The notes beneath the pieces are model-generated. The model did not search any database. It saw nothing but the letters and a program-made list of their open reading frames with translations, and was not told where the DNA came from. A DNA stretch of 64,000 nucleotides. Origin: a virus. Its lineage: Duplodnaviria > Caudoviricetes. Of the stretch, positions 1-64,000 are shown one piece after another; position 1 is the stretch's first letter; each line of letters begins with the position of its first letter. Both the position numbers and the translations under genes were made by a program. The stretch is taken from IMG/VR virus record IMGVR_UViG_3300006805_000023; one strand, given 5' to 3'.

Positions 1-1641
1 GGTCATGTCCTTGTTGTACTTCGTCGCGAGCTTCCGAGCGGCCTGTTCGTACAGGTCACCACCTTCACCGCGTTTGCCACGGTTACTTTCCTTGAGAGTC
101 TTGTGTTCCTGGATCAGCGTTTCCGTGGCGGCGTTGAGGCGCTTGGTGCGGTTTTCGTTGATCTGCAGACGGCGCTGGAGCTTGGCGATGCCACGCTTGG
201 CCTCGGGGAGGGTCGCAGGCTCGGGGATTTCTTCGAACGGCTCCTCACCGCCAGCTGCGTCATAATCGACGGGATCGGTGGCGACGCCGTCGGCGTTGGC
301 TTCGAGTTCGTCGGCGAGTGCCAGAGCGGCTTCAGCGTCCACGCCACCTTCAGCGGAGGTGCGGAGCATGTCGGCGGCCTTGATCAGGAGGTCCGCAGTG
401 GCGGAGCCTTCTTCGTTGCCTTCGTCTTCACCGCCAGGGGCAGGAGGAGCAGGAGGAGCGCCAGCGCCGGGGGCGGGAGGAGCAGGAGGGGCCGGAGGGG
501 CGTCTTCTTCGTTCTCGTCGAGGCGGGTCGCGAAAGCGGTGAGGCGAGCGTTGGCGTCTTCGATGATGAGTTTGACATCCGGGTCTTCACGCATCAGGGC
601 AGCAGCCTTGACGCGCATGGTGTCGATGGACTCAAGAAGCGCAGCCTTGTCGGAGGTCCTGAGTTTGGTGAAGTCCGTCTGGGCAAGACGGATGGCGTTG
701 GTTTTAAGCTCGCGGGCTTCGATGAGTTTGCTCATTTCGGTGGTATTTTGCGTTGGTGTTGGGGCGGAGATTGGGGCGGGAACTGGTGCAGGAGGCGTCG
801 GAGCGGTCTCGACGATCTTCTCTTTCGGTTTGAGAGCTGCGGCAGCTTCAGTGATGCATCCCAGAGCGCTGGAGACTGAATCGAAGGTGCCGAAGTTGAG
901 GGCGTCGTTGCCAGCGAACTTGAGCTTCCCGTCCTGACCTTCGATCAGAGAGAGTTTGCCGAACGCGCTGGAGACGACCGATACCAGAGTGCGGTTGATC
1001 GCGGATTCCTGGATGTCTTCTTCTGGACTTGGAAGGGTTGGAGCACGACCGGCGGCAACTTCCTGAATGTTCCTTGGGATGGCGCGCTGCACGGATGGCG
1101 TGAAGACCACGTCCCACGTTTCGAGCATGAAGTCCTCGTTGACGTCCAGGAAACCTTCGGCCTGAGTGGTGGTGCCTGAGCCACGGCTGGAGACACCCCA
1201 GCGGACACGGGCTTCGATGAGGGACCGCAAGAGGTTACCCTGCGGCGTCGGCAGGACCTCAAGGGTGCCAAGGATGTCGCCTTCGCGCAGTTCACCCTTC
1301 GATTCGGCAATTTCAGACTCGGTGGCAAGCCAGACCTTGGTTACGACGTGGGAGGCCTCAGCCATCCTGGTCATACCGTCTTCTGGGTGCTCGATCATCC
1401 CAAGGACACCGCGCTCGGCGAGCATCTTGGAGAAGTCACTGCCGGGGGCAAGGTTCTTCTCCCAGAGCTTCTTGCCGTAGCGGCGACCGTTGAGGTTGGT
1501 CTCCACATGGTTTTGAAACACGCCAGTCGCCTGGAAAGTGGTGCGACCGGCTGCTTCGTGCAGCTGAATCGGGCCGTATTGACGGAAGCCGCTCTTTGAG
1601 AGGGACTCCTGTACTGTCTGCCATTCACTGAGTTTAATCAT
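1..1641 (-). CDS. Prohead core protease (T4 gp21-like) fused to a long acidic/Pro-rich scaffold-like C-terminal region; 3' end truncated by the window edge
   Basis: Manual translation from ATG 1641: MIKLSEWQTVQESL...NLNGRRY...VLGMIEHPED...GVSSRGSG...DVVFTPS. The HP and GVSSRG catalytic motifs match gp21-type proteases. The frame appears open to position 1, which explains its absence from the ORF track. Confidence 0.88.
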   Translation of the reverse strand, partial: MIKLSEWQTVQESLSKSGFRQYGPIQLHEAAGRTTFQATGVFQNHVETNLNGRRYGKKLWEKNLAPGSDFSKMLAERGVLGMIEHPEDGMTRMAEASHVVTKVWLATESEIAESKGELREGDILGTLEVLPTPQGNLLRSLIEARVRWGVSSRGSGTTTQAEGFLDVNEDFMLETWDVVFTPSVQRAIPRNIQEVAAGRAPTLPSPEEDIQESAINRTLVSVVSSAFGKLSLIEGQDGKLKFAGNDALNFGTFDSVSSALGCITEAAAALKPKEKIVETAPTPPAPVPAPISAPTPTQNTTEMSKLIEARELKTNAIRLAQTDFTKLRTSDKAALLESIDTMRVKAAALMREDPDVKLIIEDANARLTAFATRLDENEEDAPPAPPAPPAPGAGAPPAPPAPGGEDEGNEEGSATADLLIKAADMLRTSAEGGVDAEAALALADELEANADGVATDPVDYDAAGGEEPFEEIPEPATLPEAKRGIAKLQRRLQINENRTKRLNAATETLIQEHKTLKESNRGKRGEGGDLYEQAARKLATKYNKDMT

Positions 1642-1648
1642 TGCTCGG

Positions 1649-1655
1649 ATACCTA
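1649..1655 (-). promoter_or_regulatory. Putative late promoter box TAGGTAT
   Basis: 7 nt upstream of the protease ATG; matches the recurring TA[AG]NTAT motif. Confidence 0.6.
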
Positions 1656-1703
1656 TGACGCCCTGACCGGAGACTCGCTCTGAGTGCAACCTGATGCGCT
1701 CCG

Positions 1704-2117
1704 TTAAGCCTCGTCTGTACTGACCGGCAATGGGCGCATCGGAGACGGCGCAACGCGTCCGGCTAACACGGACTTAGGCATGACAACTGGAGGGGCGTCT
1801 GGGAAGCCCGGTTCCAACTTGACGTAGGCCTGGCTGAAGTTCCAGATGTGTTGAAGCGACTTCTCGGCACGCTCTTTAGTAACACCGAACCTAGCCAGCT
1901 TCTGCAGCACCTGAGGGTCGTCCCCCATGATCGAGACCGTCTGACCACCATTCCACATCACCCTGAACATGGGCGACATTGGACGGCGTGTCAGTAGCAC
2001 GTAACCAGGGTTTGGAACCTTCGGCACCCCGAACGGCACCTTGTAGTACTCCCGCTCTGGCAAGTCCAGAGTGTGACGCATCAGGGCGTCCTGCAGGAGA
2101 TAATTCTTGAATGGCAT
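1704..2117 (-). CDS. Hypothetical protein (137 aa)
   Basis: ORF track; co-oriented with the structural block. Confidence 0.7.
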   Translation of the reverse strand: MPFKNYLLQDALMRHTLDLPEREYYKVPFGVPKVPNPGYVLLTRRPMSPMFRVMWNGGQTVSIMGDDPQVLQKLARFGVTKERAEKSLQHIWNFSQAYVKLEPGFPDAPPVVMPKSVLAGRVAPSPMRPLPVSTDEA

Positions 2118-2126
2118 AGCCGTAGG

Positions 2127-2750
2127 CTAGTTGAACATTGACGCCAGCAAGTCCTCAAGAGCTTGCTTGGTCGAGGACTCCGTGACCTGGACTCCCCCAA
2201 ACAGCCACGTGCCAGCAGCTGCCTTGAAATCGTCCATCATAGCCCCGCTGTACACCGACAGCAGCGGAGTCAGGCTGAACGGCCTCTTGCCAGACACGAA
2301 GTCGGCGGTTGACGGGTGCTCAGCCAAGGGGACGCCGTGGGCGTAGCCGCCGGACTTCACGAGAGCGTTGGTAATGTGGATGGCGACCAGACGCGAGACG
2401 GCGTCGGAAAACTTCTGATAGACAACTCGGAGCGGAACACCAGAGTTGATGTGGTGCTCGATTTGTTCGATCGTGCGAGCCCGTGGAGTAACGAGCTTGT
2501 GCTGCCAAGTCAGACGGCTGCGCGGAGTCATCCGGTCCCAATAGGCCTCAAGGAATGACTGCGTGACCAAATAATGGGAGTCCTCGCCCTTGTCGAGGCA
2601 CTCCTGAGCGATGTACACGACGTTCTCGACCTTGTCGTAGTAGCTGAACCTGCCGTTGATTCCGGGCGAGATCTTGTGCGGCGATGAGAACAGGTCGCTG
2701 GCTTTGATGTGGGAACGCAGCATCCCCATATAAGTGTTGAGGTCAGACAT
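2127..2750 (-). CDS. Hypothetical protein (about 207 aa)
   Basis: Start moved to ATG 2750 (MSDLNTY), which overlaps the stop of the upstream gene. Confidence 0.7.
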   Translation of the reverse strand: MSDLNTYMGMLRSHIKASDLFSSPHKISPGINGRFSYYDKVENVVYIAQECLDKGEDSHYLVTQSFLEAYWDRMTPRSRLTWQHKLVTPRARTIEQIEHHINSGVPLRVVYQKFSDAVSRLVAIHITNALVKSGGYAHGVPLAEHPSTADFVSGKRPFSLTPLLSVYSGAMMDDFKAAAGTWLFGGVQVTESSTKQALEDLLASMFN

Positions 2751-3570
2751 AACGGGGAGGAGTTGGAGGGGACGGTGGCCTTGGTCCGGTCGAGGTGCTG
2801 GGTTGAGTTCCAGGCGGTGCTGGCTTGCCGTCTGGCTGGTCGGACCCGATCTCCTTGGTCGGGACATCTTCGGTCCCCTGATCTGGATGATCGGGGTCAA
2901 TGACCGTGGTCCTAGTGGCGTCAGACTTCACGACCTGTCGCCTTCTAGTGTTGCCGTTCTGGACTGTGATGACCGGCTCCCCCGGCTTCGGCGGTGGGTT
3001 GGTTTCGAACAGGGCCGACATCAGCCTTGGCCCAGCCTGAACGGAGTCCCTCAAGCCCAGCTTCGACGCGAGGCCCTGAACCTCACTAGGAGGCTGCTCT
3101 TCTTCCTTGCCTTTGCTTGGGGCTGCATCTTTCGAGGGGCTGGCTGTGTCTTCATTGTCGTCGCCTTCTGGTGGAGCATCTGGGACTTCTTCTGAGTCGG
3201 GAATTTGGACGCGCAGGCGCTGCAGACCCTCGAGGGTCTGTCGCATGTACTTGGAAAGCTCCGTGTCAGCGCTTCCCAGGATGTCCTGAATCTTGGCGAC
3301 CAGTCCTGGGATCTGCTGCGAGGGGTCAGTCTGGGGGTCCGGCTTGAACTGATGCATGGCACCCACCAGAGCTTCGATAAGCAGCTTCTCTTCGCTCTCT
3401 GCCGGGAGAGCACTGCTTGACAGGGCGCGTTCGTTCAGGAACTGGGTGGCGGTAAGCCACACGTCGCTGTACGACTTGTAAGCGTCATTTTCAAGCAGGA
3501 TGGCGTGCAGCCTGCTCGTGCCGCTGCTTGCCCCCTTCGTTTCACTCAACAGGCACCTAAGGAGTCTCAT
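2743..3570 (-). CDS. Probable virion/head-associated protein
   Basis: Begins MRLLRCLLSE; late box upstream; Pro-rich C-terminus. Confidence 0.6.
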   Translation of the reverse strand: MRLLRCLLSETKGASSGTSRLHAILLENDAYKSYSDVWLTATQFLNERALSSSALPAESEEKLLIEALVGAMHQFKPDPQTDPSQQIPGLVAKIQDILGSADTELSKYMRQTLEGLQRLRVQIPDSEEVPDAPPEGDDNEDTASPSKDAAPSKGKEEEQPPSEVQGLASKLGLRDSVQAGPRLMSALFETNPPPKPGEPVITVQNGNTRRRQVVKSDATRTTVIDPDHPDQGTEDVPTKEIGSDQPDGKPAPPGTQPSTSTGPRPPSPPTPPRYV

Positions 3571-3575
3571 TGGTG

Positions 3576-3582
3576 ATAACTA
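3576..3582 (-). promoter_or_regulatory. Putative late promoter box TAGTTAT
   Basis: 5 nt upstream of ATG 3570. Confidence 0.6.
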
Positions 3583-3587
3583 GGGGA

Positions 3588-4046
3588 TCACACTGGTGGG
3601 TGGCTTGGATAGTCGAACGGCGGGGTTTCGTCGTTGATCGTGCCGACCTTCGGATCGGTCGGATGTAGGAACACACTGAATGCAACGGAGGCCGCCCCGC
3701 GAACCATCAAAGAGGTGACGCCATCGTTACCGGCCACGCCTGCGGCCAGGAACTCGATGTCGGTGAACCAGTCGTCGAAGGAGACCGTGACGGACTGCTG
3801 CGGAACGACGGTGTTGATCTGGGAACTGCCGACCTTGACGCCGTCCTTCATGGAACGCAGAGTGAGTTCCACCGGCTTACGCCCGACGTTGGTCAGGTGA
3901 ATCTCTGCCTTGATGCGTGGCACAGGCGTTGCTAGGGTAACACCGTTGCGGGTCAGCCCCTGCAACACGCTGTTGCCGTCTTGGGTCAGTCGAAGGAACA
4001 CGCCTTCACCGGTCAAAGTCTGTAGCTGAGGAAGTGGGCTGGTCAT
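3588..4046 (-). CDS. Hypothetical beta-rich, probably structural protein
   Basis: ORF track; late box upstream. Confidence 0.65.
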   Translation of the reverse strand: MTSPLPQLQTLTGEGVFLRLTQDGNSVLQGLTRNGVTLATPVPRIKAEIHLTNVGRKPVELTLRSMKDGVKVGSSQINTVVPQQSVTVSFDDWFTDIEFLAAGVAGNDGVTSLMVRGAASVAFSVFLHPTDPKVGTINDETPPFDYPSHPPV

Positions 4047-4051
4047 CCCGA

Positions 4052-4058
4052 ATAGCTA
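4052..4058 (-). promoter_or_regulatory. Putative late promoter box TAGCTAT
   Basis: 5 nt upstream of ATG 4046. Confidence 0.6.
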
Positions 4059-4085
4059 CGACGAGGTTGGTTTTGCGGGGGGGAC

Positions 4086-4113
4086 TTGACAGGCGCTCCG
4101 GATGTGCTAAGTT
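4086..4113 (+). promoter_or_regulatory. Sigma70-type promoter
   Basis: TTGACA-16-TAAGTT with TGTG extended -10. Confidence 0.75.
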
Positions 4114-4148
4114 TCACCCGTCCGCTTAAACAGCACTCCCATCACACT

Positions 4149-4856
4149 ATGATCACTGCCATCTCAATCGCCCCGACCTCCACCCCAGCCCCGACCCTCC
4201 CACCGGCTGACCTCACCATTGAGCTCTACCGGGCCGAACTCTCCAGAGACTTGGCCCTCATCGCCGAGTTCAACGGCGAGAGCGACAGCAAGCTGCGTCG
4301 CGAAATCGCCTCCAGCAACAGCCGTCGCTCCCACCTCATCATGGCACGCACCGCGATCCGCAAGTGGACTGAGAACGAGGCCCCGGCGATCCTGAAAGGC
4401 GACGTTCACATCAAGATGATCGGCGGCAAGGAAGTCGTCGATCCCTACGTCAAGCTGTCCAAGGACCTCAACCTGGACTCCCGTTTCTTCCAGATTCCGT
4501 CGGCCATCAAGGCACCGAAGGTCAAGGGGGTGACGGAGGCGCAGACCGCTGCCAGCAACATCCAGGCACGCTTCCGCAAGCTGCGCGAGGTCTCTTGCAT
4601 GGACTGGCACTTCAAGCTGGAATGGATCACCGACATGACCCTGCGCATCCGCATCGCCAAGCTGATCTGGTGGGACATGGCGAATACTCTCAAGAACCAG
4701 AACTGCGTTCTTACGGAACTGGTGAACGCTCCTATCACAACCGCTCAGGTTATGGCCTACACGGAGGAGCAGGTCGCCTTCGAATTGTGGCGTCTGGGCT
4801 GGCCTGCAACTATGGCAGCCGACCGCGCCTTCCACGCCCAAAAACCACAGAAATGA
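4149..4856 (+). CDS. Hypothetical early protein
   Basis: Start moved to ATG 4149 (MITAISIAPT), downstream of the promoter. Confidence 0.75.
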   Translation: MITAISIAPTSTPAPTLPPADLTIELYRAELSRDLALIAEFNGESDSKLRREIASSNSRRSHLIMARTAIRKWTENEAPAILKGDVHIKMIGGKEVVDPYVKLSKDLNLDSRFFQIPSAIKAPKVKGVTEAQTAASNIQARFRKLREVSCMDWHFKLEWITDMTLRIRIAKLIWWDMANTLKNQNCVLTELVNAPITTAQVMAYTEEQVAFELWRLGWPATMAADRAFHAQKPQK

Positions 4857-5245
4857 GAGCACCTGAAGACTCCTACCCTCTTGAGCCCGTGCCGGACGCA
4901 GAGCTTGACGACATCATCGGGCGCTTCTATCTGAAGAGGGAGGAGTTTGCGGCAGCGTTCGAGCTGTCCAAGCTCGCTGTCGCCCTCGGAGTGAACGACC
5001 GTTGTCCGTGCGGCTCTGGTCGTAAGGTCAAGAAGTGTCACGGCGGGCTCCACGCCGAGAAGATCGAGACCCGGTTCCGCCGGTCAGAGGCAGCTCTGCG
5101 CACTTCTCCCTACGACTGGCTCAGCGCGGTTGACCCTCAGAACTACCCACCATCTTGGCAACTCAGTCACAGCGCTACGCGGGGGTTGCTTGCCATGTCA
5201 GCCATGGCTGCCTGGAGCATGGGAGGAGGCCGCGCCCGTTGGTAG
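4853..5245 (+). CDS. SEC-C motif zinc-binding protein
   Basis: GVNDRCPCGSGRKVKKCHG; ATGA overlap with the upstream gene. Confidence 0.75.
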   Translation: MRAPEDSYPLEPVPDAELDDIIGRFYLKREEFAAAFELSKLAVALGVNDRCPCGSGRKVKKCHGGLHAEKIETRFRRSEAALRTSPYDWLSAVDPQNYPPSWQLSHSATRGLLAMSAMAAWSMGGGRARW

Positions 5246-5683
5246 TCAGGCCGCCAGTTTGTGAGCTTGACTGCGTTCCCATCTTGGGTTGAACGGCATC
5301 CCCTCAGACTCAGCCCTGCGCTCCATGGCGTCATTGTTCAAGATCCGCTGCAGCATTTCTTGGCGGCAATGTTCCAGAAACACGCTCTTGACCTTTTCCG
5401 GGCTCCCCCTCAAACACCTCACCACTGCTTTGTTGCGCATCCAATGCCAGTCCACCAACACTCCCGGCAAACTGTGACGGGTGGCGATCACTGCCTGCTC
5501 AGTTCTCCCCTTGTCAATCGGACTGAGGCAAACGAACTCACCTTCGCGCATCACCTCTTGATTGCAATGCTGCAGGTCGTCGCCGATCGTCACTGACCAG
5601 CCGGTAGTCCGCAAAACCTCAGGGAGTTCTGCAGCAAATAGTTCTTCAACAGGGTCTTCGTGTGGGGTCGAGTATTCTGACAT
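5246..5683 (-). CDS. Hypothetical protein
   Basis: ORF track; abuts a convergent stop. Confidence 0.65.
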   Translation of the reverse strand: MSEYSTPHEDPVEELFAAELPEVLRTTGWSVTIGDDLQHCNQEVMREGEFVCLSPIDKGRTEQAVIATRHSLPGVLVDWHWMRNKAVVRCLRGSPEKVKSVFLEHCRQEMLQRILNNDAMERRAESEGMPFNPRWERSQAHKLAA

Positions 5684-5751
5684 GATAATAACTTACCCAG
5701 AAATCGGGGAGCCCCCTGATCAGTCGGTGAAACCGCCTTGTCATTCAGCAC

Positions 5752-5780
5752 TTGACAAGCGCTAAAGTCTGTGTTAGATT
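5752..5780 (+). promoter_or_regulatory. Sigma70-type promoter, leaderless geometry
   Basis: TTGACA-17-TAGATT-5nt-ATG 5786. Confidence 0.8.
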
Positions 5781-5785
5781 TCTGC

Positions 5786-6652
5786 ATGTTCAACAAATAC
5801 AAGACCTCCCGTCAGCTGGAAACCCTCGCCGGTCAGATCACCGGCTCCACCCTCAAGTATCAACCAGAGAGCTATGAACCCTCCTACAAGGCTTGGTCCG
5901 ACTTCTATTACACGTTCCCCGGCTGGAACACCACCGCCAGCTTCGTGAAGCGCTTCGAGAAGCTGGCGACCTTCTTCCCTCAACTGGAAGAACAACGCCC
6001 CGTGCTGGTTCAGGTGCTGGAGCTGGCAAAGCAGCTGGCCGAATTCGCGGCCTCCGAAAAGACTCGCCTCGCCGCCAAGCGCGCCAAGCTGGCTGAACCC
6101 AAGCCAGTGCTGGAGTCCGGCGTCAGGCTCGAACAGGCCGACCCCGAAGTCGTCAAGACCCTTCTGGAAGGACTCGCCTCCAACCGCGCTGCCTTCATCG
6201 AAAGCGCCCGCAACAACAAGGCCGAGCAGATCAAGGCCACCCTCGTCAAAGCTCTCGACGGCACCTTCGCCGCCAGCATCAGCGCTCACAGCAGCCTCCG
6301 CTCCCAGGTCTTTGCCGAATGGGGCCTTTACAATGACGACGCCACCTGCGAGAAGCTCGCCGCCAGACTCAGCAGCCAGAAGGTGGTGGACGGCTACCTC
6401 ACCAAGGCTCAGAAGGAAGCCGAATTCGAGTTCGATTCCTACGTGATCAAGCTGGCTGGTAAAGTGACCCGCGAGGGCGCGACCAAGGTCTTGAAGGCTA
6501 CCATGGTGGGCAACGTCTGGGCCGGAGTCCTCTCGGTCGAGACCGACACCAACCACCAGACCTGGAACACTCAGTGCATCCTCAACACTTCCCCTCTGGG
6601 CAAGTTGTTCCACCAGTGGCCCACCATTCTGAAAAGCCTGACGGCCAAGTAA
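5786..6652 (+). CDS. Hypothetical early protein
   Basis: Start MFNKYKTS at 5786; C-biased codon usage typical of this window. Confidence 0.8.
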   Translation: MFNKYKTSRQLETLAGQITGSTLKYQPESYEPSYKAWSDFYYTFPGWNTTASFVKRFEKLATFFPQLEEQRPVLVQVLELAKQLAEFAASEKTRLAAKRAKLAEPKPVLESGVRLEQADPEVVKTLLEGLASNRAAFIESARNNKAEQIKATLVKALDGTFAASISAHSSLRSQVFAEWGLYNDDATCEKLAARLSSQKVVDGYLTKAQKEAEFEFDSYVIKLAGKVTREGATKVLKATMVGNVWAGVLSVETDTNHQTWNTQCILNTSPLGKLFHQWPTILKSLTAK

Positions 6653-6656
6653 GTAT
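6650..6656 (+). promoter_or_regulatory. Putative late promoter box TAAGTAT
   Basis: 5 nt upstream of GTG 6662. Confidence 0.5.
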
Positions 6657-6661
6657 GCGGC

Positions 6662-7087
6662 GTGAAGAACATCGTCGCCGCCGGAATCTGTTATTACTGC
6701 CCCTCAACCGGAAAGGTCTTGTTGGGGCAGCGCGGTGCGGACAGTGATGGGGGCTCCGGCGAGTGGGCAGCCTTCGGCGGTAAGCTCGAAGACGGCGAGA
6801 CTCTGATACAATGCGCAGTCCGCGAGGTTCAGGAGGAGACCGGTTATAAGGAGTCCAAGCCGATGGCGCTCCGCCTCAACTACCGCTCGACCTGGACCCA
6901 CGGCGACGTCCGGGTGGTGTTTTACTGCTTCATGCAAGCAGTGCCTGCCGAGTTTAAGCTCCCACAGCTCGACCAGACAGAGCACTCCAAAGCGGGCTGG
7001 TTCCCGGCGGACAAAATGCCAGCTGGGCTGCTCAAGCCGTTCGCCAGCAACCTCGACGTGGGAGCCCTCAAGCGCCTGAAGGTCTAG
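6662..7087 (+). CDS. NUDIX hydrolase
   Basis: Nudix box GGKLEDGETLIQCAVREVQEETG. Confidence 0.92.
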   Translation: MKNIVAAGICYYCPSTGKVLLGQRGADSDGGSGEWAAFGGKLEDGETLIQCAVREVQEETGYKESKPMALRLNYRSTWTHGDVRVVFYCFMQAVPAEFKLPQLDQTEHSKAGWFPADKMPAGLLKPFASNLDVGALKRLKV

Positions 7088-7088
7088 C

Positions 7089-7117
7089 TTGCTGAGGCGG
7101 TCGGCCTCGATTACTTT
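7089..7117 (+). promoter_or_regulatory. Possible sigma70-type promoter, leaderless geometry
   Basis: TTGCTG-17-TACTTT-5nt-ATG 7123. Confidence 0.5.
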
Positions 7118-7122
7118 GTGGG

Positions 7123-8247
7123 ATGACCTCCCGTTATCAGGACCCCAAAATCGCCGAGATCTTCTCGGAAGACCGCAAGTATACCCTCTGGCTCCTCATC
7201 GAGGAGGCCTTGGTTAAAGCCCTCGCTCCGGAGGATGTCAGCAGACCGTTCTCGTCCTTCATCCAGGGGCTCCAGGGTGTTAATCTGACCAGCTTCATCA
7301 ACGCCTGCAAACACGAGGAGCAAGGTACCAACCACGACGTCGGGGCGTTCCTGAACGTGCTGGAAGCCAGGGCTGACGGCTGCGTTTCTACCTTCCTGCA
7401 TCGCGGCTTCACATCGTCCGATGTGGTTGACACTGCGACCAGTCTGCAGATTCATGCTGCCCTCAGGCATATCGAGTGGCTCAAACACGACTTCAAGGAG
7501 GCCATCACGAACTCTGGAGACGCCGCGTGCGTCGGCTATACCCACGGGATGCCAGCCGAGGCGATGTGCCTCAGTGCGCGCTGGCAGCGCTGTTTCAACG
7601 AGCTGCGCGACCTACCACGGATCAAGCCGCATCTGACTGGACCACTCGGAGACGCCAAGCATCTTGACATCGACACCAGGATCGAGCTGGCACGACTTCT
7701 CGGTTTCCATAACGATGGTGGAAAAGGCAGAGCGCCAGCCCAGCCCAACTACATGCAGTGCTCGGAGCGGTCGGACTTTGCCAGACTGGCGTCGTCCATC
7801 GCGATCAACGGGAGCGTGCTTGCCAAGATGGCGCTCGACATGCGCCTGTTAGTGTTCAAGGGCGAAATGGGACGGGAAAAGGGGCACCACGAAATGGGCT
7901 CATCCGCGATGCCTCACAAAACCAACCCAGCTGATCTCGAAAAGGTTTGTGGTCTGGCCCGTGTGTTACGCGGCAACGCCATGGTCGCCATGGAGAACAT
8001 TGAGCTCTGGTTGGAGCGCGACATCAGCCACAGCTCGACCGAGCGCATGTGGCTTCCCGACTCCTTCCACCTTTACTGCCACATGTTGACCATTATGACC
8101 AAGGCCGTCGTGAACTACAAGCCGACCCACGAAATGGGAGAGGCTCTAGTTGATAATGAGAAGGACCTGCACACCGCAGCCAACGTGGTTCTGCTGCAAA
8201 AGCAGGGGATGGGACGCCGTGCCGCTTGGCTCAAAGTCAAAGGTTAA
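7123..8247 (+). CDS. purB: Adenylosuccinate lyase family protein (short, 374 aa)
   Basis: TNHDV, FTSSDVVDTA, GYTHG, signature SSAMPHKTNP, WLERDISHSSTERMWLPD. Confidence 0.9.
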   Translation: MTSRYQDPKIAEIFSEDRKYTLWLLIEEALVKALAPEDVSRPFSSFIQGLQGVNLTSFINACKHEEQGTNHDVGAFLNVLEARADGCVSTFLHRGFTSSDVVDTATSLQIHAALRHIEWLKHDFKEAITNSGDAACVGYTHGMPAEAMCLSARWQRCFNELRDLPRIKPHLTGPLGDAKHLDIDTRIELARLLGFHNDGGKGRAPAQPNYMQCSERSDFARLASSIAINGSVLAKMALDMRLLVFKGEMGREKGHHEMGSSAMPHKTNPADLEKVCGLARVLRGNAMVAMENIELWLERDISHSSTERMWLPDSFHLYCHMLTIMTKAVVNYKPTHEMGEALVDNEKDLHTAANVVLLQKQGMGRRAAWLKVKG

Positions 8248-8732
8248 CCGACGTCTCCGGGAGGGCTCGTCGGCACTGGCTCCGGCGATCCAATGAAGTT
8301 CTCCCAAGAGGGAAATGGGAGGGAGCCAGCTGGAACGTTGGCAAGGAACCACGTCCAGCCCTCGTGCAGCCAAATCAACGTGGCCTCAACAGTTTGTTGC
8401 CCGTTGGTCTTGAACGGGGACTTGAACAGCTTCTCCAGGCTCCCTACCTCCAAACGCAGGACCGGGACCGTCTCATACCCGAACTTCTCCTCCAGAGCGA
8501 TCCGCCAGATGTTGGCGAAGTTGTCGTCCCCGTAGTACATGCAGCGTCCGGCCTCTTGCAGGGCCGGAAGTCCGGCTATCGCCAGATACTTGAAAAAGGC
8601 CAGGACCGTCGGGTAATGGAACCGTTTCCCGTACTGACCAAGCCACCCGGTGTTGTCATCCTGGACCGGCGAAGCCGTGTACAGCAGGGGCAGCGTGGTG
8701 TACGGGTTCGAGACTGGGTCAAACTGGTTCAC
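8244..8732 (-). CDS. Hypothetical protein
   Basis: ORF track; follows the tail tube gene. Confidence 0.65.
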   Translation of the reverse strand: MNQFDPVSNPYTTLPLLYTASPVQDDNTGWLGQYGKRFHYPTVLAFFKYLAIAGLPALQEAGRCMYYGDDNFANIWRIALEEKFGYETVPVLRLEVGSLEKLFKSPFKTNGQQTVEATLIWLHEGWTWFLANVPAGSLPFPSWENFIGSPEPVPTSPPGDVG

Positions 8733-8752
8733 TCAGTCGGGATTGGGAAGGC

Positions 8753-9316
8753 CTAGACGTCCAGGATCTTAGGATAGCAGATGTCGCAGGACAGCTCGAC
8801 GTTGATCATCGCCGGAGCGTCGGACTCGTGGTCGAACTCGTCCGGGGTGAGCTTCTTGATGAACAGGCCACGGCAGACCCACACGCGGTTGCGGTAGGCA
8901 CCAGAGTCAACGATGCCAGGGGCAGCAGCCGGGTCCATCCCAGGAGGGAGCAGCATCAGGCTGCCACGTCGCTTGTAGTCGCGAGCGCGACCGATTGCGC
9001 CGGTGGCTGGGTTGTACACCTGCCTGAACCAAGCAGCCAGGCGATCCAGCACGTCGGTGTCAAGGTAGTCGTAGAAGGAGATCGCCATGTTTTCAGCCGA
9101 CTCCATGGCACCCGCATATTTGACGGGAGTGTTGAAGGCCTTGATGGCTGGGTTGGTAACGCCGATCCCTGGAGGACGCACGTTCTTAACAGACAGAACC
9201 AGCAAATCACCTCCGGTGTCGGGGATGATGAGCGCGAAGTTGGATTTGCGTTGCGGTTCGAACGCTCCGTTCTGAGCCAACAGCGAGTTCCCAGCGAAAG
9301 GTGACATGAGTGCCAT
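8753..9316 (-). CDS. Tail tube protein (T4 gp19-like)
   Basis: True start MALMSPF at 9316; FEPQRKSNF, SFYDY...W..QVYNPATGAIG..RDYKR pattern of gp19-like tubes. Confidence 0.8.
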   Translation of the reverse strand: MALMSPFAGNSLLAQNGAFEPQRKSNFALIIPDTGGDLLVLSVKNVRPPGIGVTNPAIKAFNTPVKYAGAMESAENMAISFYDYLDTDVLDRLAAWFRQVYNPATGAIGRARDYKRRGSLMLLPPGMDPAAAPGIVDSGAYRNRVWVCRGLFIKKLTPDEFDHESDAPAMINVELSCDICYPKILDV

Positions 9317-9322
9317 ACGCTG

Positions 9323-9329
9323 ATAGTTA
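9323..9329 (-). promoter_or_regulatory. Putative late promoter box TAACTAT
   Basis: 6 nt upstream of the tail tube ATG. Confidence 0.6.
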
Positions 9330-9339
9330 CAGACGCTTC

Positions 9340-9346
9340 TAAATAT
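9340..9346 (+). promoter_or_regulatory. Putative late promoter box TAAATAT
   Basis: 9 nt upstream of ATG 9356; back-to-back with the tail tube box. Confidence 0.45.
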
Positions 9347-9355
9347 CTGCAGACT

Positions 9356-9781
9356 ATGCTTCCCCACACCAAGATTCTGGTTGAGATTACTAAGCTGACA
9401 CGAGCCCTGCAGGCTGACACCAACCTGTACCCAGTCACAATCATGATCAGGGCTACCCCGTCGGGAGTCTTGGAGGCTGGAGTGAAGCGCGACAATGATC
9501 AGCACGAAATGGCGCAGACGCAGCGAGCCATCCAGCACTACGTCAACAAGTTCTCCAAGGCCAGGGCCGCTGCCAATCCAGACCAGACTCTGAGGCGCAG
9601 GCGTCCGACCGGTGGTGGCTCGATTGTTCAGGTTGAGAACCCTCAGGCTGCCCTGCGCGAGCTTGCCAAGCTGATGGGAGGTGCGATGAGCGGACCCGAT
9701 CGTGGCCAGCTCAGCATGAGCGTCCAAGCCAAGTCCCAAGAAGACCTGCAGCGAGTCTTCGACTCCCTGCACTCAGTATAG
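9356..9781 (+). CDS. Hypothetical protein
   Basis: ORF track. Confidence 0.7.
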   Translation: MLPHTKILVEITKLTRALQADTNLYPVTIMIRATPSGVLEAGVKRDNDQHEMAQTQRAIQHYVNKFSKARAAANPDQTLRRRRPTGGGSIVQVENPQAALRELAKLMGGAMSGPDRGQLSMSVQAKSQEDLQRVFDSLHSV

Positions 9782-9819
9782 GGATTGCGGTTGAGACAGG
9801 CCGCGTTTTTATTACACGA

Positions 9820-10119
9820 ATGAGACTCATTGCAATCCTCACAGAAACCGCGCCCCCGGCTCAGCAACCCTCGGTCGTCGTTGACCTGACCCGCCTCAGC
9901 CGCAGACGTGGGGCTTACTCTGGCGTGGCCGTGATCGGCGACGAGTCCAAGGAGGCTTACGGGACGGACGGCTCTGTGTCCAACATCATGGATGAACTCA
10001 CCCAGAAACTGGAGAATGACCTGGGCGGTTACTTCGACGATGACGTCACTCTCCGCTGTGGCAGGAAGTACAGGGTTAGCAGGCAGGGTGAGGCTCTTGT
10101 GAGCCAGGTCATTCCTTAA
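9820..10119 (+). CDS. Hypothetical protein, possibly virion-associated
   Basis: Starts MRLIAILTE. Confidence 0.65.
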   Translation: MRLIAILTETAPPAQQPSVVVDLTRLSRRRGAYSGVAVIGDESKEAYGTDGSVSNIMDELTQKLENDLGGYFDDDVTLRCGRKYRVSRQGEALVSQVIP

Positions 10120-10126
10120 TGGGGGA

Positions 10127-10155
10127 TTGACAAGCGCTAGAGTGCGTGCTAGGTT
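10127..10155 (+). promoter_or_regulatory. Sigma70-type promoter, leaderless geometry
   Basis: TTGACA-17-TAGGTT-5nt-ATG 10161. Confidence 0.8.
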
Positions 10156-10160
10156 CCTGA

Positions 10161-11078
10161 ATGAAGGAACGATTCACAGACAAGGTTTTCAAAGACGAGC
10201 AGATGAAGATGATCCGTTGGGCCGACGGCGTCCTGACCAAGTACCAGAAGGAAGGCTATTCTATGACGGTGCGTCAGCTGTTCTACGCCGCCGTCAGCAT
10301 CAACTTGCTCCCGAATGTTCAGCCTGAGTACTCGAAGCTCGGGGACTTGCTGACAGACGCCCGACTGGCTGGCTACCTCGACTGGGACGCTATCGTGGAC
10401 CGTGGCCGCATGACCCGCGAGATCGACACCTACGAGTCTCCGCTCGCTATCATGCGGCAGACGGTCAGCCGGTTTAAGACCGACAAGTGGCAGAGCCAGT
10501 CCAACTACGTGGAGGCCATGATCGAGAAGCAAGCCCTGGAAGGCGTGGTGGCTCCGGTCTGCGCTAAGCTCGAAATCCCGTTCACCTCTAATAAGGGCTA
10601 CGCATCTTCGACGATCGCTTACGACGTTGCCAAACGCTTGCAGGAGCGTCGTCGGGCCGGTAAGATGGTGCACATCCTCTACGCCGGAGACCATGATCCA
10701 TCTGGGCTCGACATGGGGCGCAACCTCAAGGAGCGCTTGGAGCTGCTCAGCGACGGGACCGTTTACATCCACCGGATCGCCCTGAACCGCGACCAGATCG
10801 ACCATCACCACCTCCCCGCCAACCCTGCAAAGGATAAGGACCCGCGCTATCCAGCTTATAAGGAACTCCATGGTAAGGACTCCTGGGAAATGGACGCCCT
10901 GCCCCTCGAAGAATTGGCTGGAGTCTTCACGAAGTCCGTCATGCAGCTGCGCGACGAGCGCCTCTGGCAGCGCGACTTCCAGGCTCAGGAGGAAATGCGT
11001 GACCAGCTGCAGGCTATGCAGGAAGAGCTTGAGCCCACGAAGAAGGGTGGCGACGACTTCAAGTTCCGCCCTCTCTGA
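10161..11078 (+). CDS. Toprim-domain protein (TopoVI-A/Spo11-like family)
   Basis: TVRQLFY helix-turn-helix, IEKQAL (Toprim Glu), ILYAGDHDPSG (DxD), WEMDAL. Confidence 0.8.
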   Translation: MKERFTDKVFKDEQMKMIRWADGVLTKYQKEGYSMTVRQLFYAAVSINLLPNVQPEYSKLGDLLTDARLAGYLDWDAIVDRGRMTREIDTYESPLAIMRQTVSRFKTDKWQSQSNYVEAMIEKQALEGVVAPVCAKLEIPFTSNKGYASSTIAYDVAKRLQERRRAGKMVHILYAGDHDPSGLDMGRNLKERLELLSDGTVYIHRIALNRDQIDHHHLPANPAKDKDPRYPAYKELHGKDSWEMDALPLEELAGVFTKSVMQLRDERLWQRDFQAQEEMRDQLQAMQEELEPTKKGGDDFKFRPL

Positions 11079-11085
11079 TAAGGAC

Positions 11086-11114
11086 TTGACAAGCGCAAGA
11101 TTGTGTGATAAGTT
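11086..11114 (+). promoter_or_regulatory. Sigma70-type promoter
   Basis: TTGACA-17-TAAGTT with TGTGTG. Confidence 0.8.
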
Positions 11115-11146
11115 TCACCCGGCTTTCTAATCACGACTCCCACAGC

Positions 11147-12040
11147 ATGAACAGCGACTCCACCGAACCCGAACTCTACGACTCCGACGATCAGGAACCC
11201 TCAAGCTCCAGCTCCGCCGGAGGCGAAGAGGCCAAGCAGAACCTCCGCAAGCTCCACGAGGTGGCTGACGGGGATGCCGCCAAGCTCGTCAAGATGCTGG
11301 TGCTGGCTCAGAACAGCAACAGCGAAGGCGAGCGCACTGCTGCCCTCAAAAAGGCCAACGAGTTTGCGATCAAGAAACAGATCGACCTCGCCAGCATCGA
11401 AATGGAAGGCCTGGGTGAGACCAAAGGTCAAGCTGGGCTCTCCAACGAGCCTTTCGTGTCCACCAAGCACAAGACCGCCAAGAAGGACTGCCGCCGTCCC
11501 CCTTGCCACAAGTTCCTGAGCTGGCTTCTGGTCCGTCACTTCCGGGTGGATATCCTGACTCATGGCAAGTGGGCTGCCTCCACGATCACACTCATCGGAC
11601 GTCAGTCGGACGTGTCCTTCGCGATCTACGCCTATGACTTTCTGGTCGAGACCTTCAACCGTCTGTGGCGCGCTTACAAACAACGCACCAGCGCCAACCC
11701 AAGCGACCGCAACGCTTACTTTTACGGCCTCTACTGCCGTCTCCACGACACACTCGTGAAAAGCACCGAAGAGACAATCCGTCAGGAACTGGCTCAGTTC
11801 TCTGAGGAGACTAAGGCTGCTCAGAAATGGGACGTCATGGTGATCGAGGAGAAGGACCTGCTCCAGCAGGCCACCAAGGATCACCACCCGACCGTCAAGT
11901 ATGTGAAAGGTCCTGACATCGGACCCATCACCGACAAGAACATCATGTATGACGGCATGGAGGACGGTAAGAAGATCGAGATTAACCGCCCCCTTGACAA
12001 AGACAGCCAGAAAGCCGAAAAGTCCGCCCTACCAGAATGA
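11147..12040 (+). CDS. DUF2786-containing protein
   Basis: KLVKMLVLAQNSNSEGERTAALKKA resembles DUF2786; later IG..SDV..A.Y.Y.FL segment. Confidence 0.65.
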   Translation: MNSDSTEPELYDSDDQEPSSSSSAGGEEAKQNLRKLHEVADGDAAKLVKMLVLAQNSNSEGERTAALKKANEFAIKKQIDLASIEMEGLGETKGQAGLSNEPFVSTKHKTAKKDCRRPPCHKFLSWLLVRHFRVDILTHGKWAASTITLIGRQSDVSFAIYAYDFLVETFNRLWRAYKQRTSANPSDRNAYFYGLYCRLHDTLVKSTEETIRQELAQFSEETKAAQKWDVMVIEEKDLLQQATKDHHPTVKYVKGPDIGPITDKNIMYDGMEDGKKIEINRPLDKDSQKAEKSALPE

Positions 12041-12414
12041 TGCTCATCTTCTCCAGACCTATGACATGTGCGCTCCTCATGGCGAGCACGCACTTGTTAG
12101 CGAGGGACGGTCAGGTTCTGCTCGGAGTCGAGCTGGAATCTGACCGGGAGAAGATGGACGCAGCCCTGAAGGCAGCGGCTATCGAGTGGGAAGATGCCAA
12201 AAATAAGGCCGCCCTGATGTGGGACAGCGACTGGCTCCCACCTGAAAACTCTCCGTGGCTGCCTGACTGGCAGTCCCTGAACGAACTTCGTCACCCGGTG
12301 TTCTTGCCGGTGTCGATGGACACTAAACATACTTTGGCACCAGCGATAAGGCGCTTCCTCCTATACGGCAGTATGGCGACAAGGGGCACGGCTGCGTACC
12401 GTGTAAAAACCTAG
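12037..12414 (+). CDS. Hypothetical protein
   Basis: ORF track; ATGA overlap. Confidence 0.6.
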   Translation: MMLIFSRPMTCALLMASTHLLARDGQVLLGVELESDREKMDAALKAAAIEWEDAKNKAALMWDSDWLPPENSPWLPDWQSLNELRHPVFLPVSMDTKHTLAPAIRRFLLYGSMATRGTAAYRVKT

Positions 12415-12477
12415 TGTATGTGCAAGAGCGGGAGGGCTGACAACAGTCCTCCCGCGTCTGTTTTCTAGATTCGTCTT

Positions 12478-14058
12478 ATGCTGCCCTCCACCTCTCCCGT
12501 CCCCTCCCCACACGATCTGGTTTACCTTGAGCTGATGCGCCGTATCCGAGCGCACGGTGACTACCGGATGGAACGCACCGGCACTGGTGCCTATTCGTTG
12601 TTCGCCCAGCAACTGCGCTTCGACCTGACGGACGGTAGCTTCCCGCTGCTGACTACTAAGAAGGTCCACCTGCGCTCGATCATCCACGAGCTGCTCTGGT
12701 TCCTGAAGGGCGACACCAACATCAAGTACCTCAACGACAACGGCGTGACGATCTGGGATGAATGGGCCAACCCGGACGGCGACCTAGGACCTTGTTATGG
12801 CTATCAATGGCGTCAATGGGGGGAGTGGTCCACTCAGCGTTTGGAAAAGAAGGCACCTGTCGTTAAACGTCTGGAGGATGAAATCCCGCCTTTCTGCGAC
12901 TACGATGTTTCCCTCCCTGAAGCCCCGGTCATTACCGATGCTGGCAAGGACGAGCGCAACCGCGCTCTCGTAAAGGTCGTGTTTCCACGTTCCTGCTACT
13001 CGTACACGATTCGAAAGGACCACGCCGAGAGGGGAGTGCGCGACCCCTATGCACCGTCGAAGTGCGGAGTTGGCTGTCTCGGCGAGGATGAGAGGACGCT
13101 TGGGATTCCGGAGACAGTCCTCAAAAACCTCATCGCTTGCTGGAACAAAATGATGGAACGCTGCTACGATCCGAAGTGCAAGGAATACAGGTTCTATGGT
13201 GCCATCGGAGTCAAGGTGTGCCGTCGCTGGCTCTGCAGATCCGCCTTCCTGAGCGACGCCACCAAGCTCCCGTGGTTTGAGCAAAAGTCGAAGGATCTGG
13301 CTGGATACCAGCTAGACAAGGACCATCTGGGAGACAGCACTTATTACTCGCCGACCACCTGCGCTTGGGTTCCTGAGTGGGTTAACTCGGCTTACGCTCA
13401 TACGCAGCCCTTCGTGGCGACAGCTCCGGACGGCACAGAGTATTATCACATTTCGCCTAGCGTGTTTGGCTCGATGCATCAATTGTCGGGGCATTCGATC
13501 TGCCGTTGTTTGCGTGGTGAGAGGCCTCACCATTTCGGCTGGAAGTTCTGCCCTGTTGAGGATCGAGGTCTGCGCTTTAGCTCCCCCACTGATCAGATCA
13601 AGCAGCTGGTCGAGGGCATCGTCAAAAGCCCTTACGGGAGACGCCACATTGTGTCGGCCTGGAATGTGAAAGACTTGCCCACGATGAAGCTCCCACCCTG
13701 CCATTGCCTGTTCCAATGCTTCGTCTCCTCGAAGGGCCGCCTGAGCCTCCACCTTTACCAGCGCTCCGCTGACTACCTGCTGGGCGTCCCCTTTAACATC
13801 GCGAGCTATGCGTTGCTGCTGCTCATGCTGGCTCAGGCCACTGGGAACAAGCCAGGCGAGCTGGTCATCACGTTCGGCGACGTCCACCTCTACTCCAACC
13901 ATCTGGAGCAGGCCGACCTCCAGCTGTCCCGCGCCCCGTTCGGAGCGCCTCGAATGGAGATCGGTGACTCAAAGGACATCTTCGGTTTCAAGTATGAGGA
14001 CTTCAAACTGCTGGACTACACCTCCCATGCTTCCATCAAGGCCGCCATCGCCGTTTAG
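12478..14058 (+). CDS. thyA: Thymidylate synthase with a large in-frame insertion
   Basis: ERTGTG, FPLLTTKKV, ELLWFLKG, IWDEW, DLGPCYGYQW, RRHIVSAWN, LPPCH, YQRSAD, GVPFNIASY, DVHLYSNH. Confidence 0.95.
   Translation: MLPSTSPVPSPHDLVYLELMRRIRAHGDYRMERTGTGAYSLFAQQLRFDLTDGSFPLLTTKKVHLRSIIHELLWFLKGDTNIKYLNDNGVTIWDEWANPDGDLGPCYGYQWRQWGEWSTQRLEKKAPVVKRLEDEIPPFCDYDVSLPEAPVITDAGKDERNRALVKVVFPRSCYSYTIRKDHAERGVRDPYAPSKCGVGCLGEDERTLGIPETVLKNLIACWNKMMERCYDPKCKEYRFYGAIGVKVCRRWLCRSAFLSDATKLPWFEQKSKDLAGYQLDKDHLGDSTYYSPTTCAWVPEWVNSAYAHTQPFVATAPDGTEYYHISPSVFGSMHQLSGHSICRCLRGERPHHFGWKFCPVEDRGLRFSSPTDQIKQLVEGIVKSPYGRRHIVSAWNVKDLPTMKLPPCHCLFQCFVSSKGRLSLHLYQRSADYLLGVPFNIASYALLLLMLAQATGNKPGELVITFGDVHLYSNHLEQADLQLSRAPFGAPRMEIGDSKDIFGFKYEDFKLLDYTSHASIKAAIAV
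12820..13590 (+). mobile_element. HNH-type homing endonuclease-like module inserted in frame in thyA
   Basis: About 257 aa between QWRQW and DQI; W..M..RCY...Y..YG..GV.VC.RW, LDKD...Y.P.TC.W...N and a C-terminal NUMOD1-like segment; visibly more A/T at third codon positions. Confidence 0.75.
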
Positions 14059-14137
14059 TCCTAATGGTGAGTTTCAAGTCTATCAAGACAACTCACAAGG
14101 CCCAGTCGTCATAGCTCAACACCCATTTCCTCCACTC

Positions 14138-14884
14138 ATGCAAGACCAAACTACCATCCCAACTCCTGCCGACGAGCAGGGCATCGAAATCCCACAGCCA
14201 GACGGAGCTGTGTCCGTTGTCGCCGACCCCTCGGGCCGTTTCGACTTCACCCAGGACTGGACCCGCCAGTTTCGCGGCAATGATCGCAAGTTCATGCAGA
14301 AGCACATGCTGGACTTCGCGGCTAAGACGGGCAGACCCATCCGCTATCTTGAAATCGGCGTCTTTGAAGGCCGCAGCGGCTGCCACGTTCTGGACCACTA
14401 CCCGGACCTGGAGTACACCGGCATCGACCTGTGGCAGACCAGCGGTCTGTCGCCGATCTACTACCCGTCCAAGGATGACACCGCGATCGGTGCGATTGAA
14501 GAGCGCGCCCGCAAGAACCTTGCCCTCTTCGAAGCTCAGGGCCGCAAGGTCAGGACCATGAAGGGCCAGGCCACCCGCTGCGTCTCCGAACTGCTCGAAG
14601 CCGGTGAGCGCTTCGACTGGATCTACATCGACGCCGCCCACTTCGCCCTCAACGTGGTCGCTGAGGCCGCGATCGCCTGGCAGATGTTGGAAGTCGGCGG
14701 TTTGATGCTGTTCGACGACTACAAGGACCGTGGAGCCCGCAACACCACGCTGTCTGGTGGTGAGGCGTTTCTGCAGCTCGTGAACGCAGAGCGCCTGTTC
14801 CAGAATCACCAGCTCGGCGTCATCAAGAAGTCGGAGTCCCAGACTCAGCCGCTTTATCGGGCGCAGAAGCTTGGGAGTGAATAA
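14138..14884 (+). CDS. Class I SAM-dependent methyltransferase (Methyltransf_24-like)
   Basis: YLEIGVFEGRS, FDWIYIDAAH, GGLMLFDDY; start moved to MQDQTT. Confidence 0.85.
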   Translation: MQDQTTIPTPADEQGIEIPQPDGAVSVVADPSGRFDFTQDWTRQFRGNDRKFMQKHMLDFAAKTGRPIRYLEIGVFEGRSGCHVLDHYPDLEYTGIDLWQTSGLSPIYYPSKDDTAIGAIEERARKNLALFEAQGRKVRTMKGQATRCVSELLEAGERFDWIYIDAAHFALNVVAEAAIAWQMLEVGGLMLFDDYKDRGARNTTLSGGEAFLQLVNAERLFQNHQLGVIKKSESQTQPLYRAQKLGSE

Positions 14885-15491
14885 GCCCCTCAGCCTTCTC
14901 AACAACAGCGATAGCCGCTCCGAGCTGAGTACCAGCCAGGAGCGGCTCAACTGCTGCGATGACGTGTAGGGCCTCTCCGACCTTAGCGCTGCTCAGAGTC
15001 GGCCTAAGCTCCTCGACCTTCTTGAAGAGATCCCAGAACCAGCCCTTTGGGCCGAAGGCAGCCACTGCGTTACCCATGGTCTCGGCCTTCGAAAAACGGG
15101 TGTGGCACTGGTAGAGCCTGGTGCGGAAATGCAGGTGCACCTCCCACGGCTCCGGAGGGTTTGGCAGAGCACCGCCGAGCTGTTCCTTCAGCCACGGCGA
15201 GCCACCCGTCAGGATGTCACACAGGAAGTCATGCTCAAGGGCAGCCAGGGAGCAGGTGCCGTCCGGCATGTAGTAGAACGGGAACCCCCAGAAGATCGGC
15301 GGCACGCTGGCCTTGTCGTAGATGTAGCCCTTCGGGATCTTGTAGATCCGGCTCGGGCAGAACGCCAGAGTGAACTCGTGATCCTCCTGAAGCTCCCATT
15401 TAGGACCCTCAGAACCAGGCCAGAGAGGCCAGAACGGATCTGGATCTCGAACGGCTTCTACCCATGGGTGCTTGAATTCTGTTGTCTGCAT
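14823..15491 (-). CDS. DUF1353-family phage protein
   Basis: YKIPKGYIYDKASVP.IFW...AALEHDFL. Confidence 0.7.
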   Translation of the reverse strand: MQTTEFKHPWVEAVRDPDPFWPLWPGSEGPKWELQEDHEFTLAFCPSRIYKIPKGYIYDKASVPPIFWGFPFYYMPDGTCSLAALEHDFLCDILTGGSPWLKEQLGGALPNPPEPWEVHLHFRTRLYQCHTRFSKAETMGNAVAAFGPKGWFWDLFKKVEELRPTLSSAKVGEALHVIAAVEPLLAGTQLGAAIAVVEKAEGLIHSQASAPDKAAESGTPTS

Positions 15492-15497
15492 ACCATA

Positions 15498-15504
15498 ATA
15501 CCTA
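15498..15504 (-). promoter_or_regulatory. Putative late promoter box TAGGTAT
   Basis: 6 nt upstream of ATG 15491. Confidence 0.6.
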
Positions 15505-15526
15505 ACGTTGATTTCTCACTGACCCT

Positions 15527-16819
15527 ATGGCACCCGCTACAACACCACTCCCACAAAACGTCCTCCCACCACGCGTCCTCAGCCCCGGCAAGATCGCCGC
15601 AGTCCTGGATGCTGGCTACGGCTCCTCTTCCAAAGGCCTCGTGTCGGCCTGGATCACCAAGAACGAGCGCCCTGACTTCCTGCTCACCGCCAACGGTCGC
15701 AATTCCTCGCACACCGTGGTGGATAACTCCCTGAAGGCCTCCCGCGAGGCCATGACACCATGCCAGCTCAAGGGCGAGTTCGTCTTCAAGGTCCTGCCGG
15801 TCGGAGCCTTCTACAACAAGTGGAAGGGCTACAACCCGATCATCTACATTGGCCCCGGTGCCGCTTTTACGGTCGAGGACCTCGTCAAGGAAATGAAGGC
15901 CTGCGAGCTGGACAAAACGCAGGTCTGGGTCCACCCGCTGGCATCGGTCGTCACGGAGGCCGACATCGGCTATGAAAACGGCACTTGGGACTTCGACGGC
16001 AACCCACGCCCGCAGATCGACCACGACTCCGGCACCACCAAGCACGGCACCACGGGCTCCGGCGTCGGAGCAGCTCGTGCCAAGAAGTCTCTGCGCAAAG
16101 GCAAGCAGTGGTATGATGTCTCCGACCAGCCTACGATGGGGCAGAGCGGCCTGATGTTCGCCGACACCTTCGAAGAGGCCGTCCTGAAGCGCCTGGCTCT
16201 CGGCAAGACCGGCCTGCTGGACGGTTCTCAGGGTTACCTGCTGAGCCTCTACGGGAAGTTCTTCCCACACTGCACTTCACGCCCCGTCACCCTGGCCTCA
16301 TTCTTCGCCGACATCAACCTCCCGGTCAGTGTGATCGGCAACGTCTGCGCGGTGGCCCGCACCTTCCCAATCCGGATCGCCAGCGTGCGCTATTTCCTGG
16401 ACAACCAGCCCGTCACCCTCGCCGAGAAGGTCGAAGCGGAGTCGAGGGGCCTGTTCGTCAATACTGTGGACTCCAACTCCGGTGGCTGGTATCAGGACCA
16501 ACGCGAGTTGACTTGGGAGCAGGTCAGCGAACAGGCCGGACGCCACATCGAGCCTCAGCTCACCAGTCTGACCAAGCTGCCACGTCGGATCGCCACGTGG
16601 TCCAAGGCCGCGATCCGCGATTTCCTGCTGCACAACGCCCCGCCGTGCGGCTGCAAGACTTACTTGTTTGTGACCTTCACGAATTATCTGAAGGGCTCCG
16701 AGATGAAGCACTGGATGCACCAGAACATCCATGAACTGGACGACGCCGTAACCGAGGTGCTACTGTCCGACTCCCCGGAGACTGACAGCGTGCTGCCACT
16801 GGTGCGGGACTTTGAGTGA
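15527..16819 (+). CDS. purZ: PurZ-type adenylosuccinate synthetase homologue (putative 2-amino-dA synthetase)
   Basis: DAGYGSSSKG (Ser where PurA has the Asp of GDEGKG), NSSHT, KVLP.G, HGTTGSG, SQGYLLSL..FFPHCTSR, ARTFPIR, NSGGWYQDQRELTWEQ, LTSLTKLPRR, TFTNYL. Confidence 0.8.
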   Translation: MAPATTPLPQNVLPPRVLSPGKIAAVLDAGYGSSSKGLVSAWITKNERPDFLLTANGRNSSHTVVDNSLKASREAMTPCQLKGEFVFKVLPVGAFYNKWKGYNPIIYIGPGAAFTVEDLVKEMKACELDKTQVWVHPLASVVTEADIGYENGTWDFDGNPRPQIDHDSGTTKHGTTGSGVGAARAKKSLRKGKQWYDVSDQPTMGQSGLMFADTFEEAVLKRLALGKTGLLDGSQGYLLSLYGKFFPHCTSRPVTLASFFADINLPVSVIGNVCAVARTFPIRIASVRYFLDNQPVTLAEKVEAESRGLFVNTVDSNSGGWYQDQRELTWEQVSEQAGRHIEPQLTSLTKLPRRIATWSKAAIRDFLLHNAPPCGCKTYLFVTFTNYLKGSEMKHWMHQNIHELDDAVTEVLLSDSPETDSVLPLVRDFE

Positions 16820-16938
16820 TCGGCGTCCCTTTTTGGTAGGACGTAACAGGCTGTGCTGGGACAGGTAGGAGGCTACCTTCTCAGCACTTCCTATTTTACG
16901 GTCTGGGCCTGGAACTAAAACGGACGTCGTCATGCAGA

Positions 16939-16945
16939 TAACTAT
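16939..16945 (+). promoter_or_regulatory. Putative late promoter box TAACTAT
   Basis: 5 nt upstream of ATG 16951. Confidence 0.6.
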
Positions 16946-16950
16946 CCAGT

Positions 16951-17217
16951 ATGCTAAAGCTTGTCGAATGCCTGACCGAAGACACCCACCCGCCACGGTT
17001 TTCCAGGGTCCAGCGAGTTGAACACGACCTCGCCTGCCCTCATTGTGGCGACAAGATGGGAGAGAAGGACTTTAGTTTCGGCTTCGATGCAACGTCCGGC
17101 ATGTGGTATCACACCTGTGGTGACGGCGGCAGCAGGCGCATGATCCGCTCCACCGAGGAGCAGGAAAAGCAGAGTGCTCAGGCTGCTGCTTACTGGTCAA
17201 AAGGAGGCTTCCGGTGA
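16951..17217 (+). CDS. Small zinc-ribbon-like protein
   Basis: CPHCG...HTCG; starts MLKLVECLTE. Confidence 0.65.
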   Translation: MLKLVECLTEDTHPPRFSRVQRVEHDLACPHCGDKMGEKDFSFGFDATSGMWYHTCGDGGSRRMIRSTEEQEKQSAQAAAYWSKGGFR

Positions 17218-17888
17218 AGTTTGAGAACCGACCACAGCTTGGCTACGACCGCACCCTCCTGCAGGGAGTCAGCATCGAGGACCTGATCTCACTACCGATC
17301 GAGAAGTTCCCGACCTCCGGCCTGACAGATCTGCGCGAGACCCTGTTGATCATTGAGGACTGCTACCGCAACATGCCAGTCCTGACCGTCAAGGAGAAGG
17401 TCGACGGCGAGGTTGACAAGGTGTATCTGGAAACGGTCGGACGTGACACTTTCACGCGAGTGATCGACATGCCGATCTGGGTTGACCAGACCATCCCACA
17501 GACTCGACGCGAGAAGTACGGCGAGACGACGCTGCGCCCCACGACGCTATCGTTTGCCACGGTAGTGCTGGCACGCTTCAACTACTACCCACGGGCCGGT
17601 GACGTGGTGTTGTGGTGCGACCAGCTGTACGAGATCACCAGGGCCTACGTCGATCCGCGTGACTTTTTCCATCAGACTACCTTCCCTCTTTACGTGCGCT
17701 GCGACACCAGAATCGCCAACTACGACAGCCGCGATCTTGGCAGCCATTGCGGCTCCAGCGACGCCAAGACCACCACCGCCGGAGCCCCGTCTCTGACCAC
17801 TCCGAACGACCAAGGACCACTCGGGGGCACGTTCAGGTATGACAATGATGGCAATCAGGGTCCGCTGCCTACTCTGATGTCTCCGTGA
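17214..17888 (+). CDS. Head closure/neck protein (T4 gp14-like)
   Basis: PRAGDVVLW..QLYEI......DFFHQ..F..YV.C resembles the gp14 core pattern. Confidence 0.6.
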   Translation: MKFENRPQLGYDRTLLQGVSIEDLISLPIEKFPTSGLTDLRETLLIIEDCYRNMPVLTVKEKVDGEVDKVYLETVGRDTFTRVIDMPIWVDQTIPQTRREKYGETTLRPTTLSFATVVLARFNYYPRAGDVVLWCDQLYEITRAYVDPRDFFHQTTFPLYVRCDTRIANYDSRDLGSHCGSSDAKTTTAGAPSLTTPNDQGPLGGTFRYDNDGNQGPLPTLMSP

Positions 17889-17891
17889 CAG

Positions 17892-17898
17892 TAGCTAT
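17892..17898 (+). promoter_or_regulatory. Putative late promoter box TAGCTAT
   Basis: 6 nt upstream of ATG 17905. Confidence 0.6.
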
Positions 17899-17904
17899 CC
17901 TCGA

Positions 17905-20301
17905 ATGTCCACTCTGATCACCGACCTCACCCAGCGCGACTACGACGCACATGTCCTAGCCCTGATCGCACGCGCTCGGGAAACCTCACCCGGACTCTGG
18001 AACTCGTGGTTTGAGGGCGACCTTGGCAAAGTCTTGGTTGACCTGATCGCGTGGGACAACAACGTGCTCGGTCTGATCGCCGATCAGCAGGTGCGCGAAG
18101 TGTCAGTTGACACCCTGCGTTTGCGTGAGTCGATCCTCCATCACGTGAGGCTCCACGGCTACTACGTTCGCCGCAACACTCCGGCTTCTCTGCGCGTCCA
18201 GGTTCTCGCCAGTTCAGCGCCAACTGCCCCAGACGTCCTACGCATCCGCAGCGGCCAGCGTGTCAATGCTGCAGACGGGAGCGTTTGGGAAGTGTCATCC
18301 GACTTCACGGTCAACTCAGGTGAGCTCTATCCGCGCACCGTGGTAACGTCTTACGGGGAAATCGTGGTTCCCTCAGTCAACTCCGCTGGCGCTCAAGTCA
18401 ACACGACCGCTCTGGTCTGCGTCCGCAAGGGTGAGTCATTCGCCACGCTGGTCGATCTGGAGCGCAATCGCCTCCCCAGCGACACCGGATTCGGCCCCAA
18501 GGTCGCTGCTGGCATGGTGCTGCGTCTCACTTCCCAGCTGCTGGGCTCGGCGTTCGGCGACGGCCCCGACATCACCAGAGATGAATACGCGGTTCTGTCG
18601 GTCGGCGGTTTGCCAGGCGACCGGGCTACCGGCTCAGTGCTCTACCTTGACCGTCCGTGGGACTTGGATGACTGGGTCGGCAAGTGGTCCATCGAAGACC
18701 GCACCATCGTGATCTCAAACGCTGAGACGATTGTGGAGACCTTCACGCTGGACACCGACCCATCACTCAGGGTGAGTGCTGCCATCCAGGGCTCGTTCGG
18801 ACCGATCGTTGACTCGGGGGTCGAGGCCTTCAAGCGAGCTGGTGTGCTGGGCGCTACCCTGGAGGCCGCCTTCAACGGCTCCGGAATCAGTGTGTTGGTC
18901 AATGGTGTGTTGTGGGACGAGACGGCCTCCCTGCTGCTCGAAGGCTCGGCTGCTCAGGTTTATCAGGTGGACTTCGATCAAGACGACAAGGTCACGATCA
19001 CGTTCGGCGACGGCGTGCGCGGTGCTGTTCCTCCAGCTGGCACCGTCACGATTCAGTACCGGGTCGGTGGTGGCGTCAGAGGCAACATCACGCCAGGCAA
19101 CTTCCAAGGGGTCGTCACCGCATCCTCCTCCTCGCCGCTGTCCAATCAGGGCGTGTCCCTGACGCTTGCCAACCCCTACACGTTCGGCAACGGTGGGCAG
19201 GAGCGCGAGGGACTGGAAGCCATCAAAGCCAACCTGCGCAACTTCATCCGGGCCAACGACCGTGGGGTGTCGGATGAGGACTACGAGTCTCTGGCTGGCA
19301 ACTTCACATCTGGCGGAGGCAGGATCGCCCTGGCTCGTGCCGTTCGCCGCACCAACACAGTGCCTAGGGAGCAAAACCTGATCTGGGTGCACGCCTGGGT
19401 TAAGGGTCCGGGTGGAGCGCTGATCGCCCCTGATCTGCAGCTCAAGACCGCCCTACTTGAATACCTCAATCGCCGCAAGATGGGGACTGACGAGGTTGTG
19501 ATCGTGGATGGCCAGACAGTGCCAGTCCCGTTGATCCTGCGTTACCGCTACCGCAAGGGAGTGCCTCTTTGGGAGGCTAAGGAGGCTGTGGACGGCGCTG
19601 TTGCGACGGTCATGGAAGCACAGCTCCCCGGCAGAGACCTCGATTTGTCCGACCTCTATCTGGCAGTACGCAAGCTCAACGTCATCGAGTCCGTGGTGTT
19701 CGACCACCCGGCTGCCATCCTTGAAGCCGGACCGGATACTCTGTTCGGCAACTCCGTGGTGCGCGGCGTCATGACTCAGCTGTCGTCCCCGGCTCGCTTG
19801 GGTGACAGCTCCATCGTGGTGGCTGACTACTCGATCTTCGGAGCCGGTCAGACCGTCATGATCTACGAGGCCAACAAGACCCCAACGGTTGCCGTGGTTG
19901 ACCAGGCCGCGTCTGGCGTGGTGAGCTTCCGGAGTGGCGTTTGTCAGGCCGAATACACGAACGCAGCCGAGGTGTACAACACCCCCTACGCAGCCTACGG
20001 GTGGAACTCAGAGCGCCCCGTCACGGTGTTCGTCCGTTACTCCTCGAACCTTGAGCCAGGAATGCTCGACCAGCCCATCAGGTTCGCTCTGGAGACCTAC
20101 TTCAACCGCAGGCTTCGCCCCGGCAAGTCGCTCCGCCGGTCCGTTCTGGAGCAACTCGTGGCACAGATTTCCGGGATCTCCGCCGTGTCGGTGTTCCTGA
20201 ACCGCTACGACTCGCAGGTCGAGGAGGTCACAGTCACCACCGACGAGCAGGTAGTTATGGCGGGGCTCGTCGTCAACGGGGTCTCGCTCCAGGCAACTTG
20301 A
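17905..20301 (+). CDS. Baseplate wedge protein (T4 gp6/BplJ-like)
   Basis: DLTQRDYD N-terminus, YQVDFD...ITFGDGVRG, GGQEREGLEAIK, RGVSDEDYE. Confidence 0.88.
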   Translation: MSTLITDLTQRDYDAHVLALIARARETSPGLWNSWFEGDLGKVLVDLIAWDNNVLGLIADQQVREVSVDTLRLRESILHHVRLHGYYVRRNTPASLRVQVLASSAPTAPDVLRIRSGQRVNAADGSVWEVSSDFTVNSGELYPRTVVTSYGEIVVPSVNSAGAQVNTTALVCVRKGESFATLVDLERNRLPSDTGFGPKVAAGMVLRLTSQLLGSAFGDGPDITRDEYAVLSVGGLPGDRATGSVLYLDRPWDLDDWVGKWSIEDRTIVISNAETIVETFTLDTDPSLRVSAAIQGSFGPIVDSGVEAFKRAGVLGATLEAAFNGSGISVLVNGVLWDETASLLLEGSAAQVYQVDFDQDDKVTITFGDGVRGAVPPAGTVTIQYRVGGGVRGNITPGNFQGVVTASSSSPLSNQGVSLTLANPYTFGNGGQEREGLEAIKANLRNFIRANDRGVSDEDYESLAGNFTSGGGRIALARAVRRTNTVPREQNLIWVHAWVKGPGGALIAPDLQLKTALLEYLNRRKMGTDEVVIVDGQTVPVPLILRYRYRKGVPLWEAKEAVDGAVATVMEAQLPGRDLDLSDLYLAVRKLNVIESVVFDHPAAILEAGPDTLFGNSVVRGVMTQLSSPARLGDSSIVVADYSIFGAGQTVMIYEANKTPTVAVVDQAASGVVSFRSGVCQAEYTNAAEVYNTPYAAYGWNSERPVTVFVRYSSNLEPGMLDQPIRFALETYFNRRLRPGKSLRRSVLEQLVAQISGISAVSVFLNRYDSQVEEVTVTTDEQVVMAGLVVNGVSLQAT

Positions 20302-20326
20302 CAAAATCGCTAGCCCAGTTTATTTT
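20298..20326 (+). promoter_or_regulatory. Sigma70-type promoter, leaderless geometry
   Basis: TTGACA-17-TATTTT-5nt-ATG 20332. Confidence 0.75.
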
Positions 20327-20331
20327 ACGAG

Positions 20332-21048
20332 ATGAGACTCCCAGACTTCGCCGAATCGCTCAAACAGAAGATCGACGCCATGGCACTGCCTGGCTGGGCC
20401 TATTCGGTGAGGTTCGACTCCAACCTGATGGACTCGGTGCACGTCCGGTTTGCCGATCAACCCAAGGAGAAGTGGCCCAACGGCATCTGGCATAACGCCA
20501 ACGGTTTCCTGCTCATGATTGATGAGCGAGGCAGGCAGCGCGAGGTCGGCAGAGGCCCCTACCAGATGATCGTCAGCACCATTTCCGGACTGCCCAGAAT
20601 GATCGGCAAGTCAGGCACCCTCGAACAGATCGAAAAACACATCATGAGCTACCTTAATCGCCTCAAAACTCCTCCCGCCCCAAAGCCAGTCATCACCCCG
20701 GACAAAGTGGTCGAGTCCCTGCTGGAAAGCAACGGCGTCGCCTCGTTGGATGATGAGGCAGCAGACAACATTGACGACTATTCCGTGCTGGCTTTCACGA
20801 CCAGTCCGGAGCAGACTCAGGCGGCCAAGTTGAAGGCTAAGGAACTCGGCATTGAGGCCGAGCCGTTGCAGGACCTGTTGCGTCACACCAGGAGAGAGTT
20901 CTGGAATCACATCCCGGATGAGGTGAAGACAAACAGAGAAGCGGTTCGTCTGTGCTGGACCCCAGTTTTGGGAGGTGAAGCCCTGGAACTTGAAGACGCC
21001 CTGAGAGGAATGAACATCTTCGCCGAAACCGAGTCCGTCCTCGACTAG
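20332..21048 (+). CDS. Hypothetical two-domain protein with internal PDKVVESLLES motif
   Basis: ORF track. Confidence 0.75.
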   Translation: MRLPDFAESLKQKIDAMALPGWAYSVRFDSNLMDSVHVRFADQPKEKWPNGIWHNANGFLLMIDERGRQREVGRGPYQMIVSTISGLPRMIGKSGTLEQIEKHIMSYLNRLKTPPAPKPVITPDKVVESLLESNGVASLDDEAADNIDDYSVLAFTTSPEQTQAAKLKAKELGIEAEPLQDLLRHTRREFWNHIPDEVKTNREAVRLCWTPVLGGEALELEDALRGMNIFAETESVLD

Positions 21049-21068
21049 CCATCTGATTTCTCGATTTG

Positions 21069-22508
21069 ATGACACAAGGAGCAGTCTTCTTCACGTGCGG
21101 GTCTAGCCATTGCGAGCGCCTGCTGGTAGCCATTCATTCACTTCGTCTGCAGCACCCGCTGCTGCCGATCGCCGTAATGGCGCTGGACGACGGCAAGGCC
21201 CCTGCAGGGTTCTTCGATCACCTGCAGCAGGACAACGTGCAGGTGATTATGTTCGACCCGCAACCGGGATACAGTGCGCTGTGCCATAAGATCCGGTCGC
21301 TGCATTACGCCCCGTTCGACATCAACCTCTTCATCGACGCCGATATGGTCATCATGGCTCCGCTCGATGAAGCCTTCAAGGTCGTCTCGGAGTCAAAGAC
21401 TGTAGGCCTCGCCTTCGTGAACTTCGCGAACTGGCGCTCAGACGGCAACTCGATCAGCAAGCGCATCCGGAGGTTTGCTGGGTTGATCGACAGCCACGCG
21501 ATCGAAGCCGCAATCCAGCATGGCCCAGCCATCAACGTGGGTTCGTTCGTGTTCCGTCGTGGTCACCGCTTCCTGCAGGAGTGGGAGGACGGCACCGTGC
21601 TCGGAGCCAGGCACCGCGTGTTCATCCCCGACGAGATCTACGCGCAGGTCTCATTGCCGCAGCTGGTCGCACTCGGCGAGGCTGTGGTACTCGGCCCTGA
21701 ATGGGGTGAGTCGGTCCGTTACCCGGTCTGCAAAGAACCGAAGATCGTCCACTACCACGGCGACAAGCATGATGGCAAGTATCCGCTGTGCGACGTCTGG
21801 CGCAAGATGCGCGACCAGAGCAAGTCCGGCAAGTTCCAGTACGCCGACAACACTTTGGTGGTAGCGGTCGATGCAGCTTACTACAAGACCTTCTCCAAGT
21901 CTCTGGCGAACTGGCGTCAACACAACGTCATGAACGGCCTGCGCACCCTTCTGATCCACGACGGGTCGTTGACTCAGGAGCAGATCGACCAGACCGGTTT
22001 CGAGCGTGCCGTGGTATACCAGAACCCACACACCAAGACCCAGCGCGCCCTGATGCTCAACAGCTTCATGTTGTGCGCCCCGTTCGAGGTCGAGACCCCT
22101 TACTGGACCAAGCTCGATGCCGATTGTCAGGTTAGCCCGGAGACGCGCCTGTTTGAGTCCGCAAAATGGCGCGGCTACGACGTGGTGTCACACCGATGGG
22201 GCTACACCAAGCCAGCCGCTTGGGTCCCGACCTTGGAAGCATGGCGCAAGTCCAAAGGCGTCGGCAAGCAGTTCATCCAGGACTGGGAGTTTGACGCGCA
22301 GGCTGAGAATCGCACCTTCAGATCGGCCCGCATCCAGAGCTTTGCGTGCTTCCACAACACCGCCTCATCCAGGGCCATGGCTGCTCCGGCGGTGGCCGAC
22401 GGAGTCCTCCCGGTGCCTTCGCACGACACCTATCTGTGGTTCATGGCCGAGGCTCTCGGCTACAAGATCGAAAGGGTGAACTTGCACAAGTGGGGCTTCC
22501 GCCATTAA
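21069..22508 (+). CDS. Two-domain GT-A glycosyltransferase-like protein
   Basis: NLFIDADMV and TKLDADC DxD motifs; IVHYHG typical of GT8-like folds. Confidence 0.7.
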   Translation: MTQGAVFFTCGSSHCERLLVAIHSLRLQHPLLPIAVMALDDGKAPAGFFDHLQQDNVQVIMFDPQPGYSALCHKIRSLHYAPFDINLFIDADMVIMAPLDEAFKVVSESKTVGLAFVNFANWRSDGNSISKRIRRFAGLIDSHAIEAAIQHGPAINVGSFVFRRGHRFLQEWEDGTVLGARHRVFIPDEIYAQVSLPQLVALGEAVVLGPEWGESVRYPVCKEPKIVHYHGDKHDGKYPLCDVWRKMRDQSKSGKFQYADNTLVVAVDAAYYKTFSKSLANWRQHNVMNGLRTLLIHDGSLTQEQIDQTGFERAVVYQNPHTKTQRALMLNSFMLCAPFEVETPYWTKLDADCQVSPETRLFESAKWRGYDVVSHRWGYTKPAAWVPTLEAWRKSKGVGKQFIQDWEFDAQAENRTFRSARIQSFACFHNTASSRAMAAPAVADGVLPVPSHDTYLWFMAEALGYKIERVNLHKWGFRH

Positions 22509-22512
22509 GTAT
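22506..22512 (+). promoter_or_regulatory. Putative late promoter box TAAGTAT
   Basis: 4 nt upstream of ATG 22517. Confidence 0.5.
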
Positions 22513-22516
22513 CCGG

Positions 22517-22789
22517 ATGCGAACCGCTGACCAGCTCGTTGAAAACCTCCTCAACGAAGAGCCCAAAACCCCGGTGGTGGATTTTAATGACCCAGCCTTG
22601 CACGAGGCTGCAACCGAACATGGTGTTGCCCTGACACAAAGGCACGTCTCTTTGTGGAACAAGGAGGGCAACTTCGCCAAGATCCCGCTTCTGACGTCCC
22701 AGTTACTTGACTGGTTCTCAAACCATCGAAGCGCTGACTATTCGTTCGAGACCTACTTGGCAGAGGATCAGCCCGGAGAAGACGAGTAG
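22517..22789 (+). CDS. Small protein with ADQLVENLLNE N-terminus
   Basis: Start moved to MRTADQLVENLLNE. Confidence 0.7.
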   Translation: MRTADQLVENLLNEEPKTPVVDFNDPALHEAATEHGVALTQRHVSLWNKEGNFAKIPLLTSQLLDWFSNHRSADYSFETYLAEDQPGEDE

Positions 22790-22805
22790 AGTTCTTAGAC
22801 GCTGC

Positions 22806-24701
22806 ATGACGCAGCTCCTCGAACTCGAACTCTTTCAATTCTTCGCCCTTCGGCACGTAACCATACGACTTGACAATCAAGGACGTGTCCTAGTGGTCGG
22901 CCCCAACGGTGCCGGTAAAACCGCGATGCTGATCGAAGGCCCTTATTACGCCCTGTTCGGCCAATCCTTTGAGTACGGGCCGAGACCGGGTGACTCAGTG
23001 GGCAACCGGTTCCACAAGTCCTTCCTGACCCGCATCGACTTTGAGACCGCTGGTCAGACCTACCGGGTGATCCGGACTCAAGGAGTCAAGGAGTGCCAGG
23101 GGCTCAAGCTCAACCGCAACGGCCTGTTCCTGTTCAGGCAGGAGGAGCGCCACCAGAGTCAGTGGGTTGATATGAGTCTGTCCAAGGCGGTTGACACCCA
23201 AGCGGCTATTGACCGGCTGGTAGGGATGACCGCTCTGACCTTCACGAACACCACGACGTTCAGCTCAGACGTGCTGCGGCTGCCTGACTTCCCAGATGCA
23301 GAGAAGAAGCGCATCATCAACGACCTGCTCGGAGTCGGGAGCTGTGACACTGCCCTGAAGACCACCACCAAAATAATCGCCGACATCAACCAAGAGGTCA
23401 CCCTCAAGGAGGCCTTGCATGCTGTCACCAACAACTCGGTGAAGGACGCAGTCAGGCGGGTAGCTTCTCTGGAAGAATCGGCCCTGGAGTGGCAGGAGGA
23501 ACTGGAGCGCAAGGCGCAGGAGTTGGCCACCCGCAAGGAGCGCCTGGCTTCCGACTTGAAGCTCAAGGAGGACTCACTGGCAGCCCTGACCTCAAAGACC
23601 GCCAGCGCCCGACTCTCCATCACAGAGTCCAAAGAGAAAATCATCGTGCACCGTAAGCGAATCAAGCGCTTGTCTGAGCTGTCCGACCAGTCCAAGCTGG
23701 ACAAGCCTGGACTGGGCGACTCTGGCCGGATTCGCCAGAAGCTGGATGCGGCTAAGTCTGGGGCCTGTTCAGAGTGCGGCAAGCCGTTTGACGAGAAACT
23801 GGAGCCAGAGAAGCACGCCAAGCACGTCAAGGGGTTGCTCGATGAACTCGCGGCAGCCGTAGCTAAGGAGAAGCAGGAAATGGCTGACTGGAAGGTCACA
23901 GATGACGCCGTGAACAAGCGCAGGGCCAAAGAGATCTCGGATCTCGACACTGAGGAGTTGAGTCTGGAGTCAGCCAACGAAACGGTTATCAGGCTGGACC
24001 GACAGGTAGCAGAGACTGACGCTCGGATCTTTTCGCTCAAGGAGCAACTGGCGCAGGCCGACGAAGACCCGCCGGAGCAGCAGACCAACCCGCACGAGGC
24101 GCAGCTCAAGAAGGCCACCGAGGAGCTGGAGGAGTACCGCGCAAGTTCCGCCACAACAGCAGAGCAGCTACAGGTCCTCAAGGAACGCTTGTCCAAGGAG
24201 AAGCTGTTCCAGGAGTTGTTCGGCAACCGTGGGTGCCGGGTCAACCGCCTGGATGCTGCCCTGCCCTTCCTGAACGAGAAATGCGCCGAGGTGTCCAAGC
24301 AGCTGCAGACCGGAATCAACACCAGCTTCGTGATCCGTGGTGAGGACGAGTCCTACGCTAACACAGTGGAGGTCGTGGTGGACAACCCAATGGGGGCTGG
24401 TCAGTATCATGGCAACAGCGCTGGTGAGCGCCGTCTGGCCGACCTGATCATTCTGTTTTCGTTGCTCTCCCTTGCCACAGCGAGCCACGGGGCGATCGGT
24501 CAGGCCTTCTTCGACGAGACGTTCGAGAAGCTGTTCCCATCCATCAAGAACAACGTCATGAAGGTCATCGGGGCCGTCAACCAGCAACGCAACTCCGTCT
24601 TCATCATCTCGCACGTAACCGAGGGACTGAGCCTGGAGCTGATCGACCAGATCTGGTCGGTAGCGAACGGGGAGATTGAGGTGGAAGACAGGCGAGGCTA
24701 G
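22806..24701 (+). CDS. SbcC/Rad50/gp46-like recombination ATPase
   Basis: Walker A GPNGAGKT, coiled coil with CSECG zinc hook, signature SAGERR, Walker B FFDE. Confidence 0.9.
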   Translation: MTQLLELELFQFFALRHVTIRLDNQGRVLVVGPNGAGKTAMLIEGPYYALFGQSFEYGPRPGDSVGNRFHKSFLTRIDFETAGQTYRVIRTQGVKECQGLKLNRNGLFLFRQEERHQSQWVDMSLSKAVDTQAAIDRLVGMTALTFTNTTTFSSDVLRLPDFPDAEKKRIINDLLGVGSCDTALKTTTKIIADINQEVTLKEALHAVTNNSVKDAVRRVASLEESALEWQEELERKAQELATRKERLASDLKLKEDSLAALTSKTASARLSITESKEKIIVHRKRIKRLSELSDQSKLDKPGLGDSGRIRQKLDAAKSGACSECGKPFDEKLEPEKHAKHVKGLLDELAAAVAKEKQEMADWKVTDDAVNKRRAKEISDLDTEELSLESANETVIRLDRQVAETDARIFSLKEQLAQADEDPPEQQTNPHEAQLKKATEELEEYRASSATTAEQLQVLKERLSKEKLFQELFGNRGCRVNRLDAALPFLNEKCAEVSKQLQTGINTSFVIRGEDESYANTVEVVVDNPMGAGQYHGNSAGERRLADLIILFSLLSLATASHGAIGQAFFDETFEKLFPSIKNNVMKVIGAVNQQRNSVFIISHVTEGLSLELIDQIWSVANGEIEVEDRRG

Positions 24702-24706
24702 TTTTC

Positions 24707-25594
24707 ATGATGGACCGAAAGATTATCATCGGGGGCCTCCCCCACCACGGCAAGACCACCATAGCAGGCATCATCGCGAGCAGGTTCGGAGTGACCTTCG
24801 CGAACACCTCGGACACCATCTACGAGCAGGTCGCCAAGGACTACGGCAAGACCGTCGAGGAGGTCCACGCGATGGATAAGGAGAAGCTGCGCCCGGAGCT
24901 GATCTTCGTGGGCGACACTCTGTGCAAGGTGCACGGCCTGGCCTATCTGACCCTGAAGCAGCTCGAAAAGCACGACGTGGTGTGCGGCGTCCGCAAGCCG
25001 CAGGAGCTGGCTCTGGTCCGGGCCGCCTATCCCAACTGCCTGTTTCTATGGGTGATCCGCCCCGGCTATCCGACGATCAAGGATAGCACCCAGCTTTCCC
25101 ACAAGGACGCTGATCTGGTGATCATGAACGCGGGATCGGTCTCCGACCTGGAGTCACAGGTAACGTCTGGACTGGTCAACAACAGCCTGGGTCTGAGCCA
25201 CCCCGGCAACAGCTTGTGGAACCTGCTGCACTGGTTCGCCTTCCAGCGTGACTGGAACGCACTGGAGCGCACCAACTTCATGCAGGCCTTTGAAACCCTG
25301 CTGTTCATCACCGGCAAGTCCTGCCCGTGCGCCATCGAGTTCCAGGCGATCAAGAAGGTCCTTCCGCCTCCGGCTGGGCACGACGAGTTCTGGAACTGGA
25401 CTTTGCTGGTGCACGACTGGGTCAACTATAAGCGCGGCGTGCCTACCCACTGGGACTGGACCCAGGGCCATCCAGGGTTCAAGATCCTCAAGGAGGCGTT
25501 CTCATCTGGAACCGCCGAAGGCATCCTGTCCGGCACCTCTGTCCCAACCCAACCAGCAACCGACCTCACTTACTGCGCGCCATGCTCAAAATAA
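24707..25594 (+). CDS. dNMP-kinase-like P-loop domain fused to an Erv1/Alr-like helical domain
   Basis: GGLPHHGKTT...R.EL..VG...VR...E kinase pattern; C-terminal LWNLLHW...CPC..EF...W....HDWVN..RG. Confidence 0.6.
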   Translation: MMDRKIIIGGLPHHGKTTIAGIIASRFGVTFANTSDTIYEQVAKDYGKTVEEVHAMDKEKLRPELIFVGDTLCKVHGLAYLTLKQLEKHDVVCGVRKPQELALVRAAYPNCLFLWVIRPGYPTIKDSTQLSHKDADLVIMNAGSVSDLESQVTSGLVNNSLGLSHPGNSLWNLLHWFAFQRDWNALERTNFMQAFETLLFITGKSCPCAIEFQAIKKVLPPPAGHDEFWNWTLLVHDWVNYKRGVPTHWDWTQGHPGFKILKEAFSSGTAEGILSGTSVPTQPATDLTYCAPCSK

Positions 25595-26355
25595 CAACCA
25601 ACAGCCTCAACCAGGAGCAGCTTAAGGAGCTGTTCGGAAACCACCTCGAAGTGTGCGTGTCAGTCCACAACTTTGAGCGTCGGTGGTGCTGGCAGCTGTC
25701 CAGCCTGCTCGAACAGGGAGCGCCGGTCCTGGTGACGGCAGCCTACATTATGGGCACCGGCACTCCGATGGTGTCAGAGGTGGCCGATTACTTCAACGCG
25801 ATCAACCCTGGTAATCTTTACGTGCGCACCATGATGTACCCGGATCACGAGCGCTTCCAGTTTCGCGGTCTGGTTCGCACCGATCAAGTCAAGGTATCGG
25901 TCGGTAAGCGCCTGCTATTCACGGACGCTGACATGCTGGTACCCCCTGGCTGGTGTGAGGCCGCACTCAACCCTGAGTTCCCGGACCACCTTTGCTTGCA
26001 CACGGGACGGTACTCCACGCTCTTGGACGAGACCAACCGGGTTGTAAATGGTCTGGAGTACCCGGTGCGCGTCGTGAGTGCCTGGGACACAGTGTCCGGA
26101 ATGGAGGCTGTCAGGATGGCCGACATCGGTGCCGGATTCTGCCAGATCATCGGCGGCGACTTCATCCGCGACCGTGGCTACTACGTCAAGGAGGAGGAGA
26201 ACCGCGACGGGCGCTGGGAAAAACGTGCTGTGTATCGCTCAGACAAGCAGTTCCGAGTCTCCACGGGCAAGCAGGCGGTACCACTCCCTTACATGTTCCA
26301 TCTTCAACATGAGCGCGACACCACAGCAGGCTGCCACCTTACCCACCAGCGCTAA
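25582..26355 (+). CDS. GT-A glycosyltransferase-like protein
   Basis: LLFTDADML DxD; AGFCQ, SDKQF, FHLQH. Confidence 0.6.
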   Translation: MLKITTNSLNQEQLKELFGNHLEVCVSVHNFERRWCWQLSSLLEQGAPVLVTAAYIMGTGTPMVSEVADYFNAINPGNLYVRTMMYPDHERFQFRGLVRTDQVKVSVGKRLLFTDADMLVPPGWCEAALNPEFPDHLCLHTGRYSTLLDETNRVVNGLEYPVRVVSAWDTVSGMEAVRMADIGAGFCQIIGGDFIRDRGYYVKEEENRDGRWEKRAVYRSDKQFRVSTGKQAVPLPYMFHLQHERDTTAGCHLTHQR

Positions 26356-26650
26356 GCCGCTGGTCCTAGCCTGGACGGCACCGGCACCCCCGGATTCAAC
26401 CTGCAGCTACGATCACTCCACGGCGGAGACGCTGTTTGGGCGCTTCTTGATAACCTGGAAGGGCTGGAAGATTCTGCCCGAAAATCTGGCGTGGGGTGAG
26501 AGCCCAGGCGATCCTGGATACACGCTTGATGAGACCCCGTGGGGTGAGTTTGAGTGCAGGGGGTGGGACTCCCTAGAAGAAGTCCAGAGGTGGGCGGAGG
26601 ACGAGCTGGAGCGTCGGATGCGGCTCCAGCTCGAAAAGTTCACCGCTTAG
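26309..26650 (+). CDS. Hypothetical protein
   Basis: Start moved to MSATPQQ; overlaps the upstream gene. Confidence 0.55.
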   Translation: MSATPQQAATLPTSAKPLVLAWTAPAPPDSTCSYDHSTAETLFGRFLITWKGWKILPENLAWGESPGDPGYTLDETPWGEFECRGWDSLEEVQRWAEDELERRMRLQLEKFTA

Positions 26651-27663
26651 AGGATCGAGAGCCTGCTGGTTGACAGGTGTTCCATGACGTCCTTGCGATC
26701 CTGATCACACCACCGGCAGTCGGCCATGTTTTGAAACACCAGATCGTGCTCCTTGGCGACGTTGGTACCCAGAAGCACCGGGTTGTCAGAGTTGATGGTG
26801 ACTGGGATCTGCAGGCGTGCTGCCACAACCAGGGCCGTGTTAAGCTCCTGCTTGGAGATGGTCTCAGTCCGCAGGCAGGCCGTCGGGCAGACCTCGAAAG
26901 TGACCTTGCGCAGCCGCTCCATCTCTGGCTCATTCAGCTTGATGTGAGCAAGCGATTTGAGCAGGTCCAGGCCGTGGCCGATCCGCGTAACGCCCCCGAT
27001 GACGTCCAGGACGTTCAGGACGTTCATCCCAGTGTCACGTGCTTCACCGACGTGGTAGGTCAGGAACAGACCCTTTGAGTAGGCTTCGTGGAGGGGAGGC
27101 AGCATGTTCCTGGCAATCCAGTCCTTGTCGCGCTCCTGACCGGTCTCGGTCCCGCAGATGTCGAAGCCGTCGGCACCGGCCTCAATGGCAGCACGCACGG
27201 AGCCCCACAGGACCGAGACCGGTTCACGCCGGTCCGCGCACACGATCAAACGGGTCGAAATCCCGTGGCAGTCACCGGCGTCGCTGAGTCCCTGACGGGC
27301 CGCCCGGATCAGTGGCACCAGCATGTCTGGGCCACGCCGGTAGGGATCGAAGCGCATGTCGATGTGCTGCAGCTTACCGCCGGTCATCAGGTACTGGTGG
27401 ACCACGGCCTCGAAGCATGAGCGCCTCACGGCGTCCGGACCCTGCTGAATGTCCTCCACCATGGCGTGAGGACCGCTCTTACGGCTCAGAAACTCATCAT
27501 GAGTGGTCGTGTTGTGCTTGGTCTTGGTCATCAATTCCTCCAGTTCAATCGAGCTGAGCATGGCCAGCTTGCGCCCGGACCGGTAGGCCAGCTCCCAGAG
27601 GATGTGTGGTGGAGTTGAGCCACCGAGGTGGCAGTGAAAGTCACAGTATTTAGTTTGCTGCAT
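26647..27663 (-). CDS. Adenosine/AMP deaminase family protein
   Basis: DFHCHLGGS, GFDICG, TYHVGE, RIGHG, FEVCPT, INSDNP; start MQQTKY at 27663. Confidence 0.9.
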   Translation of the reverse strand: MQQTKYCDFHCHLGGSTPPHILWELAYRSGRKLAMLSSIELEELMTKTKHNTTTHDEFLSRKSGPHAMVEDIQQGPDAVRRSCFEAVVHQYLMTGGKLQHIDMRFDPYRRGPDMLVPLIRAARQGLSDAGDCHGISTRLIVCADRREPVSVLWGSVRAAIEAGADGFDICGTETGQERDKDWIARNMLPPLHEAYSKGLFLTYHVGEARDTGMNVLNVLDVIGGVTRIGHGLDLLKSLAHIKLNEPEMERLRKVTFEVCPTACLRTETISKQELNTALVVAARLQIPVTINSDNPVLLGTNVAKEHDLVFQNMADCRWCDQDRKDVMEHLSTSRLSIL

Positions 27664-28630
27664 AGACGGTTCCAAGTTTGATGCGTTCCTCGATTTTTGT
27701 GCGGTTGACTTCGGCCAGTTTCTCCACTGTGATCCCAAGCTCGTTGGCGGTGGCTACCAGATAAAACAGCACGTCGCTAAGCTCGTCAAGCATCCGGTCT
27801 TTTGCGCGGTGGCCGAGATCACTGGCGCTGACCTGGGAGCTGTTGATACGGCGCATCACCTTTTGAACCACTCCGAGGACCTCGCCGCCTTCGCTGGCGA
27901 GCCCGGAGGTCGTGTAAACCAGTCCGGACGGGTACTGGGCTACTCGTTTGACCCAGCCCTGGTAGGCGTCGAGCTGAGCAATCATGGTGTCCTCCTCAAG
28001 GGTGAACTCCATCGTGCAGCCACGGTCCGGCGGTGGCGAGGTGCGCAGCCGCATCCCGAAGGACACCGCCTCCTTGGCGAGGAAGGCCACCAAGTGCGTG
28101 CTGGTGAGGTCTGAGTCCTGCACAGTGAGCACTCCAGTTTCCAGCTCGACCGTGGCGGTCGGGAAGTTCTTCTGCAGCAAGATGGCGAGCTTGCCAGCTA
28201 CCACCTGAAGGGACGGCCCGAATGACACCGTGGCCCCGTTCTCGAACAGAGATGAGAGGTCTGGGCGCGTGTAGCCCTCACCCTTGATCCACTTACCAGT
28301 AGGGTCGGCCAGATGGCCGGTCTCCGGGTCGCCCTTGGTGCAGTTTGAGCGGTGCACCTCGTCCCAGGCCAGCTGCATCACCGGAGCGATGCCGAGCCGG
28401 TTGGCAAGCTGGAAGATGAACACCAGCGCGTCGATCAGACAGTCGGTCGTGTGGGTCAGGCGCTCCCGTTCCGTCGGGAGGTCCTTGGCCTCGTCCAGCT
28501 CGGTCTGCAGCTCCTCCTTGAAAAAGGCCTGGTAGGTTTGAACGACGCTGGCGTCGAAGACGGGTTTGCCTGCCAGCGGGATTCTCCACTTTTCGGCAAA
28601 GGCGCGGATGTCGGATAGTTGATTGACCAT
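27650..28630 (-). CDS. Tandem all-alpha NTP pyrophosphatase (DR2231/PRA-PH-like domain plus MazG-like domain)
   Basis: N-domain EEL..E...D.LID...WDEVHRSNCTKG...GKWIKG.GY..PDL; C-domain GLASEGGEV...DELSDVLFY...N..KI..R. Confidence 0.82.
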   Translation of the reverse strand: MVNQLSDIRAFAEKWRIPLAGKPVFDASVVQTYQAFFKEELQTELDEAKDLPTERERLTHTTDCLIDALVFIFQLANRLGIAPVMQLAWDEVHRSNCTKGDPETGHLADPTGKWIKGEGYTRPDLSSLFENGATVSFGPSLQVVAGKLAILLQKNFPTATVELETGVLTVQDSDLTSTHLVAFLAKEAVSFGMRLRTSPPPDRGCTMEFTLEEDTMIAQLDAYQGWVKRVAQYPSGLVYTTSGLASEGGEVLGVVQKVMRRINSSQVSASDLGHRAKDRMLDELSDVLFYLVATANELGITVEKLAEVNRTKIEERIKLGTVYAAN

Positions 28631-28654
28631 CCACACCAGAAAGCACTATAAGCC

Positions 28655-29263
28655 TTAGTCGTCGCCAGGCGAGCTGGAGGAGTTGGACGAACTGGAGCTG
28701 GAGCTGTTCCTGGAGCTGGACGAACTGGAGTTCGAGGAGTGCGAGGACGGGCTGGAGGAACTGTCCGAACTACGGGAGCTGCTAGAGGAGTTGGAGGAGT
28801 TGGAGCTGCTGGAGGAGTTGGAGCTGCGGGACGACGGAGAACTCGAAGAGCTGTTGATGGAGCTGGTCGAGCTGCTGGATGAGCTGGAACTGCTGGACGA
28901 GTTCTGCGAGGAGCTGGAGGACTCCAGGAACCGGTAGTCAAGCACGTCTGCCTCGTGGGCGTCCTGAATGCGCTTGACGGCGTGCGTGAAGTCCTGCTCG
29001 GAGAAGATCTTGACGACCAGCTGGCCGTTGCCCTGGGTCGTGACCAGCTCGAACTTCGTGAGAGAGGTGAGCTCAATCAGCTGCTCCGCCCTGGCACCCA
29101 GGGAGATGCTCTGAGACACGGTCCCGTTGGGGAGACGCACGTCCAGGTTGATGAGCGAGCTTGACTTGGAGGTCAGAGTCAGCTTGAAGTCAGCTGCGAC
29201 GGTGGACAGGACGCGCAGCAGCACGTCTGGAGTTGCTTCGATCTGGAGGGTGGCGCGTTTCAT
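28655..29263 (-). CDS. Protein with globular N-terminus and a Ser/Asn-rich tail of about 85 aa
   Basis: ORF track; tail is almost entirely Ser. Confidence 0.7.
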   Translation of the reverse strand: MKRATLQIEATPDVLLRVLSTVAADFKLTLTSKSSSLINLDVRLPNGTVSQSISLGARAEQLIELTSLTKFELVTTQGNGQLVVKIFSEQDFTHAVKRIQDAHEADVLDYRFLESSSSSQNSSSSSSSSSSSTSSINSSSSSPSSRSSNSSSSSNSSNSSSSSRSSDSSSSPSSHSSNSSSSSSRNSSSSSSSNSSSSPGDD

Positions 29264-29278
29264 GAAAGAGAGGAGGTG

Positions 29279-30064
29279 TTAGAGTCTGGCCAGCTTGGAG
29301 GAGGCGGCAGCCGCCAGACGCCTGGCTTCTTCATTGCTCGGGGCATGCCCGCCACCGCCGTGGCGCTTCTGCTCCTTCTGGTTCTTCTTCCGGCGAGCTT
29401 CGGCAAGGTTCCTCGCCATGATGTTGACGTCGCCTTCACCGGCGTCCAGAGGGACGAAGCCGGATTCGTTGAGGGGTCCGGGAGCTGGGCCTCCGGCGAG
29501 ACTGCCCATGTTGAGCATCGCCATGGCACGGGACTCAGCGGTGCTCTGTGGCATCGGTGCTGGCTGCGGAGCCGGAGTGGGAGCTGGAGCCGTTTGAGAA
29601 GGAGCTGGGGCTGGCGCGGGGGCAGGAGCTGCCGGTGGAGCCTGCACCCCGATCACACGCTGCGCTTCGGAGGTCGAGATCGGGGAGCTGTGTCCTGGAG
29701 TAAGGTCGGGAGCCACCAAGGCCAGAGCGGCTGGCAGCATGCCGTTTTCGTATTCGGCCTGGCTCTGGTTTTGCAGCTGCTGCTCGCCGCCTGAACCGCC
29801 ACCACCTTCGTCCGGGTCGATCTCAAGGCCAAGGGCCGAGGCGTCACCAGTCGTGAACTGACCTTGAACGAACACACCACTGGAGGACCTCTCACTGAGG
29901 AGCCTCTTCAGAGCAGCGGTTTCCTGCGGACCAAGGGTGAGATAACCGTTGGACTCCATGACGAGCTTGCGCACCCGGCTGACGTTTGCGCGCTCGTCCA
30001 AGGGAGGGGTCCTCGATGAGGAAGGGGCGCTGGTACCGAGAAGGGTGTTGAGGAGGAAGCTCAT
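29279..30064 (-). CDS. Probable virion-associated low-complexity protein
   Basis: Pro-Ala repeats, Gly runs, basic C-terminus; late box upstream. Confidence 0.65.
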   Translation of the reverse strand: MSFLLNTLLGTSAPSSSRTPPLDERANVSRVRKLVMESNGYLTLGPQETAALKRLLSERSSSGVFVQGQFTTGDASALGLEIDPDEGGGGSGGEQQLQNQSQAEYENGMLPAALALVAPDLTPGHSSPISTSEAQRVIGVQAPPAAPAPAPAPAPSQTAPAPTPAPQPAPMPQSTAESRAMAMLNMGSLAGGPAPGPLNESGFVPLDAGEGDVNIMARNLAEARRKKNQKEQKRHGGGGHAPSNEEARRLAAAASSKLARL

Positions 30065-30072
30065 AGGCGTGG

Positions 30073-30079
30073 ATAACTA
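30073..30079 (-). promoter_or_regulatory. Putative late promoter box TAGTTAT
   Basis: 8 nt upstream of ATG 30064. Confidence 0.5.
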
Positions 30080-30137
30080 ACCAGCACGACGCAAGTGCCT
30101 CACATAGCTAAGGCTCGGTGTGTCCGGAGCGCACCCA

Positions 30138-30166
30138 TTGACAAGCGGCAGATCCTGGTATAAAGT
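30138..30166 (+). promoter_or_regulatory. Sigma70-type promoter, leaderless geometry
   Basis: TTGACA-17-TAAAGT-5nt-ATG 30172. Confidence 0.8.
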
Positions 30167-30171
30167 TGAAC

Positions 30172-30459
30172 ATGTCCCCGCTTCGCCCTATCAATCAAAC
30201 CTTCAAGTCAGCGGCATCTCAGCACCGCCGTTACGTCTGGCGTGCCATCACGGCCAAACTGGCGTCGTTCTTCGTCGCCTCCATCCCGGCCCTGCTGTTC
30301 CCAGTGGCTCTCGTGACCCAGGTGGAGGACAAGCAGTCCACCCTGGTTCTCACGTTCTCCCTGCTGGTGTCGATTGCCAGCCTGCTGGCTCAAGCCAAGC
30401 TGTTCCGCTTCCTGATCGACCTCACCCTGAAAAACAACCCCGATGAAAGCCCTCTCTAA
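30172..30459 (+). CDS. Small membrane protein (2 TM)
   Basis: Two hydrophobic stretches. Confidence 0.7.
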   Translation: MSPLRPINQTFKSAASQHRRYVWRAITAKLASFFVASIPALLFPVALVTQVEDKQSTLVLTFSLLVSIASLLAQAKLFRFLIDLTLKNNPDESPL

Positions 30460-30850
30460 CTCCCAACTCACCCGTTCCGGCTGGTATTACTTCGAGCCCA
30501 CCGTCAACGCAGTAGGAAACCGCTCCCGCTTTGTTCACATTGAGGACGACTGCCTGGATGAACTCAAAAACGGCTGGCCGAAGTCCTCTCGCGGCTCCTA
30601 CTATGGCCCGGTCAGCATCTTCGATCTCAAAGACGAGCACAAGACCACCGGCCTGACCGAGTGGGTCGAGCCCACCCAAGCCCAGCGTGCTGTCATGATC
30701 TACCAGGACACTGCCACCGGCGAGTACTCGTGCTACCCAGCTCTCGGAGAACTGCCCCGCGAGCCAAGCGTCGAGGCAGTGGATGGCCCAACTTGGATCG
30801 CCAGCACCCTTAACCGGCTCCGTAAAGCACTACCGAAGGCACTCGCATGA
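30443..30850 (+). CDS. Hypothetical protein
   Basis: ORF track. Confidence 0.7.
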   Translation: MKALSNSQLTRSGWYYFEPTVNAVGNRSRFVHIEDDCLDELKNGWPKSSRGSYYGPVSIFDLKDEHKTTGLTEWVEPTQAQRAVMIYQDTATGEYSCYPALGELPREPSVEAVDGPTWIASTLNRLRKALPKALA

Positions 30851-31200
30851 ACAACCTCACCGCGCTACTCAAGACCGTCGAGCTTGATGAAAGCCACTTC
30901 TCCGACTGGGGTACTGGGGAGTCCGGTTACCTCCAGCTGTCCGATGTCGAGGAGCTGCTCCAGAAGCTCATCGTCGAAAACTCCTGCGTCGGCAAGCATG
31001 GTAAGCACGAACTCGTCAGCATCTTCAGCCAGAACGACGGCCCGGATGGTGTCTCCAAAGAAGTGCGCTGGTGCAGCCGCTGTGGCGCGGTCGTGATTGA
31101 TCGCGACGACGGTAGCCGCACCTTCCCAGGTGCAGCTATGAAAATGCGCCACTCCACATTGTCCCAAGCCGTCCACAACCTCACCCAGATCGCCCCATGA
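30847..31200 (+). CDS. Hypothetical protein with Cys/His ligands
   Basis: C.GKHGKH...WCSRCG; ATGA overlaps. Confidence 0.7.
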   Translation: MNNLTALLKTVELDESHFSDWGTGESGYLQLSDVEELLQKLIVENSCVGKHGKHELVSIFSQNDGPDGVSKEVRWCSRCGAVVIDRDDGSRTFPGAAMKMRHSTLSQAVHNLTQIAP

Positions 31201-31793
31201 AAACCGCCCTGCTTGTCTCCCTCTCGCTGCTTCTCGCCTCATGCTGCTACGACTCAGCACAGCTCACCGTTTCGACCGGACCCAGCTACCGCAACCCGCT
31301 GCTGTGGAACCGCCCCAACCTGACGTGGGCAGTTGACTATTCGACGGTGCCGGTCGGGTTGTCTGGGCGGTGCGGCCTGGACGGGGCGGTGCAGGAGTGC
31401 TTGCGTCCGTGGGAGTCCTCTGGCGTGTTCCGCTTCACCCAGGCCACACAGGGCGTCCGGCCCGACATCAGGATCGGCTTCCGTGATCTCGGCTGCAACA
31501 ACGACCACGCCGGTCGGGCCGGGTTTCCGTGGACTGCTGATCGCGGCCAGATCTGGCTCAACTCCCAGCAAAACTGGAGCACCGGCTGGTCGTTGACGGC
31601 CTGCCAGCTGGGCGACTGGCTGCCGCATGAAGTCGGCCACTCTCTGGGCCTGCTGCACACCAGCTCGTGCAGCTCTTGCATGCAAGAGCATGGACCCTAT
31701 GGGAAACCGACCCACCACGACCTGCAGACGCTCCGCCGCGTCTATGCGCCAACGACCGTGGTGCACCCGGTGTTTGGGCCGTTGGTCCGTTAA
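31197..31793 (+). CDS. Matrixin (M10)-type zinc metallopeptidase, lipoprotein signal
   Basis: LLLASC lipobox, PDIRIGF, HEVGHSLGLLH, Met-turn-like CMQ. Confidence 0.85.
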   Translation: MKTALLVSLSLLLASCCYDSAQLTVSTGPSYRNPLLWNRPNLTWAVDYSTVPVGLSGRCGLDGAVQECLRPWESSGVFRFTQATQGVRPDIRIGFRDLGCNNDHAGRAGFPWTADRGQIWLNSQQNWSTGWSLTACQLGDWLPHEVGHSLGLLHTSSCSSCMQEHGPYGKPTHHDLQTLRRVYAPTTVVHPVFGPLVR

Positions 31794-31807
31794 GCTGAAT
31801 CCAGGCA

Positions 31808-31836
31808 TTGCGCGGAGGGTCCACGCAGTTTACTTT
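31808..31836 (+). promoter_or_regulatory. Sigma70-type promoter
   Basis: TTGCGC-17-TACTTT. Confidence 0.55.
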
Positions 31837-31872
31837 ATAACCGTCATAACGGCTATAACAACCATAACGAAC
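31837..31872 (+). repeat. Four ATAAC-N4 direct repeats (9-bp period)
   Basis: ATAACcgtc ATAACggct ATAACaacc ATAACgaac. Confidence 0.85.
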
Positions 31873-31878
31873 ACCATC

Positions 31879-32028
31879 ATGAACCGACCCGAAAACCAAG
31901 GATGTGACCCTGGCAACCTCGTGCACAAACTCATCTGCTTCTCCGTGCTGCTGATCCCACTCGCGGCAGTGCTCGAAAACAAGTCTGGGCAGTTCGCTGC
32001 CTTCCTGCGCATCTTCGTCCCCTACTGA
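31879..32028 (+). CDS. Small membrane peptide
   Basis: MNRPENQG...LICFSVLLIPLAAVL. Confidence 0.55.
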   Translation: MNRPENQGCDPGNLVHKLICFSVLLIPLAAVLENKSGQFAAFLRIFVPY

Positions 32029-32031
32029 ACC

Positions 32032-33174
32032 ATGAAAACCCTCGTCATCCTGTCCACCATTATCGGCATCGCCATCGGCGTGGGTTCCGCCTGCGCAGCC
32101 CCGACCCCTCACGTGACCGCCACGTGGGGAGGAGACTATGTTAAGCTCATCGAGATCAAGACCGGCAAGACCTGGCTTGAGTCCTACGACGACTTTTTCG
32201 CCAAGTGCGGCAAGCACAAGCCGTCTGAGCTTGGCGTGAAGGTCATGGGGCGTCTGCCAAGCTGGTATAAAGGGAGAGGGTCACAGCCACCCAAGACACG
32301 CGGCCTGAAACCAGCCCCTCCAGAAGAGCCGGTTGTCGCACCCCTCATTGAATCAGGCAGCAACCCGGTCAACCCACTACTGCCTGACATCGCACCAAAG
32401 ACAATCGGCTTGCTCGATGCCTTCAAGTCGATGATAACCGGTGCCGAGCCGGAGTTCACCATGGGTGAGGACCAGCGCCAGCGAATCGTCCCAGAGACGG
32501 AAGGCTACACCTTGATCCCAGGAATGGAGAAGCCAGCCGCCCGCACCAGAGGGCTTAAGAAGGAGCCGGAGCCAAGCATCTCCGACAGGGTTGTCGCAAC
32601 AATCGACGGCGTGAAGGTTTACTCGCTCCTGACCGAGGACCCGGCACCAAGCACGGAGCCAGCCAGAAAGTCAGGAGTCATTGCCGGTAACGCCGTCACG
32701 ATCACCCCAACCTACGACGTGAGGTATCCGGCTGTCGTCACCCCCTACGCACTCGATGCCCTGTTCAAAGGCGAACTGGCGGGGATGGGCGAGGTCTTCA
32801 TCCGCGAGGCCAAGAAGAACAACATCTGCCCACTGTTCCTGGCTGGCGTAGCAATGCACGAGTCCGACTCTGGCAAGAGCTACCTGTGCCGCAACAACAA
32901 AAACGCCTTCGGCTCCTACGACTCCAAGCACAAGGTGTATCGGTCGTTCCCGAACATTGAGGCTTCCATCGCCTTCACGGCCTCTCAGCTCAACAGCAGC
33001 CTTTACGTGCTCAACAAGAAGAAGATGTGCCACACCATCAGGCAGATTCATGATGTTTACTGCCCGATCGGAGCTGGCAACGACCCCAAGAAGGTCAACA
33101 AGTTCTGGTCGAGCGGCGTCGTTTACCACATGCAGCGCTTTCTTGGACCCACCGTTTACGTAGCCTCCAACTGA
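32032..33174 (+). CDS. Exported protein with C-terminal GH73/glucosaminidase-like muralytic domain
   Basis: Signal peptide; FIREAKKNNI.PLFLAGVAMHES..G.S....NAFG...F.NIEASI...Y. Confidence 0.75.
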   Translation: MKTLVILSTIIGIAIGVGSACAAPTPHVTATWGGDYVKLIEIKTGKTWLESYDDFFAKCGKHKPSELGVKVMGRLPSWYKGRGSQPPKTRGLKPAPPEEPVVAPLIESGSNPVNPLLPDIAPKTIGLLDAFKSMITGAEPEFTMGEDQRQRIVPETEGYTLIPGMEKPAARTRGLKKEPEPSISDRVVATIDGVKVYSLLTEDPAPSTEPARKSGVIAGNAVTITPTYDVRYPAVVTPYALDALFKGELAGMGEVFIREAKKNNICPLFLAGVAMHESDSGKSYLCRNNKNAFGSYDSKHKVYRSFPNIEASIAFTASQLNSSLYVLNKKKMCHTIRQIHDVYCPIGAGNDPKKVNKFWSSGVVYHMQRFLGPTVYVASN

Positions 33175-33178
33175 CTCA

Positions 33179-33949
33179 ATGAACATCATCACACACCACC
33201 CCATGACAACCAGCGAAGCCTGGGGCGTCGGAATCGCCATCGCACTGTTTATCATCGGCTTCGCCTTCTTCCTGATGTGGGTTCACACCCGCCCGGTTTC
33301 GAACGACCGCCCCAAGACGCCTAAGGAGCCCAGCGTGCAACCGGACCTTGTCGGGGAGCGCTTCTGGAGCCACGAGGAGCGAGACGACCTCCTGCATCTG
33401 GTGGAGCGGCTGCACCGCGTCTCCGGGGAGGTCCTGGAGGGACTGAAGACTGACTCTGAGGCCGACTGCGGTCATCTCATCCTGGAGCTACTGCCCCGGA
33501 TTGCCTGGCAGACCGGCGAGCGCTACATCAAGATCATCGAGGGTGAGGCGTCGCAGAATCTTGGGATCTGGTATCAGGCCCAAGACGGGAGATGGTTCAA
33601 AGACCTCGAAATGGTGCGTCGTCCGAGGTGCGTCTCAATGCTGGGACGCCGTATCATGACGATCAACGACGACCATGAGCGGCTGCAGCTCAACGCCGGT
33701 CCGTTCGACCTTCGCTGGGACAAAATCGCCTGGAAGCCAATGGAGACGCTGCCCGACAACACCTGGGTGGTCCTGCGGCACGAGGGCGCAGACGGCGACG
33801 AAATGCTGGTCACCGGCTACATGCTCGACGGCGTGCGCCACACGGTGACGGTCTATAACGGCTACGCGAATGGTGGGGTTGATCACGACGACTTCAAGGC
33901 CTACGGTTACTACCTTGCATGGGCACCATTGCTCGTTAATAACCTCTAG
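33179..33949 (+). CDS. Membrane-anchored hypothetical protein
   Basis: N-terminal TM segment. Confidence 0.7.
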   Translation: MNIITHHPMTTSEAWGVGIAIALFIIGFAFFLMWVHTRPVSNDRPKTPKEPSVQPDLVGERFWSHEERDDLLHLVERLHRVSGEVLEGLKTDSEADCGHLILELLPRIAWQTGERYIKIIEGEASQNLGIWYQAQDGRWFKDLEMVRRPRCVSMLGRRIMTINDDHERLQLNAGPFDLRWDKIAWKPMETLPDNTWVVLRHEGADGDEMLVTGYMLDGVRHTVTVYNGYANGGVDHDDFKAYGYYLAWAPLLVNNL

Positions 33950-33953
33950 CCTC

Positions 33954-34787
33954 ATGAAATTCCGCACCGAAAACAGCAAACACGACAGGCGCGTCAACCG
34001 TGCCTTCAACCTCGCCTGCCAGATCGTAGCCCGTGCCGCCATTGGCTTGGAATGTGAGTCCAAACACGCCCTGCGCGCTCAGATCCGCGAGCGCCTTGGC
34101 CTGGACGTGTTCACCAAAAAGGATGACCCAAGAATCCTCGGAGACAGACGCGCCACCGGCGACGCTGCCCACCTTCTGGGACTCAGCAGGTGGTGGCAGA
34201 AAGATGAAGAGCTGCTGTTTCTGAACAGCCCCGTGGTCGGCTTATGCTGCCGTTGGCTGGAACGATCTGGAGGCAGCGTGGACATGTTTGAACTCCCATT
34301 CATCACCAAGCGCGACGTCAAAATCGGGCGCATTCGGTACCAGCTCGGCATCACTCGCTTAGAGGACAACCTGATCGCTGGGTGCGTCTTTCAAGGAAAG
34401 GACGAAACGTGGTTCTTTGCTGGCAAGGAGAGATTGTACCAGTTCGGCGTCTTTATGAACGAGGCCACCATCCGGAAGGTCCTGGCTGAACATCACCAAA
34501 ACATCGTGAGCGTTAACCCAACCTCGTCTCCCCTGACCAAGGAAGCAGCCGAGTACGTGTCAAAGCTCACCAGAAAAAGCCACCTGCGCTATCCCTGCAT
34601 CAGGTCCCGCAAGTTCCTGGTCAGCGCCACGATCATCAACCGCGAGCTGCTCAGTCCAGCCGATCTCGCGAGCCTGGAACCAGCTGTCGCCAAGCTTAAC
34701 GAGTGGGCAGAGGGATGGGCGGCCAAAAACGGCTTCTTCGAGCATGAGAACTTCAATGACCTGATCCGCCGCACCTTCGGAGAATGA
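33954..34787 (+). CDS. Hypothetical protein
   Basis: Start moved to MKFRTEN. Confidence 0.7.
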   Translation: MKFRTENSKHDRRVNRAFNLACQIVARAAIGLECESKHALRAQIRERLGLDVFTKKDDPRILGDRRATGDAAHLLGLSRWWQKDEELLFLNSPVVGLCCRWLERSGGSVDMFELPFITKRDVKIGRIRYQLGITRLEDNLIAGCVFQGKDETWFFAGKERLYQFGVFMNEATIRKVLAEHHQNIVSVNPTSSPLTKEAAEYVSKLTRKSHLRYPCIRSRKFLVSATIINRELLSPADLASLEPAVAKLNEWAEGWAAKNGFFEHENFNDLIRRTFGE

Positions 34788-35002
34788 AAAAGGTGAACGC
34801 CCTTGGTCTGTGCCGGATTCTGCGGACGCATCTGGCTTTTAGCTCAGTGCACGCAGACGTCCTGCAGGACAGGCCGTTCTACCCCACTCACGACGTCACA
34901 ATCGACCAGCTGCTCGAAGGAGTGATTGCTGGCAACGGGGTGCTCCGCTTTGACGCGGAGCACCCTAGCTCTTCTCATGAACGCAACGACCCTAAGCCAT
35001 AA
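34784..35002 (+). CDS. Hypothetical protein
   Basis: ATGA overlap. Confidence 0.5.
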   Translation: MKKVNALGLCRILRTHLAFSSVHADVLQDRPFYPTHDVTIDQLLEGVIAGNGVLRFDAEHPSSSHERNDPKP

Positions 35003-35201
35003 GCTCCAAGACCGCTATTTCGGCACCGCCGGAAAGGCCTTTCCAGTATCGCCCTCAGACCATGAGCTGCGTGCCGTGGTCGGACGGACCGAACCTGTTG
35101 CCAGGTCACGCCGCGCCCATCTGTGGCAGCTCGGAGCCAGGAGGCTCAGAGAAGCCGGACGGTTAAACCAGGCGCTTGTGCCAGGCCAGAACCCGCGCTA
35201 G
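34977..35201 (+). CDS. Hypothetical protein
   Basis: MNATTLSH start in ORF-track frame. Confidence 0.45.
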   Translation: MNATTLSHKLQDRYFGTAGKAFPVSPSDHELRAVVGRTEPVARSRRAHLWQLGARRLREAGRLNQALVPGQNPR

Positions 35202-35204
35202 GTT
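35176..35204 (+). promoter_or_regulatory. Possible sigma70-type promoter
   Basis: TTGTGC-17-TAGGTT-9nt-ATG 35214. Confidence 0.5.
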
Positions 35205-35213
35205 GTGGCCCTT

Positions 35214-35990
35214 ATGGAACCCACACCGCCTACCCCACCATGTCAGTGCTGCCCTCAGCCCAGCCTCGGCAGCTCTCTGATCGTCATCAACCACGCCGGT
35301 TCGCTCTCCCAGGAAGAGATCGCCGCCATCATCAGCAATGAGGTCTCTTCGCTGTCCGTCAGCATCGAGCGCGCTCTGCGTGCTGCCAACTACCGCAAGG
35401 AGAGCCGTCTCGCCATTGAGCGCTACGACCGTGAGCTGGGTCGCTGGTATTCCGGCCAGCGCCGTTACGCCAGAGACCACGCCCCCACCTTCATGGCAGC
35501 CCTGCTCACTCATCCTGATCCTGCAAGCACCGCCATCGAGAAGGCCAACGAGCTGTATCTGGCCCTCCATCCGAAGCCGCACGCCCCCTTCCCCGACATG
35601 GAAGCCGCACGCCGCGAATACAGCAACAACCTGCAGGCAACCGCCGGTGAAGAGGACCTCGGTCCTGAAGCTCTCGCGGCAGCGGAGGCAGCGATCGCCG
35701 CCGACCCTGAGCGCAAGGCCTTCTTGCTGCGCATGAAGGAGAGCGGAGTCAACCTTCGCGAGCGCGTCTCCCGACTGCGCACCGCAGGGACTGGTGCCAA
35801 GGTCGCCGATCTGGCTGGATCGTCCGGAGGTGGCGACCCGGCTGCCACACTCAGCGACGCCCCTGTCGCCGCCGCTGCTCCCGCTCCTGGCTCCCAGGAA
35901 TCGCTTGAGTCACCGCCGACTCCGGCCCCAGGCCCTCAGGACGCCCTGCCTGCTGACGCCAATGACTCCAGCTCCTGCAGCACCGACTAA
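35214..35990 (+). CDS. Hypothetical helical protein with low-complexity tail
   Basis: ORF track. Confidence 0.75.
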   Translation: MEPTPPTPPCQCCPQPSLGSSLIVINHAGSLSQEEIAAIISNEVSSLSVSIERALRAANYRKESRLAIERYDRELGRWYSGQRRYARDHAPTFMAALLTHPDPASTAIEKANELYLALHPKPHAPFPDMEAARREYSNNLQATAGEEDLGPEALAAAEAAIAADPERKAFLLRMKESGVNLRERVSRLRTAGTGAKVADLAGSSGGGDPAATLSDAPVAAAAPAPGSQESLESPPTPAPGPQDALPADANDSSSCSTD

Positions 35991-36008
35991 ACGAGCTGAC
36001 TGAATGAA

Positions 36009-36038
36009 TCGGGCCGGAGGGATGACCCTCCGGCCCGA
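36009..36038. terminator. Perfect 13-bp hairpin between convergent genes; probable bidirectional terminator
   Basis: TCGGGCCGGAGGG-ATGA-CCCTCCGGCCCGA; no long U-tract. Confidence 0.7.
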
Positions 36039-36043
36039 ACTGT

Positions 36044-36340
36044 TTACAGGACGTAAACGACGACCTCGTAGCTGCCAGAATCCAGGCGCTCGATGACGAC
36101 ATGCCCGTACTTGCTGGTCGCCTTGCCTTTGAGGCTCTGGAGCGGAAAGTGTGACTCCTTCTTCTGACCGTAGTTGATGCCGCCGTACTGGTACTTCTCG
36201 TGCCAGTCCTCAGCGGGGACGGCCTTGTAGCCGACCAGCTCTTGATCGGCCAACTCGATCGCCTTTCCAAGCGTCGGCTGGTTGCCGCGCAGACGCACGA
36301 CGTTGATTGCCTGAGTGATCGGAGTGGTTACGGAGGTCAT
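36044..36340 (-). CDS. Hypothetical protein
   Basis: Start moved to MTSVTTP. Confidence 0.7.
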   Translation of the reverse strand: MTSVTTPITQAINVVRLRGNQPTLGKAIELADQELVGYKAVPAEDWHEKYQYGGINYGQKKESHFPLQSLKGKATSKYGHVVIERLDSGSYEVVVYVL

Positions 36341-36543
36341 TTGGCTGTGGTGATACGTAGGGAAGCAAGGAAACGGCACGCTGCGTAAGTCCAGCGTGCC
36401 AGAGCATCAAGGGAACGAGTCAGGAACGGACGCCCCGTGGTGTGCAGGAACGCCACGGCTGGGGCAGCGGACAGAGCCAGGAGGACGATGGTTGGGTCGT
36501 TCAAACGGAGCCCAGAGGAGGTGATTTCGAGAGCAGATCGCAT
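36337..36543 (-). CDS. Small hypothetical protein
   Basis: MRSALEIT start 7 nt after a -10 box; ATGA overlap with the next gene. Confidence 0.55.
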   Translation of the reverse strand: MRSALEITSSGLRLNDPTIVLLALSAAPAVAFLHTTGRPFLTRSLDALARWTYAACRFLASLRITTAK

Positions 36544-36550
36544 AGTAGGC

Positions 36551-36579
36551 AACATAACCCTCAACAGTCACTTTGACAA
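36551..36579 (-). promoter_or_regulatory. Sigma70-type promoter (divergent pair)
   Basis: TTGTCA-17-TATGTT-7nt-ATG. Confidence 0.65.
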
Positions 36580-36587
36580 GGTAGGAC

Positions 36588-36616
36588 TTGACAAACACTA
36601 GAGTGTGTGCTAAGTT
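36588..36616 (+). promoter_or_regulatory. Sigma70-type promoter (divergent pair)
   Basis: TTGACA-17-TAAGTT. Confidence 0.8.
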
Positions 36617-36627
36617 CCGCCCTGCTT

Positions 36628-37260
36628 ATGAAACTCGACCCTACCACATTCGCCCTCGTCTCCACCTACAGCCCTGACTACATCACCAGCGGTGAGTTCC
36701 AGGGCGACGACAACGACCTCGCCGTCGTGGTCAGCAACGCCTGCAACAAAATGGCCGACGCCGGTTACGCCGACCTCGCCTTCAAGACCTTTTTGGACTG
36801 CACGCCCCGCAACTGCCTGCCCCCGATTGAATTCGTTAGCAACATCAAGGTTGACTACGATGAGCGCGCTGCAAAGCATGTGAACCCAGACATCGTGGAC
36901 TTCTTGGTGAGCGGCGACATCTTCGGAACGACCGCCACCACTCCGGGTGCCGTCAGCTGGGTGGTGGAGAACAGCCATCCAGGAATCGTCAACCAAGAAG
37001 CCGATGAAGCTCGGATGGCTGCCGCTGCTGTGGTGCGCGCCTGGATGAAGGGCGAGATCATGCTGAGCCGCGACGGCGGCAAGGTGCGCGCCCTGCCGAA
37101 CAACAGCCTGAACCGCGAGTCGGCCCTGCTGAGCAACTCCAAGGCCGTCACCTTCCTGATGCTGGTTCTCACACGCGACATTGAGCTCGATCAAGGCCGC
37201 GTCTCGCCAGCCCGCCACGAAGCTTATAAATCCCTGTTTAGCCTGATGAACGGCAAGTGA
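36628..37260 (+). CDS. Hypothetical early protein
   Basis: Start MKLDPTT. Confidence 0.75.
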   Translation: MKLDPTTFALVSTYSPDYITSGEFQGDDNDLAVVVSNACNKMADAGYADLAFKTFLDCTPRNCLPPIEFVSNIKVDYDERAAKHVNPDIVDFLVSGDIFGTTATTPGAVSWVVENSHPGIVNQEADEARMAAAAVVRAWMKGEIMLSRDGGKVRALPNNSLNRESALLSNSKAVTFLMLVLTRDIELDQGRVSPARHEAYKSLFSLMNGK

Positions 37261-37328
37261 AGGGTCGGTATTGACCAGAGGTTATTTCTAACTTTCTTTA
37301 ACAACCTCACTCATCCCCTTTCCCACAC

Positions 37329-37790
37329 ATGTGCTACCACGACCGCTCCACCACTCCTTCCACGCCACGACTCATCAAGAACATGGGGCATGACCTGGAG
37401 GGAGCGCGGGCTCTGGCACGCCTCCTCAACACGCCGGGTGAAGCTCTGGCACGCCATCGCGAGTGGCATGTTGTCTCGACGGGAGGCGGCCAATATCAGG
37501 TAGCAGCGGTTCCGATGGTGGAGCTGCTCGAAAAGATCCAACGCCGCACCACCCCGCTGTCGGACGACCACCAGCAGTTTCTGCTGGCCGTCATGTGGGT
37601 CGTGCAGCACTCAGACTCAGGGCTTTCTCCTAACAAAACTATGGCCAACTACATCTTCCGCCTTCCTTCCAAAAGCGATGTCCAAAGTACCCTACCACTC
37701 CGCGAAGCCCTCAAGAAAACGCCGCAAGCGTGGCAACGCGTCGGGCGCTCACGCCGCCGGTCACCGGTCGCGCCAGCCAAGAAAGGTTGA
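37329..37790 (+). CDS. Hypothetical protein
   Basis: ORF track; 3' end overlaps the next ORF. Confidence 0.55.
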   Translation: MCYHDRSTTPSTPRLIKNMGHDLEGARALARLLNTPGEALARHREWHVVSTGGGQYQVAAVPMVELLEKIQRRTTPLSDDHQQFLLAVMWVVQHSDSGLSPNKTMANYIFRLPSKSDVQSTLPLREALKKTPQAWQRVGRSRRRSPVAPAKKG

Positions 37791-38115
37791 TGACGTCACG
37801 ACCGACAGCCTAGTCACTTTCACAGGTTGCGACGGCTTCACGACCGGCGACACCATAGTGATCAAGCAGGTTGAGACCCGCTGGTGGGTTCGCTGGTGGT
37901 ATCGCCTGACCTTCCGCAAAACCCCGCTGCGCAAGCATGTCCACTACATCACGTCCGTTAACTCAGAGTCCTCCTTCTATGTCTCCTCCGACCGACCCCT
38001 CCAGACCAAACGTCATCGAGTTCGAGGAAACCCCAGACGGAAGTGGAAGTGGGACGATCGTCTCGGCCGACGCAAGGGTGCTCAAGGTAGCGTCCACGGC
38101 CCCGACCTTCCTTAA
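37678..38115 (+). CDS. Hypothetical protein (basic N-terminus)
   Basis: ORF track; overlaps both neighbours. Confidence 0.45.
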   Translation: MSKVPYHSAKPSRKRRKRGNASGAHAAGHRSRQPRKVDDVTTDSLVTFTGCDGFTTGDTIVIKQVETRWWVRWWYRLTFRKTPLRKHVHYITSVNSESSFYVSSDRPLQTKRHRVRGNPRRKWKWDDRLGRRKGAQGSVHGPDLP

Positions 38116-38226
38116 GTTCCTGCCGGGTCAGGCGTGGGACACCACGGGAAAATACCGGCTCCGGTCCCCGTATCAGCCAGCGAATCAGGAGGTTGACTCC
38201 AAAACCGCCACAGCTTAGCTTCTTTC

Positions 38227-38478
38227 ATGGAACCACACACCGTCGAAATCACCCCGGAACTTGCCGCAGCACTCACTGCCGCAAGTGACGTCCTGAGAGT
38301 CGATGCCAACGAGCTGGCATCCTTCAATGACGCCAGAAACTCAGCGTCACGCGACGGCAAGCCGAACACGATCCCCTCCAGAGTCTATGACGCTGTCACC
38401 AAGGAAATGGCTCGCCTCAGGGGAATCTCAGATGTCCTCCTAAACATGCTCCCACCTAAACCAGAAGCGGAAGGATAA
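38227..38478 (+). CDS. Hypothetical protein
   Basis: ORF track. Confidence 0.6.
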   Translation: MEPHTVEITPELAAALTAASDVLRVDANELASFNDARNSASRDGKPNTIPSRVYDAVTKEMARLRGISDVLLNMLPPKPEAEG

Positions 38479-38479
38479 C

Positions 38480-39118
38480 GTGGCCCAGAAAAACAGAGCG
38501 CAGCTAGCGGGGCAACGTTTTGGGAGACTGCTGGTCCTGGAGATCGTTGAGGGAAAGACCATGTACCACAGCTCAGCTGTTTGGAAATGCCAATGCGACT
38601 GCGGAAAGACTACCGAGAAGGCTACATCGTCTTTGCTCGCTAAGCCGCCAAAAAACGTCCGTAGCTGCGGCTGCTTGGCTAAAGAGACCTCACGTAGGCT
38701 ATCTGAAAAAGGACGTGCTGCCGCAGTCGAAAAGGCGCGCATACCGAACGCTGGGTCTCTGGCTAATAGGCGCTATTGGCAGTACAAAGCAACAGCCAAG
38801 CTGAAGGGGAGGCCGTTTGAACTGACCCGCGAGCGCTTCGACGAGCTGTCACGGATGCCGTGCACTTATTGTGGTCTTCTACCAGGGATAATAACCGGAG
38901 CTGTTCCTCCCTCCGGCAAAGGCAACTCGAACTCAGGCGGGTTCTTCATGGGCTTGGACCGGGCGAACAGTCTGCTTGGCTATGTGAATTCTAACGTTGT
39001 GCCATGCTGCACCTGGTGCAACAGTGCAAAGATGGACCGCTCCGTGGAAGAGTTCACGACGTGGATTGCCAAAGCCTCTTCTCACCTCATTCAAACTCCT
39101 TTTCCTTATGTTCTCTAA
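38480..39118 (+). CDS. Free-standing HNH homing endonuclease
   Basis: GQRFGRL..W.CQCDCG...SCGC N-terminus; C.YCG...GLDR......Y...NVVPCC.WCN.AK; AT-richer codons. Confidence 0.85.
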   Translation: MAQKNRAQLAGQRFGRLLVLEIVEGKTMYHSSAVWKCQCDCGKTTEKATSSLLAKPPKNVRSCGCLAKETSRRLSEKGRAAAVEKARIPNAGSLANRRYWQYKATAKLKGRPFELTRERFDELSRMPCTYCGLLPGIITGAVPPSGKGNSNSGGFFMGLDRANSLLGYVNSNVVPCCTWCNSAKMDRSVEEFTTWIAKASSHLIQTPFPYVL

Positions 39119-39455
39119 CGGCCAGCGCATTGTGTGTATTTCCGACTCTTGGGCACCTTGGGTCCACGACCTCTACAAGCAACTCCCCAAGAAGGATCAG
39201 GTTTACACGGTCCGCAGTATGAGGCCAGGGCGTTCCAACCCCAACTTCGTGGTGAACGAAGACGCCGAGGTCAAGATGACCGGGGCTGAGTTTGACGTGC
39301 TGATCTTGCTGGAAGAGTTGCGCAACCCAGACGATCCGCACTCCTCAGTCAAGCAGGAGCTTGGTTTCAGGGCTGAACGTTTCGCGGAAATGCTCGAAGA
39401 GACTCACTACGACACGGTCGAGCAGAGCGTCCCACACGAGTTTGTCCCAGTTTGA
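39108..39455 (+). CDS. Hypothetical protein
   Basis: Start MFSNGQR. Confidence 0.6.
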   Translation: MFSNGQRIVCISDSWAPWVHDLYKQLPKKDQVYTVRSMRPGRSNPNFVVNEDAEVKMTGAEFDVLILLEELRNPDDPHSSVKQELGFRAERFAEMLEETHYDTVEQSVPHEFVPV

Positions 39456-39456
39456 C

Positions 39457-39485
39457 TTGACAAACGTCAAAGTCTGTGTTACATT
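39457..39485 (+). promoter_or_regulatory. Sigma70-type promoter, leaderless geometry
   Basis: TTGACA-17-TACATT-5nt-ATG 39491. Confidence 0.8.
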
Positions 39486-39490
39486 CCCAA

Positions 39491-39727
39491 ATGATCACCG
39501 AAACAAACCACGTTGTAAACGCTGCTGCCAAGGATGCCCAGGACACTCTCGCTGCTCTCAAAAAGCGCTGGCCGCAGGCCGTGTTCAGCTTTGAGACGAC
39601 TGCACTGGTAGTCTCGGTTCAGGAGTGCGCTCTCGGTGAGTGCCTCTGGGAGAACGACCCAGAGCCCGAAGAGGGCTGCACCCTCGGCCACCGCTGCACT
39701 GTTTGCGGCTGCAAGGTCCCGTTCTAG
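39491..39727 (+). CDS. Small Cys-rich protein
   Basis: C.LGECL...C.LGH.CTVCG. Confidence 0.65.
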   Translation: MITETNHVVNAAAKDAQDTLAALKKRWPQAVFSFETTALVVSVQECALGECLWENDPEPEEGCTLGHRCTVCGCKVPF

Positions 39728-39731
39728 GTAT
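39725..39731 (+). promoter_or_regulatory. Putative late promoter box TAGGTAT
   Basis: 6 nt upstream of ATG 39738. Confidence 0.55.
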
Positions 39732-39737
39732 CAGTTC

Positions 39738-40556
39738 ATGAAGAACGTGTTTATTCGAGGCTTGTGGGGCGATGTAGCAATCCCGCGCCTGTCAAAGGTG
39801 CGAGGCGACATCCAGCGTGCTGCCGCCATCGAGTTCCAGCCCCTCCCGTCGATCGGCTATGGCTACGGCCCTGATAACACGCAGGTGCTGCGCGAGGAGG
39901 GCAACCTGACCGACGTTCGCCAGATCGGCGAGACCCCGCTGGTGGACTGGAAGGAGACCGGCGAGCGCAACCTTGCGATCGAGGTCCCAAGGTATGACAC
40001 GCAGCGCAAGCTCTGTCAGAACTCCGGCCCGGTTGCGAGCCACCACCTTCCGTTTGGGGTGAGCATCTGGCGTCATAAGCTGGAATGCATCAGGCAGGCC
40101 CTGCAGGAGGCTGACGCCGTGTGCTGGCTCGACTGGGACTGCCGACTGGTCCGCGAGCTGCCGAAGGATTGGTGGGAGACCATGCGCAAGGGCCAGCCAT
40201 TCCAGGCCGCTCTGACCACCTACAAGAAACCGAAGGCCCACTGGCGTCCAGGCCCATGGGGTGACATTTCCAGGCATCAGGTCCCGTGTGGCTCCTTGGT
40301 TTACTGCCGTGATCCGAAGATCATCCAGGAAATGCTGGAGTTGCAGGATCACCAGCGCGACTGGTATGACGAGCAGGTTTACGCAGCCTGGATTGACCGG
40401 CAGACTGGGGGCTGGATCGGCACTGACCGTTACCGCGAGCTTGGCTTTGCCCCGCCAGACGTTTTGGTGCACCGGGCCGTGCATGTTCCGGCGAACACTC
40501 TATTCTATGCCCCGTTGCGGATCTGGAAATTTACTCAGCCGAAGGTTGAGGAGTAA
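39738..40556 (+). CDS. GT-A/nucleotide-diphospho-sugar transferase-like protein
   Basis: WRHKLECI...VCWLDWDC (DxD)...CGS...DEQVY. Confidence 0.55.
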   Translation: MKNVFIRGLWGDVAIPRLSKVRGDIQRAAAIEFQPLPSIGYGYGPDNTQVLREEGNLTDVRQIGETPLVDWKETGERNLAIEVPRYDTQRKLCQNSGPVASHHLPFGVSIWRHKLECIRQALQEADAVCWLDWDCRLVRELPKDWWETMRKGQPFQAALTTYKKPKAHWRPGPWGDISRHQVPCGSLVYCRDPKIIQEMLELQDHQRDWYDEQVYAAWIDRQTGGWIGTDRYRELGFAPPDVLVHRAVHVPANTLFYAPLRIWKFTQPKVEE

Positions 40557-40607
40557 CCTTGGCAAGGCCCGTCCGGCGGGTTACGGTGTGGCTTTCTCGA
40601 CACACCT

Positions 40608-41021
40608 ATGATCATCGACCCCGAACTCCGCAAAGCTCTCCGTGAGACTCTCCGCGTCAAACAACGCGAGCAGCGCCATTTCAACAAGTGGCACGCCCAG
40701 AAAGAGGCTGCAGCCGCCTTCCTGAAAGCCAACCCCGGAGTCGCTAAACGCGTCCGCGTCTTGAACAAGTCGATCGACGTTCTGGAGAAACAACAGGACG
40801 CAATGCGCAAGGAGATCGCCGCCTTCGGCCTGTCCAGAGACGCCAAGACGGTTGGCGATGAGAAGAAATTCAAGGCCAACGGCGGTATCCTGCCGATCGA
40901 GCCCCCGATGGTTCCTGGCTTCGACGGCGTGATCGCCCAGCTTACGGCAGCCACCACCAAAGCGCAGGCCAACGCCATCCTCCAGAAACTCGGCATTCAC
41001 TGGGAAACCCTCACGGCATGA
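40608..41021 (+). CDS. Hypothetical coiled-coil protein
   Basis: ORF track. Confidence 0.75.
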   Translation: MIIDPELRKALRETLRVKQREQRHFNKWHAQKEAAAAFLKANPGVAKRVRVLNKSIDVLEKQQDAMRKEIAAFGLSRDAKTVGDEKKFKANGGILPIEPPMVPGFDGVIAQLTAATTKAQANAILQKLGIHWETLTA

Positions 41022-41539
41022 TCACTCCCGAAATCATCAAAGGCCTGGACATCGTGCCTGGAGTGGTCGTCCTGCTCCGTGAGCTCAACCCATACACGGG
41101 GCGGAAGGTGATCAACCAAGTGACGGTCACTCAGGTCTGCTCCGGACATCTGATGGGGAACTGGCTGACGTCGTCCCAACAGGAGCCCTTCAACGACGAG
41201 ACCGCGCACAAGGGCCACTTCGGTTTCAATGACTACGAGCTATTCATGGTGATGAAGCGCCCGGTGTGCCGTCGCCAGAGCCCTCTGGCTTATAAGCGCC
41301 TCGACCAGATGGAGTACTCAAAGCCGCTCGAAATGGTGGTCGAGGCCGATTGGGAGTACTCGTTCGACGGGGGAGGCATCACGGGCGTCATCCCAGACAA
41401 CCAGAAGGTGCTGCCGGAGTGGGTCGGAAAGACCGTGAAGGAAACTGGAGTGTCGGCCTGGGAGTACTTCCGGGTCCCCATCTACGGTCGATGCGAGCGC
41501 TGTGGCCATGGCTCCTGCAACTTCCAACCCAGGACTTGA
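41018..41539 (+). CDS. Hypothetical protein
   Basis: ATGA overlap; C-terminal CERCG. Confidence 0.7.
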   Translation: MITPEIIKGLDIVPGVVVLLRELNPYTGRKVINQVTVTQVCSGHLMGNWLTSSQQEPFNDETAHKGHFGFNDYELFMVMKRPVCRRQSPLAYKRLDQMEYSKPLEMVVEADWEYSFDGGGITGVIPDNQKVLPEWVGKTVKETGVSAWEYFRVPIYGRCERCGHGSCNFQPRT

Positions 41540-41564
41540 CAGGCGGCAGCTCGTAGTTTATTGT
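41536..41564 (+). promoter_or_regulatory. Sigma70-type promoter
   Basis: TTGACA-17-TATTGT. Confidence 0.7.
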
Positions 41565-41600
41565 TAGGTCCAGTTCGCTTCAACGCGACCCAACAACACT

Positions 41601-41999
41601 ATGAAAACCAACATCGCCTCCTCCCTCCTGGCAGCCTCGCTGCTCCTCCTCACCTCCTGCGAGCAGATGAAGCAGCAGTGGGCTGTCAAAGCCACTCCGG
41701 TCGTCCCTCAGGGCCACATCCAGCACGGCAACCGCTACACCGCTACCTGGGGTGACCCCGAGGTGGTGAACTGGGTTGACAACCTCAACGGCCACCGCTG
41801 GACTTGCAGTTACGCGGACTTCTTCAAATACTGCGGCAAGAACCACCCGAGCGTCATGAGCATCACCGTGAAAGGGAAGCTCCCGGCCAACATCGCGCAT
41901 CCAGCTGCCAACCCTCAGCCCGGTGCTGTGGCCTCCACTCCGGCCCCGATCGACCTAATCGAGCCGGGTGAACCCGCCCCTTATCAGGTGCCCCAGTAA
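41601..41999 (+). CDS. Lipoprotein sharing a domain with the 32032 protein
   Basis: LLLLTSC lipobox; TATWG...SY.DFF..CGK..PS. Confidence 0.75.
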   Translation: MKTNIASSLLAASLLLLTSCEQMKQQWAVKATPVVPQGHIQHGNRYTATWGDPEVVNWVDNLNGHRWTCSYADFFKYCGKNHPSVMSITVKGKLPANIAHPAANPQPGAVASTPAPIDLIEPGEPAPYQVPQ

Positions 42000-42033
42000 G
42001 TGCTTTGTTGTCAGTCATCTACCAAACCCCACA

Positions 42034-42582
42034 ATGTCTGACCACCCGACTCACATCCCAGTGGCGGTCGCTCAAGAATTGAGCGACCGCCTTAAACTCA
42101 ACGGCGTCCTGATCATCGGCCTCGTTCCAGGCTCCATTCTGACCACCACCTGGGGTCGAGCCCCTAAGGACAAGCACCAAGTGGTCGATCTGGCAGCACG
42201 CATCAAAGCGGCCATCTTCCCAGAAGACGCCGCCCACGTCATCCACGAGGACTTCCGGGACGCTGATCAGGCAGCCCTAAGCGCGGACAAGCTCCGGCGT
42301 GACAACTTGGCTTTGCGTGACACGCTGGTCGAGTCCCTCCGGCAACTCGGCGGGTTCGGGATCACAGAGTCCAACCTGAGCAAAGAAGAAGGCCACGACC
42401 TCTTGAGCCAGCTGGCGCAGGAGGTGGATAACGACTGCGGAGGCAGTGAGCTGGACGCCTCTGATGTCCTCGAACCAGACGCAATGCTCGTGGAGATCTT
42501 GAAGCTCTCTCCCGAAAGACGCCAGAGCGCCGTGAAACGAGTCATTGCCAAGCGCCCTACGGAAGGAGGCCAACCAGCATGA
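42034..42582 (+). CDS. Hypothetical protein
   Basis: Start MSDHPTH. Confidence 0.7.
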   Translation: MSDHPTHIPVAVAQELSDRLKLNGVLIIGLVPGSILTTTWGRAPKDKHQVVDLAARIKAAIFPEDAAHVIHEDFRDADQAALSADKLRRDNLALRDTLVESLRQLGGFGITESNLSKEEGHDLLSQLAQEVDNDCGGSELDASDVLEPDAMLVEILKLSPERRQSAVKRVIAKRPTEGGQPA

Positions 42583-43028
42583 TCCTGACTTCTATCTCCG
42601 AGCTTGCCAAGGTGCGCGTTCCGGTCGGCACCGGCCTTACGTCTGGTTGCTTCGATCTGAACCACTTCTACCATCTGCACTACCTGGAGCGCTGCCGTGC
42701 CAGATGCGACTTCTTGGTGGTCGGCGTGGACTCAGATGACCTCGTGTGGCACTTCAAGAAAAAGCGCCCCGTTAACCCGGAGTACCAACGGGCTGCCATG
42801 ATCGCGCAGTGGCGTTGCGTCGATGCTGTCTTCATCATGCGCCGTCTCCAGGAGTTTGAAGAGGCCGCCCAGAGCGCCGAGTTCATCTTCAAGAACGAAC
42901 TCACTCTCTATGGCAAGCCGATCATCGGAGTCAAGAGAGGAACGACGGTCATCCAGGTCCCAGACGTCCAGGAGCTAACCAGCACGACCGCCATCATCAA
43001 GCACATCCGAAAGCGCAAGAAACGTTAA
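42579..43028 (+). CDS. Cytidylyltransferase-like (TagD/RfaE C-terminal, HIGH superfamily)
   Basis: SGCFDL.HF.H..YL......D.LVVGVDSD...K.RP....R....W.CVD.V, STT.II. Confidence 0.85.
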   Translation: MILTSISELAKVRVPVGTGLTSGCFDLNHFYHLHYLERCRARCDFLVVGVDSDDLVWHFKKKRPVNPEYQRAAMIAQWRCVDAVFIMRRLQEFEEAAQSAEFIFKNELTLYGKPIIGVKRGTTVIQVPDVQELTSTTAIIKHIRKRKKR

Positions 43029-43042
43029 GAGTCTATGGGGAC

Positions 43043-43071
43043 TTGACAAGTGGCAAAGTCTAGTTTATGTT
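43043..43071 (+). promoter_or_regulatory. Sigma70-type promoter, leaderless geometry
   Basis: TTGACA-17-TATGTT-6nt-ATG 43078. Confidence 0.8.
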
Positions 43072-43077
43072 TTACGC

Positions 43078-43413
43078 ATGAAGCTCCTCCACCCCTCCCC
43101 GCAGAACATCATCGCCCCTCACCTCACGATCCGTGGCATGCACTTCGACAAGGTCTCCCGGACCTTTTCGGTGGACGCCAGCCAGCTCTCCCCTCAGAAC
43201 TCCGGCCATTTCATGGGCCAGCTCTACAACGACGCTATGGACGTCGGCGTCGTGCTCGACAACCCTCACACCAACCGCTCAGTGCCGTTCTTCCTCAAAA
43301 ACGTCGATGAGCGCGAGGGCGACGTCATAGGATGGCGCTTCGAAGTGCTCGGAGAAACGGCATCCCGCCACCCCGAGCTTGCTGGTCTCAAACTCCTGAT
43401 CGTCAACACCTAG
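43078..43413 (+). CDS. Hypothetical phage protein
   Basis: LYNDA.DVG...EGD..GW.F. Confidence 0.75.
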   Translation: MKLLHPSPQNIIAPHLTIRGMHFDKVSRTFSVDASQLSPQNSGHFMGQLYNDAMDVGVVLDNPHTNRSVPFFLKNVDEREGDVIGWRFEVLGETASRHPELAGLKLLIVNT

Positions 43414-43425
43414 TTTACACCACTC

Positions 43426-44301
43426 ATGAAAAACACACGCCCAAGCAGGGATCCCAGCCCGACCCCGCAGAAAAACACACGCCCGACCGGAGAACTTAAC
43501 TCGCTTTTCCACGAGATCAACCAGTTCCGTCACCGTCTGGTGCAATGCAAGGACTGGGAGGTTGCTGACACCAACCCAGCGCTCGAACTGGCCGAGTATG
43601 AGGCCGCTATGCCGAAGAGTCTGACCAAGTCGCAGGCACGGACCGAGCTGGCGTCCAAGTTCACGCGCACCAAGGAAATCCTGGCCGACCTGCGCAAGGT
43701 GTGGGGCGACAACAAGCATCTTGACATCCTGGCCACCCACTATACCCACTATCAGTCATGGGCTGACGTGTGCGCCGACCCGAGTCCACCGACGTTCGAC
43801 ATGCGAATCCCAGCCCTGCGGTTCATGGCCGAGGCCTATGACGTCTGGGCTCGTGCCAGCGGGAAGGGCGTGTCGCTCAAGCCTTACTTTGGCTACTTCG
43901 ACGGCCCCGGCTACAACACGTCAACCCTGGAGGCCGAGATCACTGAGCCGATCCGGACCGAGGATGCACGCCGCGAGATCGAAGCCGCGATCCGTGACCG
44001 TAGCCTGCAAGTCCCGCTCGATTTCATCACGGATACCAAGGCTTTCATCACGGAGCGCGCCCGCCAGATCAATTCCTCCATGCAGCACCGCTGGCTTCAA
44101 GTTTACAACAAGATCGAACAACACCACATCGAGGAAATGCGCAAGGAAATGGTGGAAGAGCACGGCCTTGACCGGTTCAAACCAGAGACGGTTGCTAAGC
44201 TTCATTCTCTGACTTGGGAAAACGGTCACTCCAGCGGTTTCTCTGAAGTGAAGTCCCAATATCGTGACCTCGTCGAGCTGCTGGAGACTACCCTTGACTG
44301 A
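43426..44301 (+). CDS. Hypothetical protein
   Basis: ORF track. Confidence 0.75.
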   Translation: MKNTRPSRDPSPTPQKNTRPTGELNSLFHEINQFRHRLVQCKDWEVADTNPALELAEYEAAMPKSLTKSQARTELASKFTRTKEILADLRKVWGDNKHLDILATHYTHYQSWADVCADPSPPTFDMRIPALRFMAEAYDVWARASGKGVSLKPYFGYFDGPGYNTSTLEAEITEPIRTEDARREIEAAIRDRSLQVPLDFITDTKAFITERARQINSSMQHRWLQVYNKIEQHHIEEMRKEMVEEHGLDRFKPETVAKLHSLTWENGHSSGFSEVKSQYRDLVELLETTLD

Positions 44302-44322
44302 GCCTCATGAGTAGTTTATTAT
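44294..44322 (+). promoter_or_regulatory. Sigma70-type promoter, leaderless geometry
   Basis: TTGACT-17-TATTAT-5nt-ATG 44328. Confidence 0.75.
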
Positions 44323-44327
44323 GTCGC

Positions 44328-44480
44328 ATGAAACTGACTGAGTCCCACATCACTCGCAATGCGCGAGTTCTGAAAATCCCAAGGACGCGAGGTCGTGTCA
44401 CTCTGGCTGAAGCGCAGGCCCAGTATGACAACATCAAAAACGGCCACCAAGAGCGTTCCAAGAAACCGCGCAACTCATGA
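44328..44480 (+). CDS. 50-aa basic peptide (below the ORF-track cutoff)
   Basis: MKLTESHITRNARVLKIPR...; its TGA overlaps the kinase ATG. Confidence 0.6.
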   Translation: MKLTESHITRNARVLKIPRTRGRVTLAEAQAQYDNIKNGHQERSKKPRNS

Positions 44481-45292
44481 CTTACCGACCCGACCGCCTT
44501 GAATTCGAGCCAGATGACCAGCTGCTGAAGCAGGCCATCGCGGTTGCAACCGCCGCCCACCAGGGAACTGGGCTCCCCGAGTGGAGCGAGCTGGGTTCAA
44601 GAGCGGAGCGGGTGGCAGGTCGTAACAAGATCTCCAAGACCCTCAAGCGCCGTGAACAAACGGCGCTCATGGTGTGGGCTCAGAAGGACGGCCACCTGCT
44701 TGACTCCAAAGCCTTCACGAGTGCCTGGAAAGCCGGTGGCAAGCGCGGCGAGACCGAAAACGAGGTCTATTTCGACGAGGCCGCCCAGGGCTGGTGGAAA
44801 CGCAACGACCTGTCCTACCACGACACCTACCTGAGTTTCTTTCAGCGCGTGGCGCTCCACAACAAGACCTTCCCGGAGGTCCCTCTTGAGCTTAAGGGGT
44901 TCGTGGCCGACTACAACCGCGCCAACCCGGAGCGGGAGTTGATGCTCAAGCCTGTGCTGTTCCAGCCTCACGTGGAGATCGAGAAGAACAGTGACACGGA
45001 ACATGGTGCCACCGAGGAAGAGGTTTTCCGGCACATGACCGCCCTCGGCTATCAGCGGGTCGGCACGCACGACTATTACGACCCCAAGCAGCAGATCAGG
45101 ATTGAGGACCTGCACGATGAGAACGTCTTCTTCAAAAACGGAGAGCTGTTCGTGATCGACCCCGTCATCTATCTGGACGAACGCGGTAAGAAGCGTCGCC
45201 TCCAGGGGTCAGTCGATGCCGTCACGGAGTCCTTCGTTCCAGGGTTGATTCAGTCTCTGCGAGTCTTGACCCACAGGGTTGACGGCTGCTAG
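44477..45292 (+). CDS. Polyvalent-protein-type Ser/Thr kinase-like domain
   Basis: GE.ENEVY...KRN..Y...LHN..FPE...V..QPH...EDLHDENV...FVIDP. Confidence 0.7.
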   Translation: MTYRPDRLEFEPDDQLLKQAIAVATAAHQGTGLPEWSELGSRAERVAGRNKISKTLKRREQTALMVWAQKDGHLLDSKAFTSAWKAGGKRGETENEVYFDEAAQGWWKRNDLSYHDTYLSFFQRVALHNKTFPEVPLELKGFVADYNRANPERELMLKPVLFQPHVEIEKNSDTEHGATEEEVFRHMTALGYQRVGTHDYYDPKQQIRIEDLHDENVFFKNGELFVIDPVIYLDERGKKRRLQGSVDAVTESFVPGLIQSLRVLTHRVDGC

Positions 45293-45307
45293 TTTCTGCG
45301 TTAGGTT
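45279..45307 (+). promoter_or_regulatory. Sigma70-type promoter
   Basis: TTGACG-17-TAGGTT-9nt-ATG. Confidence 0.65.
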
Positions 45308-45316
45308 GCTTCCCTT

Positions 45317-46087
45317 ATGGCAGCCAAACACACTCACAAGCTCTCCCCCGAAGCAACCGCCGTCCTCTTGAAGGCTACCGCTGAGGGATGTATCATCCGC
45401 CTTCCCGAAGGCAAGCTCCCGATGCCGGTCTTCAAGGAGATCAAGAAGGTCATGGAGGCCTCGTCCGGCAAGTGGCACACGCCCTCTCAGGGCTTCGTCC
45501 TGCAGCAGGACGCCGAGGTGACGCTCAAAAACCTCCTGGGTAGTGGCTCGGTGACGGACCAGAAGAAGGTGTTCCAGGCCTACTACACCTCTGACTCGAT
45601 CTCGGATGAAGTCGCTTATCTGGCCGACGTAAAGGGTCGCATCGTCCTGGAACCCTCCGCCGGTGGCGGTCATCTCGCCAAGGCCTGCATGCGGGCCGGA
45701 GCCCGCCGGGTGGACTGCATTGAGCTCAACCCGAAGGCCTTCGACGGACTGGTGCTGGCCGGTTTCATGACCGTGCGCGACGACTTCCTGAAGCTCAAGG
45801 CAGGTCCCGGCAGTCGTTACCACCGGATCGTCATGAACCCGCCGTTCTGCGTCAAGAAGGGGCTCGGCAAGCAGGACGTCGCCCACATCCGCCACGCTCG
45901 CGATGAGTGGCTGGAGCCTGAGGGATTCATCACCTCGATCGTTCCCGGCAACGGTGAAAAGTCCCGTCCCGACCTGTTCGACTCCGACCTCAAGGCCCGT
46001 CTGGTCCACCAGTGGCCTGCGGGTCACTTCCGCGAGTCCGGCACCATGATCGCCAACATGCTGATCCGCGTTTACCCTAAAGCATGA
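45317..46087 (+). CDS. Amino (N6A/N4C) DNA methyltransferase-like protein
   Basis: VLEPSAGGG motif I, CIELN, DFL, IVMNPPF motif IV. Confidence 0.85.
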   Translation: MAAKHTHKLSPEATAVLLKATAEGCIIRLPEGKLPMPVFKEIKKVMEASSGKWHTPSQGFVLQQDAEVTLKNLLGSGSVTDQKKVFQAYYTSDSISDEVAYLADVKGRIVLEPSAGGGHLAKACMRAGARRVDCIELNPKAFDGLVLAGFMTVRDDFLKLKAGPGSRYHRIVMNPPFCVKKGLGKQDVAHIRHARDEWLEPEGFITSIVPGNGEKSRPDLFDSDLKARLVHQWPAGHFRESGTMIANMLIRVYPKA

Positions 46088-46233
46088 AAACCGCCACCAA
46101 CATCGTCTGGTTTCTGCTCCTGGTCACCACCCTGGTCCTTCTGGGCGTGTTCCTCTTCGTTCCAGGCAGCGCCGACGCCTTCGGCGTATCGACTCTTCTC
46201 CTCATGATCTCGGTCCTGTTCTTCCTCCTATGA
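46084..46233 (+). CDS. 49-aa membrane peptide
   Basis: Manual translation MKTATNIVWFLLLVTTLVLLGVFLF...; ATGA overlaps on both sides. Confidence 0.6.
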   Translation: MKTATNIVWFLLLVTTLVLLGVFLFVPGSADAFGVSTLLLMISVLFFLL

Positions 46234-46544
46234 AACTCTCCCGCCTTGTCCACGCCCCTCTGATCAGCACCGCCCTGACCAGCCCTATGAACCTCCGTTT
46301 CCTACCCAACGAACTCAGGCGCGTCAAAGCCCTTACGCAGCGTCGTGTGTCTCTGGTCAAGCCCAGAGGGACCGGCTACAACCATGGAATGACCGGAACG
46401 GCGACGGGGCTGGCAAGCACTGGCCGTCACCCGGCGATCGAGGTGGTCCTGGATGGTGGCGGGATCTTCGGGTTCCAGCGCGACCAGCTGTACTTCCCGG
46501 ACGACAAGGAGGGCTACAACCAGCGTTCACTCACCAGCTTCTAA
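46230..46544 (+). CDS. Hypothetical protein
   Basis: ORF track. Confidence 0.55.
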   Translation: MKLSRLVHAPLISTALTSPMNLRFLPNELRRVKALTQRRVSLVKPRGTGYNHGMTGTATGLASTGRHPAIEVVLDGGGIFGFQRDQLYFPDDKEGYNQRSLTSF

Positions 46545-46548
46545 CCAC

Positions 46549-46962
46549 ATGGCTTTCTACCCCAGCATGGTACTCATCGTCGGACCTACGCGTTCAGCCT
46601 GCCAGCTGGCTGAAACCCTGCGCCTCACGCCTGGCTCCTTCAAGACGGTGCACAGCCTGTCGGTTATCATGGGCCTGGTGTTTAACGAGGTCCACTTCAC
46701 GCACGACGTCTCCGACAAACTCAAAAGGGAAGTGGAGACGCGTGCCAGGGTTGTGGCCCCGCGAGCGGTCAATGGTTCGATCAAAGTGGTGGACCATTAC
46801 CACGAGTCTGTCACGGAGCTATGGTTAAAGCATGGACTGCCATCCTATGAGATCTCGTACAAGTTCCCTATGGGGATGGTTCCAGAGCGACCGGCGGAAC
46901 CAGAGCCGGTTAAGTCTATCCTGGGCGTCATTGGCTGGTTCAGGAGGGGCCGCCGGTTCTAG
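46549..46962 (+). CDS. Hypothetical protein
   Basis: Start MAFYPSM. Confidence 0.6.
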   Translation: MAFYPSMVLIVGPTRSACQLAETLRLTPGSFKTVHSLSVIMGLVFNEVHFTHDVSDKLKREVETRARVVAPRAVNGSIKVVDHYHESVTELWLKHGLPSYEISYKFPMGMVPERPAEPEPVKSILGVIGWFRRGRRF

Positions 46963-47013
46963 TGTCGTTCCAGCGCAGACAGCTAAGCCAGTCGTTCAAG
47001 GACCACGCTCAGT

Positions 47014-47592
47014 ATGGACAACTCAAACTTTTGGTGTCGTCAGGCAAAACCGGACGAGCTACCCGCTGAGGGAAGTTCGATCGAGGATCTTCTTCCGCGT
47101 GAGCTGTTAGAGGCTAGTCAGGTTGTACTGGATAAATCTGGCTTTGATGTTTTTCGATCCCCTCACTTCTGGGAGTCTTATCTGACCTCTTTTCTCGGAG
47201 GTAGCCAAACCCCTCATTCGTCGTATCACGACATCGACATTCGAGAAGGCGAGGCAATCCATCGTGTCGAATGCAAGTTCAGTAATGAGTACTGGCAAAG
47301 CTACGCCCCCGTGCACGGTCGGGACTGGTCGAGGAACGTCTTCAAGTGGAAGAAACTTGAAGATAAGCCTACAGTAGAAGCCTTGGTGTTACTCGGCTTG
47401 TCCTCAAATCGGACGCTGTATTCTTGGGTCATACCCTACAAGGAGTTCCCAAGCAAACGCCGCACCATAACGATGTGTGCACCTCTCGGCAGACTCAAAA
47501 CGACTCGTGGACCCTATGATCGTTTTTCGTGCCCCGTTCAGAATCTGAAAGAAAAGGTGCTGACAACATGTCGCTCCGCAAAACAAAACTAA
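47014..47592 (+). CDS. PD-(D/E)XK nuclease-like protein
   Basis: YHDIDI...VECKFS; visibly AT-richer than its neighbours. Confidence 0.6.
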   Translation: MDNSNFWCRQAKPDELPAEGSSIEDLLPRELLEASQVVLDKSGFDVFRSPHFWESYLTSFLGGSQTPHSSYHDIDIREGEAIHRVECKFSNEYWQSYAPVHGRDWSRNVFKWKKLEDKPTVEALVLLGLSSNRTLYSWVIPYKEFPSKRRTITMCAPLGRLKTTRGPYDRFSCPVQNLKEKVLTTCRSAKQN

Positions 47593-47613
47593 CCCGCAAA
47601 CCCACGCCTCCCA

Positions 47614-48069
47614 ATGAGCCAGACCGCACCCAAAGTACCAACCACCCTAGAAGAAGCCCATCAGATCCTCGCCGAGAGGCTGGACAAAACTACCCTCAAC
47701 GGCATCGACGCATCGAACGCGATGGACTGGATGGATCAGTTTCATCACAGTCTTGGGCGTTATCTCAGGAACTCCTGGCAGCTGTGGGTTCCAGGCACGC
47801 CGTTGCGCCTTCACCTGGAGGAGCTTGGGCTGCTTCACCCGGACGACATGTCTGGAGTGATCTTGAACTCGTTCTGGTGCAAGAGGCATGGGACCGAGTA
47901 TGATCTCCAGGCCGCAGTCGCTGCCTACAAGAAGTACTGGAGCGTCATGGCTGAGGAGCGCACCACCTTCATGTTGGAGGTGCCAGTCCCGACCAACGAC
48001 CCAATGATACAGTTCGCCCGCCAGTTCACCGAGGGGACGATTACAAAAGAGGCTGAAGGTTGTAATTGA
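47614..48069 (+). CDS. Hypothetical phage protein
   Basis: HHSLGRYLRNSW.LW...HPDDMS.VIL. Confidence 0.7.
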   Translation: MSQTAPKVPTTLEEAHQILAERLDKTTLNGIDASNAMDWMDQFHHSLGRYLRNSWQLWVPGTPLRLHLEELGLLHPDDMSGVILNSFWCKRHGTEYDLQAAVAAYKKYWSVMAEERTTFMLEVPVPTNDPMIQFARQFTEGTITKEAEGCN

Positions 48070-48094
48070 CCCAGACCAAAATCACAGTTAGCTT
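48066..48094 (+). promoter_or_regulatory. Sigma70-type promoter
   Basis: TTGACC-17-TAGCTT-9nt-ATG. Confidence 0.6.
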
Positions 48095-48103
48095 ACTGCC
48101 CTT

Positions 48104-48754
48104 ATGAACACAGACCCAGCCTCCACGGCTTCCTCCACCCCGCCCAGCAATTCCATCTTCTCCAAGCTGACCATGCCGGTCTTCCTCGGAGGTTGTGCCG
48201 TCTTCGCCGTCATTGCCGTCCTCATCGTGGCCATCTTTGGATTCACGCTGCTGAGCTGGACCAACCAGGCGTCCAGCCTTCAAAACCAGTACGACATGAA
48301 GGTGAAGGACAACTCGTCTGAGTTCGACAACATGTGGAAGAAGATCAAGCAGACCGCCGAGGTCCCGGAGGCCAAGAAAAACGCCTTCAAGGAGATCTTC
48401 AGCGCCTATGCTGACGCTCGCTCCGGAAACGGCGGGGGCTCGCTCGCCACTCTCGTGAAGGAGCAGGTGCCGAACCTCGACCTGAACATCTACGACAAGC
48501 TCATGAACATCATCACGGGATCGCGTGACACCTGGACGATGCGCCAGAAAGAGCTGGTCAGTATTGCCGAACAACACAACCATCTGGTCGTCACCAACCC
48601 GTCTGGGTTCTTCCTGAAGCTGTTCGGTTACAAGCTGATTGACCCCAAGGTGATCACCAGCGAGCGCACCGAAGAGACCTTCCGGACCGGTAAGGACGAT
48701 GACGTGACGCTGTTCCCGAAAGCCCCTGCAGCAGCCGCCCCGGCCACCAAGTAA
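48104..48754 (+). CDS. LemA-like single-pass membrane protein
   Basis: N-terminal TM followed by a helical bundle; P.L...Y..L...I...R. Confidence 0.55.
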   Translation: MNTDPASTASSTPPSNSIFSKLTMPVFLGGCAVFAVIAVLIVAIFGFTLLSWTNQASSLQNQYDMKVKDNSSEFDNMWKKIKQTAEVPEAKKNAFKEIFSAYADARSGNGGGSLATLVKEQVPNLDLNIYDKLMNIITGSRDTWTMRQKELVSIAEQHNHLVVTNPSGFFLKLFGYKLIDPKVITSERTEETFRTGKDDDVTLFPKAPAAAAPATK

Positions 48755-48782
48755 CCGACCACCCCCAGCACTCCTCTGACTT

Positions 48783-50054
48783 ATGTGGCTCCTCTACCTT
48801 TGCTGCCTCCTCCCGATTATCGTCGGGGCGGTCTTTTACTTCACAAACCGCGAGGTTAATCTGGTAGAGTGGGCCGCTGGGTCGGCAGCCGCCTTCCTGG
48901 TGGCTGGCATCATCCACATGATGTCGTTCCACTCCCAGACCAGCGACTCCGAGGTCTGGTCTGGGAAGCTGGTCAAAGCGCGCCATGAGTCAGCGTGGCT
49001 TGAAGGCTACGACGAGCCAGTTTACACAACCAAGCACTACACGGACAGCCACGGCAAACCACGGACCAAACGCGTCCGGACCGGCTGGCGTCCGACCACC
49101 CGCTGGCACGGCGACAGCTGGTCGTGTTCCTCCAACATCGACACCGGCTACTCGACCTCGCAATGGCAGTTCGACACCTGGGTTAAGCAATGGGGCAACA
49201 TCAAGCCGACAGCTGGCGACCGCTCCACGATGGAGCACAACTCGCACATGATCAGCGGCGATCCCTATGACTACCTGACCTTCTGCCCGGAGGCGATCGT
49301 CGAGCCCGTCCACAAGACCGTGGCCGTCACCAACCGGATCATCGCGGCCAAGTCGGTCTTCAACTTCATCAAGCTGACGCCGGAGCAGCGCAAGATGGTC
49401 TTCGACTACCCGGCGGATACTGACCCCTTCGTGTCGAACCGCGTCATGGGGACGGCCAGGAACACCGTGTCGGTCAAGGACTGGGATTGTATGAATGCCC
49501 GTCTGGGGCCGACCAAGAAGGTCAACGTGATCCTGATCGGCTTCGAGTCCTCTGACATGTTCTCGGCAGAGCTGCAGCGCTCGCACTGGAACGGCGGCAA
49601 GAAGAACGATCTGGTGCTGTGTTATGGCCCTGGATGGGCCAAGGTGTTCGGCTGGTCCGACTCCGACATCCTCAAACGTGACCTCGAATCGCTCCTGCTC
49701 AAGGGCAACATCAGCAGCCTCACGATCCCGGCGATCGAACAGGCCATCCAGGCTGGCTACGAGAAGACCAACTGGCACAAGTTCGACCACCTGATGGTCG
49801 AGCCCAACACCAACACGTGGTGGATGTTCTGGATCACGCTCCTGGTCACCCAGGGCCTCCTCTACTGGTACTTCCACAACAACGACTTCGACAAGGATGA
49901 CTGCCCGATCCAGGGAGCTGGCGAGTATAGGAAACATGGTCGCTTCCAGTCACGGTCGTCACGGGACAGCTCCGGGTTTTTCAGCTCGCTCGCCAGTGAC
50001 TTTGGAGACGTCGTCTCAGACTGGTCGTTTGACTCTTCGTCTTCTGACGACTAG
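48783..50054 (+). CDS. Multi-pass membrane protein with a large extracytoplasmic domain
   Basis: Two N-terminal TMs, one C-terminal TM, W.GGKKNDLV segment. Confidence 0.75.
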   Translation: MWLLYLCCLLPIIVGAVFYFTNREVNLVEWAAGSAAAFLVAGIIHMMSFHSQTSDSEVWSGKLVKARHESAWLEGYDEPVYTTKHYTDSHGKPRTKRVRTGWRPTTRWHGDSWSCSSNIDTGYSTSQWQFDTWVKQWGNIKPTAGDRSTMEHNSHMISGDPYDYLTFCPEAIVEPVHKTVAVTNRIIAAKSVFNFIKLTPEQRKMVFDYPADTDPFVSNRVMGTARNTVSVKDWDCMNARLGPTKKVNVILIGFESSDMFSAELQRSHWNGGKKNDLVLCYGPGWAKVFGWSDSDILKRDLESLLLKGNISSLTIPAIEQAIQAGYEKTNWHKFDHLMVEPNTNTWWMFWITLLVTQGLLYWYFHNNDFDKDDCPIQGAGEYRKHGRFQSRSSRDSSGFFSSLASDFGDVVSDWSFDSSSSDD

Positions 50055-50361
50055 CGGGAGCGGGAAGCCACGAGGAACGACGGCGTGAACTCCTGAGCCT
50101 CCACGAAACAACGACAGGCCAGCAGAACCTGACGAGGGCTGCTGGCCTTCCCTATGATCGCCTCCTCAACGTGCCAGGTTCCGGCCAGCTTCGGGTTGCT
50201 ACAGAACGACCCGGCCACCACGTACATTTCGCCGTCTGGCACTGGCGTGATCCGGACGTGGTCGCACCCCAGGATGCGCTGGGCTCGGTTCGAAAGACGG
50301 TGGAGGAGCCTCTGCTTGGAGGCGGTCGTGATGATGCTGTGACGCTTCATTCTCCCCATCC

Positions 50362-50616
50362 TCAATACCTAGGCCTGAGGATCACACGGGTCCCCTCTAT
50401 CGTGAAGTCTCCGTGTTCTATGACGGCGTCCAGGGCAGCCTTGCCCAGCTCAGGCGACGGACCGGTCATACCATGCTGGTAGAGCCATCCGGCCATCCCG
50501 ACCGTGACCCGGTCGAGCGGGATCGCGTGGACGGCCCCGTAGCGGTCTGTCACGACTGCCCCATAGCATGCCGACACGCCGTTTTCCTTAAGCCACTCTT
50601 CTTGTTGTGCGTTCAT
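50362..50616 (-). CDS. Hypothetical protein
   Basis: ORF track; part of a minus-strand small-gene cluster. Confidence 0.55.
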   Translation of the reverse strand: MNAQQEEWLKENGVSACYGAVVTDRYGAVHAIPLDRVTVGMAGWLYQHGMTGPSPELGKAALDAVIEHGDFTIEGTRVILRPRY

Positions 50617-50808
50617 AGATCAGTTACCCAGTTGTCGCCGGTGTGATGGTAGTCCCACACCCCTTTAGAACACTGCCACTCAAGCCTGGTCGGGACACCG
50701 CGCTGATCTACTGGAGAGTCCTTCCTGGACCTATATACGTCGCCTCTGATGTGCCAATAGTGGTAGCACTCAGAGGTCGTAAGAAGTCGGGCCACCCCGA
50801 TAGCTAGG

Positions 50809-51159
50809 TCACTTGAAGGTGACCATCGTAGCCCGGTTTTCCGTGTAGTCGGGACGGTCGAGCGTGATCTTCCAGCCAGCGCTCCGGTAAGAGGCCAGGA
50901 TGAGGTTGACAATGTTTGGATAATCGCCTCCCCTGTAATCAAGGGTTTGACCGCGCTCCTTCACTACAAAAGACAAGTCAGGGAACGAGATCGTGGTCTC
51001 GTTGTCGGTGCCGAGCCGCGTTGCGACCAGCTCGTTGACGGCGTCGAAGGCCCAGGACGGCACCAGATGCGTCTGCAGGGTCGAAGCCTCTGCTTTGGTC
51101 ATGGCGCGTCCGGAGACCGGAGTTTCGGTGGGGCGTTTGGGGTGTCCGTGTAATGGCAT
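50809..51159 (-). CDS. Hypothetical protein
   Basis: ORF track; YR.AGW. Confidence 0.6.
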   Translation of the reverse strand: MPLHGHPKRPTETPVSGRAMTKAEASTLQTHLVPSWAFDAVNELVATRLGTDNETTISFPDLSFVVKERGQTLDYRGGDYPNIVNLILASYRSAGWKITLDRPDYTENRATMVTFK

Positions 51160-51162
51160 GGC

Positions 51163-51564
51163 TTAGTGTGGGGTGCTAGGAACTGAGAAAAAGGCGCTGA
51201 TGCTGAGAGGGGTGCGGACTGCGATCCTGACTGCACCCTTGTCGAGCACCTGGACGTCGGACAGCTCGATGACTTCGCCGGAGGCTGGCGTGTTCATGAT
51301 CAGGAAACACTGCAGGCTATAGTTGTCGCCCCTGGCCTCACCCTCGAACAACGGCGTCCATCCGATGATGTGCTGGTTGAACGGAAACACCCAGGTGTCG
51401 TCCTTGGCATCCAGGTGGCGGTAGGTGGCGGTCTGCCCATCCGCCAGCAAGACGACGAAGCTGTTGTGTTTCTTTAGAAACTCTGCAGGAGGAGCGCACA
51501 GGATGCCGTCGCCATGCCCGATCCAGTAGTAGCCGTTCGGCGTCTTGAAGATCTTTTGGCTCAT
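51163..51564 (-). CDS. Hypothetical protein
   Basis: ORF track. Confidence 0.65.
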   Translation of the reverse strand: MSQKIFKTPNGYYWIGHGDGILCAPPAEFLKKHNSFVVLLADGQTATYRHLDAKDDTWVFPFNQHIIGWTPLFEGEARGDNYSLQCFLIMNTPASGEVIELSDVQVLDKGAVRIAVRTPLSISAFFSVPSTPH

Positions 51565-52025
51565 GGTTCAACCGGGTCCTGGATGAAGGTTGAGGGATCA
51601 TCGACGTGAATCGTGCGATGCGGGGAGTCGGGGCCGCCGCCGCGCTTGAACACCTTCAGGGTGCCCCATCCGGTGGAGTCGTCCAGATAGAACTCGTCGC
51701 CACCGTAGAAGACCTTGACGCAGCGGAGGCGCTGCCCTTCGAGCGGCCTGGACCAGGCCGCCGGTGCCGGACTCACGCCGACCACCACGCTACCGCGCTG
51801 AGCGCGGGCTCGTTCGTAGTTCCACTTGCCCTCCTCGCACCGGATGTTGTCCCCTGTGGTGCGAGTCCGGCTGTCCTGGCGAGCCCGCAGCTTCTTGAAA
51901 AACGGGTGGCGTCTGGATTTGTTCCAGCCTGCGATCCGTTTTTCCAGACGCATCAGGGCGTCGTCGTCGCGATACTTGAACGGCGTGTCGAGCGGGGGGA
52001 GTTCGCTGAGTTTTTGTGGGTCCAT
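51561..52025 (-). CDS. Hypothetical protein
   Basis: ORF track; ATGA overlap. Confidence 0.65.
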   Translation of the reverse strand: MDPQKLSELPPLDTPFKYRDDDALMRLEKRIAGWNKSRRHPFFKKLRARQDSRTRTTGDNIRCEEGKWNYERARAQRGSVVVGVSPAPAAWSRPLEGQRLRCVKVFYGGDEFYLDDSTGWGTLKVFKRGGGPDSPHRTIHVDDPSTFIQDPVEP

Positions 52026-52029
52026 CGTG

Positions 52030-52599
52030 TTAGTCCTCGGTGACGGTTTCGATCAGACTCTGAACCTGATACTTCGGGTTGGTAATCGTCCATTTGCCAC
52101 GGACCAGCCAGGGTCCGTGCAGCACAAACTGGGACCTGGCACTGAGGGCTCGATAGCCAGCAATCACACGTGACTGAAACAAGTGATCCACGAAGTTCTT
52201 GGCTGCGTTGGCGTCGTTGGTGTGCTGCGTGTGGAAGCTCAGGCAACCGAACTGGCCGTCCTGATCGAGCGCAGGAGTTGGAACCAGGACCTCGTAGCAG
52301 CAGCGCATGTCGGAAGTCCAGGCTGTGAATTTGTCGGCTGGTTCAGCCAGACACTTCAAGGCCATAACCCCGAGGCCAGGCCAAGGGTTGGTGAGAGGCA
52401 CCATTTCAACGTCTTTCGGCTCGACGGCGTCAGACAGTTTGTAAGAAAAGGCTTCCGCCAGAGTAACGTTACCCTGTTTCTCCAGAAAGGCTACCAGAGC
52501 CAGAGCTTGGAACAGGCTGTGGCAGTTGTGCCAGAGGGGGACGACCAACTTGCCACTGGGAGAGCAAAAGTAGGCTTTGATGACGTAACGAGTGCTCAT
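52030..52599 (-). CDS. Hypothetical protein
   Basis: ORF track. Confidence 0.65.
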   Translation of the reverse strand: MSTRYVIKAYFCSPSGKLVVPLWHNCHSLFQALALVAFLEKQGNVTLAEAFSYKLSDAVEPKDVEMVPLTNPWPGLGVMALKCLAEPADKFTAWTSDMRCCYEVLVPTPALDQDGQFGCLSFHTQHTNDANAAKNFVDHLFQSRVIAGYRALSARSQFVLHGPWLVRGKWTITNPKYQVQSLIETVTED

Positions 52600-53324
52600 G
52601 CGTAGGGGGCGGAGAGGTTGAGGTTTTTGCCGGTCCAGCGTTGTTCTGATGTGATGGCGTTGTAGGGGACGCCGTAGATCCAGGCCGCCGTGGCAGCATG
52701 CGGATCTTCGGCGTGGTTGACCTTCGGCTTGAAACGGTCGAAGTCGTCGTGTTGAAATAGCGACCCGGTCTCAGAACGCCAGACGACGCCGTCTTCGCTC
52801 GACAGCAGCTGATAACCGGCGATCAGCTTGAGCCGGTAGAGCTGGTCGGCCAGGGCCACGGTGTTCTCCTGGGAGGTTGATCTGGCTGTGAACAGATAAC
52901 GCACCGTGACGCCATCCTCGTCCGGCAGGCCCTCAGTGGGAAGGTAGCAATGCGCCTTGAAGGTGGTGACGGTCGGGCCATGAACCACGCCGGAGTAAAC
53001 GGCAGTCCTGGACCCGCAGGTTTTCTCGGCATGTTCGTCGGAATAGACGACCTCTTTGTCGTAGTACCAGCTGATGGGAGTGCGCTCCCCTGGCCTGGTC
53101 AGCTCCAGACGGCGCAGGATGCCGAACGACACCCTGGAACCGCGGATCACGCCGCGAGCCAGGAGGTCGTAGAGGATCGCGAGCAGCTTCTCCTTGGAGA
53201 CGAATGGTGGGGTTTCCAGGATCGGCAACACCTTGCCGCGATCCGGAACCTCGATGGGTTGCGACAGCGTCACGGTGCCTTTGTAGAGTTGATCCGGGAA
53301 CGGTAAGAGTTTAGAGGAGTCCAT
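52596..53324 (-). CDS. Hypothetical protein
   Basis: Start MDSSKLL. Confidence 0.7.
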   Translation of the reverse strand: MDSSKLLPFPDQLYKGTVTLSQPIEVPDRGKVLPILETPPFVSKEKLLAILYDLLARGVIRGSRVSFGILRRLELTRPGERTPISWYYDKEVVYSDEHAEKTCGSRTAVYSGVVHGPTVTTFKAHCYLPTEGLPDEDGVTVRYLFTARSTSQENTVALADQLYRLKLIAGYQLLSSEDGVVWRSETGSLFQHDDFDRFKPKVNHAEDPHAATAAWIYGVPYNAITSEQRWTGKNLNLSAPYA

Positions 53325-53329
53325 GATGA

Positions 53330-53358
53330 ACAATAAGCGAGCTAGTGGTGCCTGTCAA
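53330..53358 (-). promoter_or_regulatory. Sigma70-type promoter, leaderless geometry
   Basis: TTGACA-17-TATTGT-5nt-ATG 53324. Confidence 0.8.
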
Positions 53359-53386
53359 TCTATAGGGTCGTCTGGAGGCAATGGAC

Positions 53387-53415
53387 TTGACAAAATGCGG
53401 GCCTGATGTTACCTT
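53387..53415 (+). promoter_or_regulatory. Sigma70-type promoter
   Basis: TTGACA-17-TACCTT-8nt-ATG. Confidence 0.75.
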
Positions 53416-53423
53416 CCAGTCTT

Positions 53424-53579
53424 ATGAAACTCGTACCCGTCACCGCCTTCGTCAACACCGGCAAACGCTCAGCTCGCGGCACTGAAATCTGGCAGGCAAC
53501 CCACCGCAAGGATGGGAAGGACCTGACCTGCACCGGCAGTGAATCCGAGGTCCGTGCCTGGGCCAAGAACCCTAAATGA
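53424..53579 (+). CDS. 51-aa peptide with its own promoter
   Basis: Manual translation MKLVPVTAFVNTGKRSARG...AKNPK. Confidence 0.6.
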   Translation: MKLVPVTAFVNTGKRSARGTEIWQATHRKDGKDLTCTGSESEVRAWAKNPK

Positions 53580-53847
53580 CGTCCCAGGTGGGCAGAAACT
53601 TCTCGGTGTGCTTCCAGCAGGCCGAGAGGACCTTGCCGAAGTTGAGCAGCATCTCCTCGTCACAACCGTGGTAGTAGGTAGGGAAGCTCCAGTTCGAGCA
53701 ATGGTCCCACTTAACCGTGCCGTTTGCTATGGAACGGCCATCTGAGGTGAAGATCTCGTACTCGATGTAATGGGACTCTGGTTTGACGACTTTGATCGTG
53801 AAGCCAAAGGCCTCCCAGGTGTAACCAGCTTGAAGTTCAGGTGTCAT
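53572..53847 (-). CDS. Hypothetical protein
   Basis: Start MTPELQAG; G.VKWD.CSNW. Confidence 0.65.
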   Translation of the reverse strand: MTPELQAGYTWEAFGFTIKVVKPESHYIEYEIFTSDGRSIANGTVKWDHCSNWSFPTYYHGCDEEMLLNFGKVLSACWKHTEKFLPTWDVI

Positions 53848-53861
53848 CCGACCTAGAAACC

Positions 53862-54242
53862 TCAACGAGAGGCGCAGTCTGGACCCTGACCGAGAGCCAG
53901 CGACTCCGGAGTGGTAAGACGACGTCCGCAGGTGCAGCACCGGCCCTCGTGGTGAAACTCGCAGGTGCTAGGCAGGGCGTCCGCGTGACGCCAGAACCAC
54001 TCGAAGGTCTGAGCCTGCAGGGTCTCGCGGAACTTGCTGCGCATCCCGGTCCGGTAGTGATCACCGTCGATGACCCCCAGAAACTCGAAGCCAGAGTCGG
54101 TCAGGACGCTCACGAACACTGGCTTGGCTGTATCCCGCTGCCGCGCCTTGAAGGTGAAGTGCTTGTTGGTCTTGAGTGACTTCAGAGTGAAGACGGCGTT
54201 GCCACCGCGCACGAACTGTTTCAGGGGAAGCGAAGGAGTCAT
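53862..54242 (-). CDS. Phage protein with a C-terminal DUF6011-like zinc ribbon
   Basis: GGNAVFTL.S...HFTFK...HEGRCCTCGRRLT.PES...G.GP.C. Confidence 0.75.
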   Translation of the reverse strand: MTPSLPLKQFVRGGNAVFTLKSLKTNKHFTFKARQRDTAKPVFVSVLTDSGFEFLGVIDGDHYRTGMRSKFRETLQAQTFEWFWRHADALPSTCEFHHEGRCCTCGRRLTTPESLALGQGPDCASR

Positions 54243-54248
54243 GCGGGA

Positions 54249-54277
54249 AACGTAACACAAACCCTCCCGTTTGTCAA
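54249..54277 (-). promoter_or_regulatory. Sigma70-type promoter, leaderless geometry
   Basis: TTGACA-17-TACGTT-6nt-ATG 54242. Confidence 0.8.
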
Positions 54278-54306
54278 GTAAACGCGCTGTCTTTCTATTT
54301 TTTGAC

Positions 54307-54600
54307 ATGACACCACATCTCGTCTTGAGCGTTTTCAACGTTGGCAACGGCATCTCCCTAGGGGCAGAGTTGTCCGGAGACTTCGGCACCCAGGAGGCGT
54401 CCAATCTCAGCCAAGTCGAGCTTGAGGTGCGTGGTGATCTTAGATGGGACGTGGACCGCCAGCTGCTGGAGCAGGGCCGGGTCGTGGCGATCGTCCTGGA
54501 GCTGGAGGGAGGCGACCGCGACTATTCGGTCGATCTGACCGACAAGGTCAACCGCGCCATCTTCAAAAACACCAGGACCAACGTGATCAGGTTGATGTGA
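54307..54600 (+). CDS. Hypothetical protein
   Basis: Start MTPHLVL. Confidence 0.55.
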   Translation: MTPHLVLSVFNVGNGISLGAELSGDFGTQEASNLSQVELEVRGDLRWDVDRQLLEQGRVVAIVLELEGGDRDYSVDLTDKVNRAIFKNTRTNVIRLM

Positions 54601-54609
54601 ACCAGGGGC

Positions 54610-54638
54610 TTGAGGAGGAGCGTTGGAACGCTTACGGT
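54610..54638 (+). promoter_or_regulatory. Possible sigma70-type promoter, leaderless geometry
   Basis: TTGAGG-17-TACGGT-5nt-ATG 54644. Confidence 0.55.
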
Positions 54639-54643
54639 TCTGC

Positions 54644-55249
54644 ATGGAACCTCCCACTCCCGAATACCTCTTCCCCAACGTTGTCGAGGCCTCCCTCTGT
54701 TTCACTGAGTTGTTCACGGCCTTCAACCGCACCCAGGCGAACACCAAGCTCACCGACACGACGCTGACCCACGAGCCAACCGGCAGGGTCATAGCCAGGG
54801 TTGCTCAGCTCGGCGACGATGAGTTCTGCGTGGAGGCTCTGATCGGTGGGCACCGGTTCCGGCACGGCAACCTCCTGGGTTACGCCTATCAGACGCTCAA
54901 GCTGAGCGTCGTTGCCTTCAAGACACTGTTCGAGAAGGAGATGGCAACCCAGCTGTTCGAGGCTCTGCTGGAAGTCCAAGGGCGTCAGCTCAAGGCCGGG
55001 TACGAGATGGTCGAATACAGCGCAGACCCGTGGCGTCCCAATATGGTGGTGCTCGACTGCATCCAGCGCAAGACGCACAAGGGCAACGCCTCCATTTACC
55101 GGCTTGCCACCGTGCTGCACGAGGGGAAGTGGCATTGTGACGGCAGGGCCGTCGAGCTGGCAGACCACCTGGACCTGATCGCGACCGCTCAGCGCCAGTT
55201 CCTGGAGGTTGTCTCCCCGGCAAAACTTGACAAGTGCGAACCTGTGTGA
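54644..55249 (+). CDS. Hypothetical protein
   Basis: Start MEPPTPE. Confidence 0.65.
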   Translation: MEPPTPEYLFPNVVEASLCFTELFTAFNRTQANTKLTDTTLTHEPTGRVIARVAQLGDDEFCVEALIGGHRFRHGNLLGYAYQTLKLSVVAFKTLFEKEMATQLFEALLEVQGRQLKAGYEMVEYSADPWRPNMVVLDCIQRKTHKGNASIYRLATVLHEGKWHCDGRAVELADHLDLIATAQRQFLEVVSPAKLDKCEPV

Positions 55250-55255
55250 TAAGTT
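55227..55255 (+). promoter_or_regulatory. Sigma70-type promoter, leaderless geometry
   Basis: TTGACA-17-TAAGTT-6nt-ATG 55262. Confidence 0.8.
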
Positions 55256-55261
55256 ATTCAC

Positions 55262-55942
55262 ATGACCACCACCCCAGTCGAAGCATCGCGGGCCGAAGCC
55301 AAGGCCAAACTCGTCAGATTGTTTGAAGCCCTTGAGCGTGAAGGCGACTACAAGCTCGACCTGCAGTATTGCACGATCACTGACACCAAGGTCAGTGTGA
55401 CTGTGGCGAGTCTGATTTCGATCGACCGCAAGATCAAGCTAGGCTGGTACATCAACGCCCGCAACCGCCGCGATGGCATGACGACCAAAGAGGCCTCGAC
55501 CGACGAAATCGTGGTCGAGCTGCTCGACATGCGTTCCCGCAAGTTTGGAGCAGACGTTGCACGCCGCCTGCGCACCAGCCGCGAGGTGCTCGTCGGCCAG
55601 TTCCTGAAGGAACTCCAGGAAGACCATGACGGTAAGCGGATCGAGGACCGCATGGAGCGGGCAAAGCTCGGCATGCCAGCCCTCAGCATAGACCGCTCAC
55701 GCTACAACCATGACAGCGACAACTGCTACGACACCGTCAAGGCAGACGTCCGGGTGCTGGTCTCCGTCACCGGTCTGTCCGACGCCATCGAGGTCAGAGC
55801 GCCAGCGGTGTTCCGTTTCGAGAAGGGGACCAACGTCTTGGTGGACGTCGTCGGCGTCAACCAGCATGGTTCCATCACCAGCTACAAGCAGTACCTCAAC
55901 AACCTGGAGATCCTAACCAAGGAGTTTTCTAAGTCCCTCTAG
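55262..55942 (+). CDS. Hypothetical early protein
   Basis: ORF track. Confidence 0.75.
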   Translation: MTTTPVEASRAEAKAKLVRLFEALEREGDYKLDLQYCTITDTKVSVTVASLISIDRKIKLGWYINARNRRDGMTTKEASTDEIVVELLDMRSRKFGADVARRLRTSREVLVGQFLKELQEDHDGKRIEDRMERAKLGMPALSIDRSRYNHDSDNCYDTVKADVRVLVSVTGLSDAIEVRAPAVFRFEKGTNVLVDVVGVNQHGSITSYKQYLNNLEILTKEFSKSL

Positions 55943-55944
55943 TC

Positions 55945-56220
55945 ATGGCAAAACCCAAAAAGCTCACCGCCTCCCAGCAGGCTATCATGGACACGCTGCG
56001 CGGCAAGGAGGAGGCCTTCTTGCTGGGCTCCTTCAACAGCAAGCGCTGGAACCTGCACTACAAGGAGGGCAACTTCAAGCCGGTTCAGCGCGTCGTGGAC
56101 GTCACAGTGCGATTGCTGTTCGAGAACGGCTACATCACGCTCGGTGTGATCCCATCCTGGGTTGGCGACCAGAGCCTCACGATGTTCGTCCCAACCGTTG
56201 ACCCTCCCTCCAGCAAATGA
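55945..56220 (+). CDS. Hypothetical protein
   Basis: ORF track. Confidence 0.65.
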   Translation: MAKPKKLTASQQAIMDTLRGKEEAFLLGSFNSKRWNLHYKEGNFKPVQRVVDVTVRLLFENGYITLGVIPSWVGDQSLTMFVPTVDPPSSK

Positions 56221-56618
56221 GAAACAGATCACTCAAGTACCTGGTCCGGAAAGGGTCGGAGTATCTAGTCCACGACGTCGGCGTCATCCAGGAGACCGCC
56301 AAGGCTTATCTGGTGTGTCTGACCTGCAACCTCGACGATGAACCGGCTACGGTTGAAGTCTGGGTACCGAAGGTTCAGGCCAGCGTATCAGGCACCACCC
56401 TCACGATCTCGGCTTGGATGCTCAGCACCAAACTGGAGGAGATCGAGCCCATGGAGATCGCCACGCTGGTCCTGGAGAACCGGCTGATGGACGATCACCC
56501 GCCGGTGGACTCAGACGACCCCAGGTATGTGCCGCCGGTCCGCATTCCCGCCAGCGCTCGCCGGATGTCAGATTGGGAGGATTGGCATGAACTTGACGAG
56601 CTGCCGGATCTGCGTTAA
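56217..56618 (+). CDS. Hypothetical protein
   Basis: ETAKAYL...WVPK. Confidence 0.65.
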   Translation: MRNRSLKYLVRKGSEYLVHDVGVIQETAKAYLVCLTCNLDDEPATVEVWVPKVQASVSGTTLTISAWMLSTKLEEIEPMEIATLVLENRLMDDHPPVDSDDPRYVPPVRIPASARRMSDWEDWHELDELPDLR

Positions 56619-56626
56619 CTTTTCTT

Positions 56627-57358
56627 ATGAGCCACTCACCTAAGACTGAAGGACAACTCCGCGCCTGGCACTGGCGCACCGGCCAGCCTCACTCGACTGT
56701 CAGAACAGTCGATCCCCAATGGAACCTCGAACTGATGTTCAGGCGACTGATCAAGGACGTTAACTTCAGAGACGTCGTGAAGCTCAGCGACTGCGTTTCT
56801 GGAGTGTTTACGGGAGGCGAAAAGGCCGCCCCTCTGCAGTTCGACGCTTTAAGTGACGGGCTGTGGAAGGTCAGCATGAAGGCGACAACGGAACAAGGAG
56901 CCGAGATCTGGGTCTGCTTTTGCTACGAGCGCAACTTCCGTATGGCGGTCGAGAGAATCTGCGACAGACTTAACCCGATGGGTGGCTACGGGCACGGCTA
57001 CACAACGGCTTGTGTTGAAGCCTCCAAGGATGGCATGCTGATCGACCCGCTGGTGATCTGGAAATACGAGGACGCCGAGCGCGCCATGAAGGAGGCTGGC
57101 AACGCACTCGCCTGCGAGGTCACGGGCTACTTCGAGCAGGTCCCGGAGGCCATGACCAACCGAGGCTGGCTCAACGATCTCTCCAGCGACCTCCCTAAGA
57201 AGTGGGTTGGGCAACGCAAGATCTACGAGATGATGGAGCGGATCGAGGACCTGAATCCGACGGTGCGTCAGCCCGTGAAGCGCAAGGGCATGGCCGAGGA
57301 GGGGGAGGACTCGCAGACCGAGGGGTGGTTCAATGTCATTCGTCCTGGCAAGACTTGA
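56627..57358 (+). CDS. Hypothetical protein
   Basis: ORF track. Confidence 0.7.
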   Translation: MSHSPKTEGQLRAWHWRTGQPHSTVRTVDPQWNLELMFRRLIKDVNFRDVVKLSDCVSGVFTGGEKAAPLQFDALSDGLWKVSMKATTEQGAEIWVCFCYERNFRMAVERICDRLNPMGGYGHGYTTACVEASKDGMLIDPLVIWKYEDAERAMKEAGNALACEVTGYFEQVPEAMTNRGWLNDLSSDLPKKWVGQRKIYEMMERIEDLNPTVRQPVKRKGMAEEGEDSQTEGWFNVIRPGKT

Positions 57359-57383
57359 CAAACACTAGAGTCTGTGTTATCTT
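57355..57383 (+). promoter_or_regulatory. Sigma70-type promoter, leaderless geometry; probably also drives the tRNA
   Basis: TTGACA-17-TATCTT-6nt-ATG 57390. Confidence 0.8.
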
Positions 57384-57389
57384 TCCCAC

Positions 57390-57647
57390 ATGACCGCTCC
57401 CACCCTTCCCGATCACGATACAACCGGCCTCACCCTTGAAACCAACGAGCAGCGTGCTCGTCGGGCTGGTAAAGGTCACAAACTCAATTGCCTGATCACC
57501 GCGACTAGTCCAAGTCCGACCTTCCGGAAGTTCTCTTACAACTTCCGGTTCGACCCAACGGGAAAATCCAAGGAAGGTGATGGCATGAAGGAAGACGGCT
57601 ACTTCATCCGCGTTGTCAAGGTGATCCCAAAGGAGGAACTCGTTTAA
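57390..57647 (+). CDS. Hypothetical protein
   Basis: ORF track. Confidence 0.65.
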   Translation: MTAPTLPDHDTTGLTLETNEQRARRAGKGHKLNCLITATSPSPTFRKFSYNFRFDPTGKSKEGDGMKEDGYFIRVVKVIPKEELV

Positions 57648-57655
57648 CCATTTTC

Positions 57656-57730
57656 GCCTGAGTAGCTCAGTGGCAGAGCTGGAGTCCCTAAAACTCTTGG
57701 TCGCCGGTTCGAATCCGGCCTCAGGCACCA
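57656..57730 (+). tRNA. tRNA with CUA anticodon (amber suppressor type), C at position 33, encoded CCA
   Basis: Acceptor GCCTGAG/CTCAGGC, D arm GCTC/GAGC, anticodon stem GGAGT/ACTCT with loop CCCTAAA (CTA at 57688-57690), T arm GCCGG-TTCGAAT-CCGGC, A73, CCA. Confidence 0.9.
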
Positions 57731-57731
57731 C

Positions 57732-57738
57732 TAGTTAT
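57732..57738 (+). promoter_or_regulatory. Putative late promoter box TAGTTAT
   Basis: 6 nt upstream of ATG 57745, directly after the tRNA CCA. Confidence 0.6.
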
Positions 57739-57744
57739 CGCACA

Positions 57745-58278
57745 ATGAACAAAGTCGAAGCACTCGTCGAACGCCTCCTAGCCTCAGGCGACCCACGCGC
57801 CAACCTGGAAACCCTCGCCGCACAGGTGCAGACCTACCCGGAGGTCAAGCGGGCCGTGGTCGGCAAGAGAGGCGTCGAGTTCATGATCGGCGCTGGTGCG
57901 AACTGCAGCGAATTCGAGATGATCCCGAAGGGAGACAGGGTTGACCTCTATTCGACTCCGGCAGTTGGCGGTAAGAACTGGCTAGGCCTCTTCGACTTCA
58001 TCGCTGCCATGTCGGCTGCCCTCAAACATCACCAGCAGGCACAGCCCAGGGTCAGCGAAGCAAAGACCGACAACCGTGCCACCCACTACGAGGTGTGCTG
58101 GCAGAACCGCCATTACCAGGACAAGAGACAGCTCTTCAAGGGGCCTGAATCTGAGAAGAATCGTGCTTCAGCCGAACGGTTCAAAAAGAAACTCGAAGAC
58201 AACGACGCCAAGGACAAATATGGCGACATCCGTGGTCGAGTCACCATCAGGGCTATCGTCCCGGAGCCACTCGCGTAG
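57745..58278 (+). CDS. Probable virion-associated protein
   Basis: Start MNKVEALVERLLAS; late box upstream. Confidence 0.7.
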   Translation: MNKVEALVERLLASGDPRANLETLAAQVQTYPEVKRAVVGKRGVEFMIGAGANCSEFEMIPKGDRVDLYSTPAVGGKNWLGLFDFIAAMSAALKHHQQAQPRVSEAKTDNRATHYEVCWQNRHYQDKRQLFKGPESEKNRASAERFKKKLEDNDAKDKYGDIRGRVTIRAIVPEPLA

Positions 58279-58330
58279 CCTCTGTTGAGAGCGTCGCGCC
58301 CCTCACAAACGTCCCCCACTCGAACTCCTC

Positions 58331-58561
58331 ATGACTCCAGCTGACAGGCTCGTCGAAACCCTCCTGACTGAAAACCCGGCCCTCTGGTACCATAGGCACC
58401 ACGTCGGGACGGAGAACCCGCACGAAGAGGGGTATGGTGAGGACGACTGTGACTGTGACGTCTATGAGTTCCCCAGCGACGACCTCCAGAAAAAGTTCCT
58501 CGACGAAGTCGGTGGGAAGCCCCATCCGCTTGGTGGGAAGCGCGCCATCATGACGAAATGA
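58331..58561 (+). CDS. Small protein with ADRLVETLLTE N-terminus
   Basis: ORF track. Confidence 0.7.
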   Translation: MTPADRLVETLLTENPALWYHRHHVGTENPHEEGYGEDDCDCDVYEFPSDDLQKKFLDEVGGKPHPLGGKRAIMTK

Positions 58562-58959
58562 AACATAGCTTACCAACGGCTGATCAGCTGGTTGAGACAC
58601 TCTTGGCTGAGCCCAGTCTGCTAACGCCTCTCCTCTCCACTTTCGCCGACAAGGTTCTGCTGGTTGGTTCTCGTGGTTCAGGGCGTCAGCGCCCAGACAG
58701 CGATGTTGACCTCCACATCAAGGACATGATGGAGACCGATGAGACCTACGACGCCATCACGGCTTTTCTCGAAAAACAGGGTGTTCAGTTTGGTGGTGAC
58801 AAGTATGGTGCTGGCAGTATTATCGTCCCCGAACAGGACGGTTACCCGGTCTCAGTCGAGTTCGGTTTCTGGGACGGCATCCCAGAAGACCCACAGTGCG
58901 CCCTGGTTGATGTTTTCGGGGTCAAGCTCCAGGCACCGCAGGCAGACCCAGTCCGTTAA
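58558..58959 (+). CDS. Minimal nucleotidyltransferase (Pol-beta superfamily) with ADQLVETLLAE N-terminus
   Basis: LLVGSRGSG..RPDSDVDL (GS...DxD). Confidence 0.8.
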   Translation: MKHSLPTADQLVETLLAEPSLLTPLLSTFADKVLLVGSRGSGRQRPDSDVDLHIKDMMETDETYDAITAFLEKQGVQFGGDKYGAGSIIVPEQDGYPVSVEFGFWDGIPEDPQCALVDVFGVKLQAPQADPVR

Positions 58960-59006
58960 CCCCCATTCTTGACCAGATGTCAAGTCTGGTTTTCTTTTCC
59001 ACCGTC

Positions 59007-59432
59007 ATGAAAAACACAACACCCGCACCGCACACGTAGGTCCTGCCCCCGCAAGGGGACTCCACCCTCCGTCTCTACGCAGTGGTCGTCACCGACCACG
59101 CGATGACTCCCGGAAAGTCGGCCTCTCAAGCAGGCCATGCTTACCTGGGAGCCTTCATTCAAGCCACCGGACACGACGCCGGTTTCAGGCAGCAAGCACA
59201 GGAATACGCCTCCGAGCAACCCGGCACCAAAGTGTGTCTGCAGGCATCGCTCGACGAGGTCCTGCGCCTCAAGGACCGGGCCGACCAGCTCGGCCTCCCC
59301 AATTTCCTGGTAGTCGATAGCGGCCACCAGGCCTTCAACAATGGACTCGAAACCACCACGGCTTGGGGTTTCGGACCATGCACCAGAGAACAGGCCAAGC
59401 CGATCGTCAAGAAACTCAAACTGCATCCCTAA
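59007..59432 (+). CDS. pth2: Peptidyl-tRNA hydrolase 2 family protein; in-frame TAG at 59037-59039 if the ATG at 59007 is used
   Basis: LRLYAVVVTDHAMTPGKSASQAGHA...TKVCL....E...L...A..LGLP.FLVVDSG......TT.A.G.GP......I...LKL. Confidence 0.85.
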
Positions 59433-59440
59433 CACACCCT

Positions 59441-59887
59441 ATGAAACTCGACACCACCACCCGCGCCTCCTACCTCGTCTTCGTCACTGAGTGGAAGGCC
59501 AACTACAAAGCCCTCAGCGCAGCCATCCGCAGGCTGAAGCCAGCCACTGCCGCCTACACCCACTGGAACATTGAGCTCAACGATGAGGTCAACCGACGCC
59601 ATCAGGACAAGGCAGCCATCCAGAACGCCAAGGACGAGCGCCAGAAGGCCTTGGTTGAGTGCAGCGCGGCCAACACCGAGATCGAGCGCATCCGCAAGCT
59701 CATCCCCGACCTTGGCAACCTGGCCGACCATTGCCGAGCCGACACGCTCGTGCGGATCGGCAACTACAGCCAGCCTAAGGAGATCGCCAACTACCTGCTG
59801 GCGCTCCGTAAGGAGGGCAAACGCCAGGCCCAGCTCGCCTGGAAGCGCGAGCACTCCACCCCGAAACCCGAACTGGTCGCCGCGTAA
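59441..59887 (+). CDS. Hypothetical helical protein
   Basis: Start MKLDTTT; W...YK.LS..IR..K. Confidence 0.7.
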   Translation: MKLDTTTRASYLVFVTEWKANYKALSAAIRRLKPATAAYTHWNIELNDEVNRRHQDKAAIQNAKDERQKALVECSAANTEIERIRKLIPDLGNLADHCRADTLVRIGNYSQPKEIANYLLALRKEGKRQAQLAWKREHSTPKPELVAA

Positions 59888-59899
59888 CCAGTGCAACCC

Positions 59900-59923
59900 A
59901 GGGGCGGTGTCCCAGCACCGCCC
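59900..59923 (+). terminator. GC hairpin followed by a pyrimidine tract; possible terminator or processing stem
   Basis: GGGGCGGTG...CACCGCCCC; coordinates approximate. Confidence 0.45.
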
Positions 59924-59947
59924 CGCTTCCCCCTTCCTCCCCTGCTT

Positions 59948-60268
59948 ATGTTCCTCCTTCCCGACCAAATCAAGACCTTTCTGGACGCCCACGAACGCAT
60001 CCTGGACACCGCCCGCGAGTGGATCAACAAGATGCTTGGCCCGAGCCACCGCCGCATCAGCGAGGTCCGCTGGAATGGCGCTGTCTTCGAGTATGAGTTC
60101 AACAGCGCGTGCCACTGTCACCCGGAGTACACGTGGAGCCAGCTGACGACCGAACAAAATCAGAAGCTCCTGGACGAACTGACCCAGTATCAGCTGATCG
60201 ACGACCCCTACGACGAGAACGACGACGGCCTCGACAAGGTGCTGGTGATGTCCAGCAAACCGAGGTAA
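59948..60268 (+). CDS. Hypothetical protein
   Basis: Start MFLLPDQ. Confidence 0.65.
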   Translation: MFLLPDQIKTFLDAHERILDTAREWINKMLGPSHRRISEVRWNGAVFEYEFNSACHCHPEYTWSQLTTEQNQKLLDELTQYQLIDDPYDENDDGLDKVLVMSSKPR

Positions 60269-60269
60269 C

Positions 60270-60298
60270 TTGACAAATGCGAGAGGCTGTGTTAGGTT
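60270..60298 (+). promoter_or_regulatory. Sigma70-type promoter, leaderless geometry
   Basis: TTGACA-17-TAGGTT-6nt-ATG 60305. Confidence 0.8.
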
Positions 60299-60304
60299 CT
60301 CCAC

Positions 60305-60778
60305 ATGCCCCTCATCTCCTCCCATAAGAAACTCGACCAGTTCCTCATCGACAACCCACGGATCGCTGGAGCCATCAAGATCCTCAAGAAAGACTCCATC
60401 GGCTTCCAGGCCCAGATCGGTGACTTCGAGGACCGCTTCGACTTCTCATTCTCCGAGCACGCCCTCGAAGCTCTGGTGGCCTACCACAACCCACCGAGCT
60501 TCGAGTCGCTCAAGGAGCGCGCTGGTTCGGCCAAGTCCCTGGAAGAGCTGCCTGACGCCGTGATGCTCGATCTGGCCCTCAACATGCTGCACAACAGCAA
60601 GATGCACCTCGCTTGGTTCGCCAAACAGGGTCGCGATAGCGTGGAGTCCCTGGAACAGGATTGCGGCTGGATGTGGGACCGGGCCAAGGCTTATTTCGTG
60701 GTCCTCAAGCTCTGGAAGAACCTCATCCCAGCCGAGCAGCGGAACTTGTTCAACAACCTCATGGCACCCCACAAATGA
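60305..60778 (+). CDS. Hypothetical protein
   Basis: ORF track. Confidence 0.75.
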   Translation: MPLISSHKKLDQFLIDNPRIAGAIKILKKDSIGFQAQIGDFEDRFDFSFSEHALEALVAYHNPPSFESLKERAGSAKSLEELPDAVMLDLALNMLHNSKMHLAWFAKQGRDSVESLEQDCGWMWDRAKAYFVVLKLWKNLIPAEQRNLFNNLMAPHK

Positions 60779-61005
60779 ACGACCCGGCCCCCAGCTACGA
60801 CTTCATCATCTCACGCTTCCTGGCACACCGGCTCGCCCGGTTTGTCAGGCAGGTCGATCAAGAGACCAGCTACTACTCAACCCCGTCCGTCCATGGTCGC
60901 CCCGGCTACCTCCGGCGTGACGGGGTCCGCACCAAGCTCGTGAACCGTGCTTATCGGCGCTACTCAGCTACCGTCCCGACCCTCAGGACGATCGTCGTGG
61001 GCTAG
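60775..61005 (+). CDS. Hypothetical basic protein
   Basis: Start MNDPAPS; ATGA overlap. Confidence 0.55.
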   Translation: MNDPAPSYDFIISRFLAHRLARFVRQVDQETSYYSTPSVHGRPGYLRRDGVRTKLVNRAYRRYSATVPTLRTIVVG

Positions 61006-61484
61006 ATGGCCTTCATGCCGTGCCGGTGAGCGCGGCCAAGGTTCTTCTTGAGCTTGTTGACCACCGCAAGGTCCAGGTCAAGACCCAGGCCGTAGGCTAT
61101 CGAGAGCGCCCGGATGAGCACATCGGCTAGCTCCTCTTCGAAGTTGGCCTTGTCCAACTTACGCACCGCCTCGGTGGCTTCGCTGGCCTCCGAGTGGATC
61201 AGGGCGACATGGGCCAGCAGCTTGTGAGTAGCAGCATGATCGTTGATGTCCTTCGGGAAGTCGTCCGGCGTGAAGGCCTCCCAGCCATTGGCGACGTTGA
61301 TCCGCTGGGCGACTCCACCGATCCCAGTCAGAATTCCCTCGGCAAAGGCCTCGATCTCTTCGTCGGTCGGAGGTGTCGAAGCAAGCTTGGTCAGTGGTGG
61401 CAGGCCGGTCGGGGTGTCAGTGATCGGAGGAGCGTCGCCGGTAGAAACAGGGACGCCAAAAGGGTACTCAGCAGTGCGGGTCAT
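61002..61484 (-). CDS. MazG-like nucleotide pyrophosphohydrolase
   Basis: ALIHSEASEATEA.RK....EELADVLIR.L......D...AV..K...N..R..RHG.K. Confidence 0.85.
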   Translation of the reverse strand: MTRTAEYPFGVPVSTGDAPPITDTPTGLPPLTKLASTPPTDEEIEAFAEGILTGIGGVAQRINVANGWEAFTPDDFPKDINDHAATHKLLAHVALIHSEASEATEAVRKLDKANFEEELADVLIRALSIAYGLGLDLDLAVVNKLKKNLGRAHRHGMKAI

Positions 61485-61547
61485 AGACAGTCAAGAAAGC
61501 CTAAGCCTGGGATTGCGCAATGGACAGGTTGAGTTTACGTATTCCAG

Positions 61548-61904
61548 ATGACCGCAATCTCCTCCATCACCTCCACCCTGCGCGATGCCATGCGGCTTAG
61601 CGAGCGCCACTCCCAGGCTTCCCAGCAGGATGTCACGATCGAACGCGAGTTCCCGCTCGACGGTCAGGAGGTCACTGTGAAGGCCACGGCGGTTGTCAGC
61701 TCCGAAGATGACTCCGACCACAACCGCGAGACCGGCTACGGTGCTCACACGCGGATCGAGGTTTCGGAAGTCACCATCTACGAGGTGATCGACCAGGACG
61801 GCGTCACGGTTTACAACGGCCACGACATCGACCTGCTGAGCGACGATCAGTACCTGGACCTGGAAGCACAGGTCGCCGAGTATGCGCGACACCAGGACGA
61901 GTAG
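61548..61904 (+). CDS. Acidic hypothetical protein
   Basis: ORF track. Confidence 0.7.
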   Translation: MTAISSITSTLRDAMRLSERHSQASQQDVTIEREFPLDGQEVTVKATAVVSSEDDSDHNRETGYGAHTRIEVSEVTIYEVIDQDGVTVYNGHDIDLLSDDQYLDLEAQVAEYARHQDE

Positions 61905-61909
61905 GTAAC

Positions 61910-61938
61910 TTGACAAGCGTCAGGTGGTGTGTTAAGTT
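61910..61938 (+). promoter_or_regulatory. Sigma70-type promoter, leaderless geometry
   Basis: TTGACA-17-TAAGTT-5nt-ATG 61944. Confidence 0.8.
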
Positions 61939-61943
61939 CCGGC

Positions 61944-62621
61944 ATGACCAAGCTCGGACGCCCACTCCTCCCATCTGTGAAACGCAGGTCGGAGTTCTTG
62001 AACACGCGGCTGTCCACGGTCGAGCTTGAGCTGATAGAAGCGGCTGCCGTGCTCGAAGGCAAGAACCCGGCCACGTGGTCGCGTGAAGTCTTGATCGACC
62101 GGGCCAGAAGCTCAGTCCAGGCACGCCGTGCCGAGTCACCCTTACCCAAACCAGAACAGTCCATGCACCTCATCCCCACACTCCCACGCAAGTCCGGCCT
62201 CGACCAGATCCAAGAAGCCCACGAGAAGCTCCTCCAGACTCAGATCGAGTGGAGCGACCGCCCCGTCAGCGACGGCCAGATTCATCAGGCCGCCATTTCG
62301 GTGCTGACGCGCAACGCCCAGCTGTGGCCCTGGCCGGTGGATAACTGCCGCCTCTACTTCGACGCCGACGGCAACGGCACGATCAAGCAGGCCGCTGTGC
62401 TGTTCCTGGCTGAAGCGATCCGGCTGGAGCGTCACTGCGACAGCAAGAAGGTCACGGACGGCCAGCGTTACACCCAGAAGAAGGAGCTTAACAAGATCTG
62501 GGCTGCAGCCCAGGAGCTGCGCTCCACGGTGGACAGCTTGGCTGCCATGCTCGAAGCCACCCAGACCGGCAGCTACACCCCCGACAAGTCATTCTTCCTC
62601 CCCCACGTCGATGTCTATTAA
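61944..62621 (+). CDS. Protein with an N-terminal ribbon-helix-helix-like segment
   Basis: GRP....KR...L.TRLS..E.E.IE.AA...GK..A.W.REVL. Confidence 0.65.
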   Translation: MTKLGRPLLPSVKRRSEFLNTRLSTVELELIEAAAVLEGKNPATWSREVLIDRARSSVQARRAESPLPKPEQSMHLIPTLPRKSGLDQIQEAHEKLLQTQIEWSDRPVSDGQIHQAAISVLTRNAQLWPWPVDNCRLYFDADGNGTIKQAAVLFLAEAIRLERHCDSKKVTDGQRYTQKKELNKIWAAAQELRSTVDSLAAMLEATQTGSYTPDKSFFLPHVDVY

Positions 62622-63057
62622 GCCCATCCTGTTCGCGGCTGCCATGTTGAGAGGCGGCACCTCCATCAATACGGTCCACGCCAGTGCGCTCGGCAAGCTC
62701 CTGGAAGTGATGATTGGAGCTTGCACGACCCGCACGATTGACTCCCCACGCGGTAAGTGCCTGTGGTTGTGGCTCAGCGAGCGCGGCGAGGTCCAGCTGG
62801 CCTTCATCGAAGACGTCCCAGGCCTGAAGCTCATCACGAGCCTGCGCTACGGAGTCTCGACCGCCCCGCATGGCAACGTCAACAACCGCGACGTCCACCC
62901 GCTCCACCACTTTCGCGGCATGGAGGTCACGATGGACGAGGCTGTCTATCTGGTCCAGGAGCAGATGGTTGCCCCGTTCCACCCCAGTATCCACGAGCTG
63001 CTGGTCCTGAACTTCAAGATCACCACCCGCAAGCTCAAGAAACTCACTCCCCAATGA
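62611..63057 (+). CDS. Hypothetical protein
   Basis: ORF track. Confidence 0.6.
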   Translation: MSIKPILFAAAMLRGGTSINTVHASALGKLLEVMIGACTTRTIDSPRGKCLWLWLSERGEVQLAFIEDVPGLKLITSLRYGVSTAPHGNVNNRDVHPLHHFRGMEVTMDEAVYLVQEQMVAPFHPSIHELLVLNFKITTRKLKKLTPQ

Positions 63058-63305
63058 AAACCAAGACCACCTACCCCGACGTTTACGAAGGCTCATCCAA
63101 GTCCAGAGACTATGCGATCGACATGGCAGCGCACGTGCTGGGAGGCCAGCGCAGCTCGATCAACGAGCGCAACGAGGTCCTGTTCAAGGCTGGTCTCTAC
63201 AAGTTCGCCTGGGTCAACTCCGGCGGCATTATCTCATCCAAGGGCCTGCCAACGATCACCCTCCCATCCAAGTTCAAGTTCACCAAAGTCACCACCACAA
63301 AATGA
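63054..63305 (+). CDS. Hypothetical protein
   Basis: Start MKTKTTY; ATGA overlaps. Confidence 0.6.
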   Translation: MKTKTTYPDVYEGSSKSRDYAIDMAAHVLGGQRSSINERNEVLFKAGLYKFAWVNSGGIISSKGLPTITLPSKFKFTKVTTTK

Positions 63306-63607
63306 GCGCCCTCCCCATTCCCGCCCCATCAGTTACCCGCTACATCATGGTCACGTCCCACTGCCACTATGGCTACGTGGTGTCCGACGGGAACTACGGG
63401 CATAGCATGAAACTCCTCTCCTCCATCATGGCGTTGATCCGTGCGGAATTCCCAGACGTCACCCTCGACGACGATCTCTTTGACGTCTTCCGGGTCTCCA
63501 AGTCCTCACGGATCGAGGGCATGTGGGGACTGATGTTCAAGCTCCCGCTTGGGACCATGCACGTGAGGTATCAGACCGTTAACCAGCTCCCCTTCTCCAT
63601 CCAATGA
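63302..63607 (+). CDS. Hypothetical protein
   Basis: ORF track. Confidence 0.65.
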   Translation: MSALPIPAPSVTRYIMVTSHCHYGYVVSDGNYGHSMKLLSSIMALIRAEFPDVTLDDDLFDVFRVSKSSRIEGMWGLMFKLPLGTMHVRYQTVNQLPFSIQ

Positions 63608-64000
63608 GAACCATCGACCAGGACACCTTCAACGTCCTCAAGCGGCTGCTCGACCGCCTGCTGAGCCTGAGCCCGACGGGTGAGATCGGTAACGGCACCG
63701 TGGCAACCCTCAGAGCAGAGGCCGACGAGGTCCAGAAGTCGCTGGGAATGTCGCTGCGTCCGGCCCTGGGTGGGCAGACCCGCTATTGCGACGTTAAGCC
63801 TGGGGACTTTTTCATCATCCACACGGCCAACAACCGCATCCTGGTCCACCAAGACGATAAGGACACCAAGTGGAGGGGTATGAAGACCCACTCCGGACAG
63901 GCGCTGATCCGGGCCAGACCGCGCAGTCTGGCGAGCGGCTGCTTCCTGAGCATCGACCAGGAGCGCGACGTCGAGATCGTCACGGTTGAGGAGGCCAGTC
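63604..64000 (+). CDS. Hypothetical protein, truncated by the window edge
   Basis: Manual translation MRTIDQDTFNVLKRLLD... open to the end. Confidence 0.6.
   Translation, partial: MRTIDQDTFNVLKRLLDRLLSLSPTGEIGNGTVATLRAEADEVQKSLGMSLRPALGGQTRYCDVKPGDFFIIHTANNRILVHQDDKDTKWRGMKTHSGQALIRARPRSLASGCFLSIDQERDVEIVTVEEAS

Follow-up and report, generated by a model that had tools for sequence, protein, structure and literature searches.

A predicted zinc aminohydrolase as a proposed adenine sink in the 2-aminoadenine pathway of large PurZ phages

Introduction

Two toolkits for Z-DNA have been described, one of PurZ with DatZ and MazZ/DUF550 and the other of PurZ0 with DutZ, DmtZ and DUF5664 (PMC12884076), and neither has a deaminase. 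The word 'deaminase' is absent from that paper, from its supplement and from a 2025 metagenomic association study, and as part of the 2-aminoadenine (Z) pathway such an enzyme is undescribed in the searchable literature. A metagenomic contig of 218,247 bp from a large uncultured phage (IMG/VR record IMGVR_UViG_3300006805_000023), of which we analysed a stretch of 64 kb (hereafter the window), encodes both a PurZ-type synthetase and a protein of the adenosine/AMP deaminase family, which raises the question of what a deaminase would do in a phage of this kind. A sequence-only reading of the locus had suggested that it substitutes for DatZ, the YfbR-like HD dATP triphosphohydrolase found in S-2L, phiVC8 and further PurZ phages, in removing adenine nucleotides. 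We propose that the deaminase, predicted to be a catalytically competent zinc aminohydrolase, would serve as the adenine sink of the phage's presumed Z pathway, a reading to which we assign an even chance.

Results

The deaminase gene lies on the minus strand at positions 26647..27663 and encodes 338 aa, its family assignment resting on PF00962, its motifs and its AF2 fold. An open reading frame had been claimed at exactly these coordinates, and this is borne out for the minus strand, the plus-strand reading of the same interval being full of stops. The frame is open back to a TTG at 27738, and we place the start at the ATG at 27663 because the N-termini of homologues (MQQTKYCDFH, MPPTNYCDFH) fit it. 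Pfam PF00962 (A_deaminase) matches residues 7-309 with 96.3 bits (E 2.4e-27) against a cut-off of 27 and thus far beyond chance; it is the sole Pfam family found at E up to 0.01, with no match to the AMP_deaminase profile PF19326. The score against TIGR01430, the canonical Add/ADA1 equivalog, is 101.9 bits, under the cut-off of 216.55. The AF2 model (pLDDT 95.1, pTM 0.93) predicts a (beta/alpha)8 barrel like that of solved ADAs, and Foldseek places murine, human and bacterial ADA at the top of its matches, with TM 0.75-0.78 (1FKW, 1ADD, 3IAR, 6N91); in a search of solved structures the snail AMP deaminase 9NTE was a marginal match. The protein is a plain single domain in which Pfam and AF2 gave no sensor or CARF-type domain, and a search of the ESM Atlas returned generic 'adenosine deaminase' clusters only. 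Its nearest cellular relatives, uncharacterised proteins from GTDB genomes of Verrucomicrobiota and Chloroflexota, are ~30% identical and share two residues considered below, Gly14 and Asn294. No MazG, PurZ or PurB was found near these relatives, whose neighbours are variable and therefore uninformative on function. Megablast of 8 kb of the window against 50,697 phage records gave no match, nor did IMG/VR scans with the single deaminase or PurZ protein or a search of IMG/VR and JGI metagenomes with an alignment of the deaminase clade.

The amidohydrolase motifs had been described as intact, and HCH (H10-C11-H12), HVGE (204-207), RIGHG (227-231) and SDNP (292-295) are indeed all present, although the last is not the canonical [ST]DDP. 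Assigned from sequence, the zinc ligands are H10, H12, H204 and D293 and the catalytic residues E207 and H230, all of them invariant or nearly so among 65 aligned homologues, and chemistry at purine C6 is supported because the catalytic residues are intact. The fold, the zinc site and the catalytic Glu/His/Asp are shared with Add/ADA1 (1ADD, 1NDV, 6N91), from which the phage protein differs in its identity of 18-21%, in a longer and different lid between strands 1 and 2, in a shorter C-terminus and in two substrate-contact residues of nucleoside deaminases, Asp19 being replaced by Gly14 and Asp296 by Asn294. Both replacements are conserved within the phage deaminase clade. Asp296 of mouse ADA, the N7 contact, is the second Asp of [ST]DDP and corresponds to the Asn of SDNP; bacterial homologues without a Z context also often have Asn, Gly or Ser there. 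Asp19, which we take to be the ribose-hydroxyl contact in mouse ADA, is the Asp of HxHLDG (HRHLDG in V. cholerae 6N91, HVHLDG in bovine 1NDV), and this position is Gly in our protein and one of G, S or A in all PurZ-associated phage deaminases.

A basic [KR]-R pair (R109-R110, with R110 invariant) is conserved after the RFDP strand. In the N6-methyl-AMP deaminase MAPDA, Asn17 at the position of the lost Asp and a Lys just after the equivalent strand bind phosphate, and ADAs do not act on adenosine derivatives that carry phosphate (PMC6451127). The lost Asp of HxHLDG taken together with R109-R110 may therefore be read as a hint of a nucleotide substrate. MAPDA/ADAL (6IJN, 8QCH) also resembles the phage deaminase in being small, in having no Asp after HxHL and in having basic residues near the phosphate of the nucleoside monophosphate that it takes, but it is a weaker match in sequence and fold than ADA and keeps Asp296. 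With regard to the MAPDA phosphate pocket, Asn17/His65/Thr98/Lys100 (PMC6451127), motif mapping only places Gly14 at Asn17, Asp106 at Thr98, Tyr108 followed by R109-R110 at Lys100 and Asn294 at Asp296. On this mapping, Asp106 in the place of the phosphate-binding Thr98 would not favour a phosphate there, and a search for a MAPDA alignment with the N-terminal 127 aa alone gave noise only.

The deaminase is encoded within an operon of five minus-strand genes with gaps of 3-18 nt and one 14-nt overlap. The first gene, a 261-aa ORF (29279..30064), and the second, a 202-aa ORF (28655..29263) beginning after a 15-nt gap, have neither a family nor a solved relative. Following a gap of 18 nt, the third (27650..28636) encodes a tandem all-alpha NTP pyrophosphatase of 328 aa with a phrog_671-like N-terminal domain and a MazG/MazG-like C-terminal domain. 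Its TAA stop codon at 27650-27652 lies inside the start of the deaminase gene, and the overlap with an upstream MazG-like gene that had been noticed is real and 14 nt long. A 76-aa ORF of no family (26413..26643), 3 nt downstream of the deaminase, is the last gene of the operon. We propose the tandem MazG protein as a candidate dATP (or dITP) pyrophosphohydrolase. Its pairing with the deaminase was seen in this phage's operon only, no MazG gene being found beside the deaminase in other lineages; the gene neighbourhood of the deaminase in five further PurZ phages holds kinases, ThyX, a homing endonuclease and regulators.

Further genes consistent with a Z pathway are found elsewhere in the window. 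A divergent PurZ-type succino-aminodeoxyadenylate synthetase of 430 aa (15527..16819, plus strand) has the P-loop GSSSKG, with Ser where PurA has the catalytic Asp13; this is S14 of phiVC8 PurZ, the role of which is treated in bioRxiv 10.1101/2025.10.22.683976. Its score of 161.3 bits against NF038379 is below the cut-off of 300, yet this is the best model, archaeal PurA reaching 72 bits. With phiVC8 PurZ 6FM1 (3e-25) and S-2L PurZ 7ODX (3e-20) as its best solved relatives, the synthetase is nearer PurZ structures than any PurA. A phage PurB of the adenylosuccinate lyase family (7123..8247, plus strand, 374 aa; TIGR00928 195 bits, below cut-off) has directly upstream of it a NUDIX hydrolase (6662..7087, plus strand; PF00293 72.9 bits), a candidate (d)NTP/(d)NDP hydrolase. 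A second, single-domain MazG protein of 160 aa (61002..61484, minus strand) is the only window ORF matching S-2L MazZ, weakly (E 4e-4), and is a candidate for the dGTP-to-dGMP enzyme. The N-terminal part of a dNMP kinase (24707..25594, plus strand; phrog_139 6e-14), on the strand opposite the operon and 1 kb away from it, is a candidate kinase for dZMP/dGMP, and ThyA is also encoded in the window.

Among the grounds on which the sequence-only reading was to be dropped was the lack of a link to purZ in the genomes of related phages, and the link proves strongly positive in both directions and for at least three deaminase lineages. PF00962 occurs in 6 of the 30 IMG/VR records of the closest PurZ branch, including four of the five that are at least 90% complete, and in none of 50 classical small PurZ records (0/19 near-complete). 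For the near-complete genomes (4/5 vs 0/19) Fisher p = 5/10626 = 5e-4, the genomes being few and their relatedness through shared ancestry uncorrected. Reciprocally, the synthetase family PF00709 is present in 15 of the 27 IMG/VR records found by deaminase alignments and in all nine near-complete ones, and wherever the P-loop of the synthetase was read it is GS, the PurZ type, the jumbo genome G089 having a PurA-type (GD) synthetase in addition. As a base rate, three deaminase queries matched 2, 8 and 6 of the 50,697 phage records, which by organism are Enterococcus and Acinetobacter phages and faecal phages; the 75 PurZ-positive records include Acinetobacter phages, an overlap at the level of organism only. 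The phage deaminases fall into at least three lineages that are 17-25% identical to one another and interleaved with other sequences, and those of lineage (iii), from PurZ phages, keep the canonical TDDP. Among close relatives, deaminase and PurZ homologues lie on contigs of the same size (64,922 bp; 33,651 bp) from the same sources. An independent contig, L165, has the order Gmk-like, ThyX, PurZ-like, one small ORF, deaminase, with a PurZ-like protein 56% identical to that of the window and a deaminase merely 23% identical to ours. No deaminase was found in Flavobacterium phage MaF61, the cultured phage with the closest PurZ. The two-way co-occurrence of deaminase and PurZ in large phages is strong, and as such deaminases are found almost only in large PurZ phages, the deaminase very probably belongs to the branch of the Z pathway that removes adenine.

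The remark that the window has no HD dATPase holds at the sensitivity of the searches made. Pfam gave no HD/DatZ gene among ~117 ORFs and none with PF12917 (YfbR-like HD dATPase), phmmer queries with S-2L DatZ and the SH-Ab 15497 HD protein found no relative among all window ORFs of at least 40 aa (best E 0.66), and a divergent YfbR-like HD family from related phages, which also occurs in MaF61, had no match in the window. As the window is 64 kb of the 218,247-bp contig, the absence of DatZ covers 29% of the genome only. When Pfam at E 0.01 and the divergent YfbR-like family were applied to other deaminase genomes, six near-complete PurZ-type genomes (G022, G023, G024, G089, G094, G095) had the deaminase and no YfbR-like HD protein. 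Weak PF01966 matches in deaminase genomes, considered as a hidden DatZ, were rejected as SpoT-type HD_4 proteins or CCA-adding enzyme.

This distribution bears on a stricter reading, namely that the phage has no dATP triphosphohydrolase and that the MazG-deaminase pair is its sole means of A exclusion. Besides the window and the six large genomes, it is favoured by G028, the single near-complete genome in the close PurZ branch without a deaminase, which has a DatZ-like gene (67.8 bits), and by the small PurZ phages, where DatZ is found in 17 of 19 near-complete genomes, all of them without the deaminase; the two enzymes are thus largely complementary in distribution. Apart from the limited part of the genome that the window covers, what stands against it is that the deaminase and the divergent YfbR-like HD protein occur together in near-complete G014, G086 and G087 and in partial G016, lineage (ii) phages having both enzymes. 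A rule of deaminase or DatZ, never both, was rejected on these four genomes, and the earlier idea of a DatZ substitute is partly supported, by the first six and by G028 as their converse but not by these four. Therefore, the deaminase is better described as a PurZ partner than as a strict DatZ replacement, and we consider the stricter reading somewhat unlikely. In itself it is a sharper form of the adenine-sink reading, with the same chemistry.

Discussion

We favour a model in which the deaminase is the adenine sink of the Z pathway. The tandem MazG pyrophosphatase, which shares its transcript with the deaminase and is coupled to it in translation, would convert dATP to dAMP and PPi, a step that we infer because DUF5664-DUF550, DutZ and DUF5664-1 provide precedents in other Z phages. 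The deaminase would then convert dAMP, whether from the MazG step or from degraded host DNA, to dIMP and NH3. As dIMP would not be re-phosphorylated by adenylate kinase, the removal of A would be irreversible, and the purine ring would possibly be passed to the guanine/Z branch, the supplier of half the bases in a Z genome. The order may also be reversed with the same net result, the deaminase converting dATP to dITP and MazG then converting dITP to dIMP. By itself, deamination of (d)Ado or (d)AMP cannot remove dATP, and the upstream pyrophosphatase is needed. Where a phage has a DatZ-like enzyme as well, a deaminase of this kind could instead act on the deoxyadenosine released by DatZ.

Comparison with known systems places this model beside two routes of adenine disposal. 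Like DatZ, the deaminase is encoded with PurZ and is proposed to act in adenine exclusion, but DatZ is an HD phosphohydrolase making dA and triphosphate whereas the deaminase, a predicted aminohydrolase with a zinc TIM barrel, would act on the base. The folds are unrelated, and the deaminase is therefore a functional analogue at most; unlike DatZ, it would remove dATP only if it acts on dATP itself or after a pyrophosphatase. In the PurZ0 phages Wayne and Ghobes, DutZ/DUF5664 converts dATP to dAMP and DmtZ then converts dAMP to adenine (PMC12884076). The MazG-deaminase operon follows the same two-step logic as DutZ/DUF5664-1 and DmtZ, a pyrophosphatase followed by a linked dAMP-destroying enzyme, and by this analogy would be a third, convergent version of two-step dAMP disposal. 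DmtZ is a hydrolase of the nucleoside-deoxyribosyltransferase family that releases adenine from dAMP and is able to pass deoxyribose-5-phosphate on to Z; the deaminase has no sequence relation to it and is proposed to deaminate the base, giving dIMP. Direct attack on dATP would be permitted by the precedent of Cad1, in which an ADA-family domain acts on a triphosphate.

Next to the adenine sink, we have considered that the enzyme is a nucleoside deaminase, converting (deoxy)adenosine to (deoxy)inosine once a DatZ-like enzyme or nucleotidase has acted; it would then clear the product, salvage the purine to guanine and complement DatZ instead of replacing it. The closest solved folds are nucleoside deaminases, DatZ does release deoxyadenosine (PMC12884076), and four phages have the deaminase together with a YfbR-like HD protein. 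Set against this, Gly and Asn replace the ribose-contact Asp and the N7-binding Asp, respectively, the pyrophosphatase to which the gene is coupled would yield a monophosphate and not a nucleoside, and neither a nucleotidase nor DatZ was seen in the window, all of which makes this reading improbable.

Two further readings are very unlikely. The first is a phage purine nucleotide cycle of AMP deaminase, adenylosuccinate synthetase and lyase that tunes adenylate/IMP or makes fumarate/ammonia with no link to Z-DNA. This phage and its relatives do encode all three classes of enzyme that make up the eukaryotic cycle, and G089 has its additional PurA-type synthetase, but the position of PurA Asp13 is Ser in this phage as in all partner genomes with a P-loop read, and PurZ structures are closer to the synthetase than any PurA is. 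The second, raised with the original observation of the gene, is deamination of 2-aminoadenine nucleosides or nucleotides back to guanine, which would keep Z from the ribonucleotide/RNA pools or tune its level. ADAL1/MAPDA acts on N6-/O6-substituted purine and 2-aminopurine nucleoside monophosphates (PMC6451127), and the altered base contact at N294 could mean a different purine. Such an activity would, however, counteract the PurZ and PurB of the same genome, the residues seen at the N294 site are frequent in bacterial homologues outside a Z context too, and the TDDP retained by lineage (iii) shows PurZ phages with an unaltered motif.

A role outside Z-DNA, as an ATP/dATP deaminase in host takeover, a destroyer of adenine-based defence signals or an N6-methyl-(d)AMP sanitiser, is the least probable of all, since it leaves the near-exclusive co-occurrence with PurZ-type genes unexplained and the protein has no sensor or CARF-type domain, even though the family tolerates many 6-substituted purines and its members deaminate ATP in CRISPR-associated systems (Cad1). 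Cad1 structures are weaker matches, covering residues ~122-312 only (E 2e-10), and Cad1 is a large, multidomain, oligomeric, signal-activated host protein. The same description applies to RADAR RdrB, the ADA-family ATP/dATP deaminase of a defence system.

Returning to the adenine sink, we tentatively extend it, at rather less than even probability, to a third Z toolkit in large myovirus- and jumbo-type phages. This toolkit would combine a PurZ-type synthetase and the phage's own PurB with a deaminase recruited at least three times independently, which would act on dAMP/dATP as the means of A exclusion, would replace DatZ fully in the largest phages and would possibly feed host adenine nucleotides from dAMP through dIMP and dGMP to dZMP.

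Should the large-phage PurZ branch indeed use the deaminase as its adenine sink, this would represent a third, convergent solution to A exclusion, and Z-type purine rewriting would reach phages of 125-410 kb. PF00962 together with a PurZ-type PF00709 would then provide a simple marker pair for such phages in metagenomes. Finally, a small single-domain enzyme of this kind could improve engineered Z-DNA production through irreversible removal of dATP.

Results

The deaminase gene, its operon and neighbouring Z-pathway genes

The adenosine/AMP-deaminase-family gene at window 26647-27663 is a minus-strand open reading frame of 338 aa, with its ATG at 27663 and its stop at 26647-26649; the plus-strand reading was ruled out by stops throughout. 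The frame is open upstream as far as a TTG at 27738, the equivalent of the ATG is the first codon in all homologues (MQQTKYCDFH or MPPTNYCDFH) and a GGA lies 8-10 nt 5′ of it. The sequence-only reading was right about the gene and its four motifs, HCH (residues 10-12), HVGE (204-207), RIGHG (227-231) and SDNP (292-295), and has to be corrected for the strand and for two residue changes, Gly14 and Asn294. Its overlap with a MazG-like gene upstream also holds, the ATG lying 14 nt inside 27650-28636 (minus strand, TAA at 27650-27652). That gene encodes a tandem NTP pyrophosphatase of 328 aa with two all-alpha domains, each half carrying acidic motifs, of which the N-terminal matches phrog_671 'nucleotide pyrophosphohydrolase' and the C-terminal matches Pfam MazG and MazG-like. 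Both genes belong to a tight operon of five minus-strand genes flanked by plus-strand genes and spaced by 15, 18, -14 and 3 nt, which closes with 26413-26643 (minus strand). Neither of its first two genes, 29279-30064 (minus strand, 261 aa) and 28655-29263 (minus strand, 202 aa), matches anything in Pfam, PHROGs, NCBIfam or the PDB; by position, both are candidates for additional steps in the same pathway as the deaminase.

The synthetase at 15527-16819 is of the PurZ type: its score of 161 bits against NF038379 is below the cut-off of 300, with this model still among its best, it matches solved PurZ structures (phiVC8 6FM1, 3e-25; S-2L 7ODX, 3e-20), and its P-loop, GSSSKG, has Ser at the position of the PurA catalytic Asp. 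The window also encodes a PurB lyase (7123-8247) preceded by a NUDIX gene, a dNMP kinase, a second MazG (61002-61484) with a weak match to S-2L MazZ, and a thymidylate synthase (12478-14058, plus strand; PF00303, 358 bits) matched in two stretches, with an insert bearing an I-HmuI/NUMOD-like endonuclease domain between them, all within a single 526-aa frame. Genes for baseplate, SbcC and prohead protease proteins identify a large tailed phage. A Kinase-PolyVal Ser/Thr/Tyr kinase (44477-45292, 97 bits), a matrixin-type metallopeptidase (31197-31793) and a glucosaminidase-domain protein (32032-33174) lie on the plus strand.

A predicted purine C6 aminohydrolase with altered substrate contacts

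The protein matches Pfam A_deaminase (PF00962; 96.3 bits, E 2.4e-27) and scores 101.9 bits against the adenosine deaminase equivalog TIGR01430 of NCBIfam, below the cut-off of 216.55. By sequence its best solved relatives are bacterial and mammalian adenosine deaminases (ADAs), at an E of only ~3e-7 that improves to 5e-32 with a subfamily profile. An AlphaFold2 model built with 65 homologues (pLDDT 95.1, pTM 0.93) is nearest to murine, human, Pseudomonas and Vibrio ADA (TM 0.75-0.78, 18-21% identity), with the N6-methyl-AMP deaminase MAPDA/ADAL and the CRISPR-associated ATP deaminase Cad1 ranked below. H10, H12, H204, E207, H230 and D293, which bind zinc or take part in catalysis, are invariant or nearly so across the alignment. 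The profile match, the confident ADA-like model and these conserved residues make it very probable that the protein is active as a purine C6 aminohydrolase. It belongs to the adenosine/AMP deaminase family, lies outside the curated equivalog for adenosine deaminase, and can be classed neither as MAPDA nor as AMP deaminase.

It departs from nucleoside ADAs at two positions. In mouse ADA the Asp of HxHLDG (Asp19), kept in two aligned nucleoside deaminases, binds the hydroxyls of the ribose; the phage protein has Gly14 instead, and the second Asp of [ST]DDP (Asp296, which contacts N7) is replaced by Asn294. Both changes are fixed in a small monophyletic clade (support 1.0) that unites the protein with homologues P0002/P0160, P0003/P0161, P0004/P0162 and P0005 (93, 71, 55 and 52% identical to the phage deaminase) and P0011 and P0012 (36-41%). 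Among the next-nearest, uncharacterised homologues, Gly in place of Asp19 and G, N, S or A in place of Asp296 are also common. After the RFDP strand motif comes a conserved basic pair, [KR]-R (R109-R110), in which R110 never varies. In AMP-acting MAPDA the 5′-phosphate is bound by Asn17, which follows HxHL, together with a Lys immediately past the equivalent beta strand, and phosphorylated adenosine derivatives are not acted on by ADAs (PMC6451127). The basic pair is thus compatible with, and no proof of, a nucleotide substrate, whereas the position of MAPDA Thr98, placed by motif rather than by residue-level alignment, is Asp106 in the phage protein.

The deaminase recurs with PurZ in large phages

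Genomic association with purZ in related phages was found starting from PurZ and, reciprocally, from the deaminase. Deaminases 93% and 71% identical to that of the window lie on contigs of 64,922 and 33,651 bp, and PurZ homologues 81% and 71% identical to its synthetase lie on contigs of exactly these sizes from the same sources, from which we infer that the pair travels together in close kin. Another locus, L109, ends in a truncated deaminase. The 6.5-kb freshwater contig L165 has the order tail sheath, Gmk-like kinase, ThyX, PurZ-like gene, small ORF and A_deaminase, with the PurZ-like gene 56% and the deaminase (HCHLSG, YHVGE, RIGHG, TDSP) only 23% identical to their window counterparts. 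This myovirus fragment (L165:626-6365, Ga0181343_1002760) is a compact nucleotide cluster, and its 503-aa PurZ-like protein has an N-terminal extension of ~100 aa.

In the branch of closest PurZ relatives (30 IMG/VR records) PF00962 occurs in six records; five of the 30 reach 90% completeness, and four of these have it (G014, G022, G023, G024). It occurs in none of 50 records of classical small PurZ phages, 19 of them near-complete. For near-complete genomes (4/5 vs 0/19) a Fisher test uncorrected for relatedness gives p = 5e-4, and the effective number of independent events behind the association is about three or four. In the reciprocal test, alignments of two deaminase types retrieved 27 IMG/VR records, mostly of 100-400 kb; PF00709 is present in 15, including all nine near-complete ones, and every P-loop that could be read has the GS of PurZ. 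As a base rate, three phage deaminases gave 2, 8 and 6 tblastn matches among 50,697 phage records, in Enterococcus, Acinetobacter and faecal phages; Acinetobacter phages also appear among 75 PurZ-positive records, a correspondence at the level of genus and not of accession. The 408-kb jumbo phage G089 (IMGVR_UViG_3300000976_000008; loci L273 and L274) carries both PurA-type (GDGGKG) and PurZ-type (GSCGKG) synthetases with a deaminase. The safest statement is that the deaminase is a recurrent PurZ partner in large phages.

The PurZ-associated deaminases form at least three lineages, 17-25% identical to one another and interleaved with other sequences, all missing the Asp19 equivalent: (i) that of the window, with L165 weakly placed near it; (ii) an HLGS...NTDG type in G014, G016, G086 and G087; and (iii) a monophyletic HRHxGGS...TDDP type in G002, G022, G023 and G024 that, by retrieval with the deaminase alignment A10, also takes in G089, G094 and G095. 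Two deaminase genes from large PurZ-type phages, L231:1471-2436 (minus strand, IMGVR_UViG_3300023202_000383) and L233:1381-2457 (plus strand, IMGVR_UViG_3300037067_027684), have an in-frame stop (one TAG, one TAA) at the same site, directly after the zinc-binding HRHL ('HRHL*LGGS', where relatives read HRHMGGS or HRHFAGS), which could reflect recoding, a two-codon insertion splitting the gene, or decay.

Distribution of DatZ

As the sequence-only reading had noted, the window holds no HD dATPase: Pfam finds no HD family among its ~117 ORFs, and S-2L DatZ and the SH-Ab 15497 HD protein match none of its ORFs of at least 40 aa (best E 0.66). This covers the window, 29% of the 218,247-bp contig on which the protein database places the deaminase gene. 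The 50 small PurZ records include 37 with the YfbR-like DatZ (PF12917), among them 17 of the 19 near-complete ones. DatZ adjoins PurZ in 35 loci; in the close branch it exceeds the cut-off only in G028, the sole near-complete genome without a deaminase. No YfbR-like match occurs in deaminase-bearing G022, G023, G024, G089, G094 or G095, and a hidden DatZ in these was rejected, the weak general-HD matches being SpoT-type HD_4 proteins or a CCA-adding enzyme. Every deaminase-bearing large PurZ phage checked (L237-L240, from G014, G022, G016 and G023) encodes a small HD_4 protein of the SpoT/RelA type, 164-193 aa long and probably an alarmone hydrolase.

Sub-threshold YfbR-like matches in G014 (L244:930-1853, plus strand), Flavobacterium phage MaF61 (L084:841-1857, plus strand) and G013 (L245:690-1415, minus strand) led to a family of homologues, 240-340 aa long and with a clear H...HD...E..GD signature, whose members score 16-19 bits, below the Pfam cut-off, and share 32-41% identity. 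It is also found in G016, G086 and G087 and has no match in the window. The family likely represents a DatZ-like enzyme that has been overlooked in PurZ-type phages of 125-170 kb, and lineage (ii) therefore combines the deaminase with a probable DatZ-like enzyme. Across the 24 near-complete genomes first compared, the exclusivity of deaminase and DatZ has p = 0.0014, and is weaker, at p = 0.018, once G014 is counted as DatZ-positive.

Discussion

The proposal that the deaminase substitutes for DatZ in adenine exclusion is partly supported: six large genomes have the deaminase and no YfbR-like match, whereas phages of lineage (ii) carry both. What can be said most safely is that in the largest PurZ-type phages the deaminase occurs without any recognisable DatZ.

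A nucleoside or monophosphate deaminase cannot by itself lower dATP. The overlap of its gene with that of the tandem pyrophosphatase suggests translational coupling. Two kinds of enzyme set a precedent by turning dATP and dGTP into monophosphates: a tandem DUF5664-DUF550 protein in SH-Ab 15497, and DutZ/DUF5664-1 in PurZ0 phages, where a linked second enzyme, DmtZ, goes on to destroy the dAMP (PMC12884076). On the strength of this coupling and these two precedents, we propose that the MazG tandem, perhaps with the NUDIX protein, would convert dATP to dAMP and that the deaminase would convert dAMP to dIMP; the reverse order, dATP to dITP to dIMP, would be equivalent. Adenylate kinase re-phosphorylates dAMP, which T4-like phages also free from host DNA, and is not known to re-phosphorylate dIMP, so that deamination would make adenine removal irreversible. 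Speculatively, host IMP dehydrogenase and GMP synthetase may carry dIMP on to dGMP. The deaminase would be functionally similar to DatZ, with a closer likeness proposed to the DutZ-DmtZ pair.

A rival reading makes the enzyme a nucleoside deaminase acting downstream of DatZ, a combination that the gene content of lineage (ii) would allow. The deaminase may instead serve a purine nucleotide cycle, or tune Z (2-aminoadenine) towards G by turning 2-aminoadenosine into guanosine, or have a defence-related role; non-Z readings are opposed by the PurZ-type Ser of the synthetase and by the co-occurrence pattern.

In the searchable literature, which leaves subscription papers aside, we found nothing that connects a deaminase with PurZ phages. 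The cross-genome association, the reciprocal test, the lineage analysis and the phages carrying both a deaminase and a DatZ-like enzyme are new. They point to a familiar enzyme family that has repeatedly taken on a new role inside an established pathway. The pattern is one that specialists in Z genomes would not expect, and it extends the Z pathway to very large phages.

What the first reader, a model, noticed from the sequence alone, without database searches (positions are those of the whole stretch)
57656..59432. Amber-anticodon tRNA plus a Pth2 gene with an in-frame amber codon: candidate phage-controlled readthrough switch
Seen: a full cloverleaf with anticodon CUA (57688-57690). 1.3 kb downstream, ATG 59007 reads MKNTTPAPHT-TAG-VLPPQGDSTLRLYAVVVTDHAMTPGK, and the conserved first strand of Pth2 (LRLYAVV) lies after the TAG with no ATG between them. 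The GTG at 59082 would cut into that strand. The window is otherwise standard code 11, with many true TAG stops. Inference: Pth2 production may depend on the phage suppressor tRNA, coupling peptidyl-tRNA recycling to suppression. C33 (normally U33) is unusual and may reduce decoding efficiency.
Basis: partly seen in the sequence, partly recalled or inferred. Interest (0 to 1): 0.85.

Follow-up and report, generated by a model that had tools for sequence, protein, structure and literature searches.

The report
Stop-codon-gated phage Pth2 with suppressor tRNA
A large phage carries its own tRNA that reads the stop codon UAG and, 1.3 kb downstream, a tRNA-recycling-type enzyme gene (Pth2) with UAG as its 11th codon; about 80 distant relatives keep the same early stop, and its type changes together with the tRNA's anticodon, so the enzyme is probably made only when that tRNA overrides the stop.

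Summary
A well-formed tRNA with anticodon CUA lies at 57656-57730; its anticodon loop has C where U33 is normal. The Pth2 gene opens at ATG 59007, has nine more codons, then TAG at 59037-39, and continues in frame into the Pth2 fold.

The TAG is not an error. Relatives at 84, 78 and 59% identity keep ACG-TAG-GTN. In 82 of 90 non-redundant homologues the first in-frame stop upstream of strand beta1 is TAG (26% expected, p about 1e-38).

About 60 loci have a tRNA-CUA just upstream on the same strand. The stop type follows the anticodon:
- TAA with tRNA-UUA in one contig, which has two TAA gates.
- TGA with tRNA-UCA in Agrobacterium phage Atu_ph07 and in one other contig.
- TAG with tRNA-CUA in Sinorhizobium phage Phosso.

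In this window a phage promoter motif (17 copies, 0.12 expected) puts ATG 59007 where 16 other genes have their start. GTG 59082 would remove 5 of the 8 beta1 residues. The window otherwise uses the standard code.

I found no published description. This scan has reported the same cassette before on other DNA. The biological purpose and the inserted amino acid remain unknown.

The parts
57355..57383 (+). Phage sigma-70-type promoter (TTGACA-17-TATCTT) in front of the 85-codon gene and the tRNA
   Evidence: Consensus scan. One of 17 exact copies of TTGAC-N18-TANNTT in the window, against 0.12 expected. An ATG follows 6 nt after the -10 element.
57390..57647 (+). 85-codon gene of unknown function that ends 8 nt before the tRNA; probably the first gene of the unit that carries the tRNA
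   Evidence: ORF list. No Pfam or PHROG match.
57656..57730 (+). Suppressor tRNA, anticodon CUA (57688-57690), loop CCCUAAA (C33 at 57687), discriminator A73, CCA encoded
   Evidence: ARAGORN. Rfam tRNA 65.6 bits. An 86.6 kb contig of a relative, under 90% alike on the laid pieces, differs from it at one D-loop base only.
57745..58959 (+). Three small genes between the tRNA and pth2 (57745-58278, 58331-58561, 58558-58959). All start with an ...LVE(R/T)LL N-terminal tag. The third has a weak nucleotidyltransferase motif. Variable cargo, not part of the conserved module.
   Evidence: ORFs. Pfam NTP_transf_2 at E 0.004, below the cut-off. Tag. In the relative's contig, 901 bases here (58066-58968) are replaced by 531 other letters. 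In most related loci the tRNA lies 12-300 nt from the gate.
58969..58997 (+). Weak variant of the phage promoter (TTGACC-17-TTCTTT), ending 9 nt before ATG 59007. It overlaps a terminator-like hairpin at 58971-58991.
   Evidence: Motif register. Kept in the relatives L171 (TTGACC-17-TATCTT-9-ATG) and L172 (TTGACA-17-TTCTTT-9-ATG). Hairpin.
59007..59036 (+). Leader: ATG plus nine codons (MKNTTPAPHT), probably the true start on a leaderless or nearly leaderless mRNA
   Evidence: 16 of 17 promoter copies have their gene's ATG 5-11 nt after the -10 element. The leader length changes by whole codons in relatives (10, 9, 8 codons) and stays in frame.
59037..59039 (+). In-frame amber codon (the gate), in the context ACG-TAG-GTC
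   Evidence: Sequence. TAG at this place in 82 of 90 non-redundant homologues; codon before is Thr in 57 of 82, codon after is Val in 53 of 82, next base is G in 66 and A in 13 of 82.
59040..59432 (+). Pth2-fold body (130 codons plus TAA). Strand beta1 (LRLYAVVV) is at 59067-59090. GTG 59082 is the first canonical start after the gate. ATG 59103 is the conserved internal Met where gene callers start.
   Evidence: Pfam PTH2. PDB sequence match to archaeal Pth2 2zv3, E 2e-6. AlphaFold pLDDT 91.5. Foldseek TM 0.82-0.92 to 1wn2, 2zv3 and 1xty. The database entry P0001 is called from ATG 59103, 109 aa.

Best explanation
This is one copy of a conserved two-part phage module: a suppressor tRNA and a Pth2-fold hydrolase gene whose reading frame carries the matching stop codon a few codons after its start.

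In this phage the tRNA(CUA) is probably transcribed behind the 85-codon gene from the promoter at 57355. The pth2 mRNA probably starts at or just before ATG 59007, from its own weak promoter. Ribosomes translate MKNTTPAPHT and meet UAG. If release factor 1 wins, a 10-residue peptide is released and no enzyme is made, because there is no usable start downstream. If the charged phage tRNA(CUA) wins, an amino acid goes into a disordered N-terminal tail and the whole 141-residue Pth2 is made. Enzyme output would then follow the activity of the suppressor tRNA. In the relatives with two gates in tandem it would follow roughly its square.

Shown here: the anatomy, the conservation of the gate, the adjacency to the tRNA, and the co-variation of stop type with anticodon.

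Inferred: that the tRNA is made and charged, that read-through is the only route to the enzyme, and the purpose. My best guess for the purpose (about 40%) is that hydrolase supply is tied to the amount of stop-codon read-through in the infected cell. A feedback role of the enzyme on the suppressor itself is the main alternative (about 20%).
For: (1) The gate is conserved. The first in-frame stop upstream of beta1 is TAG in 82 of 90 non-redundant homologues, against 26% for other long open frames in the same loci (binomial p about 1e-38). The closest relatives (84, 78, 59% identity) all read ...ACG TAG GTN.

(2) The stretch after the gate is translated. Between the window and L172, the eight codons for DSTLRLYA differ at five synonymous positions and no replacement positions. 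28 of 82 homologues have no ATG, GTG or TTG between the TAG and the conserved Met. 69 of 82 have none early enough to keep beta1.

(3) The start lies before the gate. The promoter motif puts ATG 59007 in the same register as 16 other genes. In the cultured phage Phosso the leader ATG has AGGAG 8 nt upstream; in Atu_ph07 it has AAAGG 7 nt upstream. 61 of 82 homologues have an in-frame ATG 2-10 codons before the TAG.

(4) A cognate tRNA is present. tRNA-CUA lies upstream on the same strand in about 60 loci, mostly 12-300 nt from the gate. The 53 unique suppressors have 41 different anticodon stems with 90% of positions paired, so the stems are kept by compensating changes.

(5) Stop type follows anticodon. 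L003/L063 have two TAA gates and an adjacent tRNA-UUA. Atu_ph07 has a TGA gate and its only suppressor is tRNA-UCA (PMC6102473). The contig of L018 has a TGA gate and a tRNA-UCA 2.6 kb upstream. Phosso has a TAG gate and two tRNA-CUA. The contig of L001 has a TAG gate and a single tRNA-CUA.

(6) The gate context differs from ordinary stops. The base after the gate is a purine in 79 of 82 homologues. It is a pyrimidine after 15 of the window's 21 ordinary TAG stops.

(7) The product looks like a working enzyme: Pth2 fold, with the GK lysine and the D-S-G aspartate invariant.
Against: Nothing is experimental. No RNA run covers the locus, so expression, processing and charging of the tRNA are unknown, as is the inserted amino acid (one search was uninformative).

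C33 replaces the nearly universal U33 and may weaken this particular tRNA.

Here the tRNA is 1.3 kb away, behind three unrelated genes, not adjacent as in most loci.

The promoter before ATG 59007 lacks the A at position 2 of the -10 element and overlaps a terminator-like hairpin, so the transcript start is a guess.

A suppressor strong enough to make useful amounts of enzyme would also read through the 21 TAG-ended genes in the window and the host's TAG-ended genes, which should be costly.

Non-gated Pth2 genes exist in other tRNA-rich phages: XacN1, which does have CUA suppressors, and also phiCbK and phiM19. The link is therefore specific to one clade.
Confidence: 0.75

Rival explanations
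1. The leader is an independent 10-codon upstream ORF that ends normally at TAG. Pth2 is translated separately from GTG 59082, or from ATG 59103 as the gene callers have it, giving a shortened but working enzyme. The tRNA would be unrelated.
For: GTG 59082 is a canonical start codon in frame. The public protein collection holds the gene as a 109-residue protein from ATG 59103. The tRNA is 1.3 kb away.
Against: GTG removes 5 of 8 beta1 residues and ATG 59103 removes the whole strand. Archaeal Pth2 starts exactly at this strand. There is no Shine-Dalgarno sequence before either codon. The codons before the GTG are under protein-level selection. 28 of 82 homologues have no start codon at all in this stretch. 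This reading does not explain why the stop type follows the phage's suppressor anticodon.
Confidence: 0.1
2. Termination and re-initiation: ribosomes end at the TAG and restart at once on the next codon (GTC here, usually GTT) without a canonical start codon. The upstream ORF would serve only to deliver ribosomes.
For: The codon after the stop is strongly conserved as GTN (53 of 82) or ATT (5 of 82), one base away from known start codons. The leaders are very short.
Against: GTT, GTC and GTA are not known bacterial start codons (general knowledge). Re-initiation would not care which stop codon is used, yet TAA, TGA and TAG each go with the matching suppressor tRNA. 19 loci carry two same-type stops in tandem, separated by up to about 35 codons with no start between them.
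Confidence: 0.05
3. The phage re-assigns TAG more widely, as in the TAG-recoded (code 15) phages, and pth2 is just one of many recoded genes lying outside this window.
For: Two unchecked first-reader notes on the same genome report one in-frame TAG inside the intein of the DNA polymerase gene, 31 kb before the window. Phage-encoded suppressor tRNAs are the known tool for such recoding (10.1101/2021.08.26.457843).
Against: In 64 kb, 21 of about 94 genes end in TAG with the next gene following. No other gene has coding signal across a TAG. TAG is not depleted. The polymerase genes of two cassette-bearing relatives have no internal stops.
Confidence: 0.05
4. Assembly error, strain polymorphism or a decaying pseudogene.
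Against: The TAG is kept in independent assemblies from other samples at 84, 78 and 59% identity and in 82 of 90 homologues. The fold and the catalytic motifs are intact.
Confidence: 0.02

Closest known systems
prfB (release factor 2) autoregulation in bacteria
   Same: An early in-frame stop codon in a translation-factor gene. Whether the full protein is made depends on the competition between termination and an alternative decoding event at that codon.
   Different: prfB escapes by a +1 frameshift and its own product reads the stop, which gives negative feedback. Here the frame is unchanged, the alternative decoder is a dedicated phage tRNA, and no link between the enzyme and the gate has been shown.
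Stop-codon recoding in phages with phage-encoded suppressor tRNAs (TAG or TGA recoded crAss-like, Lak and other phages; Borges et al., bioRxiv 10.1101/2021.08.26.457843)
   Same: A phage-encoded suppressor tRNA makes in-frame stop codons readable, and this is proposed to regulate phage gene expression.
   Different: Those phages carry in-frame stops in many genes, mostly late and lysis genes, and use the stop rarely as a terminator. This phage uses the standard code throughout the window, and one gene family is the conserved client. That paper does not mention a hydrolase.
Orphan suppressor tRNAs of standard-code phages (for example Xanthomonas phage XacN1, PMC5852040; Agrobacterium phage Atu_ph07, PMC6102473)
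   Same: Large, tRNA-rich phages with CUA or UCA suppressor tRNAs and a Pth2 gene.
   Different: The XacN1 authors state that they found no target gene for its suppressors. The Atu_ph07 authors suggested only that there are several potential targets among its many UGA stops, and named none. Here the Atu_ph07 Pth2-like gene (annotated as a hypothetical protein from its internal Met) is shown to have an in-frame TGA that matches its UCA tRNA. The XacN1 Pth2 is of another clade and is not gated.
Archaeal and eukaryotic peptidyl-tRNA hydrolase Pth2 (PF01981; 2zv3, 1wn2, 1xty, human Bit1 1q7s)
   Same: Same fold (TM 0.82-0.92), same length, and the GK and D-x-G motifs are kept.
   Different: A phage clade with its own signature (SQAGHAYLG) and a disordered N-terminal tail that holds the stop codon. 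Activity and substrate are untested.
Lambda bar minigenes and peptidyl-tRNA drop-off (from general knowledge)
   Same: Very short ORFs that end in a stop codon (here often Met-Thr-stop in relatives) are the classic source of dropped peptidyl-tRNA, which is the substrate of Pth.
   Different: The bar minigenes are separate from any Pth gene. Here the mini-ORF is in frame with the hydrolase itself. No drop-off has been measured.

Membership tests
Pth2 peptidyl-tRNA hydrolase (Pfam PF01981) | Sequence matches the family model above its curated cut-off | tested here: met
   61.6 bits against a cut-off of 23, E 1e-16, profile positions 2-114 of 115.
Pth2 peptidyl-tRNA hydrolase (Pfam PF01981) | Pth2 alpha/beta fold | tested here: met
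   AlphaFold pLDDT 91.5, pTM 0.85. Foldseek TM 0.82-0.92, rmsd 1.3-2.0 A to 1wn2, 2zv3 and 1xty.
Pth2 peptidyl-tRNA hydrolase (Pfam PF01981) | Conserved lysine of the GK motif and aspartate of the D-x-G motif (reported as catalytic in archaeal Pth2; the residue roles are recalled from the literature, not checked here) | tested here: met
   K25 and D92 are invariant in 25 homologues. They align with GKGK and DAGH of 2zv3.
Pth2 peptidyl-tRNA hydrolase (Pfam PF01981) | Hydrolyses peptidyl-tRNA | not testable with these tools
   Needs an enzyme assay or complementation of a pth(ts) strain.
Nonsense suppressor tRNA | Canonical cloverleaf with an anticodon complementary to a stop codon | tested here: met
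   ARAGORN gives CUA. Rfam tRNA 65.6 bits, all stems paired.
Nonsense suppressor tRNA | Standard 7-base anticodon loop with U33 | tested here: not met
   The loop is CCCUAAA, with C33. C33 is shared only with L077 among 53 unique relatives and is kept in the related contig of run X1.
Nonsense suppressor tRNA | Expressed, aminoacylated and active at UAG | not testable with these tools
   No RNA coverage. The amino-acid identity could not be assigned.
Stop-gated Pth2 plus suppressor tRNA cassette (recurrent in this scan; unpublished as far as I could find) | In-frame stop within about 2-10 codons of the start, before beta1 of the Pth2 fold | tested here: met
   TAG is codon 11 and lies 10 codons before beta1.
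Stop-gated Pth2 plus suppressor tRNA cassette (recurrent in this scan; unpublished as far as I could find) | Suppressor tRNA of the matching type encoded by the same phage, upstream on the same strand | tested here: met
   tRNA-CUA lies 1307 nt before the TAG on the + strand. Unlike most loci, three genes lie between them.
Stop-gated Pth2 plus suppressor tRNA cassette (recurrent in this scan; unpublished as far as I could find) | Gate context Thr(ACR)-stop-Val(GTN), with a purine after the stop | tested here: met
   ACG-TAG-GTC.
TAG-recoded phage (genetic code 15 type) | Many genes with in-frame TAG, and TAG rare as a true stop | tested here: not met
   21 of about 94 genes end in TAG. pth2 is the only gene in the window with a TAG inside a continuous coding frame.
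prfB-type autoregulatory recoding | Programmed frameshift at the in-frame stop, with the product acting on that stop | tested here: not met
   The frame continues unchanged across the TAG. Whether the enzyme acts on the gate cannot be tested here.

The most novel reading that the evidence does not exclude
The suppressor tRNAs that puzzle annotators of standard-code phages exist mainly to run a self-contained translational switch. The Pth2-fold enzyme is made only above a threshold of suppressor activity, sharpened to a square law in the one-in-five relatives with two gates. It then acts back on the suppressor's own peptidyl- or aminoacyl-tRNA, or on the peptidyl-tRNA dropped at the gate. That would hold stop-codon read-through in the infected cell at a set level. 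In this genome the same tRNA may also be needed to complete the DNA polymerase, whose intein is reported to carry one amber codon.
Probability: 0.2. Interest if true: 0.9.

Novelty: new variant of a known kind. Interest (0 to 1): 0.78.

Why it matters
Suppressor tRNAs turn up in many phages that use the standard genetic code. Published genome papers say that no target gene could be found for them (XacN1, PMC5852040; the Stenotrophomonas phage Summit abstract listed). A conserved client gene, with the stop type following the anticodon, would give these tRNAs a first concrete function.

It would also show that gene callers systematically truncate this family: it is stored as proteins of 105-109 residues that lack their first strand.

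It would add a natural, portable stop-codon gate that is easy to test in cultured systems (Phosso with Sinorhizobium, Atu_ph07 with Agrobacterium). It may be an early stage on the way from the standard code to a recoded stop codon in phages.

Tried and rejected
- Megablast of the locus against 50,697 phage records found no match. The phage has no close cultured relative.
- Assigning the tRNA's amino acid by similarity to 144 other tRNAs from the related loci gave only generic D-arm and T-arm matches. The discriminator base is A in 29 and G in 16 of the suppressors, so the family may not share one identity.
- I looked for an RNA structure after the gate that could stimulate read-through. Mean z is only -0.57 against mononucleotide shuffles. 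The window's small CCCC-GCAA-GGGG hairpin is kept in the 84% relative but not in the 78% one. I rejected it as a general feature.
- Read check and expression. The one DNA run holds a relative, not this phage. Three runs labelled RNA-Seq gave one 202-base contig over part of the tRNA and no reads elsewhere. This is no evidence either way.
- I tried to walk from the window's edge to the DNA polymerase amber codon noted by other first readers. The only contig returned is a 12 kb relative that ends too early, so that note is untested.
- The polymerase genes of two cassette-bearing relatives are open, without stops.
- Non-gated Pth2 genes in XacN1, phiCbK, phiM19, two mycobacteriophages, Kikimora and LR756511 start normally. 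The gate is a property of one clade, not of all phage Pth2 genes.
- A fourth base pair between C33 and the G after UAG is conceivable. Most relatives have U33 with the same G, so it cannot explain the context.
Full report
**1. What is there**

ARAGORN finds a single tRNA in the 64 kb window, at 57656-57730 on the + strand, with anticodon CUA. The Rfam tRNA model scores it at 65.6 bits against a cut-off of 29. All four stems pair, the T-loop is canonical and CCA is encoded. Its anticodon loop reads CCCUAAA, so position 33 is C instead of the nearly universal U.

Downstream, ATG 59007 opens MKNTTPAPHT. TAG follows at 59037-39, and the same frame continues VLPPQGDSTLRLYAVVVTDHAMTPGK... to TAA at 59430-32. 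The part after the TAG matches Pfam PTH2 at E 1e-16, from profile position 2. It matches archaeal Pth2 structures by sequence (2zv3, E 2e-6).

An AlphaFold model has mean pLDDT 91.5, and Foldseek gives TM 0.82-0.92 to 1wn2, 2zv3 and 1xty. In the model the first strand is LRLYAVVV. GTG 59082, the first canonical start after the TAG, is the sixth residue of that strand. The eight residues before the strand are disordered. So the stop lies in a floppy N-terminal tail where any amino acid should be tolerated.

**2. The window uses the standard code**

A simple codon-score gene call of my own gives about 94 genes. Of these, 40 end in TGA, 33 in TAA and 21 in TAG, and most TAG stops are followed directly by the next gene. 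A scan of every TAG for coding signal on both sides found only chance cases: two neighbouring gene pairs that share a frame, and shadows of genes on the other strand. This is not a TAG-recoded phage, at least in these 64 kb.

**3. The TAG is conserved, not an error**

A first search of viral contigs found a 199 kb contig whose Pth2 is 50% identical and reads ATG AAA GAT ACA TAG GTT ... LRLYALVR in one frame. The protein database holds many relatives as proteins of 105-109 residues starting at the conserved internal Met (MxPGK). That is where a gene caller is forced to start if a stop lies upstream.

I then collected 130 related loci from viral and metagenome contigs and walked upstream in frame in each. 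After removing near-duplicates, 90 remain. Results for these:
- The first in-frame stop before beta1 is TAG in 82, TAA in 5 and TGA in 3.
- Other long open frames in the same loci are preceded by TAG 26% of the time (binomial p about 1e-38).
- The codon before the TAG is Thr in 57 of 82 (ACG 36, ACA 20).
- The codon after it is Val in 53 (GTT 40).
- The next base is G in 66 and A in 13.
- 61 of 82 have an in-frame ATG upstream, mostly 2-10 codons away.
- 28 of 82 have no ATG, GTG or TTG between the TAG and the conserved Met, and 69 have none early enough to keep beta1.

The closest relatives, from independent samples (84, 78 and 59% identity), read ...CAC ACG TAG GTC...CAC ACG TAG GTT and ...CAT ACG TAG GTT. 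Between the window and the 78% relative:
- The eight codons for DSTLRLYA, which lie before GTG 59082, differ at five synonymous sites and at no replacement site.
- The leader changes length by whole codons (10, 9, 8).
- CTG 59043 is not kept; it is CCG and TCC in the two closest relatives.

This stretch is therefore translated in this frame, and translation must come from upstream of the stop.

**4. Where translation starts in this phage**

None of the genes around the locus has a Shine-Dalgarno sequence. The window instead holds 17 exact copies of TTGAC-N18-TANNTT, with the extended consensus TTGACAAnnnnnnnAGnnTGTGTTAnnTT. Shuffled sequence gives 0.12. In 16 of the 17, an ATG that opens a real gene of 51-305 codons follows 5-11 nt after the -10 element. 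That fits leaderless or nearly leaderless mRNAs.

A weaker variant of the motif (TTGACC-17-TTCTTT) ends 9 nt before ATG 59007. The 84% relative has TTGACC-17-TATCTT-9-ATG and the 78% relative has TTGACA-17-TTCTTT-9-ATG. ATG 59007 thus sits where this phage puts its start codons. An internal GTG with no ribosome-binding site would be a poor start on such an mRNA.

In the cultured relatives, which do use Shine-Dalgarno sequences, the leader ATG has one: AGGAG 8 nt upstream in Phosso and AAAGG 7 nt upstream in Atu_ph07.

The tRNA lies 8 nt behind an 85-codon gene that has a strong copy of the promoter (57355), so it is probably made from that transcript.

**5. The tRNA partner, and co-variation**

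ARAGORN on all loci finds a tRNA-CUA on the same strand upstream of the gated gene in about 60 of them, usually 12-300 nt before the TAG. The 53 unique suppressors have 41 different anticodon stems with 90% of positions paired, which indicates selection for a working tRNA.

The decisive point is that the stop type follows the anticodon.
- The 203 kb contig behind L003/L063 has the gate ...TTC ACG TAA ATC..., a second TAA 20 codons earlier in the same context, and a tRNA-UUA 112 nt upstream of the gate proper.
- Agrobacterium phage Atu_ph07 reads ATG ATT GGC GAA CAC TTT TGA ATT... into the Pth2 fold. Its only suppressor is tRNA-UCA, confirmed here among 29 unique tRNAs and reported by its authors (PMC6102473).
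- The contig of L018 has a TGA gate and a tRNA-UCA 2.6 kb upstream on the same strand.
- Sinorhizobium phage Phosso, a relative of Atu_ph07 with the gene in the same neighbourhood, has ATG AAG TAT TAG GTT and two tRNA-CUA. No other suppressor type was found in the 30 tRNA loci that were scanned.
- The contig of L001 has a TAG gate and one tRNA-CUA, 27 kb away.

All three stop types are matched. Re-initiation or an internal start would not predict this.

**6. Further features of the family**

- 19 of 87 non-redundant loci have two same-type stops in tandem, for example M-K-P-T-stop-V-(17 residues)-F-T-stop-D-Q-T-L-R-L-Y. Two gates make the output depend on the square of suppression efficiency, which points to a threshold device rather than a leak.
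- The gate context differs from ordinary stops. In the window, the base after the 21 ordinary TAG stops is a pyrimidine in 15. After the gate it is a purine in 79 of 82 homologues. In E. coli a purine after UAG favours suppression; this is general knowledge, not tested here.
- tRNA-Thr(CGU), which reads the preferred ACG before the gate, is the second most common tRNA in these loci (12 loci). I leave that as an observation.
- Not all phage Pth2 genes are gated. XacN1, phiCbK, phiM19, two mycobacteriophages, Kikimora and LR756511 start normally. The XacN1 authors wrote that they could not find targets for its CUA suppressors (PMC5852040).

**7. What is special about this copy**

- The tRNA and the gate are 1307 nt apart. 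Three small genes lie between them, all opening with an ...LVE(R/T)LL tag. A first-reader note on this genome describes that tag on many proteins elsewhere.
- An 86.6 kb contig of a relative in a wastewater run keeps the tRNA and pth2 but has different DNA between them. Within the tRNA it shows one change, in the D-loop, and none at C33. The two conserved parts therefore stay together while the cargo between them turns over.
- C33 occurs in only one other locus (L077). Its effect is unknown.
- The leader has 10 codons, at the long end of the usual range.

**8. Mechanism and its limits**

The best-supported reading is a translational gate. The ribosome starts at ATG 59007, and at UAG either release factor 1 ends a 10-residue peptide or the charged phage tRNA inserts a residue and the 141-residue enzyme is completed. 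I put this at about 0.75.

The reason for such a gate is open. Possible purposes:
- Hydrolase supply follows the level of read-through, as damage control. I put this at about 40%.
- The enzyme acts on the suppressor's own peptidyl- or aminoacyl-tRNA, or on peptidyl-tRNA dropped at the mini-ORF, which would close a feedback loop like that of prfB. I put this at about 20%.
- The gate acts as a timer that delays the enzyme until the phage tRNAs are working.

Points against a strong gate:
- A suppressor efficient enough to be useful would read through 22% of this phage's own stops.
- C33 may weaken this tRNA.
- No RNA or protein data exist.

**9. Literature and earlier scan notes**

Full-text searches found no paper linking a Pth2 gene to an in-frame stop or to a suppressor tRNA. 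The main paper on stop-codon recoding in phages does not mention a hydrolase. A 2026 survey of jumbo phages discusses suppressor tRNAs only in connection with alternative genetic codes.

This scan has reported the same cassette on other DNA: 66 notes in at least 44 genomes. Those reports include the co-variation of stop type with anticodon and the comparison with prfB. I re-derived both points independently here.

Two unchecked notes on this genome report one amber codon inside the DNA polymerase intein, 31 kb before the window. If true, that gene would be a second, essential client of the tRNA. I could not reach that DNA. The polymerases of two relatives have no such stop.

**10. Verdict**

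This is a further member of a conserved module that is, as far as I could find, unpublished. It also has its own features: a spaced layout, leaderless promoter evidence for the start codon, and a C33 tRNA.

Noticed in passing
window, 17 sites, e.g. 5752, 10127, 36588, 39457, 57355, 60270, 61910: A phage-specific promoter-like motif, TTGACAAnnnnnnnAGnnTGTGTTAnnTT, occurs 17 times against 0.12 expected. 16 copies are followed by a gene's ATG 5-11 nt after the -10 element. Many genes of this phage therefore appear to be leaderless and lack Shine-Dalgarno sequences.
   Followed up: partly
window 57745-58959: The three small genes between the tRNA and pth2 all begin with a shared tag (MNKVEALVERLL, MTPADRLVETLL, MKHSLPTADQLVETLL). 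These are the only three real genes in the window that carry it. A relative's contig has other DNA in this place.
   Followed up: partly
window 15527-16819 and 7123-8247: A 430-residue adenylosuccinate-synthetase-like protein has as its best solved relatives the phage PurZ structures (6fm1 group E 3e-25, 7odx E 3e-20). A Lyase_1 (PurB-like) gene lies nearby. The phage may make 2-aminoadenine (Z) DNA. Other first readers have already noted this.
   Followed up: partly
window 43078-43413 and 43426-44301; also 2900-2127 and 2117-1704 (minus strand): Two gene pairs are in the same frame, separated only by a TAG and 3-4 codons. At 43411 the codon before the TAG is ACC (Thr). Read-through by the suppressor would fuse each pair. 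This could be chance (one in three).
   Followed up: no
L003/L063, L071, L073, L112 and 15 other loci: About one in five related loci carry two in-frame stops of the same type in tandem before the Pth2 fold, each in the Thr-stop-Val context.
   Followed up: partly
related loci (e.g. L090, L094, L099, L103, L107, L128, L131): tRNA-Thr(CGU), which reads the ACG codon preferred just before the gate, is the second most frequent tRNA near the cassette (12 loci). It often lies on the opposite strand just beside the cassette.
   Followed up: no
L009, L013, L104, L106, L092, L096, L028: ARAGORN calls several tRNA-like genes with four-base anticodons (gcaa, agta, gaaa, ggaa) a few hundred bases downstream of the gated pth2 in related phages.
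   Followed up: no
window 12478-14058: The thymidylate synthase gene is 526 codons long. Its Pfam match comes in two stretches, the last covering residues 370-526, so the protein carries a large insertion or extension.
   Followed up: no
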